This document shows, piece by piece, positions 1-37,393 of a DNA stretch of 37,393 bases. The position numbers were made by a program, and so were the translations under genes. Below the pieces are notes generated by a model, which was not told where the DNA came from, ran no database searches, and worked only from the letters and a program-made list of their open reading frames with translations. This stretch comes from an uncultured bacterium (lineage in GTDB: Bacteria; Patescibacteriota; Minisyncoccia; Phycocordibacterales; CAIZLB01), in NCBI GenBank assembly GCA_937873535.1, contig CALMYA010000004.1, positions 1 through 37,393 on the forward strand, in the 5' to 3' direction. Positions within the stretch are counted from its first letter, which is position 1; every line of letters begins with the position of its first letter.

Positions 1-3000
1 CTTGATAATTTTCAACATATACAAAATTATTTAAATAGAGGACCCCGCGCGGACCTTTACCTACAGCTACAGTGGCTGAAACAGCCTTATTTGAATCATT
101 TATAACAGAAACTGTATTATCATTGTAATTTGCCACATATACCTTTGTACCTGAAACTCCTACACCTCTCGGGCCAGAGCCAACTTGTATTGTATTGGTG
201 ACAACTTTTGTAGAAGTATTTATGACAGACACAGTATTGCTCATGCTGTTTGCTACATATATGTTGTTCCCCAAGGCTTTTATTCCTTTAGGATACGTTC
301 CTACCCCAATAGTGTTCGTTACCAAGTGAGTAGAAGTATTTATGACAGACACAGTATTTGATTCTGAATTTGTGACATACATTTCACTACCTGAGGTTGT
401 TACATAGTAAGGCTGGCTACCTACAATAATATTATGGGTAACAGTGTTGTAGGTTCCACTTAGCGGGTCGGCATCAATTACAGATACGCTATTCCATCCT
501 ATATTTGCAACATATACTTCTTTACTAGCACTATTATAAGCAACACCATATGGTTCATTACCAACAGAAATCGTAGCGACAACAGCATTAGAATTTGAGC
601 TGACAACCGATACTGTGTCATCTTTCTGATTTGCTACATATATATTGTTTCCAACTGTTACCATTTGATATGGGTTGCTGCCGACAGAAATTTTGCCATA
701 TGTCGTACTTCCCACAATAATATCTTTAACATTTCCTATGTTTGCATCAGTATCATAGGAAAGATTCGGTGAAGCAGGAACAGTATATGTAGTATCTGCT
801 ACATTACCTGTATTTTTAACTGAGGCACTAACAATACTAGAAACAGAAAGGTCTGGTGAATCGTCTGTAGAACCGACTGTATACGTTCCAGAAAGTGTTG
901 AACCTGAAATTGTGCTCAAAACTACACTTGCCGTACTCGAACTGTTAAGGCACACCGTCATTGTTGAACCTGACCCAAGATTCATATCGAAATTTGCTGT
1001 AATATTAATTGTCTGACCAGAAGTATACGTTCCGTTTGAAGTATTTGAGGTAAACGAAGTTAGAACGGGGGTTACAAGACATGTTGACCCCAACGAAATT
1101 GGAGTATCAGTAATAGTGTCGATGACAAAAGTATTACCTTGGGTTAAGTTTGCATACAATTTTGTACCCACAGGGAAAATAGAGGTCATCCTAAGTCCTG
1201 ATGCCCCCAAACCAATATGAGAAACGACTGTATCAGTGGATGTATCTATTACACTAATTACATTAGTTCGCATAGCATACAATTTCGTACCTACAGCATA
1301 TAAATCTAGAGGTAAATCAGATAATGGAATTACCTTGGTTACTAAATCTGTATTCGTATCAACAACAGTAACACCAATTGGAGTGCTTGTGGTTAAATAT
1401 AATTTATCACCTACGAGGTGCATTTTTCTGTCACCTTTTGGACCTATGGTAGTTGAAGCTATAACAGTATTATATGTCAGGCTGGTTGGGTCTACATCGA
1501 TGACGTCCAATTTATTTTCGCCAGAAACATAGATTTTATTTTTTGTGTATACAAAAGACTCCGGAAATGTAGAAACCGGTATTGTTGCCCGAACTGTATT
1601 AAAATTCACACTTGATGGGTCTGAATCTATTACAGATATACTACCACTGAGATAGTTAGAGACATATACCCTATTACCAACAGAAAAAAGATACAGCGGG
1701 GCAGTCCCTACAGTAATTGTGGCAACAGTGGAGCCCGTAGCTGTATTAAAGACTGAAACTTTGTCCTGCGAAGCGCTATAAATATAACGCCCAACTACAG
1801 CAATGTTGTAACTATTACTGTTTCCTGTAGTGACAGGTATAGTTGAGCTTGCGTATGTGATTGTGTTTAAGACATTCAAAGCGGCGGTACCACCGTTTGT
1901 TTTTCCGTACATTGCTTGCCCCAATGGAGAAATATAATAAAGTTGACTAAACCCCTTTATCTCACTTACAATTTTATCAATCACAGTATTAATAACTGTT
2001 ATTCGGCTTGTCGATTTGACCATAAAAAGTCTATCGCCTATTGGATACTGATTTATAGAATTGTCATCAACATTAGCGTTCGATTCCCTAATTACACAAC
2101 TGCCGGTTGATATGATGTTTATAGAAATATCTGAGCCTACAGAAATATTATCGCCCGAAAGAGTATAAGAACTGACCACATTACCAAGGGTGTCAGAAAC
2201 AGAGGCACTACTCACAGATTGTACAGATAGGTCTATTGTCGATTCTGATGATGACCCTACCACATAGTTACCTGAGATAGTACTGCCCGAAACAGTACCT
2301 AATGTTATTGTCGCACCGGTGTTTAAAGTGAGCACCATAGTTGAAGTAGTTGAAAGGCTATTGTTGAAAGTAGCAACAACATGTACAGTCTGCCCTTCAT
2401 TATAATTACCGCTTGGACTTGTTGAGGTATAAGATACTAGATGAGGGAGGGGGACAATAGACACAGATTCTCCACTAAAGCTTTCCGACTTATTACCTAT
2501 AGCATCTCCTACATAGTTTGATCCTGGTGCGTTGTAATCGACGGTTACTGTGTCTGTTATAGCCACAGGGTCGCTAAGCGTAACTAGTACATTTTTTCCC
2601 GAAATAGCAACACTCGTGATATCCGCGCTTACTGGCCCACTACCACTATCAACATATACGGTATAAGGGGTTGAAGAGAGCCCGGGGGAATACAAATCTT
2701 CATCATACGTCAAGTAAATTATTGAAGTCCCCTCGCTTATGCTAGCAGAGACGAAGCTCGGAGCGGTAGTGTCTATAACTAGTGCAGATGTGGTCGCAAT
2801 ATTGTTAGAATTTGGCACAGAATAAATAGTCTCTATATCACCATGAAGATTGGATATTGATGCGCTATCTATTGAAGATACAGTAAGGTCGCTAGAGTTT
2901 TCGTCGCTACCCACAGTATAAGTTCCAGAAAGAGTGGAGGATGCAATTACACTTAAAGTGATGGCGGCGCCAGTGTCTAGGGTTACAATCATTGTAGATC

Positions 3001-3511
3001 CCCCCCCGAGGGCTTTGTTGAACCGAGCGGTAATATTAATACTTGACCCAATGCCATAGGTACCGTTAGTGGTATTAGAGGTAAAAGACGTAATAGTGGG
3101 AGTACTATACGAACACGACCCATCGTCGTGATTAGCAGTAGGATCATAATTATCTGCATCACCATCGGTACAGCCATCAATCAGAACAATTGTGTCAATC
3201 TGTATAGCACTCGTATCCGCAATATTACTCTGCAATCCTGCCATAGAAGTGCTGGTATTTATATGATTCCCCACATCTTTCACTGACGCGCTGTCTATTG
3301 AAGACACTGTCAGGTGGCTGGAATTTTGGTCGGCAAGTACAGTGTATGTGCCGTATAGGGTCATGCCAGAAATAGTGCTTAATGTTGTTGTCGCTCCGGT
3401 GTCTAGGCTTACAAGCATCGTAGAGCCTGCGCCAAGGGCTCTATCAAAAGTTGCGGTTATATTTATTTCAGCACCTATTCCATACGAACCATCTGTGTTA
3501 GTTGAGGTAAA
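1..3511 (-). CDS. C-terminal continuation (3' end lies beyond the window edge) of a giant secreted repeat protein. It contains ~95-aa Ig-like modules, a SwmB-like Ig repeat, a Cys-bracketed CTD..NYDP..DDGSC linker and two blocks of YVTN-type beta-propeller repeats. Only the TAG at 3512-3514 separates it from its N-terminal part.
   Basis: I checked every codon by hand in the minus-strand frame (codons at 2-4, 5-7 ... 3509-3511) and found no TAA, TAG or TGA in 1,170 codons. It is absent from the ORF track because it has no stop inside the window. The translation contains SNTVSVINTSTKVVTNTIQVGSGPRGVGVSGTKVYVANYNDNTVSVIN (YVTN beta-propeller signature) and repeated modules FTSNT.NGTY..G..INITA.F....GSTM.V.L.TGA...L..ISGSTLSGTYTVG....S.DL.VSSI.SASV. 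Confidence 0.85.
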
Positions 3512-4552
3512 CTACACTATACCTGGCCCAGGAAAAATACAAGATCCGTTGTCTATATTTGCATTAGGATCATAGTTATCAGCAGAAGAATCTGTACAAC
3601 CATGAATACTTATACTCCCCACAACTTCACCTGAAAGTGAAATCGCAGAATTATGTGCTATATCCTGTATAGGGCTTCCACCAGGCATATAATCTATAGT
3701 TAGACTGTCACTGTAGGAAGGGGGCTGTGTAGTTGTGAGTACAACTGTTGAACCTACAATACCTACACCGCTAAAAGTCATGGTGGTGCCCTGTGTCACA
3801 TTATTAGCGACAAACGCACTTACATCTGGTGTAGAACCATCTAAATCTTCATTATATGTAAGTGTAAGAGTGTCATCAGTCATACTTGCACTAGAAAAAG
3901 TTGGTGCAGTTGTATCCCATGTAAAAGAAACACCTGCGGTATTGCTTCCCCCAGCATTTGTACCTCTTATATTTAATGTGTGTGTGCCATCACCTGTTGG
4001 TGCAGAGATATCAGAACCGGCGTTGGAGCAGTCTACAATGTTTACATAACTTGTATCATCAAAACTGTATTCGCAAGTAGTTGCAGTATCCCAATTTACA
4101 GAAGGAGACCATAAAACATTACTAACAGTAGAGGCGCCTGTAGGAGCAGTTATAGATACAACAGGAGGAACAGTATACGTAAATGAGATAGTGTTAGAAT
4201 TCGAATTAGAGGAATCGAAACTATCGAATGCACGGAAGTATATTAAGTGCTCTCCCTCTGCCATACTTATAGTATATAGTGAGGTTCCACAGTCTACAGG
4301 CACTTCCCCCGCACTATCTAAATTATAGTAGCAAGAAAGCCAGCTAATTCCCCCGTCACCGTCTAAAGGCCAGGTGACATCAAATGCGTTAGTAAGGGTG
4401 CCAATGGTAGAACCGTCTGTAGGTGTGTTAATTACTGGAGCATCTACAGCCTTAGCGCGGGGAGCGTGATAAACATACGCAAAAGAAAACAAGGCAAGTA
4501 TTGCGCATAATGTGCCAATATTTTTCAACCATTGTTTTTTAAACAATTTCAT
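3512..4552 (-). CDS. N-terminal part of the same secreted repeat protein (signal peptide plus Ig-like/SwmB-like modules). It ends at an in-frame TAG.
   Basis: ORF track gives 346 aa. The N-terminus MKLFKKQWLKNIGTLCAILALFSFAYVYHAPRAKA looks like a Sec signal peptide. TAPTFSSASMTDDTLTLTYNEDLDGSTPDVSAFVANNV... resembles the SwmB-type Ig repeat (recognised from memory). The C-terminus carries GCTDSSADNYDPNANIDNGSC. Confidence 0.85.
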   Translation of the reverse strand: MKLFKKQWLKNIGTLCAILALFSFAYVYHAPRAKAVDAPVINTPTDGSTIGTLTNAFDVTWPLDGDGGISWLSCYYNLDSAGEVPVDCGTSLYTISMAEGEHLIYFRAFDSFDSSNSNSNTISFTYTVPPVVSITAPTGASTVSNVLWSPSVNWDTATTCEYSFDDTSYVNIVDCSNAGSDISAPTGDGTHTLNIRGTNAGGSNTAGVSFTWDTTAPTFSSASMTDDTLTLTYNEDLDGSTPDVSAFVANNVTQGTTMTFSGVGIVGSTVVLTTTQPPSYSDSLTIDYMPGGSPIQDIAHNSAISLSGEVVGSISIHGCTDSSADNYDPNANIDNGSCIFPGPGIV

Positions 4553-4559
4553 TCACCAA

Positions 4560-6410
4560 TTATATCACATTCGCCGCCCTAATAAATTCACTAAATAGTG
4601 GATGCGGGTCAAGCGGCCGAGCTAAAAATTCTGGGTGGAATTGGGCGCCGACAAAAAATGGATGCTTATTTTTAGGGCCGCTTTTACCGCCATTTTTACC
4701 CTTGCCGCGAGGCAATTCGGCTATTTCCATAAGATGCCCGTCGGGAGAAACGCCAGAAAATACGAGTCCGGCATTTTGAATATCTGAAATATAGTTTGGG
4801 TTAACTTCATAACGATGGCGGTGACGCTCGAATATAATGTGCCTGCCTTTATTTTTAACCTTGCTGCCTGCATCAGAGCTTCCACCAACCCACCCCGCCT
4901 TCGTGTATGCCGAATCGGCAATACTTCCCTGCATCAAAACACATGGGTAACCGCCGAGCCTCATAGATGCACCGTACTTGCCTTGCGCTAAAAGTTTTTT
5001 CTGATGTTCCATTATATCTATAACTACATGGGGCGCACTTGGGTTTATTTCAGCGGTGTTCGCCCCCTCAAGACCTACTACATGCCGCGCATATTCTATA
5101 ACCATAAGTTGCATGCCATAACAAAGACCGAAATATGGAATGGCGTTTTCGCGGGCATACTTTATAACAGCAATTTTACCTTCAATACCACTTTCACCAA
5201 AACCTCCCGGTACCAGTATGCCGCTAATTTTTTGCTGCTTCGCCGAACTATTTTTACCGACTTTTCCTGTTTTGCGACCAAAAGTTTTTTCGAGATTTTT
5301 TCGTATTTCAGCAGGCGTCATAGGGCTTTTAGCGCTATTTTCAAAATCTTTAGAATTTACCCAGTGCAACATCAGTTTTATATTCTGATGAAATGCCGAA
5401 AATTTTAAAGCTTCTATTACCGAAACATATGCATCAGAAAGAACGAAACCGCCTGTATCAAAATATTTTCCTACTACTGCTATATGAACTTCCTTACCTT
5501 CACTTCTAGCCTTTTTAGTTTTTGTTACAAAATTTCTCCATTCCGAAAGGTCGGTGGCGCGCTTCGGTAAATGAAGGTCACGCTCTATCATGTCGCCTAT
5601 TTTGTCTCGTTCAAAATTTAGCGGCACATCGTATATGCTTTCTATGTCTGGCGCAGAAATTACATTTTCTATTGGAACGTTGCATGAATAGGCAATTTTT
5701 TCTTTTCGCTTCTGGTCGAGCGGCACTGTACTTCTCGCTATTATAAAATCGGCCTGAACACCATAAGATTGCAACTGGTGTATTGCATTCTGGGTTGGCT
5801 TCGATTTCATTTCACCCAAAGTGCCCGGTACAGGCAAATATGAAACCATCACGAATACTACATCTTGAGGAAAACGTAATTTAAAAGTTCTTGCCGCTTC
5901 AATAAACATAATGTTCTGATAGTCGCCGACAGTACCACCAATTTCTACAATAGTAATGTCGCTTTTGTTCGCTTCGCCTGCTGCTTTAATTCTTTCAAAA
6001 ATTTGGTCGCGTATAGTGTCGGCATCAATGCATTTACCTTTATAACCAAGTGCGCGCTCTTTTTCAATTACTTCTTTATATACCATTCCGCTCGTCATAT
6101 AGTCGGCGTTCGTAAGGTCGCGATTAAGAAAACGCTCGTAATTACCCATGTCTTGGTCGGTTTCGAGGCCGCTATTTAAAACAAAAACCTCACCATGTTC
6201 GGTGGGGTTCATTGTTCCCGCATCTACGTTCAAATACGGGTCGGCTTTCACGATGTTCACCTTATATTTTTTAGCCTCGAGAATAGTTCCTATAGATGAA
6301 GTAGTGATTCCCTTTCCTACACCCGACATTACCCCACCGATGACAAAAATATATTTGTGATTTCTGGTTTTTTTATTGGATGTTTTGACAGAAGCTACCA
6401 TAGAAACCAT
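4560..6410 (-). CDS. pyrG: CTP synthase (616 aa, longer than the usual ~545 aa)
   Basis: N-terminal KYIFVIGGVMSGVGKG, the glutamine amidotransferase active site GLCYGMQ, and the C-terminal ERHRHRYEVN and QFHPEF motifs. The start overlaps the ftsX stop by 1 nt (TAATG). Confidence 0.95.
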   Translation of the reverse strand: MVSMVASVKTSNKKTRNHKYIFVIGGVMSGVGKGITTSSIGTILEAKKYKVNIVKADPYLNVDAGTMNPTEHGEVFVLNSGLETDQDMGNYERFLNRDLTNADYMTSGMVYKEVIEKERALGYKGKCIDADTIRDQIFERIKAAGEANKSDITIVEIGGTVGDYQNIMFIEAARTFKLRFPQDVVFVMVSYLPVPGTLGEMKSKPTQNAIHQLQSYGVQADFIIARSTVPLDQKRKEKIAYSCNVPIENVISAPDIESIYDVPLNFERDKIGDMIERDLHLPKRATDLSEWRNFVTKTKKARSEGKEVHIAVVGKYFDTGGFVLSDAYVSVIEALKFSAFHQNIKLMLHWVNSKDFENSAKSPMTPAEIRKNLEKTFGRKTGKVGKNSSAKQQKISGILVPGGFGESGIEGKIAVIKYARENAIPYFGLCYGMQLMVIEYARHVVGLEGANTAEINPSAPHVVIDIMEHQKKLLAQGKYGASMRLGGYPCVLMQGSIADSAYTKAGWVGGSSDAGSKVKNKGRHIIFERHRHRYEVNPNYISDIQNAGLVFSGVSPDGHLMEIAELPRGKGKNGGKSGPKNKHPFFVGAQFHPEFLARPLDPHPLFSEFIRAANVI

Positions 6411-7339
6411 TATACCTTAAGATACTTACGGATAGCCAAAATGCTTGAAAGTGCACCGACAACTACACCTGAACCAACTATGTATAGAAGGAAACTACCA
6501 AAATGAGAGATGTAATATGCGAACAAGTTTATGCCTGTGCCTATGTCAGCAGCCACAGGGCCTACCCAATATGAGAACGGGTACAGAATAACAAGAGTAA
6601 GAATACCCGACACTAGCCCGTACATAATGCCAACTGTAACGAACGGCCCGCGAATATACATTTCACTGGCACCAACGAGGCGCATAACTGAAATTTCTTC
6701 TCGGAAGACATAAATAGCGAGACGAATCGTGTTAAAGGTAATAAGAACTGAAACACAGACGAAGAAGACAATAACAATTAGGCCGAGCCTGTTTGAGGCA
6801 TCTATCATGCGACCCAATGCATCGATTGCTTGCTTATTCTCTGTATAATTTATGCGGTCAATAATGCCACCCGCACCACTCGGTGAGCCATCTTTTTTAT
6901 CTTCAAGAAAACGTACAACGCTTTCATATTGAGACGGGTCGGCAGCCTTTATATTAAGGCTGGCACCAAGAGGGTTTGTGCCAAGTTCGTCGAGGGCCTG
7001 CAATGTGAGCTGATCATTCTGGTGCCTCTGGCGAAATTCTTCGAGAGCCTCTGTACTAGATTTATATGTCACCAAATTTACCTGCGGCAATGTTTGTATA
7101 GACTTTGAAAGAACTGTAATGTCATCGGCATTTGCATCTTTAACAAAATAAACGTTAATGTCTACCTTGTCTTTAATATTACCAAGTGTCGATTGAAGCA
7201 TGGCGCCAGTAAACATAATGCCTGCGATAACACACAAAGTTACTGTCATTATAAGTACGGCCGCAAGAGAAACATATCCATTCCTCCAAAAACTTATGAA
7301 TCCTGACCGCAATGTTCGTTTGATTTTTGTCCAGAGCAT
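6410..7339 (-). CDS. ftsX: Cell division permease-like protein FtsX
   Basis: 309 aa, with one N-terminal TM segment, a periplasmic loop and three C-terminal TM segments. It lies directly downstream of ftsE, which is the classical ftsEX arrangement. Confidence 0.85.
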   Translation of the reverse strand: MLWTKIKRTLRSGFISFWRNGYVSLAAVLIMTVTLCVIAGIMFTGAMLQSTLGNIKDKVDINVYFVKDANADDITVLSKSIQTLPQVNLVTYKSSTEALEEFRQRHQNDQLTLQALDELGTNPLGASLNIKAADPSQYESVVRFLEDKKDGSPSGAGGIIDRINYTENKQAIDALGRMIDASNRLGLIVIVFFVCVSVLITFNTIRLAIYVFREEISVMRLVGASEMYIRGPFVTVGIMYGLVSGILTLVILYPFSYWVGPVAADIGTGINLFAYYISHFGSFLLYIVGSGVVVGALSSILAIRKYLKV

Positions 7340-7340
7340 A

Positions 7341-8090
7341 TTATTTGGTGTTTAATTTTGAATTTGTTTTTTCTTTCGTGTGACCCTCATGTTTTGTAAC
7401 CGGAACATGCTCGCTTTTGCCGAACACAGCATCGGTGTCATGCACCACCCTTCCGCCTTGCATAGTAATAACTCTTTTTCCTAAATGCTCAATAATGCCC
7501 GTATTGTGCGTAGTAAGTAAAATTGTCGTACCCAAATCATTTATTTTTTTCAAAATTTGAATGATGTCGTACGTGTTAACGGGGTCGAGGCTTCCTGTTG
7601 GTTCATCGGCAACAATAAGGTCTGGCTGGTTAACAATTGCTCGGGCAATTGCCACGCGCTGTTTTTCTCCGCCTGAAAGTTGATGCGGAAAATTATGAAG
7701 CTTCTTGCCGAGATCTACAAGTTCTAGAACATGAGGCACATCAGAAGCAATTTCTTCATCTGTTCTGCCTGCCGCTTCCATGGCGAAGGCCACGTTTTCA
7801 TATGCTGTCTTATCTGGAAGAAGGCGAAAATCTTGAAATACTGTTCCTATGCGTCGACGGTAGTCGTTCATTTCGCTTTTGCGCAACGAGTTAATGTCAA
7901 TTTTTTCAAAATAAACAGTGCCTTGAGTAGGAGCTTCTTCGGCAAGAATCATCTTTAGAAGAGTGGTCTTTCCCGCTCCTGACTGGCCGACTATAGAAAC
8001 AAACTCTTTCGGCCTAATATGAAGGGAAATATCGTCGAGGGCGTTTGTTTCGTCTTTATATTTCTTTGAGACTTTGTTCAAGTGGAGCAT
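7341..8090 (-). CDS. ftsE: Cell division ATP-binding protein FtsE (ABC ATPase)
   Basis: Walker [13 protein letters not shown] signature LSGGEKQR and Walker B LIVADEPT. Confidence 0.9.
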
Positions 8091-8112
8091 TATTTGATTA
8101 TATCAAAGATTC

Positions 8113-8208
8113 GAGGCAGGACAACACGAGCAAAATACACTTGAGGGAGCATGCGTATCTGCGATATGCTCCCTCAAGTGTATTTTGCTCGTGTTGTCCT
8201 GACGCCTC
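8113..8208. repeat. Long intergenic hairpin, copy A. Perfect 35-bp stem (8118-8152 / 8166-8200), 13-nt loop GCGTATCTGCGAT, and an outer GAGGC/GCCTC clamp.
   Basis: The inverted repeat was read directly from the sequence. It shares the 17-nt apex ATGCGTATCTGCGATAT and the word CAAAATAC with copy B at 34539-34605. Confidence 0.85.
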
Positions 8209-8214
8209 TCAATA

Positions 8215-9159
8215 TTATAAAAGCTTTTCAGCGTCGATGAATTCGTCGAGGTCGCCGTTTAAAACTTTTTCGACTTGGCTGGTTTCGCAGTTGGTGCGAT
8301 GATCTTTTACCATTTTATACGGATGCAGAACGTATGAGCGTATTTGATTGCCCCACTCGATGTCGGTAGTCTTACTTATATACATACCTTTTTCTTTCGC
8401 TGTGCGCTCTTCTTCCATGCGTGCATATAGCTTTCCCTTCAAAATTTCTATGCCTTTTTCTTTATTTTGCATTTGAGAACGTTCACTCGTAACATGCACC
8501 GAAAGTTTCGTAGGTTTATGCACAATTCGTACCGCAGTTTCGCGCTTGTTCACATTTTGACCACCAGGGCCGCCGGCTCTTGCCGTGGTTACGTCTAAGT
8601 CATCGTCTTTTATTTCAATATCGTTTGGCCCCGCGTTTTTTTCAAATTTTGGAATAACTTCCAACATTGAAAATGAAGTGTGCCTCAATTGCTTTGCATT
8701 AAAAGGCGAAAGGCGCACTAAGCGATGCACACCCGATTCGCGTTTAAGAGTGCCATACACATTCTTTCCTAATATTTCAAAAGTAATATTACGGAAACCG
8801 CCGCGCTCGTTTTGATTCTCATGAATAATGCTCGCCTGCCAACCGCGCTTGCCGATATACTTAGAATACATTTCAAAAAGCATGCGTGAAAAATCTTCAG
8901 CATCGTCACCGCCTGCACCTGAAAATATAGTAACAACAGCTCCACCCATGTCATACGGGCCAAAATTACCACCCTGCCCGCCTGCTTCGCGGCGTGCTTT
9001 CAAATCTTGCAATTCTTTTATAAAGGCCTGCGCCTGCTCTTTATTGTTCCAAAAGTCGCCCTGAAGCATAGCCTCTTCTATTTCAGCTATGCGCTCTGAA
9101 AATGGGTCAGCTTCGGGCGAGGCCTTTTGAGTGTTTTTATCTGCAGTATCGTCTATCAT
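8215..9159 (-). CDS. prfB: Peptide chain release factor 2 (short form, 314 aa, no programmed frameshift visible)
   Basis: SPF tripeptide (RLSPFNA), GGQ motif ([10 protein letters not shown]), and a C-terminus ([13 protein letters not shown]) typical of class I release factors. Confidence 0.9.
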
Positions 9160-9187
9160 TTAGACATTATACTTTATTGAGTTGTTT

Positions 9188-9400
9188 TTACACTGCCTCA
9201 AGAGTATCGAGCCGGTGGTCAATTCGGGAGTGAAGAGCACCTTGCGATTTTATATGTTCTTTAAGAAAAACATTCATAGATGTGGCTTCCTCAGCAAGTT
9301 CGGCAATCATCTGGGTCATAGAATCGAATCTTTTGTCTACCCGCTCCATAGCATTGTTAAAATCATTTTTTGTAATGTAATCGTTTGGCATGTTTTGCAT
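9188..9400 (-). CDS. Hypothetical small helical protein (70 aa)
   Basis: ORF track only. It points the same way as its neighbours and has a charged, coiled-coil-like composition. I recognise no family. Confidence 0.45.
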   Translation of the reverse strand: MQNMPNDYITKNDFNNAMERVDKRFDSMTQMIAELAEEATSMNVFLKEHIKSQGALHSRIDHRLDTLEAV

Positions 9401-9491
9401 ATATTTATATATCCATTATTTACCTATTAATGCCACAAGTCTACCTTTTAGACATGAAGCGCCCATAAAGAAAATATAAAGGTTTTTTGAG

Positions 9492-9516
9492 TTATCCACA
9501 TATGTTTTGTGGAATA
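9492..9516. promoter_or_regulatory. Inverted pair TTATCCACA-N7-TGTGGAATA. The left half is a perfect DnaA-box consensus. The pair could be an operator or a DnaA site.
   Basis: TTATCCACA at 9492-9500. TGTGGAATA at 9508-9516 has the reverse complement TATTCCACA. The site lies in the gap between tRNA-Thr(CGU) and the small ORF. Confidence 0.3.
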
Positions 9517-9534
9517 TTTTTAAGATTGAGATTG

Positions 9535-9605
9535 AGCCGAAGGCGGGAATCGAACCCACGTCCCTACTTTACGAAAGTAGTGTTCTGCCACTGAACTATA
9601 TCGGC
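9535..9605 (-). tRNA. tRNA-Thr (anticodon CGU), no encoded CCA
   Basis: The reverse complement folds as GCCGATA-TA-GTTC-AGTGGCA-GAAC-A-CTACT-TTCGTAA-AGTAG-GGAC-GTGGG-TTCGATT-CCCGC-CTTCGGC-T. The two innermost acceptor pairs are mismatched (T6/T67 and A7/C66). Confidence 0.75.
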
Positions 9606-9700
9606 TTAACAATTAAACAATACTAGTATACACATATTCCTTTAGGAAAAAATATACCCGCGAAGAAATAACTAAAGTGCCTAAAATGTCTGAAAAATTG

Positions 9701-9996
9701 AGCCAATGGCCGGGATTGAACCGGCGACCTCGTCCTTCGCTTACACCCCTTCTTTATATATACAAGGGGGCTAGACTGTATCTTAACCCGGTCAGACTTT
9801 CTGAAAGCGGATTCTCTTGTCAGTCGTTCGGGCGAATGTGCGACCATTTCGGTACACAACAATCGCCACGGTCTTGGCCTTCGTAACAATGATGGCTATT
9901 AACCGTTATTCGAGATTCAACAATGCGTTACCGCATAATTGGGCAGACTCTGTGCGAGTCACCATGGACGTGCTCTACCAACTGAGCTACATTGGC
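9701..9996 (-). tRNA. tRNA-Thr (anticodon GGU) interrupted by an intron. 5' exon 9961-9996, 3' exon 9701-9737.
   Basis: The joined exons give a canonical 73-nt cloverleaf: GCCAATG-TA-GCTC-AGTTGGTA-GAGC-A-CGTCC-ATGGTAA-GGACG-AGGTC-GCCGG-TTCAATC-CCGGC-CATTGGC-T. All stems are perfect and U33 and A37 are present. Confidence 0.85.
9738..9960 (-). ncRNA. Group I (self-splicing type) intron, 223 nt, with no ORF, inserted between tRNA positions 36 and 37
   Basis: - The 5' exon ends in U.
- That U can form a U.G pair in a P1 helix: GGU|GACUC-GCACA-GAGUC(U)GCC.
- The intron ends in G.
- A J8/7-like AAGAUACAGUC is present.
- P7 candidate: GACUG/CAGUC.
- GNRA-capped hairpin AUGCG-GUAA-CGCAU.
- P4 candidate: ACGGU/ACCGU.
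- P6 candidate: GGCGA/UCGCC.
- 3' hairpin CCCCUU...AAGGGG.
All folds were made by hand. Confidence 0.8.
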
Positions 9997-10018
9997 TTTT
10001 AAAGGGACAGTGGCCATA

Positions 10019-10621
10019 CTAGTCTATTTTCTTAATCTTTTCAATATGCTCATCCAACATTTTCTTTAACTTTGTGTTGTTAAAGTAAACAGTAAGAACT
10101 CCATATTTATTTTTGAGTTTGTAAGTACCCTTCCTTAAGCTCTCTGAAACTACAATTGAAGGGTGAACTTGTTCTGGTTTGATATGTAGAGCTCTAACCC
10201 AATAATCTTTTACAATTTTCTTGTCTAAATCCTGAAATATCTGTATACCGAACCTTAATTTTGATTTTTTAATCTTAAATATTCGATCTAAAAATAAAAT
10301 GAAGATTCTTATAAGTTGTGGGTCAGTATTTCCCAGCCTTACCGCATTTTTACTTTTCTTATATCCTTCTCCCCAAAACAACCCTAGCCCTAGTCCATAT
10401 ATGAATTCCTCCCCCATACCAATGTTGCCTGGGTCCTTAAAAGGATCTCCCTTCGGATTCCTTTTTACGTAAATAGCTTCTGCAATGGACCTTTTTGAAA
10501 TGCCATGCTTTGCAATCCAATAATTTACACCATTTTCAGAACACTTAAAGATTGCTGCAATCTCACTTACTGATTTCTTTTCAATTGTATATAAACGTGA
10601 GAGGACCTTCTTCATTATCAT
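10019..10621 (-). CDS. Single-motif LAGLIDADG homing endonuclease-like protein with an N-terminal helix-turn-helix. It is free-standing and ends 22 nt upstream of the intron-containing tRNA-Thr.
   Basis: YGLGLGLFWGEGYKKSKNAVRLGNTDPQLIRIFILFLDRIF matches the LAGLIDADG motif and the segment that normally follows it. The N-terminal SVSEIAAIFKCSENGVNYWIAKHGI looks like an HTH. The assignment is by eye. Confidence 0.7.
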   Translation of the reverse strand: MIMKKVLSRLYTIEKKSVSEIAAIFKCSENGVNYWIAKHGISKRSIAEAIYVKRNPKGDPFKDPGNIGMGEEFIYGLGLGLFWGEGYKKSKNAVRLGNTDPQLIRIFILFLDRIFKIKKSKLRFGIQIFQDLDKKIVKDYWVRALHIKPEQVHPSIVVSESLRKGTYKLKNKYGVLTVYFNNTKLKKMLDEHIEKIKKID

Positions 10622-10686
10622 GGTAGATATAGTACTCTAAAAGATACTTGTCTACCATATATTATTTATTGTCTAACTATGTTCAA

Positions 10687-11397
10687 TTAATCTCTCTTAT
10701 ACTCTTCGTCGTATTTGTGAACAGTCATTTCAGGTTCTGTTCCTTTAAAATTTCCTTCCAATACATCTGCGTCGTCGGTGAATAAAATGTCGAGCCAATG
10801 ATGAATAATGCGCGAACTAGCGGGTAAAAGGTTAAAAAGAATGGCAATGGTATATAGAGACATTGAAATGGTGGTATTCCAATAACTAACGATAATAGCC
10901 ACTGCGGCAGAAAATACCGGAAACAATATTCGAATGTAGCCGCTGCGCCTATCGGCTTTGGTTATAAGCGATGTTTCTATTTTTGGATTCACTTCAACAT
11001 GCCTTCTCATATAAAAGATAACGAGACCGATGAAAATAACGAGCGTGCCGTACACAGCAATGGCTACTCGCGAGTTCGGATACTCTCCTAAAAAGCGCGC
11101 CGCGAAAGGCACTAATGTGATAAGCAGAAAGAACAGTGCATTTATATTTGCCAATTCTACCGTTATGTTTTTTGCGTATATTGATGCAATAAAATGATGC
11201 GCCCGCCAGTACGTAAACAGCAAAGCGAAACTTATTACCATGCTCATAAATATTGGCCACAAGTTCCAAACCCCCGCCCACAACTGTGCTTCGCTCGCCG
11301 CGCCGCCAAAATTAGGAATCTTCATGTCGAATGCGAGGAATGTCATAACAATCGCAAATATACCGTCTGCCAACCCGTCGAGTCTGTGCTGTTTCAT
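10687..11397 (-). CDS. TMEM175/DUF1211-family membrane protein (putative K+ channel)
   Basis: The N-terminal RLDGLADGIFAIVMTFLAFDM resembles the RxxxFSDGVFAI signature. The protein has six predicted TM segments. Confidence 0.75.
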   Translation of the reverse strand: MKQHRLDGLADGIFAIVMTFLAFDMKIPNFGGAASEAQLWAGVWNLWPIFMSMVISFALLFTYWRAHHFIASIYAKNITVELANINALFFLLITLVPFAARFLGEYPNSRVAIAVYGTLVIFIGLVIFYMRRHVEVNPKIETSLITKADRRSGYIRILFPVFSAAVAIIVSYWNTTISMSLYTIAILFNLLPASSRIIHHWLDILFTDDADVLEGNFKGTEPEMTVHKYDEEYKRD

Positions 11398-11456
11398 TAA
11401 AAGTATTTTAGCATATTTAAATGTTTGTCTTTGAATTTTTCAATTTTAAAAATTTT

Positions 11457-11497
11457 ACAAAAAGAAACCCCTGACCGTGCACATGGCAAGATCAGGG
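11457..11497 (-). terminator. Intrinsic terminator candidate for a minus-strand transcript
   Basis: Stem CCCTGA/TCAGGG (11469-11474 / 11492-11497) with an inner CCGT-GCAC-ATGG hairpin. On the minus strand it is followed by GTTTCTTTTTGTAAAATTTTT. Confidence 0.55.
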
Positions 11498-11521
11498 ATG
11501 TTCGATATGGTCAGAGATGAC

Positions 11522-11728
11522 CTAGCGCGAATAGCGCCGTACAGGCCTGTCGCTGAGATTGGCCCCATCAGTGTCTCCGTGGTCTGCGAAGTCAGATATT
11601 GGACGTCTCTCGTACCAAGGAAGCGCCAAGGCTTCATTGTCAGCAATCGTTCTGGCGAACGAGACGGAAGGAACCTGAATGATCGGGGCTACTTGTTGAC
11701 TTGAAGAAGGTGGCAGTTGCTGAATCAT
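11522..11728 (-). CDS. Doubtful 68-aa ORF inside the 613-bp gap
   Basis: ORF track only. It ends 25 nt before the terminator candidate. I recognise no family and the region could equally be non-coding RNA. Confidence 0.25.
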   Translation of the reverse strand: MIQQLPPSSSQQVAPIIQVPSVSFARTIADNEALALPWYERRPISDFADHGDTDGANLSDRPVRRYSR

Positions 11729-11832
11729 GATTTTGTCAGTTGGTCTGGTTGTCTGGATGCTTTCTGCTCTTCATCAAGCCGAATGCGTGAACCGGTTAAG
11801 GTTCCGCACTTGTTTGGGGCTGTTGTAAAGAA

Positions 11833-11894
11833 CAAAAAATTCTCAAGATTGCCGGTTAGGCAGATGCGGCACAACGGGTGCGCATCATCTTGGG
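11833..11894 (-). terminator. Second minus-strand terminator candidate inside the gap
   Basis: On the minus strand, CCCAAGAT ... ATCTTGAG encloses the AGATG..CATCT hairpin and is followed by AATTTTTTGTTC. Confidence 0.4.
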
Positions 11895-12009
11895 AGTTGG
11901 GCAACTATAACACACCACTTATTATCATGCAAGCGTCTGCCGGGCCTGCACTTACCCTGGTACACAAAATACCTAGCTTTATAGCCATTTTTATGGTACT
12001 CTGCGGGCA

Positions 12010-12801
12010 ATGAGAATCAATAAATACTTGGCAGACCAGCAATACGCCTCACGCCGCGGGGCCGACGAGCTTATAAAGCAGGGTCGGGTCTTTATAAATG
12101 GCAAACTTGCTCGCCTTGGCGACACTGTTGAGCCTTCCGATAAAATAGAGGTTAAAGACCTCAGCAAGGCGGCAAAAAGAGTTAAAGCTGGTGTTTCTTC
12201 GAACGTAATTGAAAGTTCAGAAATTGCTTACTTCGCATATAACAAGCCAGTAGGTGTAGTCACCCATTCCCCTCAAGAAGATGAAAAAGACATTAGGCAA
12301 ATGGTTATGGCATCAATAAAGAGTAATCCGCTTACAAAAAACATTCGCGCTGAAAAGCTCTTTCCTCTTGGCCGCCTCGACAAAGATTCGCATGGCCTCA
12401 TTATTTTAACGAACGATGGACGCATTACAGGAAAGCTTCTCGACCCAGAAGAGCACCACGAAAAAGAATACGCGGTAGAAGCAAAGAGCCGCCTTCCTAT
12501 CGACTTCGAAGCGCGCATGGAGCGCGGCGTGACCATTGAAGACGGCAACGGCAAGCGCTTCAAAACAAAACCTTGCGCAGTGCGTATAATTTCAGATAAA
12601 AGATTCACCATTATATTAACCGAGGGTAAAAAACGTCAGATACGTCGCATGTGCGAATCGCTTGGAGTAGAAATTAAAGACCTGAAACGAACACGCATTA
12701 TGGATATTGAAATTGGAAAGCTTAGCGACAACGCCTTGAGGCAAATTAAAGGAGAAGAGCTTGAACACTTTCTGGAAGAACTTGGTGTGAGAAAACTTTA
12801 A
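12010..12801 (+). CDS. rRNA pseudouridine synthase, RsuA/RluB/RluF family (S4 domain plus catalytic domain)
   Basis: The S4-like N-terminus is MRINKYLADQQYASRRGADELIKQGRVFINGK. The catalytic Asp motif is GRLDKDSHGLIILTNDG. This is the only plus-strand gene in the window. Confidence 0.85.
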   Translation: MRINKYLADQQYASRRGADELIKQGRVFINGKLARLGDTVEPSDKIEVKDLSKAAKRVKAGVSSNVIESSEIAYFAYNKPVGVVTHSPQEDEKDIRQMVMASIKSNPLTKNIRAEKLFPLGRLDKDSHGLIILTNDGRITGKLLDPEEHHEKEYAVEAKSRLPIDFEARMERGVTIEDGNGKRFKTKPCAVRIISDKRFTIILTEGKKRQIRRMCESLGVEIKDLKRTRIMDIEIGKLSDNALRQIKGEELEHFLEELGVRKL

Positions 12802-12834
12802 AGTACTTTCGCGACTAGACGATTGCTGTGTCGC

Positions 12835-13605
12835 TTACTCTTTCAACCGTTCCATATATACTGAAATTGTGCGCCGTTTATATGGCTTGCCATCGCGAAA
12901 ATGCTTATACGACTTGATGGCTTTGTGTATTTTAAAATAAGGGCGGAACATTTCGTATATTTCGTCTTCGGTATATACATGTTCAAATTCACCTATACGA
13001 GGATGAATATATGAATTTTTTTCACCTGCTTCATGGCCAGATACTCCGGTTTGCGGGTCTTTGAAATCTAGGCCAGGGTCTGGGTGCTCCAAAATAAGTT
13101 TCTTGGCATGAAAATCACCGTCTAAAATAAATGTCTTGAAGAAAAGCCACCCGTACGGCTTTATAACACGTACTATTTCCTGCAAAAGTTTTTGCCGATC
13201 TTTAGCGCGAAGAATGTGAGATACCATCATGTCGAGAACGACATCAACCGATTGATCAACCAAAGGTATAGGCTCTGCCGCAGACTGCGTCTTGAATGAA
13301 GTCATATCTGAAACCTTTTTTCCTTCTTTTGAAAAAACCTTTTCAGCTGCAACTGCCGCCTGCTCAACAGCAATACCTGACATGTCGAAACCGAAGCCTT
13401 TCATTTCATGTTGTTTGCAAAGGTATATAAGGTTGCGACCATTGCCGCAACCAATGTCTAGAGCCATCGCCCCTTTAGGAAATGGGTGCCATTCGGCATT
13501 GCGAATAGCCCATCGCTCGAATGTCTGAAGGTCAGAGGCCGGCTCCTCAGAGAGCGTTAGGTGTTTCGCATGTGCGTATTCTTTGTTCCAAAACGCTTTG
13601 CTCAT
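12835..13605 (-). CDS. Class I SAM-dependent methyltransferase
   Basis: Motif I ALDIGCGNGRN, with a length and layout typical of small-molecule or RNA methyltransferases. Confidence 0.75.
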   Translation of the reverse strand: MSKAFWNKEYAHAKHLTLSEEPASDLQTFERWAIRNAEWHPFPKGAMALDIGCGNGRNLIYLCKQHEMKGFGFDMSGIAVEQAAVAAEKVFSKEGKKVSDMTSFKTQSAAEPIPLVDQSVDVVLDMMVSHILRAKDRQKLLQEIVRVIKPYGWLFFKTFILDGDFHAKKLILEHPDPGLDFKDPQTGVSGHEAGEKNSYIHPRIGEFEHVYTEDEIYEMFRPYFKIHKAIKSYKHFRDGKPYKRRTISVYMERLKE

Positions 13606-13620
13606 AATACGGGAAGAGTA

Positions 13621-14133
13621 CTATGCCTTATGCCTAAAAGCTACTACGCCAAGTGCCGCCTGCCTGGTAAGAAGGTACGCAGAAATAATAAAGATAGCAC
13701 CAAAACCGAGCCAGTATGCCTGCTGCATTTCAAAAGGAACCGTTCCATCGCTGAAATTAGTGATTATCCAAAATGTATTTAGTGTAAAAAAGGCAAACGT
13801 TGCTTCAACGAAGCCAATGAGAATATGCATCACAAGACCAATGACCCCCTTCCCTTTCATAATATATGCGCCAGTAGCATTCAGTTCTGTCGCAATCTTT
13901 TTTTTATGTTCTAAATATACGAAATATGCCGCTACAAAAGATATAACAAGAAGTGCTACCCGAAACATAATATCGAAACCTAGCACCATAGATGCAGAAG
14001 TTCCGAACAAAAGGGCGGAGCCTGAAAGTGCATACCAGATCATACCGAAGGTGTTTATAAAAATAACAGTAAGAATTGGCCAGAGTGCCAGCCGAAATTT
14101 CTGGTCGGCGCCGAGCGTACGTGAAGTATTCAT
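13621..14133 (-). CDS. Hypothetical integral membrane protein (170 aa)
   Basis: It has four to five hydrophobic segments and points the same way as its neighbours. The overlapping plus-strand ORF 13583-14140 looks like noise. Confidence 0.6.
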   Translation of the reverse strand: MNTSRTLGADQKFRLALWPILTVIFINTFGMIWYALSGSALLFGTSASMVLGFDIMFRVALLVISFVAAYFVYLEHKKKIATELNATGAYIMKGKGVIGLVMHILIGFVEATFAFFTLNTFWIITNFSDGTVPFEMQQAYWLGFGAIFIISAYLLTRQAALGVVAFRHKA

Positions 14134-14151
14134 ACTATAAAGTATAGCACG

Positions 14152-14712
14152 CTATTTACCCGATAAGACATCCTCCAGCAATTTTCCGTTTACGTAAAAT
14201 TTTACGTTTTCCATATTATCGAACTGCTTCGCTGTTTCCTCTAGTTGAGCAATAATGCGCGGGTCGTCGCATACGCCGCCCGCCGAAAATGAACCCGAAA
14301 GCTGCACTTCGGTTACATCACCTTTCACTGCAATACTTTTAAATTTCAAATTTGATGCGTGCAGCGAATTACGCAATTCACCGTAACTTGATGTGGCAGT
14401 TTCATTTTTATCTGAAAGAAGAATACCAAGAGCCGCCATAAGTGGTGTAGTAGTAGCCAAAATTTCCTTATTAACACCAACGACGCTGTCGCCGCAACCA
14501 ATCTGTTTACCTTTATTCCCATTATCATTGACAAGAATATAAAATACCTTCACGATATTTTTTTCGTTCAGGGCGTGAAGAGCTGTGTTTTTATCGAAAG
14601 GTACATCTTCATAAGGAACGACATCAACAGTAAAATAAATCCAGACGATGCAGATCGAAAAGATGACCATGCCGATGAATACTACATATGTGGAAATACT
14701 GACGTTTTTCAT
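14152..14712 (-). CDS. Membrane-anchored GerMN-like domain protein
   Basis: An N-terminal TM anchor is followed by VKVFYILVNDNG...GCGDSVVGV...ALGILLS...VKFYVNGKLLEDVL, which resembles GerMN domains (from memory). Confidence 0.55.
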   Translation of the reverse strand: MKNVSISTYVVFIGMVIFSICIVWIYFTVDVVPYEDVPFDKNTALHALNEKNIVKVFYILVNDNGNKGKQIGCGDSVVGVNKEILATTTPLMAALGILLSDKNETATSSYGELRNSLHASNLKFKSIAVKGDVTEVQLSGSFSAGGVCDDPRIIAQLEETAKQFDNMENVKFYVNGKLLEDVLSGK

Positions 14713-14749
14713 TATTTTAATTATACCTCACGCGATACTTACTCATACC

Positions 14750-16066
14750 TTAAACGACCATGGCGTACACTGCACCAATGGCCGCCGCGGCCATAAGCAC
14801 AAAAGTAAGCCAGCCTATGGCTGCGGCGGCCTTTCCATTCTTGTACCGCCCCATAACATCTTGCCTGCCGCTTATTTGCACAATGAAAAGTATAATAACG
14901 GGCGAAATAATGCCGTTGGCCACTGCCGAATAAATGAGCGCCTGTATCGGGTCGAGACCAATAAAATTCAGACCTATACCCACAATAACCGAAACAACAA
15001 GTACTCCGTAAAATGCATACGCTTCCTTTAATTTTCTATAAAGACCAAATTTCCATCCCATACTTTCAGAAACTGCATACGCCGATGAACCCGCCAAAAC
15101 TGGCACTGCGAGCAAGCCCGTGCCGATGATTCCAATGGCGAATAACGCATACGAAAAATCTCCGGCAAAAGGCCGAAGGGCCATGGCAGCATCTGCAGCT
15201 GTAGCAATATTTGTAATACCTTGGCTAAACAGCGTTGCGGCACAGGCCGCTATAATAAAGAACATAACTGCGTTTGAAATAAACATACCCGACCAAACGT
15301 CTATACGCATGTCTTTTATTCTTTTCTTTTTGTCTGCCTGCTCTTCTTCTGTGCTTAGTGCTTGGCCCGCAGCACCTGCAAGAATGCTGCCTGTGCCGTT
15401 ATGCATGATATCCTCTTCAACTTCCTGCGATGTCTGCCAAAAGAAAAGATACGGCGAAATGGTTGTACCGAGCACCGCGCATAATATTAGAAAATATTCC
15501 TTTGAAAAAGAAAACGCTGGTACGACAAGATGCTGCAATACTTCAGACCAGTCTATGTTCACGAACAATGCAGAAGCGACGTATGAAAAAAGTACAAGAG
15601 CCAAATATTTAAGATAACGCGCGTATTTCGCATAACTCATAAAAATTTGAAGGAGCAACCCGCCGATGCCGAAGATAACAACAAGCCAGCCAAAAGACGC
15701 AGTCGGTGCCAGAAGCTGTACGCCTTTCGCCATAGCTCCGAAGTCGGCACCTATATTGAAAACATTTGCTGCAACCAAAAGAAAAGTACAAAAATACAAC
15801 GCTTTTTTCGGATAATGCTGACGAATATTAGCCGCCAAACCCTGCCCCGTAACCAAACCGATGCGAGCGCACATTTCTTGCACTACAGCCATAAGAGGAA
15901 ATGTAAGAAGTGCCAGCCATATAAATTTGAAACCGAACTGCGCACCAGTTTGAGAATATGTGGTAATACCCGATGGGTCGTCATCGGCAGCGCCAGTTGT
16001 TAGACCGGGGCCTAGCTTATGCCAATACTCCTCAACATCTTCTTCGGCTTTTTTTATGTAACCCAT
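14750..16066 (-). CDS. NRAMP-family divalent metal transporter
   Basis: 438 aa with about 11 TM segments. The N-terminal GPGLTTGAADDDPSGITTYSQTGAQFGF is NRAMP-like. Confidence 0.8.
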   Translation of the reverse strand: MGYIKKAEEDVEEYWHKLGPGLTTGAADDDPSGITTYSQTGAQFGFKFIWLALLTFPLMAVVQEMCARIGLVTGQGLAANIRQHYPKKALYFCTFLLVAANVFNIGADFGAMAKGVQLLAPTASFGWLVVIFGIGGLLLQIFMSYAKYARYLKYLALVLFSYVASALFVNIDWSEVLQHLVVPAFSFSKEYFLILCAVLGTTISPYLFFWQTSQEVEEDIMHNGTGSILAGAAGQALSTEEEQADKKKRIKDMRIDVWSGMFISNAVMFFIIAACAATLFSQGITNIATAADAAMALRPFAGDFSYALFAIGIIGTGLLAVPVLAGSSAYAVSESMGWKFGLYRKLKEAYAFYGVLVVSVIVGIGLNFIGLDPIQALIYSAVANGIISPVIILFIVQISGRQDVMGRYKNGKAAAAIGWLTFVLMAAAAIGAVYAMVV

Positions 16067-16111
16067 GTGTATAGTATATCGCGAAATTGCCTTATATAGT
16101 TCAAAAAGCAG

Positions 16112-16789
16112 CTATCGAGTATAGTCATCCCAAACAACCAATCTCCATCTTTTTTCAGGCGGGTAACATTTTCTACCTATCCAGCCGTCGCCAAGCCAAC
16201 CGCTGTTATACTCGCACACTGTAATTGAAGCGTTATTGGAACTGTTTATAAAACTAAGCAAGTTATATTTCTTAGCATCCAAATCGTCTTGATGCAAAAT
16301 ATACGCTGCTACCATTTTAAGAAAAATGCTGTGGGTTACGATAAGTAATTTACTTTCTGTTCTACTACTCAAATAAGCAAGCAGGCGTCTGGCACGCTCT
16401 TTTAGGTCGCTAAAGTTTTCTTCATCAGAATATCTATAATCATCGTCATGGTAACTGTTGTCTATTAAATTTATGATGTGAGCAATTTGCGGGTCATTAG
16501 CATTTTTATTTACTATTTCAGTAGGATTGTGCCGCTCTACAAGAAGCTCAACGTATTCTGCTGGTTTTTTTATTTTTACGTATTCTGCAATAATTTCCGC
16601 CGTTTCTTTAGTTCGTGCGTACGGGCTTACGAGCATAACGTCAAACTGAGAATGTGCCAGCCTCTTCCCTGTTGCTGCAGCTTGTTCTTTACCTTTTTCG
16701 CTCAAGCTTCCTTCTGAACCCTGCCGAATATGCGCTGCGTTAAGCAAACTTTCGCCGTGACGGACCATATAAAAAAGTTTTCGTGCCAT
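16112..16789 (-). CDS. Histidine phosphatase (phosphoglycerate mutase-like) family protein
   Basis: An RHGES motif lies near the N-terminus and a second catalytic His lies in LIVTHS. Confidence 0.8.
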   Translation of the reverse strand: MARKLFYMVRHGESLLNAAHIRQGSEGSLSEKGKEQAAATGKRLAHSQFDVMLVSPYARTKETAEIIAEYVKIKKPAEYVELLVERHNPTEIVNKNANDPQIAHIINLIDNSYHDDDYRYSDEENFSDLKERARRLLAYLSSRTESKLLIVTHSIFLKMVAAYILHQDDLDAKKYNLLSFINSSNNASITVCEYNSGWLGDGWIGRKCYPPEKRWRLVVWDDYTR

Positions 16790-16798
16790 AACGTTATT

Positions 16799-17782
16799 CT
16801 ATTGTAGCAAATCCATAGCATCAAGGATCATGGCGTGGGCCGTAGGCACAGGCCCAGCCCCCGGGCCGACGACTGAAAAAGTACTCGACCCTTCGTTTAC
16901 AAAAAGTGCATTATTGACCCCTTCCGGTAAAACAAGATAGCTTCCAATATTTTTTGTATTGAACAATCCAATTTGAAGATGCAATTCATTCTGTTCATAG
17001 TGCGCGCCGGCAAGAAAGTCGTTATTCTTTGTTTTTGAAATTAAAACAAGAAAACGGTGCTCCTTCGGCTTATCAAGCGCCTTTCCCAGGCTTTCATTGT
17101 CTACCTGCAGATTATCGCTTAATTTTAAAGGATGCCCAAAAAAGGTCGACAGATTCGCCAAAATTATTCCCTTCTTGTGCAAGTCTCCTTCCTCTCCTTT
17201 AATAATTTCTTCAAAGGTGGCGGCACCAGGCTCAGCATACTTTCTTTCAAGCACCTCCTTAAGCACCGACTCTCTGCTTTCGCCAGTAGAGAGGCATGAA
17301 AAAATATAATTGAGAGTTCCGTTCAATACGCCGACTATTGAATCTACCTGCCCGATAATTGTTCCGCCATGTGTTCGCCCGTTTAAATATGACAGCATTC
17401 TGGTGCCTCCGCCTACCGTTGCGCTTATGCTGAGTCTTCCTGATTTGATATATGGCAATAATTCCTGAAAATTTCCTGCTAGTGCCCCTTTCTCGCATGT
17501 AATTACCGGAATGCCTTTATCGGCAAAATAAGATATGTATTCAAAAGCGGTTTTTCCATTGTCTGTAGGAATGGCAAGAAATGCAATCATCTTTTCGCCG
17601 CCTTCTAATGCATACTTCCTCCAATTAGATATCTCATCAACCGCCTCACCTTCTGCGTTTAAAATTTTATCAATAGAAAAAACATAACCAATTGACCATC
17701 CTAAATCTTTCATAGACCCTTCAATCTGCCTTTTTAATTCAGTGCCAATAGAACCGTTTCCTATAATTATTGCTTTTACCAT
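16799..17782 (-). CDS. Homoserine dehydrogenase-like oxidoreductase
   Basis: The N-terminal Rossmann motif is IIIGNGSIGTE. VLNGTLNYIF and KYAEPG...GDLHKKGIILANL resemble the homoserine dehydrogenase catalytic domain. Confidence 0.55.
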   Translation of the reverse strand: MVKAIIIGNGSIGTELKRQIEGSMKDLGWSIGYVFSIDKILNAEGEAVDEISNWRKYALEGGEKMIAFLAIPTDNGKTAFEYISYFADKGIPVITCEKGALAGNFQELLPYIKSGRLSISATVGGGTRMLSYLNGRTHGGTIIGQVDSIVGVLNGTLNYIFSCLSTGESRESVLKEVLERKYAEPGAATFEEIIKGEEGDLHKKGIILANLSTFFGHPLKLSDNLQVDNESLGKALDKPKEHRFLVLISKTKNNDFLAGAHYEQNELHLQIGLFNTKNIGSYLVLPEGVNNALFVNEGSSTFSVVGPGAGPVPTAHAMILDAMDLLQ

Positions 17783-17787
17783 AGAAA

Positions 17788-19458
17788 TTACATCACATCC
17801 TCCGCTCGGTCTCGCACAAAGTTCATAAAGTTATTGAACTCGGCCAAGAGAAGCCTAAACGGCGTTTCAATGACCATGTCCATGAAGAACACGAAAAAAT
17901 TTATTGCCGAGAACGACTCTGTAAGCCATCGGCCGAGGCGCATGATAGGAAATGCCAAAAGTCGCGCCGCGAGCGAGAGTGAATCTTTGTGACCAGCCTC
18001 ATAACGCCAGCGTGAAGCAGCAGAGCGTACTCGCGTGCCGAAGTAGCAGACAAGGGCAATGAATACCAGAAAGAGCGTCAGACTTACAAGCTGAAAATTA
18101 AAGGCTACGAGCACGCCAATAATGATGCTGAAAGTAATGACATAAAAGAATGCGTTAAAAGCCATAACAGCAAAAGAAACGTGCGTTGAACCGGCCGAGG
18201 CCGGCAAAATTATCTTTTCATTTTTACCTTTAAGCAGATGCTCGACCGCCTTCTGTATTTTGGCGGTATTCTTTGAATCTAAACCGAGAGACCAGCGTGC
18301 CATTACAAGAAGAAGCAAGGGCGGAACAATAATATTCACAGCGAGAGCAAACGTGTCTACTGAGCCGAACATTAGATGGTCGAGCGGCACCTCGACTGCA
18401 AGGGCAATGGTAATTTTCGTTATAAGTATGTATATAAGGGCTCGCTTGCCGTTATCTTTTACCAGCTTGGTCAATTTCTGATATTTTGCCGAAAGCCTAT
18501 TTCGTATTTCTGCCTCAACTTTCACCTTGTCGTGCAGCACGTCTCGGGCCCGGTCGCCGTACAGAAAAATCATTTCCTTCACCAGCTCCATGGCGATGCG
18601 CGAATTCTTTATTTTCTTAATCAGATACCAAACAAGCGGGTCGTTTATTTTTTCATCAACGTTTCTTGAAAGGTCATATATGCGGGGTGCAAGTTCGCTA
18701 GCCGTACTTCCAAGCTCGAATGTCTCATCTTTGCCTGAAAGAGTCGTCCATGTCGGATAGGCTTCTTCAAGCGCCGCAAAATGAAGCTCAGGGTTGCTCT
18801 GCTCTAACAGCGACCTCAACGCGACAAACCGAAGCGACGAAGTGAACCGCGCGCGACCTATGGACGGGTCAACTTTTATTGAATCTTTCAAAATAGAAAG
18901 CCAGGTCTCAAGAACTTTTTTCTCAAGGTCATTAGGAAATAATAGCCGGTATATTTCTATGGCCGCCATCGATCGCGTCCACTTCTTGAACGGATCGGAA
19001 GATTCTGAATGCTCTCTAGAAGTAAAAAGCGCAGTATATTTTTTTACAATAAAATCGACTGCTGCCGCATTTTCATCGGTAGCCAATGCCGCATCAACAT
19101 AACCAGCCGTAACCAGGTCTTCAAGCAAGCTGGCGCCCATGTCTTCGTTTTTCTCAAAAATAAGCCGGCGCTTAAGCAGGCGCTCAATGGCCCGACGGCG
19201 TATCTGGTCGCCCTCGCCGTAGTCGATAGCATTTCGGACCTTCTCGTACCACCCAGCAGCTTTTTGGGTCATTGGATGCAGGTCGCCGTTCGCGTGCGGA
19301 GAAGCACCAGAAGCTTCTAAGTCTTGGTCTCCAGAATCCCCTTGTTTTTCGGCCTTTCTAAGGCGTTCAGCTATTCCCGCATGGCTAAGTAAGCTCTCTA
19401 TATAAGAGCTCTTTTCAGGCCCACCTTCTGGTTGATTTTCTCGCTGTATTTCTGACAT
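17788..19458 (-). CDS. Hypothetical 556-aa protein with a soluble N-terminal region and several C-terminal TM segments
   Basis: ORF track and the hydrophobicity pattern. I cannot assign a family with confidence. Confidence 0.65.
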   Translation of the reverse strand: MSEIQRENQPEGGPEKSSYIESLLSHAGIAERLRKAEKQGDSGDQDLEASGASPHANGDLHPMTQKAAGWYEKVRNAIDYGEGDQIRRRAIERLLKRRLIFEKNEDMGASLLEDLVTAGYVDAALATDENAAAVDFIVKKYTALFTSREHSESSDPFKKWTRSMAAIEIYRLLFPNDLEKKVLETWLSILKDSIKVDPSIGRARFTSSLRFVALRSLLEQSNPELHFAALEEAYPTWTTLSGKDETFELGSTASELAPRIYDLSRNVDEKINDPLVWYLIKKIKNSRIAMELVKEMIFLYGDRARDVLHDKVKVEAEIRNRLSAKYQKLTKLVKDNGKRALIYILITKITIALAVEVPLDHLMFGSVDTFALAVNIIVPPLLLLVMARWSLGLDSKNTAKIQKAVEHLLKGKNEKIILPASAGSTHVSFAVMAFNAFFYVITFSIIIGVLVAFNFQLVSLTLFLVFIALVCYFGTRVRSAASRWRYEAGHKDSLSLAARLLAFPIMRLGRWLTESFSAINFFVFFMDMVIETPFRLLLAEFNNFMNFVRDRAEDVM

Positions 19459-19504
19459 GGGCTTAAGTATATACGCGCTTTAAGCTTTGTCATCCACCAC
19501 GTTA

Positions 19505-19936
19505 TTATGAAGGAAATTGATCACTGCAGACAAATGTACCCTTACGAGAACTATCTGGCCATATACCGCCAGCGTCTGACGCAATAATAGCTTGCCCTGC
19601 TTTGCATGAAGCCGGGCCGCAACCGCATACTAAGGGAGCTTTATTGGTATCTGATGTATACCCCTGGGTCACAGGAGCACATATGAAGCTTTCAGATTTC
19701 TGGTTGCAAACTTTAAATGGATCGACCAAAGGTGCAGTCTTAATTGGTTTAACAGGATTTTTATATAATTCAGTTTTTTTACCTGTATCACTACTACTGG
19801 CAACACCAGAATAAATTCTGACGTTTGTGTCTGCAGGCGCATCGTATAATGATGCAAAATAAAGGTAGGAAACCAGCGCAGCAAGAATAACCATCAACGC
19901 CAGACAAACTGCTGAGATTTCTTTTGAAATTTTCAT
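19505..19936 (-). CDS. Small secreted or membrane-anchored Cys-rich protein (143 aa)
   Basis: It has an N-terminal hydrophobic anchor or signal (AVCLALMVILAALVSYLYFA). The C-terminal ~70 aa contain 7 Cys. Confidence 0.6.
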   Translation of the reverse strand: MKISKEISAVCLALMVILAALVSYLYFASLYDAPADTNVRIYSGVASSSDTGKKTELYKNPVKPIKTAPLVDPFKVCNQKSESFICAPVTQGYTSDTNKAPLVCGCGPASCKAGQAIIASDAGGIWPDSSRKGTFVCSDQFPS

Positions 19937-19954
19937 AATAGTAAGTATACCAAA

Positions 19955-20605
19955 CTAAACCTCTTCTGGTGTTTGGCTCAACTTGTAGTCTTCGGGGAAC
20001 AGGTACACCGCTACCCTGAAAATACTGTACGTAATGAACGGCGCCGCAAATACATCTATCGAATAATGCATATGGGAAAGAAGAACTGAAAAGCCCATTA
20101 TGGCCGCAAGAATAAAAAATACATATCTCCAAAACTTATCTTTCCAGAACACTAAACCCATAAGAAACGGCATGCCTGTGTGACCAGAAAAGAAAAAACC
20201 GGCGCCCAAGCCTAAGTCGGTATAAATACTGTCGAAGAAACCTGTGGTTACCATTACTTGGTCGGGGTAAATTCCGAGGTGAGTCATGGCTATAAACATT
20301 GCTCGGGTAGCCATGAATAGCGCGCCTGCTTTTATAGAAAAAATAAGATATTTCGGACGCGACACAACCAAAAGAAATGTAATAGCTATTATAGCGAAGG
20401 CTCCCTCTACTATTGCAGCGGTCAAATCTATAACACTTATATTGTCGAGAAAAATATCATGAACAAAATTACTAGAAACTCTATCTGAATATGCCGAAGC
20501 GTAAAACTGAAAGATGGCCGCCAGAACAAAAATCACTAATCCAGAAATAAGCGACCTAGTTCTTTCTTTTGTGAAGAAACCTTGATAATTAAAAAGTTTT
20601 TTCAT
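19955..20605 (-). CDS. PAP2_C / sphingomyelin-synthase-like membrane protein
   Basis: FFFSGHTGMPF and HMHYSIDVFAAP match the SGHT and HYxxDV motifs of the PAP2_C (SMS-like) family. Confidence 0.6.
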   Translation of the reverse strand: MKKLFNYQGFFTKERTRSLISGLVIFVLAAIFQFYASAYSDRVSSNFVHDIFLDNISVIDLTAAIVEGAFAIIAITFLLVVSRPKYLIFSIKAGALFMATRAMFIAMTHLGIYPDQVMVTTGFFDSIYTDLGLGAGFFFSGHTGMPFLMGLVFWKDKFWRYVFFILAAIMGFSVLLSHMHYSIDVFAAPFITYSIFRVAVYLFPEDYKLSQTPEEV

Positions 20606-21023
20606 TAACGTATGTCTTCTTGTAACGAAGAATAAATACTAAAACCAACATATAAAAGATAAGACCATATACACATGTCGGAAGCCCAAGTGTGGCTAAC
20701 TTAAACCCCTCAACTGCAAAACGAATAAGTTCTTGCACCACAAACGTACCGGCAAATACGACGCCAAGTAAAGACAGGGCAAGAATTGAGTTTGCTATTG
20801 CGATCTTACCATCTTTTCGAAAAACAAGAAGGGTTGAAAGTATAAAAAGAGAGACAAAGATAATAAATCCAAAATAACATGCGGGGTATCCAAAAAACTG
20901 GGGGCAAGTTTCGCCAAAAGCGCATGTTTTAGTAAAAAATTTTACTCCACTTAAGTAGCCTGAAAAAAGCGTTCCTGCCAAAGAGAGACCGTAGAGAATA
21001 TAAGAATATGTTGTTTTTGTCAT
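20589..21023 (-). CDS. 4-TM VKOR-like protein with a degenerate active site
   Basis: Loop 1 has C-x6-C (TCAFGETC). The position where VKOR has CxxC at the start of the last TM reads CVYG. The gene overlaps the upstream gene by 17 nt. The assignment is tentative. Confidence 0.4.
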   Translation of the reverse strand: MTKTTYSYILYGLSLAGTLFSGYLSGVKFFTKTCAFGETCPQFFGYPACYFGFIIFVSLFILSTLLVFRKDGKIAIANSILALSLLGVVFAGTFVVQELIRFAVEGFKLATLGLPTCVYGLIFYMLVLVFILRYKKTYVNEKTF

Positions 21024-21089
21024 ATTTTCATATTAGCACTTTTTATAGCGCGTGCTAGACCTCTTAAATGTATACCCACACTAATACAC

Positions 21090-22862
21090 TTATCCCAAAA
21101 CCCTTATAAGTTTAATTTCTTTATACGATGCCTTACTGCCCAGTACATGCTTCACAGGGCCAAGCGGTGCTTTGGCATAAAGGCGCGCATTATAATCGGG
21201 CGTTCCGATTGTGCCCGCTTCTTTGGCTAAATCGGGGTTAGCTTTGGCAAAAGCGTCCATAATTAATTGCTGCTTTTTGTATGGAACAGCCTTGCGCAAA
21301 TAAATAGCGGTATCTAAAAAGAACGGGTCTTCTTCTGCTAATTTTTCAAGATGGTCGATGACGGTCTCTTCGTTTATCCCCCTTTCTTTAGCAATTTTTT
21401 TCAGGTCGAGGCGTTTTTCAACAAGAAGCTTTGTCTGCTCAAATGTTGAAAGTTTTTTTACTTTCACAGCGTGGCCTCCGATGCTGGTAATGTATTCTTT
21501 TTGCAATCGCAACTTTTCACTTTCACCTTTTTTGCCTTTTTCGAGCTCTTCAAGTTCCGTAATTGCCCTATCGGATGCCACACGCAATTTTTCATCAACC
21601 ATTATCACTTCGTCGTGTACGCGAAGCGCCGTATCGTTTATTCCTAAAATTGTAAGACCCTCGAGAGTGCACACGCGCGACAATGCAACATAACCCATTC
21701 CCTTTTCAAATGAACGAGAAAGGTCAACCTCCACAGCATCGAGGCTCATGCCTTGGCTTTTATGCACTGTAATTGCCCACGCCAAGCGAAGCGGGTACTG
21801 AACAATAGAGGCTTTTACTTTGCCATCTTCTTCAATATCCCAGCTGGCTGTTTCTACTTTAATGATGTCGCCTTTAAATGTCTTAACAGTTGGGCCGCTT
21901 TCGTCAGCAATAACAACGACGCCGAGCGTGCCATTCACATAGCCTCCGTCAAAGTTATTTTTCACGAACATTACTTTCGCCCCTATTTTTAGCCGCAAGT
22001 GTTCAGGCGCAAGGCAGCTTTTTTTCAAGAGATCTACAAGAATATCTTTGCCTGAACTTTCCATATAATATTCGAACTCTTCTCCCTCTATGCTGTCGAG
22101 GGCTTCATCATTCAAAGTGTCGACGTCGGCGTTGTGAGTAAATAGACGTGTGGGTTCTATTTTTCTCGACAAACCTTCTTCGTCAGTATTTTCTGCGCCA
22201 GCATCAGAGCCGTTTTCTTTATTTTTATCAACTTCCTCTTTAAACCGTGTCTGCAATATTTCAAATGTATCTTCATTTACTTCGTTGTTGCGAATGTCGT
22301 TCAATACGCGTAGCGACACATCATCGGTTTGGCGGTGCTGTTCTTCTAAATAACAAATTTTAAATTTTGCAGTGCGCCATACTTTAGAATGATAAATAAA
22401 ACGCGACGCCTGTTCGCCTTTTCGGGAAATAGGCGGCAGCTGAAAGAAGTCGCCGCAAAGCACAACCTGAATGCCGCCAAAAGGCTTGTCATTTCCTTTA
22501 AACGCGCGGAGGAGTTCGTCGACCATATCAATTCGGAAATGATGCATCATCGACACTTCATCGATAATAAGCACCTTCAGTTTTTCAAAACGTTTATGCA
22601 AATACTGCTTGTCGGTAAGCGCCGAAATATCGTGCTCGGTGAGCTTGTCACGAATGCCGAGGCCTGTGAAGGAATGAATGGTAACCCCACCCATATGCGT
22701 GGCAGCAATGCCAGTTGAGGCAGTAACACCCACATCAACATTGTTTTGCCGCAAATACGATATATATTCGTTTAACACATACGTCTTGCCGCTTCCCGCC
22801 GCACCGGTTAGGTACACGTTATAGCCAAGTTTAAGAATGTCGAGGGCGGTTTCCTGCGTCAT
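21090..22862 (-). CDS. PIF1/RecD-like SF1 DNA helicase with a C-terminal HTH domain
   Basis: Walker A GAAGSGKTY, Walker B LIIDEVSMM, LCGDFFQLPPI and AITVHKSQG. The C-terminal region looks like a helicase-associated HTH. Confidence 0.85.
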   Translation of the reverse strand: MTQETALDILKLGYNVYLTGAAGSGKTYVLNEYISYLRQNNVDVGVTASTGIAATHMGGVTIHSFTGLGIRDKLTEHDISALTDKQYLHKRFEKLKVLIIDEVSMMHHFRIDMVDELLRAFKGNDKPFGGIQVVLCGDFFQLPPISRKGEQASRFIYHSKVWRTAKFKICYLEEQHRQTDDVSLRVLNDIRNNEVNEDTFEILQTRFKEEVDKNKENGSDAGAENTDEEGLSRKIEPTRLFTHNADVDTLNDEALDSIEGEEFEYYMESSGKDILVDLLKKSCLAPEHLRLKIGAKVMFVKNNFDGGYVNGTLGVVVIADESGPTVKTFKGDIIKVETASWDIEEDGKVKASIVQYPLRLAWAITVHKSQGMSLDAVEVDLSRSFEKGMGYVALSRVCTLEGLTILGINDTALRVHDEVIMVDEKLRVASDRAITELEELEKGKKGESEKLRLQKEYITSIGGHAVKVKKLSTFEQTKLLVEKRLDLKKIAKERGINEETVIDHLEKLAEEDPFFLDTAIYLRKAVPYKKQQLIMDAFAKANPDLAKEAGTIGTPDYNARLYAKAPLGPVKHVLGSKASYKEIKLIRVLG

Positions 22863-22888
22863 GAGGAAGAGTATAGCACCCTAATATG

Positions 22889-23305
22889 CTACCAAGCCGC
22901 AAGTATAGCTCCCATTGCCAAAAACGAAACCAGAGATGCGACTATTTCAAATAACCAAAGGTTTTTTGACTTACCCATCCAGATGACGTCCATAGATGAT
23001 GATGTTACAAGGAAACCAAGCCACGCCCAGAATGCAATTCCCATTCCGCCCACCACGTTTCCTACATTGCCATAGAAGCTCGCGGTTACATATATAAACA
23101 TTGCCAAAACGTAAGCGCATACAACATTCATCAAGAAATTTTTCACCATCTGAGGAATCATATCTCTAAACTTTTCATTGCCTGTAGGGTGAATATTAGC
23201 TAATTTCATCCAAACTTTTCCGAACGCCGGGCCGTGAAATAGAAAGCCTATAACAAACGAAGCAACTGCCGCTACTAATACTGCAAGTAAATTTATTGGT
23301 AACAT
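22889..23305 (-). CDS. DUF1761-family membrane protein
   Basis: INLLAVLVAAVASFVIGFLFHGPAFGKVWMKL is typical of DUF1761 (from memory). Confidence 0.65.
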   Translation of the reverse strand: MLPINLLAVLVAAVASFVIGFLFHGPAFGKVWMKLANIHPTGNEKFRDMIPQMVKNFLMNVVCAYVLAMFIYVTASFYGNVGNVVGGMGIAFWAWLGFLVTSSSMDVIWMGKSKNLWLFEIVASLVSFLAMGAILAAW

Positions 23306-23405
23306 TTTATTTCTTTATTAATTTATAATTACTTACCGACTTAATTTTCTAATATACAGACAATTATACCACTTACACCGTTTTTAATATCCCCTGTGTT
23401 CCCCC

Positions 23406-23594
23406 TTATCTCTTAAACCATACAAAGCCTAGATACAGCGACAAAACAACACCCCCAATAAGTAACGGCACTGTTTGCGGCACAAACACTTCTGACCAAT
23501 TTGCCCCTATTACAATACCTATTGCCAATACAGCAATTTTTAAAATACCAAGCTGCCACCACGTTAGAGTCGTATCTTTTGTTAATATATTCAT
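23406..23594 (-). CDS. Small 2-TM membrane protein (62 aa)
   Basis: ORF track. It has two hydrophobic helices. The overlapping alternative frame 23413-23610 looks less protein-like. Confidence 0.45.
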   Translation of the reverse strand: MNILTKDTTLTWWQLGILKIAVLAIGIVIGANWSEVFVPQTVPLLIGGVVLSLYLGFVWFKR

Positions 23595-23636
23595 ACTTAA
23601 ATTGTAGCATGCTTTGTGTACTTAATTACTGCATAG

Positions 23637-23666
23637 AAAAACACCCATATAAAATGGGTGTTTTTC
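23637..23666 (-). terminator. Intrinsic terminator after tRNA-Asp
   Basis: Stem ACACCCA / TGGGTGT with a 7-nt loop. T-runs follow on both strands (TTTTCT on the minus strand). Confidence 0.6.
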
Positions 23667-23671
23667 GTTTG

Positions 23672-23745
23672 CGCGGTTGATGGGACTTGAACCCACGACC
23701 TCCAGCGTGACAGGCCGGCGCTCTAACCAGCTGAGCTACAACCGC
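23672..23745 (-). tRNA. tRNA-Asp (anticodon GUC), no encoded CCA
   Basis: GCGGTTG-TA-GCTC-AGCTGGTTA-GAGC-G-CCGGC-CTGTCAC-GCTGG-AGGTC-GTGGG-TTCAAGT-CCCAT-CAACCGC-G. The acceptor stem is perfect. Confidence 0.9.
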
Positions 23746-24425
23746 ATTTTTATGAATCTATCGAACACAACCTTCTTTCTGCTAAGAAAAAGTCCTGAAT
23801 TCGAAGAATCCCTATGATTATACATAAAATCATGTAAATTCAAAGAACTATGGACGCTGTAGTTTAGACGGTAAAAATCCCCCTTCCCTTTCCTTAATGT
23901 CCCACCGAGTATACCTACCCGACTTAATCTGCCTTTCAATATACTCAAAAAATCCAGCGAAGCTGATGTAAATCCAGTCTGAATAGTCCAAGATTTCACT
24001 GATCTACCCTTATTTACATAGCCTACCCATACATGACCGTCACCGTCAAAATAACCTCTCACAAAGTCTGATAAAAACTTCAAAGGTACATTGGGGACGG
24101 CAAGGTTCTTTGTTTTTCTTTCAAGAAAACCTAGTTTTCTAAGATCATTGCACATTTCAACACTACCTATCTGCAATCTATGTGAAATATTCTTAATTCC
24201 CTTTTTACTTCTTAAACCTATCTTATGGCTAGACCCCATTTCCGATTTAATTTTTTCTAGCAATTCCTTATCGTTAATATGTAAACACCAATATTGACCA
24301 CCCCTTTTGCCGACAGTGATGTAACCATCCGCAGCAAAAAAGCCTAAGATATAAGCCATCTGCGGCGTCCATTTTTTGAAAAAGTCTTTATTAACTTTTT
24401 TAGATGTAGGCACATGAGCAATCAT
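23736..24425 (-). CDS. Double-motif LAGLIDADG homing endonuclease. It is free-standing and its 3' end overlaps tRNA-Asp by 10 nt.
   Basis: It has two LAGLIDADG motifs, YILGFFAADGYI and FVRGYFDGDGHV. The last codons AAA ATG CGG TTG TAG run into the tRNA acceptor stem. The stop codon is tRNA positions 8-10. Confidence 0.85.
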   Translation of the reverse strand: MIAHVPTSKKVNKDFFKKWTPQMAYILGFFAADGYITVGKRGGQYWCLHINDKELLEKIKSEMGSSHKIGLRSKKGIKNISHRLQIGSVEMCNDLRKLGFLERKTKNLAVPNVPLKFLSDFVRGYFDGDGHVWVGYVNKGRSVKSWTIQTGFTSASLDFLSILKGRLSRVGILGGTLRKGKGDFYRLNYSVHSSLNLHDFMYNHRDSSNSGLFLSRKKVVFDRFIKMRL

Positions 24426-24531
24426 AACAAATGACAGGCTAATGCACTATACATGAAGTATGGATATTATTTTATAATTTATAAAAAACACCAAATCGAT
24501 ACTGCACTAGATGTGCTCTAAACTATTAATG

Positions 24532-24605
24532 TGTCGACGGGAGGGCTCGAACCTCCGACCTGTGGCTTATGAGTCCACCGCTCTAACCAGCTGAGCTACG
24601 TCGAC
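24532..24605 (-). tRNA. tRNA with anticodon CAU (elongator Met or Ile2-type; I cannot tell which by eye)
   Basis: GTCGACG-TA-GCTC-AGCTGGTTA-GAGC-G-GTGGA-CTCATAA-GCCAC-AGGTC-GGAGG-TTCGAGC-CCTCC-CGTCGAC-A. G1:C72 is paired, so this is not an initiator. There is an A31/G39 mismatch. Confidence 0.85.
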
Positions 24606-24651
24606 ATGTGTGAGAACTATAGTATAAAAAAACTTACTTATCAACTAAAAA

Positions 24652-24685
24652 CAAAAAGCGTCCCTAATAGGACGTCTTTTGTTTT
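24652..24685 (-). terminator. Intrinsic terminator candidate between the two CAU tRNAs
   Basis: Stem CGTCC/GGACG with a 6-nt loop. On the minus strand it is followed by CTTTTTGTTTTT. Confidence 0.45.
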
Positions 24686-24690
24686 AATTG

Positions 24691-24761
24691 TTGCGGGTCG
24701 TGGAATTGCACCACGTCTGCAAGGTTATGAGCCTTGTGTGCTACTGTGACACTCACCCGCG
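24691..24761 (-). tRNA. Initiator-like tRNA (anticodon CAU, C1/A72 mismatch) with non-canonical D and T loops
   Basis: CGCGGGT-GA-GTGT-CACAGTA-GCAC-A-CAAGG-CTCATAA-CCTTG-CAGA-CGTGG-TGCAATT-CCACG-ACCCGCA-A. The C1/A72 mismatch is the bacterial initiator hallmark. Positions 8 and 14 are G and C rather than U and A. There is no GG in the D loop, and the T loop is TGCAATT rather than TTCRANY. Confidence 0.55.
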
Positions 24762-24821
24762 ATATGGGTCGCTTTCATCTTCCTTTTCATCTATTTGGCG
24801 CACTTTTGAAAGACTTGCGTA

Positions 24822-25421
24822 TTATATGTCTTTTTTCGCGTTCTGCAAGTACATAAGAGTATCATAACCATTCATCACCCTTTTTTCAGTATCCAAACCG
24901 AAGTCGCGCGCCACCCCTAGAAGTTCTTTTTCAGCTTCATATTGGTCACCGTCTGTCATCTTTTCTATTTCTATAAAAGTACCCAAGCCCTCGACAACAT
25001 CAAGGCAGAACTCATATTCCATGTATTTCGCCTTCTGTCTCACTTTATGCACCGTCACCGCTTCGTGATAGCCGAGGTATACAATAATGTCTCTCATGGT
25101 CGCAGTATCGGTAATGTCTATTTCCTTTTCGATATTCATTAGCTCGTCCTTGTTATTTAACGACCGCTTCAAAGTAAATTCAGATGATGTTTTAATTGCA
25201 CCGTCTTCGTCCCAAGACATTTCACGTATGCGCAAGTAATTCGCATCTTTCGGAAAGAGCATATAGTCGCCCTCATAATTTACAAAAGTAACATCTTTTT
25301 GGGAAATAGGCTTCGAAAGCTTAATTCCCCTCTTTTTAAATTCACCTTTTAGCGATTCAAAGTTGTCGACGCGAAGCTTGATTTCGATTTCTTTCATGAT
25401 AATAAGAAAATGAGATGCCAA
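24822..25421 (-). CDS. CYTH-domain protein (class IV adenylate cyclase / triphosphatase fold)
   Basis: The EIEIKLRV start motif (ExExK) and the overall CyaB-like layout. The true start is probably the internal MKEIEIK. Confidence 0.7.
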   Translation of the reverse strand: MASHFLIIMKEIEIKLRVDNFESLKGEFKKRGIKLSKPISQKDVTFVNYEGDYMLFPKDANYLRIREMSWDEDGAIKTSSEFTLKRSLNNKDELMNIEKEIDITDTATMRDIIVYLGYHEAVTVHKVRQKAKYMEYEFCLDVVEGLGTFIEIEKMTDGDQYEAEKELLGVARDFGLDTEKRVMNGYDTLMYLQNAKKDI

Positions 25422-25435
25422 ATCGCTTACATCTA

Positions 25436-26155
25436 TTACACGAAATAAAACTCGTCGAACACCCTCTTGAAATCGGCTATTACTTCGTCGGCAGATGAAC
25501 GAGAAAGCTTGAACGCTGCGCCTTCGTGCGCAATGGTATTTCTTACCTTGTGAGCCTTCCAGGCATCCTGAATTGTTTTAAAGTGAGCTGGGTCTACCTG
25601 CTTAAGCTTCTCGCCTATCGACTCGCCAGAATAGCCCATTTGACCAAGCATGTCTTCAAGTAGAATATCGGCTTCAAGAATAGCCACACGCCAATCGGCC
25701 GGGTTCCCCGACTGCATCAAACCTTCTATATCTTTCCAACGCGGGTCTGGGGCAGCCGAAACAAGCTGTTCATGAATTGGAAGAGCGGCAGTCTTTTTAG
25801 GCATAGCCGCTTCATCCATCTTTCTTCGAATTTCGCTGTACATTGTTTGCGCATACATAATGCCGCATATGAACGCCAAAGAAAGAAAAATGGAAATGTA
25901 GCTTGCAGCCGTTACTGTGCCTTCAAACCCTGCCGTAATTCGCTCGCCAAGATCTGAAGGAAATACCTGCTCGCTCGTTGTGCCGAACAATTTAAATACC
26001 GCCGGCAAAATAATAAAAATAACCATAACAGAAACCAAAGCAATAATTCCGAGCGTACCCTCAAGCGATGGCCCTCCAGAACCGCCACTCGGCTTTCCAG
26101 CAGGTTTGCCCTTGTCTTTACCGCCGCCCCCTTTGTCAGGTTTTTTTTCTGCCAT
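25436..26155 (-). CDS. Membrane protein with a Gly/Lys-rich N-terminus, 2 TM segments and a C-terminal HEPN-like (DUF4145-like) domain
   Basis: The C-terminal AWKAHKVRNTIAHEGAAF contains an Rx4H motif (RNTIAH). The assignment is from motif recognition only. Confidence 0.6.
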   Translation of the reverse strand: MAEKKPDKGGGGKDKGKPAGKPSGGSGGPSLEGTLGIIALVSVMVIFIILPAVFKLFGTTSEQVFPSDLGERITAGFEGTVTAASYISIFLSLAFICGIMYAQTMYSEIRRKMDEAAMPKKTAALPIHEQLVSAAPDPRWKDIEGLMQSGNPADWRVAILEADILLEDMLGQMGYSGESIGEKLKQVDPAHFKTIQDAWKAHKVRNTIAHEGAAFKLSRSSADEVIADFKRVFDEFYFV

Positions 26156-26191
26156 ATATCAATATATAGTATACATCACCAAATTACGACC

Positions 26192-27712
26192 CTAGCGAAT
26201 CGACTCGAATTTCTTTCCAACTTCAAAAAGTATATCTTCTCTACAATGCGGTGCCATAAACTGAATACCGAGCGGCAACATGTGTTCGCCAGCTTCATCT
26301 TTTACAGAAACAGCTCCCGAGGGCACGGCCAAGGCCGGGATGCCGACAAGGTTCGCGGTTATAGTGAACACGTCTTCAAGATACATTTGTATGAGGTCAT
26401 CGGAGTGTGCACCAATTTTAAACGCAGGTGTGGGTGCCGTAGGTGTCAAAATAACATCTACATCTTCAAAGGCTTTGTTGAAATCTGCACGAATAAGTTC
26501 GCGAACGATATTCGCTTTATTGTAGTATGCGTCATAGTAACCGCTCGAAAGCACATATGTGCCGAGCATGATGCGTCGCCTAACCTCCTTGCCAAGTAGT
26601 TCACCGCGAGTATTCAAATAGTCGCCCAACAAATCGCTTCCCTCTTTGCTTACTTTTCCACCATACTTAACTCCATCGAATCGCGACATGTTCGAAGAAA
26701 CTTCTGCCGGCATAATAATATAGTAAACAGGCAATGAGTATTTGATGTGAGGCAGGCTAATTTCTTTTATTTCGCACCCAGCCGCGCGAAGTTTTTCAAT
26801 AGACTGCTTCAAGTTTTCTAAAACTGCTGGGTCTATGCCGCCGATATTCATAAGTTCAGGAACAATGCCTATTCTCATTTTCATAGCCGAACCTTCGCCC
26901 TCTGTTTTGTGCGTTGCGGCACGCTGCAATGCTTCAGTTTCGCCAACCGAAGTGCCGTCGTATCTGTCTCCTTTTCCTTCAGAATCGTCTGCGCTGTTTT
27001 TTACAACATTAAAAATAATTTCAGCATCCTCAACCGTTTTTGTTATAGGGCCGATAACATCAAGTGAGGAACCCATTGCCATAAGACCATGCCTCGAAAC
27101 TCTTCCATATGTTGGCTTCAACCCCACGGTGCCGCAATAGCTCGACGGCTGACGTATTGAGCCTCCTGTGTCTGAACCTATTGCAGCAAGAGCGCTATTC
27201 ATAGCAACGGCCGCAGTAGAGCCGCCCGATGAGCCGCCTGCAACGCGTGACAAGTCATTCGGATTTTTAGTAACACCATACGCCGAGTTTTCAGTAGAAC
27301 CGCCCATCGCGAATTCGTCCATGTTCACCCTTCCTATAAATACTGCGCCTGCCGCTTTTAATTTTTTAATTGCTGTTGCGTCATAGGGCGCAACGTAGTG
27401 TTCAAGCAGTTTAGACGCGGCACTTGCCACTCTTCCTTCAATTGTAATGTTGTCTTTTATTGCAAATGGAATACCGAGAAGTGGCATGTTCTGTAGTGCA
27501 GCCGCATCAGTACCAACCACAGCACGTTTAGCGTCAGAAGCCTTAGCCTGCTCAATTGCATCCTTAAAAACTTCAAGGTAGGCGTTCACATCGCCATTCT
27601 TCGTTTCAATTTCTTTCAAATACGCCGCCACAAGTGCCTCACTCGTAAGCTCGCCGCTTTCCATAAGTGTTCGCGCTTTAGCTATTGTAAGTTTTTGCAG
27701 ATCGAGGGTCAT
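26192..27712 (-). CDS. gatA: Glu-tRNA(Gln)/Asp-tRNA(Asn) amidotransferase subunit A
   Basis: Amidase signature GGSSGGSTAAVA and the catalytic GSDTGGSIRQP. gatC lies immediately upstream. Confidence 0.95.
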   Translation of the reverse strand: MTLDLQKLTIAKARTLMESGELTSEALVAAYLKEIETKNGDVNAYLEVFKDAIEQAKASDAKRAVVGTDAAALQNMPLLGIPFAIKDNITIEGRVASAASKLLEHYVAPYDATAIKKLKAAGAVFIGRVNMDEFAMGGSTENSAYGVTKNPNDLSRVAGGSSGGSTAAVAMNSALAAIGSDTGGSIRQPSSYCGTVGLKPTYGRVSRHGLMAMGSSLDVIGPITKTVEDAEIIFNVVKNSADDSEGKGDRYDGTSVGETEALQRAATHKTEGEGSAMKMRIGIVPELMNIGGIDPAVLENLKQSIEKLRAAGCEIKEISLPHIKYSLPVYYIIMPAEVSSNMSRFDGVKYGGKVSKEGSDLLGDYLNTRGELLGKEVRRRIMLGTYVLSSGYYDAYYNKANIVRELIRADFNKAFEDVDVILTPTAPTPAFKIGAHSDDLIQMYLEDVFTITANLVGIPALAVPSGAVSVKDEAGEHMLPLGIQFMAPHCREDILFEVGKKFESIR

Positions 27713-27743
27713 GGCAGATGTATCTTTTTATCTTTATTTATAT

Positions 27744-28043
27744 TTAATTGAGAATTTTTTTAACCTTCACGAGGCCGTCTTGTGATTCAGGAGCAGCGGA
27801 AATAAGCTTCTCGCCCGAAGCTATAAGCTCACGATCATCGACGTCTTCACGCAATATGTTTCTATGAAGAATATCTGAAGGTTTCTTGACGTTAGCTCCG
27901 CCACCTTCAGACACCTCTTTAATTTGCTCAACATACCCCAAAATAGAATCAATTTCTTTGGTGAATTGAGCAAGCTCTTCGTCTGAAAGCTTCAAGCGCG
28001 AAAGTGAAGCGAGTTTTTGTATATCTGACTGGCTTAATGACAT
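27744..28043 (-). CDS. gatC: Amidotransferase subunit C
   Basis: 99 aa. IQKLASLSRLKLSDEE...ILGYVEQI is typical of GatC, and the gene is adjacent to gatA. Confidence 0.85.
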   Translation of the reverse strand: MSLSQSDIQKLASLSRLKLSDEELAQFTKEIDSILGYVEQIKEVSEGGGANVKKPSDILHRNILREDVDDRELIASGEKLISAAPESQDGLVKVKKILN

Positions 28044-28059
28044 GCCTTGGATAATACCA

Positions 28060-30261
<2,202 letters not shown>

Positions 30262-30269
30262 TTACCCTA

Positions 30270-30950
30270 TTAATAGTCTATTCTCACGGCACGTTCAACC
30301 ACCCTGTTGCTGGTTATATTGCATGTACCGTCGCCTGCCCCGCCGTTAATGAGCCCAATGCCTACAGGGCCCGAAAATGGAGTATTGTATCCGCGGGCAT
30401 CAACGGTAGTTCTTTCTACAGGCTGTCCTGATGAATTATCTACCCATTTTGCAACCTGGACCTTGGCGCATGTGCCTTTTTGGCCGCCCACTTCAAGACC
30501 CGACACTGTATCTGCAAAATCGATGCTGAAGGTCGTCGTTGCCGCATTTACAGGGTCGACCCCGTCATTTTCAAGCACCTTAACGAAGCTTCCCACTCTG
30601 CCTGTCGAATCTGTTCCATCGCCGCAATATATTTCGTATCTTCCGCCTATTGAAGCTTCATATTCGGTTGATGTGGCGAATGCGCCATATGCCGTTGTTG
30701 TACCGTTCTCACCTTTTCTGTCCCAATATAGAGCACATTCGGCAGCGCTATCGGCTGCGTAAAAAGCAATTTGCGATTCACGGCTCGACTGCGAAAATAT
30801 GAGCTGCTTCAAAATAATATTGCTCAATGAAAAGCCAATAGCAAGAAGAAGGCTTGTTACTATGAGAGCAACGAACAGAGTAAAACCCTTGGTTGTTTTT
30901 GCGCGAGCCTGAACTTTTTTTGAAAATGTAATGTGTTTTTTGTAATTCAT
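30270..30950 (-). CDS. PilX-like minor pilin / pilus tip-associated protein
   Basis: The N-terminal KGFTLFVALIVTSLLLAIGF is a pilin-like hydrophobic helix without Glu at +5. It is the last gene of the pilin cluster. Confidence 0.6.
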   Translation of the reverse strand: MNYKKHITFSKKVQARAKTTKGFTLFVALIVTSLLLAIGFSLSNIILKQLIFSQSSRESQIAFYAADSAAECALYWDRKGENGTTTAYGAFATSTEYEASIGGRYEIYCGDGTDSTGRVGSFVKVLENDGVDPVNAATTTFSIDFADTVSGLEVGGQKGTCAKVQVAKWVDNSSGQPVERTTVDARGYNTPFSGPVGIGLINGGAGDGTCNITSNRVVERAVRIDY

Positions 30951-30974
30951 ATTTGTGGAATGCCGCAGTGTGCC

Positions 30975-31616
30975 CTATTCGTCACTTTCGAGCTGCCAAT
31001 TAAATAGGTGCTCGGTTACCGTTACGTTGTGCGCAATAGAGCCTGTTGACCATGAGACAATAACCGTAATTACTAGCTCTCTGTTCAGGTCAGGGTCGGA
31101 AGCAGCACGGCTCAAATAAACTTCTCGGGTAAAAAGAGAGTCAGGAAGTAGATCGTTGTCATCGCCATACACACCGGCTACTTCGTCGTATTTCAGCTTG
31201 CAGTTCAAAACACATTGTTCAATTACGAAATGCCCGTTTCGGCGCAACAAGCCAAGTTTTATATTTTTTGATTCTGCTGCATTTATATATGGGTCGCCAT
31301 CTAATGGGTCGGCGGCTATTTCTTTAAGCCACGTCGCAGAACTCGGTTCTCGCAAACCGTTCTGGTCGCGAATATTTCTTATATATTCTATGGGTTCCTG
31401 CGCTAAATATGCCGCCGTTATTTCATCGCGTGAAAAATATGAAGACTTAAGCGACGAAGAAATAATAGATAGCGGGCCGGTCAACGCTATTACTAAGATG
31501 GAAATTGCCACGAGTGTTTCAACAATAGTGAAACCTCCGCGGCCGCGGCCACATCGACCGCTAAACAAATTTTTTTCTTCCTTTTCTTTATAAAATTTTG
31601 ATGATTCTTTTAACAT
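30975..31616 (-). CDS. Minor (pseudo)pilin with a prepilin-type N-terminal cleavage/methylation motif
   Basis: GGFTIVETLVAISILVIAL (G|FTxxE). Confidence 0.75.
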   Translation of the reverse strand: MLKESSKFYKEKEEKNLFSGRCGRGRGGFTIVETLVAISILVIALTGPLSIISSSLKSSYFSRDEITAAYLAQEPIEYIRNIRDQNGLREPSSATWLKEIAADPLDGDPYINAAESKNIKLGLLRRNGHFVIEQCVLNCKLKYDEVAGVYGDDNDLLPDSLFTREVYLSRAASDPDLNRELVITVIVSWSTGSIAHNVTVTEHLFNWQLESDE

Positions 31617-31625
31617 GAATGTGTA

Positions 31626-32303
31626 TTAGATGTTGAGAAGCCTTTGCGATATATATGTTTGAATACTGAAACCAGATACGTCGGTATCTTTGTTGCCTAT
31701 TCGTACGTTTCCTTTTGTCGTCACAAACACGTCGGGTTGGGTGGCCACCGACTTATCTGGCAAGGTGTTCGCCGGCTGCGGGTTATTTATATAAAAGCTG
31801 AGGTCGAGAATGTCTATGTCTGGCGTAGTAAGTGGCGCCGTAACAGGGCTCGCTGTTGTGGTGTCGTAAACTGTCTTCCAAATTCTTCCCGTATCCGTGC
31901 TATTTCCGGGAACAAAATAATATTCAACAATGCGTGGCTGGCCAGTAAGAGTTGAAATGAATGTAATATATGTTTTTGCAGAGCTTGAGCATGCATATGT
32001 GCCGCTGACATAGCGCTGCTTGAACGAAAGCAAATCACTAAAACTTTCACCGATACTGCCGTAGTCGGCGCATACGTACCAATACCCCGTCTTTATATCT
32101 CGAATCATACTTTCAATAGAGAAGTTCAAGTTGTTCACCACTGAGTTGATAGTCTGCGACTTTCTGTTCCCATTTATGATACCGAAAATAACCGAAGTAC
32201 TAAGAAGCATGACGACAGCAAAGAGACCGACGGCCACCATCATTTCAACAAGGGTGAAGCCTTTATTTTTGTACATATGCTGTTTGTTTTGTGAAAGTTT
32301 CAT
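31626..32303 (-). CDS. Minor (pseudo)pilin with a prepilin-type N-terminal motif
   Basis: KGFTLVEMMVAVGLFAVVML. Confidence 0.75.
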   Translation of the reverse strand: MKLSQNKQHMYKNKGFTLVEMMVAVGLFAVVMLLSTSVIFGIINGNRKSQTINSVVNNLNFSIESMIRDIKTGYWYVCADYGSIGESFSDLLSFKQRYVSGTYACSSSAKTYITFISTLTGQPRIVEYYFVPGNSTDTGRIWKTVYDTTTASPVTAPLTTPDIDILDLSFYINNPQPANTLPDKSVATQPDVFVTTKGNVRIGNKDTDVSGFSIQTYISQRLLNI

Positions 32304-32313
32304 ATTCGTTTAA

Positions 32314-32997
32314 TCAACAAGCGCCATTATCACTAGCTTTTTCTATGCGTATCTGGCCAGTAGGTTCAATAATGACTGCACGGCAATTAGTTCCGTCGAC
32401 ATTGTCGACGACGACATATGCAGGGCCTATAGAGAGCGCTCCTCCAGTGTCTCCTGCATAGAATTTTGCCTCAAGATTCGGACGTTTGAACAAAATACGT
32501 AATGAATCGACGCTTGCACTAGAGCCCCGACTGCATGGTGAACCATTCAAGGCACCGAGGCATATGGCCTTTATTTTATTTCCACGTTGTTCAGTGAACA
32601 CATACTGATACTGCGCTTCGTCTAAGTCAGAATCGTATACCGTATTTTCGTTCTTATCATTAAAAAGAATAATTCGGTCAGGGCTGTTTATCGTAAAATA
32701 AGTACCAAACTGGCCGCTGAACACTTCGGTGCCGCCGAAATTACGCACACCAACACCATATACCTGTGCTTCACGAACTGAAAGCGCCGTTTCGTAAGCA
32801 AGGTTGGTCATAAGCACGCCGCTGTTCAGGCGGTTCTGGTCGAGCAATGCCACAGTGGTAATGATGGTAAAAATGGCAATGACGATAATAAGCTCGGCAA
32901 TTGTAAAACCCGCCTGCTTTATCTTTTTAAGATTTTTATATCTTTTTGTATTTTTCAAAAAAGTTGAATGGGTTTGCATGGAAGGAATTACGTACAT
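32314..32997 (-). CDS. Minor (pseudo)pilin with a prepilin-type N-terminal motif and a long leader
   Basis: AGFTIAELIIVIAIFTIITTV follows a ~29-aa leader. The start abuts the pilD stop. Confidence 0.75.
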   Translation of the reverse strand: MYVIPSMQTHSTFLKNTKRYKNLKKIKQAGFTIAELIIVIAIFTIITTVALLDQNRLNSGVLMTNLAYETALSVREAQVYGVGVRNFGGTEVFSGQFGTYFTINSPDRIILFNDKNENTVYDSDLDEAQYQYVFTEQRGNKIKAICLGALNGSPCSRGSSASVDSLRILFKRPNLEAKFYAGDTGGALSIGPAYVVVDNVDGTNCRAVIIEPTGQIRIEKASDNGAC

Positions 32998-33873
32998 TTA
33001 GATGTAGAAGATACTGAACATATTATATCCAAAAAAGAGCACAATGAGGAGGCCTAAAACCAGGAACGGTGCAAAAGGTATTTCTGTCTTCATCGACAGC
33101 CGCGGTAAAAAAGACAGCAAACCTGGTGTTTTTGTGCTCTCGGTGTCCCCTTCTGCCTCGCCCGCTTCTTTCGACAAGAAGCGCAAAAGCATTATGCCTA
33201 AAGACGCAGCCGCGCCTATCCAAAAACTATATATTATTGCCGTAGCGCCGGCACCAAGCCCCAAGAGCCAGCCAATGCCGAGCGCCAGCTTCGCATCGCC
33301 AAGGCCCATCCATCTTCCACCCGAAACAAGCCACAGTAAATAGAATGGAAAGGCCAAAATAAGACCCGCAGCAATGTACAGCACTGGCGGCCATACCATG
33401 TGAAGCATGCCTTGCGCATCAAAAGAAAAAAATATATTTACGAATGCCAAGCCTGAAAAGATAAAAACAAATTTATCTGGAATAATTTTGTGGCGAATAT
33501 CATAGACAGTAATGATGACGAGAACTGAAAGAATAACAAGCAAGAACGCAGTTCTTATAACGAACTGAGAAAAGCTCACAGCAGCAAAAGGTAAAGAAAT
33601 AAAAGCTGCAGCTGCGAATAATATACCTGTGAGTATTTCGACAGCCGGATATTGCCAAGATACTTTGCTTTTGCAGGTGCGGCATCTTCCTTTAAACATT
33701 AAAAAGCTAAATACAGGAACGAGGTCGACTGCGCCGAGAGAGCGACGGCATGAAAAACATTTTGAACGGCCACCTAGGTTGCGGCCGGTATTGTGGCGAA
33801 AGATAACCACGTTCAGAAAACTTCCGATAATGCAGCCGAAGACAAAAAAGAGCGCTATTGCTGTATATTCCAT
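32998..33873 (-). CDS. pilD: Prepilin peptidase / N-methyltransferase (A24 family)
   Basis: The N-terminal Cys pairs are CFSCRRSL...CRTCKSKV. The protein is polytopic with a GLGDAKL aspartyl-protease motif. Confidence 0.9.
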   Translation of the reverse strand: MEYTAIALFFVFGCIIGSFLNVVIFRHNTGRNLGGRSKCFSCRRSLGAVDLVPVFSFLMFKGRCRTCKSKVSWQYPAVEILTGILFAAAAFISLPFAAVSFSQFVIRTAFLLVILSVLVIITVYDIRHKIIPDKFVFIFSGLAFVNIFFSFDAQGMLHMVWPPVLYIAAGLILAFPFYLLWLVSGGRWMGLGDAKLALGIGWLLGLGAGATAIIYSFWIGAAASLGIMLLRFLSKEAGEAEGDTESTKTPGLLSFLPRLSMKTEIPFAPFLVLGLLIVLFFGYNMFSIFYI

Positions 33874-33904
33874 TCACTATATCTTACCACGAAACGCTCA
33901 AAAC

Positions 33905-33930
33905 AAAAAACCGCCCGAAGGCGGTTTTTT
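33905..33930 (-). terminator. Strong intrinsic terminator after the major pilin gene (bidirectional shape)
   Basis: AAAAAA-CCGCC-CGAA-GGCGG-TTTTTT. The minus-strand reading ends in TTTTTTGTTTT. Confidence 0.8.
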
Positions 33931-33963
33931 GAATCAGGAAAACCTGAAAGATAACCTACTAAA

Positions 33964-34410
33964 CTATACGCAGAGTGCAGATGCACTAACAGTTGTAGTT
34001 GTTGTTGTAGCTTCTGATTTACCTGTACTGTCTACGCAATAGTTCATACCGTTAAGAGTCGCGCTAACGCCCCAAGCAGTTGTTGAAGCAACACATGTAG
34101 GTGTTACGCTTTTTGCCGCCAAACCTGCAAGCAAGTTAGAGAGGCTGTTTGCTCCTACGAATACCGAGTTTGCGCCAGAACATGATGTTACAGTCGTTGT
34201 GTTACCGCTTGTGAGGTAAGAGTTACTACCAGTTGTACTGTAGTAAAGTTCTGCCTGAGCTCGCATGTTAGCAAGTTCTGACTGAACAGCCGCAGCTGTA
34301 CCTCGTGATCGTGCTGTTGTAAGTGAAGCCAATACTACTGATGAGAGGATACCGATGATGGCGATAACCACCAAGAGCTCGATAAGAGTGAAACCTTTAG
34401 AATTCTTCAT
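33964..34410 (-). CDS. Major type IV pilin
   Basis: MKNSKGFTLIELLVVIAIIGILSSVVLASL is a class III signal peptide. The 148-aa gene is bracketed by its own promoter-like element and terminator. Confidence 0.9.
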   Translation of the reverse strand: MKNSKGFTLIELLVVIAIIGILSSVVLASLTTARSRGTAAAVQSELANMRAQAELYYSTTGSNSYLTSGNTTTVTSCSGANSVFVGANSLSNLLAGLAAKSVTPTCVASTTAWGVSATLNGMNYCVDSTGKSEATTTTTTVSASALCV

Positions 34411-34486
34411 AATAAATATCTATTTCTGTTATTTTTAATTTTAGCCTAATAATTTCCGTTCTTCGACAGATCGAAAATGTACCTAC

Positions 34487-34492
34487 ATTATA
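34487..34492 (-). promoter_or_regulatory. Candidate -10 box (TATAAT) for the pilin gene
   Basis: The minus strand reads ...TAAACA-N17-TATAAT about 80 nt upstream of the pilin ATG. The match is to consensus only. Confidence 0.3.
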
Positions 34493-34522
34493 ACAGCTGC
34501 GCGGGGTGCTTGTTTAGGTCTA

Positions 34523-34531
34523 TGTGGATAA
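34523..34531 (-). promoter_or_regulatory. Perfect DnaA-box consensus (TTATCCACA on the minus strand)
   Basis: TGTGGATAA at 34523-34531, in the pilC-pilin gap, 7 nt from hairpin copy B. Confidence 0.25.
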
Positions 34532-34538
34532 CATCCTC

Positions 34539-34605
34539 AAACAAAATACCTCATTTCCCGCGTATGCGTATCTGCGATATACGGTGGAAATGAGGTATTT
34601 TGTTT
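34539..34605. repeat. Long intergenic hairpin, copy B. 20-bp stem (34539-34558 / 34586-34605), inner 5-bp stem, and the same 13-nt loop GCGTATCTGCGAT as copy A.
   Basis: Read directly from the sequence. The 17-nt apex ATGCGTATCTGCGATAT at 34564-34580 is identical to 8151-8167. Confidence 0.85.
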
Positions 34606-34615
34606 TCGGAACCTT

Positions 34616-35824
34616 TTAAATACTGGAGGAGATATTGTAGATAGGAATGAGGACAGACGCAAGAAGGAAGCCTACACCTAAGCCGAGGAGTACTATCATC
34701 ACCGGCTCAATAAGACCTACAAGGGTGTCTACGGCATTTACCACTTCACGCTGGTAGAACCTAGCCAAAGTCTTCAAAATATTACCGAGCTCGCCTGTTT
34801 CTTCACCAACTTTTATCATTTGCACCAAAATACCAGGGATTTCAGGGTATCGGCCAATGGCGTCAGAAAGTGGCGCTCCTCCTTTAACGGCATCTAAGCT
34901 TTGCTTAACTATATCTTCATAAATAACATTGTCTACAACATTTGAGGTAAGTTCGAGTGCTTTAATCATCGGGATACCGCTTCCGAGCATAGTGTTAAGG
35001 TTATCGGATATTCGCGAAAGGTAGAGTTTGCGGTAGAGGTCGCCTACATATGGCGTGTCGATGCGAAGCCGCGCGAAGAAAACCTTGCCAGCTGGGGTCA
35101 TACCGAAACGTATGATGAGAAATATACCGACAATAACAGCAATAAGGAAAAACCAGCCGAAATCTACAAGAAAATTACTGAGATTAATTACAATTTGTGT
35201 ATAAATAGGAATTTTCTGCCCAGAGTCGGTAATGATTGTACTAATTTTAGGAATAACCACCGTAAGCATAAGTGCCATCACCACAATAAATGTAAAGACG
35301 ACGAAGGCCGGGTAAATAAGGGCGTTCTTAACCTTCGAGGTTACTTCATAATTTCTGTCGAGATAGTCGGCAAGGTATTCGAAAGTCTCATCGAGCTTAC
35401 CAGACTCTTCGCCAGCCTTAACCATGTTCACATAAAAGCCTGAAAACACCTTTCCGTGCTTAGACATAGCTCCCGATATTGTCATTCCTCCTTGAATATC
35501 TTCTGACACTTCAAACAATACCTTGCGGAGTGGCCGGCTTTCAGTTTCGGAAGCAAGAAGCTTAAATACGCGAAGAGCCGAAACTTGCGCGCCGAACAAT
35601 GTGGCAATTTGCCTTGAAAGAATTACTACTTCTTTATTGCTTATGCGGTCGAAGAATGTAATTTCTTTGGCAAAAATACCGCCCTGTTCATCGGCCGGCT
35701 TTATTGTAGTAATTACAAAACCGCGTCGCTGAAGCGAGTTAATGGCGATGTCTATGTTTATCGCATCAATAGAGCCTTCTGTTTCCGCCCCTGATTCATT
35801 TAGTGCTTTGTATTTGAATAACAT
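34616..35824 (-). CDS. pilC: Type IV pilus platform protein (GspF/PilC family)
   Basis: 402 aa with two GspF-type repeats and 3 TM segments. The C-terminus LLGLGVGFLLASVLIPIY is typical. Confidence 0.9.
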   Translation of the reverse strand: MLFKYKALNESGAETEGSIDAINIDIAINSLQRRGFVITTIKPADEQGGIFAKEITFFDRISNKEVVILSRQIATLFGAQVSALRVFKLLASETESRPLRKVLFEVSEDIQGGMTISGAMSKHGKVFSGFYVNMVKAGEESGKLDETFEYLADYLDRNYEVTSKVKNALIYPAFVVFTFIVVMALMLTVVIPKISTIITDSGQKIPIYTQIVINLSNFLVDFGWFFLIAVIVGIFLIIRFGMTPAGKVFFARLRIDTPYVGDLYRKLYLSRISDNLNTMLGSGIPMIKALELTSNVVDNVIYEDIVKQSLDAVKGGAPLSDAIGRYPEIPGILVQMIKVGEETGELGNILKTLARFYQREVVNAVDTLVGLIEPVMIVLLGLGVGFLLASVLIPIYNISSSI

Positions 35825-35843
35825 TGTTTTTTATCTCTTTAAT

Positions 35844-36905
35844 TTACAGCAATTTCTCGAGAACTTTCGGGTTAAGCGAATGCTGATACGCATTCTCGAT
35901 ACTGATTTCGCCCCGACGAACTAGGTCGGCAAGGCTTCTGTCCATATCTATCATACCTTCTTGAGCACCCGTTTCAATTACAGTATTAATTTCATGCGTG
36001 CGCTTTTCGCGAATTAAGTTCGAAACCGCATTGTTCGCTACTAGAAGTTCATAAGCTGGAATCATACCACCAGAAATGCGAGGGATAAGCCTCTGAGAAA
36101 ATATTCCTGAAAGTGATGCAGAAAGTTGAATGCGAATTTGGTCTTGCTGCGAAGGCGGAAAGGTATCGATGATTCGGTCGATAGTTTGCGCAGCATTGTT
36201 TGTGTGCAGTGTCGAAAAAACCATGTGCCCAGTTTCAGCTGCAGTTACAGCCGCAGACATTGTTTCGTGCCCGCGCATTTCTCCGAGAAGAATAACGTTC
36301 ACGTCTTGGCGAAGCACCGATGTAAGAGCCTGCTCAAATGAGTCGGTATCGGTTCCAAGTTCTCGTTGGTCGATAATAGACTTTTTCTGGTCGTACACAT
36401 ATTCAACAGGGTCTTCAATAGTAATAATATGCTCGGCCCTTTCTTGGTTAATAAGCTCTATCATACTGGCAAGAGTTGTTGTTTTACCCTGCCCTACCGG
36501 CCCTACCACCAAAAAGAAACCCTGCTTCCTTCTTGCAAATGTTTCAAGCATCGGGGGCAAGTTGAGTTCTGATATTGTTTTTATTTGTTTAGGAATAAGA
36601 CGGAGCGCAATACTATAAAAACCTTGCTGCATAAAAGCATTGCCGCGGAAACGCGCATCTTTGCTGAAGGTGTAGCCGAAGTCGCACTCGCGCGTTTCAA
36701 TAAACTTTTTCTCTTTTTCGTCGCCTATCATAACCAAAAGCATTCCCATTATATCTTCGTGCGTAAGCAAAGGTTTCTTTACCAAAGGAAACAAAGAGCC
36801 GCTGATGCGGATTGTTGGGCACCGGCCTTCAGAGAGGTGCAAGTCGGAAGCGCCTTCCTTGACCACCGTAGCTAAAAGTTCATCGAGTTCATCTTTGTAA
36901 TTCAT
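35844..36905 (-). CDS. pilT: Type IV pilus retraction ATPase (PilT family)
   Basis: 353 aa. GASDLHL, Walker A GPVGQGKTTT, Walker B ILLGEMRG, the His box GHMVFSTLHTNNAAQTIDRI, and the PilT motif AVSNLIREKRTHEI. Confidence 0.9.
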   Translation of the reverse strand: MNYKDELDELLATVVKEGASDLHLSEGRCPTIRISGSLFPLVKKPLLTHEDIMGMLLVMIGDEKEKKFIETRECDFGYTFSKDARFRGNAFMQQGFYSIALRLIPKQIKTISELNLPPMLETFARRKQGFFLVVGPVGQGKTTTLASMIELINQERAEHIITIEDPVEYVYDQKKSIIDQRELGTDTDSFEQALTSVLRQDVNVILLGEMRGHETMSAAVTAAETGHMVFSTLHTNNAAQTIDRIIDTFPPSQQDQIRIQLSASLSGIFSQRLIPRISGGMIPAYELLVANNAVSNLIREKRTHEINTVIETGAQEGMIDMDRSLADLVRRGEISIENAYQHSLNPKVLEKLL

Positions 36906-36930
36906 TGTGTAAATATAATATTAAATTCTC

Positions 36931-37326
36931 TTACTTTTTATGCGTCTGGAGCAAACGAAGCACTTCAGCCACAACCTCGGCCGGAATTGTAGTGGCCTTC
37001 ACTATGTAGCCGTCGATGCCGAATTTTTTAGCTTTCTCTATATCGACAGACTGGCCTTGGTTACTGAGCACCAATATTGACGCGTCTTTAGCCAAGTTTT
37101 CTTGACGCATTTTTTCAAGAAATTCTAGGCCATCCATTACGGGCATGACAATGTCTAGAACGATAGAGTCGGGAATAAAACCTTCTTGCAATTTTTTAAT
37201 TGCATCGGCGCCATCAACAGCCGTAACAACTTCAAATTTTTCTTTCTGAAACTTAATTGAATACATGTTCAGAAGGAACTTGTCGTCATCTACTATAAGT
37301 ATTTTGTATGGAGTATCTCCGTTCAT
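36931..37326 (-). CDS. Receiver-only (CheY-like) response regulator
   Basis: ILIVDDD, the phospho-acceptor context VLDIVMPVMDG, and the conserved Lys in GYIVKA. There is no output domain. Confidence 0.85.
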   Translation of the reverse strand: MNGDTPYKILIVDDDKFLLNMYSIKFQKEKFEVVTAVDGADAIKKLQEGFIPDSIVLDIVMPVMDGLEFLEKMRQENLAKDASILVLSNQGQSVDIEKAKKFGIDGYIVKATTIPAEVVAEVLRLLQTHKK

Positions 37327-37393
37327 ATATCTAGCATTATATCAGGGCGAGGCAGTTTATACCTAAGCTTTTTTGCACAGTTTGCGCCCCCCC

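Follow-up and report, generated by a model that had tools for sequence, protein, structure and literature searches.

A tRNA-Thr(GGU) gene of an uncultured bacterium is interrupted between U36 and A37 by an insert of 223 nt, and this insert is very probably a bona fide group I intron. It represents a divergent lineage that is specific to tRNA-Thr(GGU) and is common in Patescibacteria. The group I identity had been proposed in an initial annotation of the DNA and is now supported by the structure of the insert, by covariation, and by a covariance model built from a sister family of introns. The insert displays the anatomy of a group I intron, it is conserved and its helices covary across species, and it is homologous to tRNA introns that are recognised by the Rfam model RF00028. 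As far as a sequence can reveal them, the traits that define group I introns occur here together.

The two exons lie on the minus strand (Table 1). A 5' exon of 36 nt (GCCAAUGUAGCUCAGUUGGUAGAGCACGUCCAUGGU) and a 3' exon of 37 nt (AAGGACGAGGUCGCCGGUUCAAUCCCGGCCAUUGGCU) join into a 73-nt tRNA-Thr(GGU), as had been claimed, and ARAGORN reads the joined sequence as a canonical cloverleaf tRNA-Thr(ggt) with the anticodon loop AUGGUAA. The 3' exon ends in discriminator U, and CCA is not encoded. The limits given for the insert, which was said to follow U36 and to end in G, proved correct to the base, and its length is exactly 223 nt. With the loop divided as AUGGU|AA, a U at position -1, and a terminal G, the insertion falls after loop position 5 (nt 36). 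Both the U(-1) and the terminal G are satisfied at only one of the eight registers of the anticodon loop, namely the Thr(GGU) register, and this rule holds in all homologues. When introns were allowed, ARAGORN reported one split tRNA, c[9700,9996] with a 223-nt intron, in the whole window, that is, the entire stretch of 37,393 nt that was analysed. This check had been recommended in the initial annotation; it returned the split gene and its intron but labelled the gene tRNA-Arg(gcg) rather than Thr(GGU), a point that is taken up below.

Table 1. Positions of the exons, the elements of the intron, and the neighbouring reading frame in the window, with the basis of each assignment.
Feature	Position	Strand	Basis or remark
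tRNA 5' exon: acceptor 5' strand, D arm, anticodon-stem 5' strand, loop nt 32-36	9961..9996	-	ends in anticodon GGU
tRNA 3' exon: A37, A38, anticodon-stem 3' strand, variable loop, T arm, acceptor 3' strand	9701..9737	-	sequence
ORF-less insert of 223 nt, very probably a group I intron, between nt 36 and 37	9738..9960	-	fold, covariation, sister covariance model
P1: exon G34 G35 U36 with internal guide G17 C18 C19	9942..9963	-	GC/GC/UG in 33/33 homologues
P2 hairpin, GNRA loop GUAA	9918..9941	-	9/9 pairs changed on both sides across homologues
P3 5' strand UCUC	9912..9915	-	pairs with 9813-9816
P3 3' strand GAGA	9813..9816	-	pairs with 9912..9915
P4-P5 domain: P4 ACGGUU/GACCGU, P5 GCC/GGC, A-rich J4/5 and J5/4	9868..9906	-	P4 invariant, P5 covaries
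P6 hairpin GGCGA...UCGCC	9831..9867	-	outer 3 pairs conserved, inner pairs covary
J6/7 and P7 5' strand: A134, bulged C135, G136-G140	9821..9830	-	invariant 33/33
P8 hairpin AUCCG...CGGGU	9786..9812	-	outer pairs covary (CG, AU, GC, UA)
J8/7 UAAGAUA and P7 3' strand CAGUCU	9773..9785	-	invariant
P9.0 5' strand (G190 C191) and P9 hairpin	9746..9771	-	P9: 6/6 pairs changed on both sides
P9.0 3' strand (G221 C222) and terminal G223 (omega-G), 3' splice site	9738..9740	-	P9.0 covaries; terminal G invariant
Intron-linked 200-aa ORF: N-terminal HTH and C-terminal domain	10019..10621	-	ends 22 nt upstream of tRNA, same strand

The surrounding DNA is bacterial chromosome, with a release factor, FtsE/FtsX, CTP synthase, an NAD-dependent ligase, and Nramp. 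In a comparison of the locus and 25 kb of the window with a phage collection, the only match was to tRNA-Asp, and no relative was found. The source organism is likely a member of the Patescibacteria, because the homologous introns and the homologues of the neighbouring ORF come overwhelmingly from metagenome-assembled genomes of this group.

Fold, covariation and proposed splicing

The pre-tRNA is predicted to fold with z = -5.0. Its MFE fold keeps the tRNA arms and recovers P1, P2, P4-P5, P6, P7 (GACUG/CAGUC), P8, and P9. The elements that had been listed from first inspection are all present: the P1 helix GGU|GACUC...GAGUC(U)GCC with its U·G pair, the P7 helix, J8/7 AAGAUA, the GUAA-capped P2, and a 3' P9 hairpin. 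In P1, the pairs G35-C18 and G34-C19 adjoin the U36·G17 wobble that marks the 5' splice site. Neither the exon GGU nor the guide GCC varies, so every member of the alignment has this wobble. Intron nucleotides 1-5 extend P1 by pairing with nucleotides 11-15, and U16 is bulged; among the 33 homologues this inner portion of P1 is variable and in part misaligned.

The covariation was assessed in an alignment of 33 distinct introns from tRNA-Thr(GGU) genes. In this alignment, 88.4% of the cells are paired versus 76.0% in column shuffles, none of which reached the observed value (0/500), and sliding the partner strand by 1-3 columns left 30-46% of the cells paired. Thirty-one of the 55 pairs in ten helices are changed on both sides, including pairs in P2, P3, P5, P8, P9, and P9.0. 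The signal is strong in P2, P5, P8, P9, and P9.0; one pair of P5, for example, occurs as GC, UA, CG, and GU. P3 is short (3-4 bp) and shows a compensatory change, with U-A in the window and in one homologue versus C-G in the 31 others. In P9.0, G190-C222 alternates between GC (20) and AU (10), and C191-G221 between CG (22) and UA (10). The MFE fold offers an extension of P9 in its place (G190·U218, C191-G217), which was rejected, as only P9.0 covaries. P4 and P7 never vary and carry no covariation evidence either way. P7 comprises A134-U188, the bulged C135, and the pairs from G136-C187 to G140-C183, and together with J8/7 it is the same in all 33 introns. The order P3-P4-P5-P6-P7-P3'-P8-P7'-P9, with its P3/P7 pseudoknot, is supported by these comparative data. 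No clear P10 pairing was found; the bases 5' of the guide pair with the first bases of the intron itself, in the P1 extension.

The usual two-step splicing pathway of group I introns can be proposed on this basis. In the folded precursor, the exon bases G34-G35-U36 would pair with the guide G17-C18-C19 to form P1, the U36·G17 pair would mark the 5' splice site, and the P3-P8 and P4-P6 domains would build the core. By analogy with the GUAGAGACUA element in the seed alignment of Williams, the G136-C187 pair of P7 is the presumed guanosine-binding pair. A free guanosine held there, beside the bulged C135, would attack the 5' splice site after U36. G223, positioned by P9.0 (G190-C222 and C191-G221), would then take over the guanosine site, and the 3'-OH of U36 would attack the 3' splice site, which would ligate the exons into a normal tRNA with the loop AUGGUAA. 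Instead of a clear P10, it is probably the anticodon stem (CGUCC/GGACG) that keeps the exons together. Exon alignment by the anticodon stem has been reported for the pre-tRNA of Anabaena (Zaug et al. 1993, cited in PMC3984707). Catalysis of the group I type is what we infer for the insert, and splicing would presumably be fully autonomous.

Relatives and place among known group I introns

Relatives were collected from a single genome of each species by means of a pattern that combined the core motifs ACCGTGG, GACTRR, and AAGATAYAGTC. This pattern had been designed from the window and two published seeds, to which the three motifs are common. At least 119 stretches were recovered, mostly from Patescibacteria, and 102 of 123 regions are split tRNAs according to ARAGORN and the splice-site rule. 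Thirty-five of these, with the window included, are tRNA-Thr(GGU) genes with an intron after nt 36, and four more calls belong to the same class with a misplaced 3' boundary. At least 38 other species, mostly Patescibacteria, thus have a homologous intron at this site. Complete genomes that carry it include CP174359.1, OY970354.1, OY969557.1, and OZ246407.1.

The initial annotation had proposed RF00028 as a check and had taken the absence of a match to group I covariance models, together with a lack of splicing in vitro, as grounds for refutation. Both the check and the criterion turned out to be misleading for an intron that appears genuine. RF00028 gave no match in 9500-10200, neither at the gathering threshold nor at E<=10, and at E<=1 it recognised none of 19 homologous Thr(GGU) introns, bar one offset 23-bit match. 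Five of eight sister introns were recognised at 38-61 bits; they are located in tRNA-Asp, Tyr, Asn, and other genes, or in regions without a called split tRNA. The failure is read as a sensitivity gap of the model, which is blind to the Thr(GGU) lineage. The same gap has been pointed out by Williams (bioRxiv 10.1101/2020.01.27.920355), according to whom none of the 12 RF00028 seeds is bacterial. Searches at the insert produced no matches to group II introns or to other Rfam families.

The gap is bridged by the sister introns, which are of the Tyr.4Ug/Thr.2Ug/Asp.4Ug type. These tRNA introns of candidate phyla are represented by the Williams seeds Mba143.Tyr.4Ug and Pgr210.Thr.2Ug, and 61 of them were collected here. 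A covariance model (R1) was built from the 61 sister cores with no Thr(GGU) sequence and was run with filters off. It finds the window intron as its one significant match in the 37 kb, at 9772-9917 on the minus strand, with 29.4 bits and E~1e-4 over the full model length, and part of this score is built in because the relatives were gathered with motifs that the window shares, so that R1 is not fully independent of the three anchoring motifs. The next best match in the window reached 8.4 bits.

The sister introns share with the window intron the overall architecture, the host phylum, and the motifs UAACGGU (P4), ACCGUGG (P4'/P6), GACUR (P7), and AAGAUAYAGUC (J8/7-P7). They differ in being inserted after nt 35 (or 33) of other tRNAs and in having a 6-bp P3, the J6/7-P7 sequence GUAGAGACUA, and J7/3 GAUA. 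The corresponding J6/7-P7 sequence of the window, CGAACGACUG, departs from this usual form. The core segments of both groups are compared in Table 2. By eye, the core of the window intron is closer to the Tyr.4Ug/Thr.2Ug type than to the IC3 seeds.

Table 2. Core segments of the sister introns and of the Thr(GGU) lineage.
Segment	Sister introns	Thr(GGU) lineage
P3 5' strand to P4	GGGAUAACGGUGAA	CCCGAAUWACGGUUAA
P4' to P6	AAUACCGUGGGAAC	AAGACCGUGGCG
P6' to P3' (P7 5' strand)	GCGCCGUAGAGACUAGAUACC	CGCCCGAACGACUGACAAGGG
J8/7 to P7 3' strand	AAGAUAUAGUCCA	AAGAUACAGUCUA

Bacterial tRNA group I introns were classically assigned to four types (Leu.3Ug, Arg.5Ug, fMet.2Ug, and Ile2.5Ug), a catalogue that has been extended to 21 settings and 5292 introns (K.P. 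Williams, bioRxiv 10.1101/2020.01.27.920355). According to Lui et al. (PMC8172020), complete genomes of candidate phyla have group I introns in their tRNAs, which makes these tRNAs harder to detect. The seed alignment of Williams already includes introns in tRNA-Thr, namely Rba53.Thr.5Ug (exon ggU|A), Mti5.Thr.3Ug, and Pgr210.Thr.2Ug (bioRxiv 10.1101/2020.01.27.920355). The suggestion that an intron in tRNA-Thr was new therefore fails, both on the presence of Thr.5Ug in that alignment and on the occurrence of the homologous intron in the other species counted above.

By its tRNA-Thr host, its position, its U(-1), and its terminal G, the window intron falls into the Thr.5Ug class. The seed Rba53 of this class, as represented in the alignment of Williams, has the same tRNA-Thr host, a 5' exon ending in GGU, and the same site after nt 36. 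It also shares with the window intron the U(-1)·G pair in P1, the terminal G, the absence of an ORF, and a length of about 200-260 nt. Its core, on the other hand, is IC3-like and reads AAAUUCGGGGAAA ... AAUCCCGAGCC ... GUAGAGACCA, in place of AAUAACGGUUAA ... AAGACCGUGGCG ... CGAACGACUG in the window intron. An nhmmer profile of the 26 seed introns of Williams produced a single match in the window, which is marginal (E=0.11) and is confined to J8/7-P9, in the region of J8/7 and the P7 3' strand. Since the core motifs of Rba53 differ by eye and the match to the seed profile is marginal, the two probably represent different intron lineages at the same site. The Patescibacteria lineage, with its core distinct from the Thr.5Ug seed and its escape from RF00028, may be less well documented.

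The precedents cited at the outset are apt. The introns of Azoarcus tRNA-Ile(CAU) and Agrobacterium tRNA-Arg(CCU) are self-splicing and likewise small and ORF-less, are inserted after the third anticodon base, and have U as the last exon base; they correspond to the Ile2.5Ug and Arg.5Ug classes in the seed set of Williams (bioRxiv 10.1101/2020.01.27.920355). They differ from the window intron in the tRNA, in the phylum (Proteobacteria), and in the core sequence. For the Azoarcus intron, self-splicing and crystal structures are on record.

The upstream open reading frame

The 200-aa ORF that precedes the tRNA gene belongs to a family with at least 637 homologues at E<=1e-3, all of about 200 aa and either unnamed or annotated as "hypothetical". 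Where an intron-bearing tRNA-Thr(GGU) locus has sufficient DNA upstream, a homologue of 40-50% identity is present on the same strand in 12 of 34 cases; its end lies between 69 nt ahead of the tRNA and 6 nt inside the tRNA 5' end. Weaker relatives (26-31% identity) are located upstream of split tRNA-Tyr and tRNA-His genes, and none was found upstream of split tRNAs of the Asp or Asn type. The linkage was also followed from the ORF, with five homologues chosen by the ORF itself: in all five contigs with enough downstream sequence, a split tRNA-Thr(GGU) gene comes right after the ORF or overlaps it. Among the at least 120 intronless tRNA-Thr(GGU) loci listed, the ORF is adjacent at one. Adjacency in 12/34 intron-bearing versus 1/89 intronless loci corresponds to a Fisher p=4e-7, for an intronless set that is not taxon-matched and a comparison that is confounded by taxonomy.

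The N-terminal HTH of the protein is robust (HTH_23 in 29 of 40 members) and can be superposed on the HTH modules that occur in HNH endonucleases of phages. The C-terminal domain is conserved and carries the motifs GxGxGxxWGEGxK, LGNTD, and QxFxD; the sequence GLGLFWGEG, which is like a LAGLIDADG motif, is invariant. The AF2 model of the domain is confident (pLDDT 86.5, pTM 0.82). Profile searches of the PDB and two Foldseek searches of the PDB gave no relevant match to solved folds for this domain, the best TM-score being about 0.4 with unrelated folds. A LAGLIDADG endonuclease identity is not supported: Pfam LAGLIDADG_3 matches only at E=0.074 and in 6 of 40 members, and the AF2 model of the C-domain finds no LAGLIDADG structure. 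An HNH identity is not supported either, as the PHROG "HNH endonuclease" matches cover only the HTH (about residues 3-92), the BFVD matches extend only over the HTH (about 50 aa), and there is no Pfam HNH match.

The patchy co-occurrence of this ORF with an ORF-less intron resembles collaborative homing, in which a free-standing endonuclease is involved (PMC3984707). In both situations an ORF-less intron and a separate HTH ORF adjoin each other and co-occur across species. The present case differs from collaborative homing in phage in that the host is a cellular tRNA gene rather than a phage protein gene and in that the C-domain matches no known homing-endonuclease fold; the nuclease role is putative. 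It is conceivable, and is put forward here only tentatively, that the ORF founds a new, structurally unassigned family of free-standing factors for mobility or splicing, that every lineage of this family is dedicated to one intron-bearing tRNA gene, here tRNA-Thr(GGU), and that ORF and intron spread together in Patescibacteria by collaborative homing. [quoted passage not shown] The tight linkage of ORF and intron could make intron mobility or assisted splicing in uncultured bacteria experimentally testable.

A maturase-like role of the ORF is an alternative to a homing role, and it bears on how the intron is spliced. The intron could be non-autonomous and require a protein cofactor, possibly the product of the upstream ORF. 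The 3-4 bp of P3, the departure of the core from the RF00028 consensus, and the divergent J6/7 would fit such a dependence, as would the position of the ORF directly upstream in the loci counted above from either side. Protein-assisted splicing of group I introns is also well known (CYT-18, LAGLIDADG maturases; PMC3984707). About two thirds of the intron-bearing loci, however, have no adjacent ORF (copies elsewhere in the genomes are possible), the N-terminus of the ORF is an HTH of the DNA type, and self-splicing is established for small tRNA introns of bacteria, for instance in Azoarcus and Anabaena (PMC3984707). Dependence on a cofactor is considered rather unlikely.

Status of the tRNA-Thr(GGU) gene

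Neither ARAGORN in its default mode nor the Rfam tRNA model reports a tRNA-Thr(GGU) gene at this locus. The insert might accordingly be taken for a dead remnant or another mobile insertion (a MITE, an IS fragment, a group II intron, or an archaeal-type intron) in a tRNA-Thr(GGU) pseudogene, the more so as the view is confined to the window and a second, intact copy of the gene may exist outside it. An assembly artefact is ruled out, because two independent assemblies (ENA ERZ1749587 and Logan SRR6158309) agree at 100% identity over the locus with its intron. The ORFs that overlap the insert, for example, 9623-9889 on the minus strand and 9677-9886 on the plus strand, are mechanical and extend over exon or spacer as well. 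The pseudogene reading is largely refuted by conservation. The exons are perfect, the 5' exon is homologous in 38 other split genes, and the exon stems show compensatory changes between these species. The intron has an invariant core and covarying helices, the splice-site rule is respected throughout, and the Rfam searches have no group II or other match to offer. The insert is also not at 37/38, the position typical of protein-spliced introns. A dead remnant or another mobile insertion in a pseudogene is, on this evidence, very improbable.

Metagenomes contain at least 120 loci at which a tRNA-Thr(GGU) gene without an intron has this stem-loop and junction. These genes contain the junction GUCCAUGGUAAGGAC, and the junction sequence of the intronless allele is GAGCACGTCCATGGTAAGGACGAGGTC. 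The label given by ARAGORN with introns allowed, "tRNA-Arg c[9700,9996] (gcg) i(35,223)", would make the gene a tRNA-Arg(GCG) and shift the intron by two to three bases in the 5' direction, and it can be dismissed with near certainty: that register puts A rather than G at the 3' end of the intron, uninterrupted genes with an identical stem-loop read CCAUGGUAAGG, the last three intron bases vary in 35 homologues (GCG, GUG, AUG, ACG, GAG) and covary with P9.0 while GGU is constant, and position 20, where A20 is the main arginine identity element of tRNA, is U.

The gene is thus best read as a tRNA-Thr(GGU) gene that is split by a group I intron. With default annotation (ARAGORN, the Rfam tRNA model, and RF00028), this genome and many Patescibacteria genomes apparently have no tRNA-Thr(GGU). 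The intron is one more case of the known abundance of group I introns in the structural RNA genes of candidate phyla, and recognition of its lineage repairs the tRNA complements from which the completeness and codon capacity of reduced genomes are judged.

A gene family beside split tRNA-Thr(GGU) genes

The intron-bearing tRNA-Thr(GGU) gene is directly preceded by an ORF whose product combines an HTH with a conserved C-terminal domain that matches no solved fold and belongs to a family of at least 637 proteins. Among the matches listed, this family occurs almost exclusively beside intron-bearing tRNA-Thr(GGU) genes. It adjoins such a gene in 12 of 34 intron loci and an intronless tRNA-Thr(GGU) gene at only 1 of 89 loci, and when loci were chosen by the ORF homologue, the split tRNA was found beside it in all five. 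The encoded protein may be a free-standing factor for homing or for splicing.

The neighbourhood also includes a short PCRF/RF-1 release-factor gene (290–314 aa), which is found in the window and at four further loci (L124, L125, L126 and L128). In distant relatives, it sits 1–2 kb or less from the unit of ORF and split tRNA-Thr, and this synteny is kept though the remaining neighbours differ between relatives. In the adjacent tRNA-Thr(CGU) gene, two positions of the acceptor stem are mismatched in the Rfam alignment. This gene, the ORF and the intron-bearing tRNA-Thr(GGU) probably share a transcript.

Features of the window discussed in the text
Feature	Position	Strand	Remarks
Short PCRF/RF-1 release-factor gene	8215-9159	-	
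tRNA-Thr(CGU)	9534-9605	-	95 nt downstream of split tRNA-Thr(GGU)
Split tRNA-Thr(GGU)	9701-9996	-	
ORF, 200 aa	10019-10621	-	Directly upstream of split tRNA
tRNA-Met(cat), normal	24531-24605		
Second "tRNA-Met(cat)"	24690-24761	-	Adjoins the normal gene

Detection and naming of the tRNA genes

The Rfam group I intron model RF00028 matched the Thr(GGU) intron lineage in 0 of 19 relatives (E ≤ 1), apart from one offset match of 23 bits. ARAGORN, run with introns, takes the last three intron bases as the anticodon and so labels the split Thr(GGU) genes of the window and of loci L006–L130 variously as Arg(gcg), His(gtg), Pro(ggg) or Leu(gag). In genome annotations, tRNA-Thr(GGU) will therefore be absent or misnamed. 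With ARAGORN and the splice-site rule, a split tRNA was not called in 21 of the 123 core-pattern regions. One of these, L007:3092-3290 (-), matches RF00028 at 48.6 bits, and part of a 23S rRNA gene, its 5' end, is on the same contig.

Against the Rfam tRNA model, the second "tRNA-Met(cat)" reaches only 30.9 bits, and the match is limited to model positions 4–67. Its D-arm region is unusual, and the gene could encode an atypical initiator or tRNA-Ile2, or be a degenerate copy.

Possible intron spread and order of arrival

More than one intron-split tRNA gene is present in the genomes represented by L075 (JAYTWK010000007.1), L058/L074 (OZ246407.1), L047/L092, L013/L056 and L081/L104; in L075, split Thr(GGU) and split Asp(GUC) lie within approximately 2 kb. 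Such co-occurrence suggests that related introns invaded tRNA genes repeatedly inside one Patescibacteria genome. On a metagenome contig (L217:19-588), an ORF homologue with 47% identity stops 11 nt ahead of an uninterrupted tRNA-Thr(GGU), the sole case of its kind among the matches listed. This arrangement may represent an ORF-only state and, if so, bears on which came first, the ORF or the intron.

Follow-up and report, generated by a model that had tools for sequence, protein, structure and literature searches.

Results

A homing-endonuclease gene that shares its last nucleotides with tRNA-Asp

The window, by which we mean the whole stretch of 37,393 nucleotides that was analysed, contains a free-standing homing-endonuclease gene (HEG) lodged between tRNA-Met and tRNA-Asp. 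The features of this locus are listed below in the direction of transcription.

24616..24644, minus strand: promoter-like TTGATA-17-TATAGT before tRNA-Met (consensus match)
24531..24605, minus strand: upstream tRNA-Met(CAU), elongator-type, which borders the slot on the left in the majority of loci, both occupied and empty
24431..24452, minus strand: operator-like block GTATAG-N9-CTGTCAT, in register with positions 18-38 of tRNA-Asp
24421..24426, minus strand: -10-like box TATGAT, 7 nt before GTG 24413 (TATAAT-N6-ATG/GTG in relatives)
23736..24425, minus strand: two-domain LAGLIDADG homing-endonuclease gene, free-standing (ORF and translation, Pfam, alignment)
23736..23745, minus strand: 10-nt overlap of the HEG and tRNA-Asp, where codons (AT)G CGG TTG TAG are tRNA positions 1-10
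23671..23745, minus strand: tRNA-Asp(GUC) (ARAGORN; Rfam tRNA 23672-23745, 70.1 bits)
23636..23666, minus strand: intrinsic terminator hairpin and U-run directly 3' of tRNA-Asp (-21.4 kcal/mol, z = -8.3)

The ORF encodes 229 amino acids as listed from ATG 24425 and ends ...AAA ATG CGG TTG TAG. The listed start falls within the TATGAT box, and alignment with the starts of homologues makes GTG 24413-24411 the probable true start, giving 225 amino acids. Pfam matches the protein to LAGLIDADG_3 (E=2.7e-15, 56.8 bits versus a cut-off of 22.5). In a 34-sequence alignment, its motifs LGFFAADGY (D33) and RGYFDGDGH (D127/D129) lie in invariant columns, as do the catalytic Asp and the Gly residues. The AF2 model (pLDDT 86, pTM 0.85) shows the expected helix-strand order in both halves and predicts a pseudo-symmetric fold of two alpha-beta-beta-alpha-beta-beta-alpha units. 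Its best PDB folds in Foldseek are I-Tsp061I (TM 0.70), I-AniI, I-HjeMI and I-DmoI, all with a probability of 1.00; the bI3 maturase is also among the top fold matches, and matches to PDB entries by sequence are weak (E about 1e-4). The gene has more than 1400 homologues, and its dN/dS of 0.055 versus a relative at 82% identity (L001) indicates strong purifying selection. Rfam gave no Intron_gpI match at the gathering threshold in the window, indicating that the HEG is not intron-encoded; it lies between tRNA-Met and tRNA-Asp and has its own start, which sets it apart from the intron- or intein-encoded class. Sequence and model together describe an intact, selected two-domain LAGLIDADG homing-endonuclease gene with a predicted cleavage activity.

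The tRNA-Asp(GUC) is contiguous (no intron); its D arm GCTCAGCTGGTTAGAGC is canonical, its discriminator base is G, and CCA is not encoded. The earlier note on this DNA had proposed that the gene borrows U8-A9-G10 of the tRNA as its stop, and the coordinates of the ORF, ARAGORN and Rfam bear this out, the HEG stop codon TAG 23738-23736 being tRNA-Asp positions 8-10. We considered the possibility that the stop reflected a sequencing error. The junction is covered with 0 differences by Logan DNA contigs from two wastewater runs, and a factory-metagenome contig from a separate study shows 0 differences over 23676-23996, the junction included. This identity in independent samples rules out such an error. 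The runs in which the locus was found included no RNA run, and none of the Logan DNA contigs covering the junction carried a HEG-less joint. RNase P would be expected to cut between 23746 and 23745, within a Met codon of the HEG; as a logical consequence, cleavage at the tRNA 5' end would deprive the HEG mRNA of its stop codon.

As to expression, the promoter-like sequence at 24616..24644 could drive a unit made of tRNA-Met, the HEG and tRNA-Asp. The spacing of TATGAT to the GTG suggests a leaderless or near-leaderless HEG mRNA; a simple sigma-70 scan did not call this box and found no good -35. For the terminator downstream of tRNA-Asp, an equally good fold was found in 0/200 shuffles. A candidate terminator between tRNA-Met and the HEG was rejected as just a weak fold (z = -1.35). 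A promoter for tRNA-Asp within the final HEG codons is not supported: the sigma-70 scan of the window revealed none there, and the aligned HEG 3' ends consist of A/T-rich codons in which no -35/-10 pair recurs at a constant spacing. The HEG fills the slot between the two tRNAs, with a probable compact promoter of its own just before its start and neither stop nor terminator of its own; the terminator of tRNA-Asp closes the unit.

The association with tRNA-Asp is a property of the family

The positional link that the earlier note had suspected from this locus extends to the homologues, and none of the assessable relatives lacked a tRNA association, which would have spoken against it. tRNA-Asp lies directly 3' of the HEG in 76 of the 77 assessable homologous loci (38-82% protein identity), the sole exception having tRNA-Val downstream. 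Most loci have the HEG 3' end flush with tRNA +1, 2 nt past the conserved ...RFIK; overall, 2 to about 30 nt separate the conserved C-terminus from +1. Of the 120 closest homologues at the protein level, 98 end in x-Arg-x ([MLIVT]-R-x), which results from translation of xxG-CGG-NNN-TAG. Among 51 parsed loci, the stop is at TAG 8-10 of the tRNA in 32 and 3-13 nt upstream of the tRNA in 9; a stop within the tRNA is therefore frequent, not obligatory. The junction of L001, L002 and L003 is the same as that of the window. The HEG belongs to a large CPR/Paceibacteria chromosomal family docked in the tRNA-Asp leader.

Nuclease genes of other families also abut tRNA 5' ends

A second endonuclease-type gene 5' of a tRNA, likewise signalled by the earlier note, was confirmed in the window. 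Between the end of ORF 10019-10621 and the 5' exon of tRNA-Thr(GGU) lie 22 nt; this tRNA is split by an intron and was missed by ARAGORN and by Rfam at the gathering threshold. Four homologues of this ORF precede the same kind of split tRNA, and one of them stops at TAG 8-10. ARAGORN read three of the four split tRNAs as Thr(GGU) and one (L207) as Arg(GCG), the exons of L207 matching those of the window.

As a control, we surveyed 343 tRNAs in 156 CPR-like loci for ORFs of 70 aa or more whose end fell within the first 30 nt of the tRNA. An ORF ended inside 64 of the 343 tRNAs, and about 56 of these 64 were of nuclease type (LAGLIDADG, HTH-LAGLIDADG-like or GIY-YIG). The other 8 comprised 7 short ORFs that looked spurious and a glutaredoxin-like gene of 79 aa with a stop just touching tRNA-Arg; no housekeeping gene ended inside a tRNA in this sample. 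General genome compaction was rejected on the strength of this control. Nuclease families other than that of the HEG directly abut tRNA-Thr, Met, Ala and Val at the 5' end. Three unrelated families in all dock at tRNA 5' ends, which could be a property of the slot itself.

Occupied, empty and decayed sites coexist

HEG-free alleles were sampled with one pattern scan of genome contigs, which required a canonical tRNA-Asp 5' half (positions 1-39) and so excluded HEG-free genomes with a tRNA-Asp intron or a variant D arm. The HEG was present in 0/120 loci carrying this window-type 5' half. tRNA-Met was upstream in 29 of the HEG-free loci, with a clean spacer of 33-110 nt in 18 and a spacer of 200-472 nt in the remaining 11. 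HEG-free loci share synteny with the window (HEPN-like neighbour). Decayed C-terminal HEG remnants were found in L024 and L078, and the HEG copy of L149 is frameshifted. All stages of a mobile-element cycle are thus present at one site: occupied, empty (tRNA-Met, spacer, tRNA-Asp) and decayed. Comparison of this interval in relatives, which the earlier note had recommended for defining the insertion junction, did provide empty sites, but no HEG-free relative in the sample was close enough for a base-by-base junction.

The sequence 5' of tRNA +1 is not conserved in the empty sites. Their leaders resemble positions -5 to -1 of occupied loci (A/T-rich, T at -1), and the junctions are alike over -5..+20, so insertion at +1 would not destroy a site. 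These findings speak against the 5' edge of the tRNA being the homing or landing site, as the earlier note had proposed; the signals described below point inside the tRNA gene.

Signals within tRNA-Asp and upstream of the endonuclease gene

A group I intron is inserted at 35/36 of tRNA-Asp in 16 of 77 carrier loci. Two of these introns score above the Rfam gathering score (52.5 and 51.8 bits) and two more reach 42-45 bits. The other recurrent peculiarity of carriers resides in the D arm, with at least 5 different single-base insertions within GGTTAGAGC; the variants include GGTTAGTAGC, GGTTAAGAGC and GGTTAAAGC. Introns and D-arm variants are near-exclusive alternatives among carrier loci. The D arm was canonical in 14/15 intron loci versus 13/62 contiguous loci in a first parse (Fisher p=3e-7, phylogeny uncorrected, the test being confounded by host phylogeny), and in 14/16 versus 13/63 when two later-parsed loci were included, the p-value being that of the first parse. 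The intron state changed at least 8-11 times on the HEG tree, which indicates that the pattern recurs independently.

Upstream of the HEG, a block that is in register with positions 18-38 of tRNA-Asp extends over the promoter of the gene itself. Relatives mostly have GGTTAG-N9-CTGTCAC at this position, and the complete arrangement GGTTAG-N9-CTGTCAC-N4-TATAAT-N6-start was found in 33 of the 80 loci with enough upstream sequence. CCTGTCA occurs in 0/29 empty-site spacers. The left part of the block, TGTATAATGGTTAG, was also observed in one short HEG-free spacer (L052), where it may be a scar or ordinary promoter sequence. A perfect match of the resident tRNA to the left half of the operator-like block was seen only with an intron (3/7 versus 0/24 without). 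The distance from GGTTAG to the intron site is 12-17 bp; a single site of ~22 bp does not obviously span both.

We asked whether the upstream GGTTAG..CCTGTCAC block could be what is left of the 5' half of a former tRNA-Asp that the insertion had split. The register does fit this reading. It was rejected because the 9 nt between the halves form a conserved A/T-rich -10-like box, because there is nothing like tRNA positions 1-17, and because the block is kept across very divergent HEGs. From its conservation, the block would seem to behave as a control region of the element and not as a decaying scar.

The window tRNA-Asp, like those of its nearest relatives L001 and L002, has a canonical D arm and no intron, and so bears a shield of neither type; in these three loci, the operator-like block differs instead, with GTATAG for GGTTAG. 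Positions 1-39 of the window tRNA-Asp are identical to the pattern used to find the HEG-free alleles. If the enzyme recognised the interior of tRNA-Asp, it should therefore cut the tRNA-Asp gene of its own host, yet the HEG is under strong purifying selection.

Discussion

The reading that we favour, with a little more belief than doubt, is that the enzyme recognises the interior of the tRNA-Asp gene (about positions 18-38) and spreads by intronless homing, the flush docking and the borrowed stop being secondary. In HEG-free genomes, the enzyme would recognise tRNA-Asp from the D-loop GGTTAG through the anticodon loop CCTGTCAC, and repair of the break would copy the HEG by co-conversion, that is, by 'intronless homing'. 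The flush position at the 5' end would be the harmless one nearest the break, and the borrowed stop a by-product of tight packing, as TAG occurs in two of the three frames of the tRNA. Carrier genomes would usually be shielded by an intron or by D-arm changes, and binding of the enzyme to the target-like block over its promoter would lead to self-repression. After RNase P cleavage, which would remove the stop from the mRNA, full-length enzyme would come solely from the unprocessed precursor, and its level would be kept low. Of the mechanism suggested in the earlier note, the constant docking position is retained; the likely target is moved from the 5' edge to the inside of the tRNA (~18-38).

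That earlier mechanism, in which the enzyme recognises the leader/+1 junction of an unoccupied tRNA-Asp, lands there and thereby destroys its own site, agrees with the flush 3' end of most HEGs and with the other nuclease families flush on tRNA-Thr, Met, Ala and Val. Yet the empty leaders share no conserved sequence, occupied and empty junctions are alike, and the distance between the conserved C-terminus and +1 varies; furthermore, the intron at 35/36, the D-arm variants and the operator-like block would all be unaccounted for. We consider this mechanism quite unlikely. Unlikely, too, in our estimate, is a domesticated protein that no longer homes and either regulates the tRNA-Met/tRNA-Asp unit via the operator-like block or serves as a maturase for the tRNA-Asp intron. 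It would explain the strong purifying selection in a clade with neither intron nor variant D arm, the preservation of an operator-like block over a promoter through which tRNA-Asp must be transcribed, and the presence of the bI3 maturase among the best fold matches. It fits poorly with the patchy distribution (no HEG in any of the 120 loci sampled that have this tRNA-Asp), the decayed remnants and the frameshifted copy, the invariant catalytic acidic residues, and the fact that most carriers have no intron to mature. That the overlap is a meaningless product of genome compaction or ORF calling is scarcely credible. An ORF that loses its own stop would end quickly in a tRNA with TAG in two of three frames, and 9/51 loci retain their own stop just upstream; however, essentially nuclease-type genes alone end inside a tRNA in the survey of 343 tRNAs, the arrangement is kept down to 38% protein identity, and independent samples have the same junction.

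Homing into the tRNA-Asp interior can be taken further, to a scheme that we regard as doubtful. The block over the leaderless HEG promoter would be a non-cleavable copy of the tRNA-Asp target (18-38, its centre replaced by the -10 box) acting as an operator. It would throttle both the HEG and the essential tRNA-Asp, and the host could not cheaply silence or delete the HEG. In the clade of the window, the operator would have changed from GGTTAG to GTATAG in step with the enzyme (Q49H, T51N and N39G on the first beta hairpin), which would be a third route to self-immunity, without intron or tRNA mutation. The 5' leaders of tRNAs would be a general docking slot in CPR for at least three nuclease families, and the free-standing genes would be what mobilises the 'ORF-less' group I introns of tRNAs.

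A literature search found no published description of a HEG docked on tRNA-Asp. The host is an ultra-small (CPR) bacterium in which a selfish-type gene borrows its stop from the aspartate tRNA, an arrangement shared with hundreds of related genes. Since one stretch of nucleotides and one processing site serve both an mRNA and an essential tRNA, the locus lends itself to a direct test of how translation competes with RNase P. Most group I introns of bacterial tRNA genes lack an ORF, and how they spread has been a puzzle for which a free-standing HEG family on those tRNAs offers a testable solution. If this is true, 'collaborative homing' would no longer be confined to a few phages but would also occur in cellular genomes, across an entire bacterial radiation. 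The enzymes would also provide new LAGLIDADG scaffolds for which a candidate target has been defined. In annotation, HEGs of this kind and the split or odd tRNAs adjoining them are routinely overlooked or mis-called.

Comparison with known systems

The homing endonuclease I-TevI is reported, in work attributed to Edgell and colleagues in 2004, to repress itself: it binds an operator which lies over the promoter of its gene and is similar to its homing site. The present locus similarly has a target-like sequence over the endonuclease's promoter, with the centre replaced. The enzyme family is different, and the operator proposed here is a candidate defined by sequence conservation alone.

LAGLIDADG enzymes of the I-ShaI type occur in group I introns and insertion sequences of CPR 16S and 23S rRNA genes and are mostly single-domain; tRNA is not mentioned in that report (PMC11270868). 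They share with the present family the host phylum, the enzyme superfamily and a patchy distribution as expected for homing, whereas the family described here is two-domain, outside introns and on a tRNA.

SegB is a free-standing GIY-YIG endonuclease encoded, like the present HEG, among tRNA genes, in this case the tRNA cluster of T4. Experiments have placed a conserved tRNA stem-loop motif within its site, and it spreads by intronless homing, co-converting neighbouring tRNA genes (PMC2330249). SegB differs in its enzyme family, its phage host, the lack of a tRNA overlap and its T-arm target, the region proposed here being the D arm and anticodon region. As to donor resistance, a trait of intronless homing, most intron-less carriers have altered D arms; the D arm is canonical in the window, L001 and L002.

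Collaborative and intronless homing have been reviewed (PMC3984707). In the collaborative form known from phages, free-standing F-CphI lies beside an ORF-less psbA group I intron in cyanophage S-PM2, and MobE of T4 acts with the nrdB intron (PMC3984707, PMC6083498, PMC2790892). In these systems as in ours, a free-standing endonuclease gene adjoins the gene that is presumably cut, and HEG-free, intron-free alleles exist. Unlike them, the present HEG is found in cellular (CPR) chromosomes, encodes a LAGLIDADG and not an Endo VII-like or HNH enzyme, with cleavage as a prediction, and is fused to the 5' end of a host gene that is a tRNA, from which it borrows its stop. The intron that is part of collaborative homing is absent from the contiguous tRNA-Asp of the window and present in 16/77 related loci; within the window, an intron and an adjoining free-standing gene are found together at tRNA-Thr(GGU) and ORF 10019-10621.

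The LAGLIDADG gene ends within tRNA-Asp

The homing-endonuclease gene (HEG) belongs to a unit on the minus strand:

24605-24531, minus strand: tRNA-Met(CAU), first feature of the unit
about 105 nt, minus strand: spacer from tRNA-Met to the ORF
24425-23736, minus strand: LAGLIDADG ORF, from sequence and translation
23745-23671, minus strand: tRNA-Asp(GUC), directly after the ORF and overlapping it
23666-23636, minus strand: strong intrinsic terminator (-21.4 kcal/mol, z = -8.3)

The ORF ends in ...AAA ATG CGG TTG TAG, in which G CGG TTG TAG is positions 1-10 of tRNA-Asp. An earlier note had claimed that its stop is U8-A9-G10 of the tRNA, with a 10-nt overlap. The sequence bore this out, as did independent assemblies: contigs of two wastewater runs, and one of a different study, span the junction with no mismatch, which excludes a sequencing error at the stop. 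Alignment of homologues places the start at GTG 24413, 7 nt past a TATGAT box within which ATG 24425 falls. The HEG has a compact putative promoter of its own and borrows its stop and terminator from tRNA-Asp.

Pfam LAGLIDADG_3 recognises the protein (E = 2.7e-15), both motifs are present, and its AlphaFold model (pLDDT 86, pTM 0.85) shows a two-domain LAGLIDADG fold, for which the best PDB matches were I-Tsp061I, I-AniI, I-HjeMI, the bI3 maturase and I-DmoI. Judging from its substitution pattern, the HEG is a working protein and no relic, since comparison with an 82% relative gave a dN/dS of ~0.055 (pN 0.108, pS 0.707).

Docking on tRNA-Asp is a family trait

More than 1400 homologues, typically of 223-225 aa, were found in Parcubacteria/Paceibacteria metagenome bins. 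The closest (61-82% identity) end 10 or 21 nt into tRNA-Asp in 5/5 loci, with varying upstream context. A metagenome scan yielded 80 further loci (38-59% identity), 77 of them assessable and three cut by a contig end. tRNA-Asp lies downstream of the HEG in 76 of the 77, within ~80 nt in almost all; in the single exception the HEG precedes tRNA-Val. These 76 tRNAs are contiguous (intron-less) in 59 cases, intron-split in 16 and cut after the D arm in one. The stop in parsed loci is the TAG at positions 8-10 (n = 32), at 13-15 (n = 3) or in the D loop (n = 7), or is reached 3-13 nt before the tRNA begins (9 loci). Furthermore, the C-terminus [MLIVT]-Arg-x, which is the translation of xxG-CGG-NNN-TAG, is shared by 98 of the top 120 protein homologues.

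As a control, 343 tRNAs in 156 CPR-like loci were scanned for an ORF, 70 aa or longer, whose end falls within tRNA nucleotides 1-30. Such an ORF was present for 64 tRNAs and was a nuclease-type gene in about 56. The remaining eight comprised seven short ORFs that look spurious and a 79-aa glutaredoxin-like gene that only touches tRNA-Arg with its stop; none of the 343 tRNAs was entered by a housekeeping gene.

Two peculiarities of carrier loci (those with the HEG before tRNA-Asp) were recorded. At L157:3160-3320, two tandem ~95-nt elements separate the HEG from an intron-split tRNA-Asp, each starting with a tRNA-Asp-like GCGGGA and containing the palindrome ATTCGCTTCGCGAATCGCCCGC. An odd T arm, GTGGGGTCAGCACCCAT (expected GGTTCRANYCC), occurs in the tRNA-Asp of several carriers (L002:3440-3512, L004:3724-3796, L149:~2252-2324), and ARAGORN missed the L149 copy.

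Other nuclease genes adjoin tRNAs

The earlier note had pointed to a second endonuclease-type gene 5' of a tRNA:

10019-10621, minus strand: ORF with an HTH and one LAGLIDADG-like motif, GLGLFWGEG (Pfam only E = 0.07)

This pattern proved real and wider than claimed, extending to tRNA-Thr, Met, Asp, Ala and Val and to further families. The end of the ORF lies 22 nt upstream of a tRNA-Thr(GGU) split by an intron (window 9701-10621, minus strand), a tRNA that ARAGORN and Rfam at its gathering threshold both missed. It has at least 637 homologues, and 4/4 of those sampled precede the same kind of split tRNA, called by ARAGORN as Thr(GGU) in three and as Arg(GCG) in L207, whose exons match the window's. 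The L210 homologue stops at the TAG at 8-10, and that of L209 continues for 48 nt within the split tRNA, reaching the intron. A related HTH-LAGLIDADG-like family (228-244 aa, 28% identical, E = 2e-9) docks on tRNA-Met(CAU), the elongator tRNA-Met upstream of tRNA-Asp, and ends at its nucleotides 8-10 or 13-15 (L024, L033, L052, L061, L122, L136). One tRNA island can therefore hold several docked nuclease genes.

A GIY-YIG domain-only family (~79 aa, Pfam E ~1e-12) sits flush on the 5' ends of tRNA-Asp, Ala, Val and Met:

L080: ~513-791
L123
L211: 1201-1440
L212: 1201-1446
L213: 1201-1461

It overlaps tRNA-Asp by 10 nt (at the same TAG as the LAGLIDADG HEG), tRNA-Ala by 15 nt and tRNA-Val by 23 nt, and it fills the LAGLIDADG gene's slot in HEG-free loci.

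Empty sites and remnants

Species-representative genomes were scanned for the 5' half of the window's tRNA-Asp; the HEG was absent from all 120 loci obtained. In 29 CPR loci, tRNA-Met is followed on the same strand by a spacer (33-110 nt, n = 18; 200-472 nt, n = 11) and tRNA-Asp, and these spacers share no conserved sequence beyond promoter-like boxes. Decayed C-terminal coding pieces of the HEG are retained in L024 and L078, and the L149 HEG is frameshifted. This pattern is what a homing element should leave as it invades, is maintained, decays and is lost.

In L024, a degenerate tRNA-Asp 5' fragment, GCGGGTTTAGCTGTTTTGGTTAGGCAAGC, lies ~100 nt upstream of the functional tRNA-Asp, between it and the HEG remnant, and may be the scar of an older junction. 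A conserved 239-aa membrane-anchored HEPN-like protein (window 25436-26155) is encoded next to the tRNA-Met/tRNA-Asp island, at 27-51% identity, in loci with and without the HEG, which makes the island syntenic across Paceibacteria.

The target appears to lie inside the tRNA gene

The earlier note had also proposed the tRNA 5' edge as the homing site. The positional link of the HEG with the 5' end holds, but the edge itself does not appear to be the site. Junction positions -5 to -1 look alike in empty and occupied sites (A/T-rich, T at -1), so insertion at +1 would destroy no site there. Three observations, namely the intron, altered D arms and an operator-like block, point instead to a target inside the tRNA gene.

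Rfam confirms the group I intron at 35/36 of tRNA-Asp: two copies exceed the gathering score (52.5 and 51.8 bits) and another two score 42-45 bits. In the first parse, a canonical D arm (GGT(T)AGA) was present in 14/15 intron-bearing versus 13/62 contiguous carriers (Fisher p = 3e-7, phylogeny ignored); after two later-parsed loci the counts were 14/16 and 13/63. Among the variant D arms are single-base insertions within GGTTAGAGC, of at least five kinds, as well as G22-to-A changes, which weaken the D stem. This pattern recurs independently, because the intron state requires at least 8-11 changes on the HEG tree and sister pairs differ in state.

Of the 80 loci whose upstream sequence is long enough, 33 have GGTTAG-N9-CTGTCAC-N4-TATAAT-N6-ATG/GTG immediately 5' of the HEG start. 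The register of GGTTAG-N9-CTGTCAC is exactly that of tRNA-Asp positions 18-38, with the centre swapped for an A/T-rich, -10-like box; CCTGTCA occurs in 0/29 empty-site spacers. The resident tRNA differs from the left half of the local block at one or more positions in 24 contiguous carriers, and a perfect match was seen in 3/7 intron-bearing versus 0/24 contiguous carriers (p ~0.008, a comparison chosen post hoc). Just upstream of the block, 40-60 nt 5' of the HEG start, DnaA-box-like TTATCCACA/TGTGGATAA was noted in L127, L128, L146, L147, L169, L181 and L196.

Proposed mechanism

We propose that the enzyme would cut plain tRNA-Asp genes within positions 18-38, and that repair of the break from the carrier allele would co-convert the HEG 18-38 nt away. 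Flush docking would maximise co-conversion and make an own stop unnecessary, and carriers would evade cutting through the intron or D-arm changes. RNase P would cut within the Met codon (between AT and G), leaving a processed mRNA that lacks a stop and would go to ribosome rescue, so that full-length enzyme would come only from the unprocessed precursor. RNase P processing is a plausible, putative limiter of enzyme dose.

The window's own clade does not fit. In the HEG tree the window, L001 and L002 form one clade, and their tRNA-Asp is canonical and intron-less. It should be cleavable under the proposed mechanism, yet the HEG is strongly conserved. The upstream block in this clade is GTATAG-N9-CTGTCA(T/C), with GGTTAG absent, and the first beta hairpin carries the clade-specific changes N39G/S, Q49H and T51N. 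Shifted specificity, or a regulatory instead of a cutting role, would account for the unshielded state. That state is the one oddity of the window locus, which is otherwise an ordinary family member. A further misfit is the spacing of 12-17 bp between GGTTAG and the intron site, at the limit of what a single LAGLIDADG site spans.

Comparison with known systems

LAGLIDADG enzymes of CPR rRNA introns have been described, in a paper without any mention of tRNA (PMC11270868), and group I introns in CPR tRNAs have been noted (PMC8172020; bioRxiv 10.1101/2020.01.27.920355). Full-text literature searches returned no account of endonuclease genes that sit on the 5' ends of tRNAs. The target-like block over the promoter may be an operator by which the enzyme represses its own transcription. 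I-TevI represses its own promoter, and the HEG would resemble it in this respect. The site of SegB, from the T4 tRNA cluster, includes a tRNA stem-loop motif (PMC2330249), and phages provide examples of collaborative and intronless homing (PMC3984707). The element described here is likewise free-standing, and would represent intronless or collaborative homing that is chromosomal, of the LAGLIDADG type and fused to an essential tRNA.
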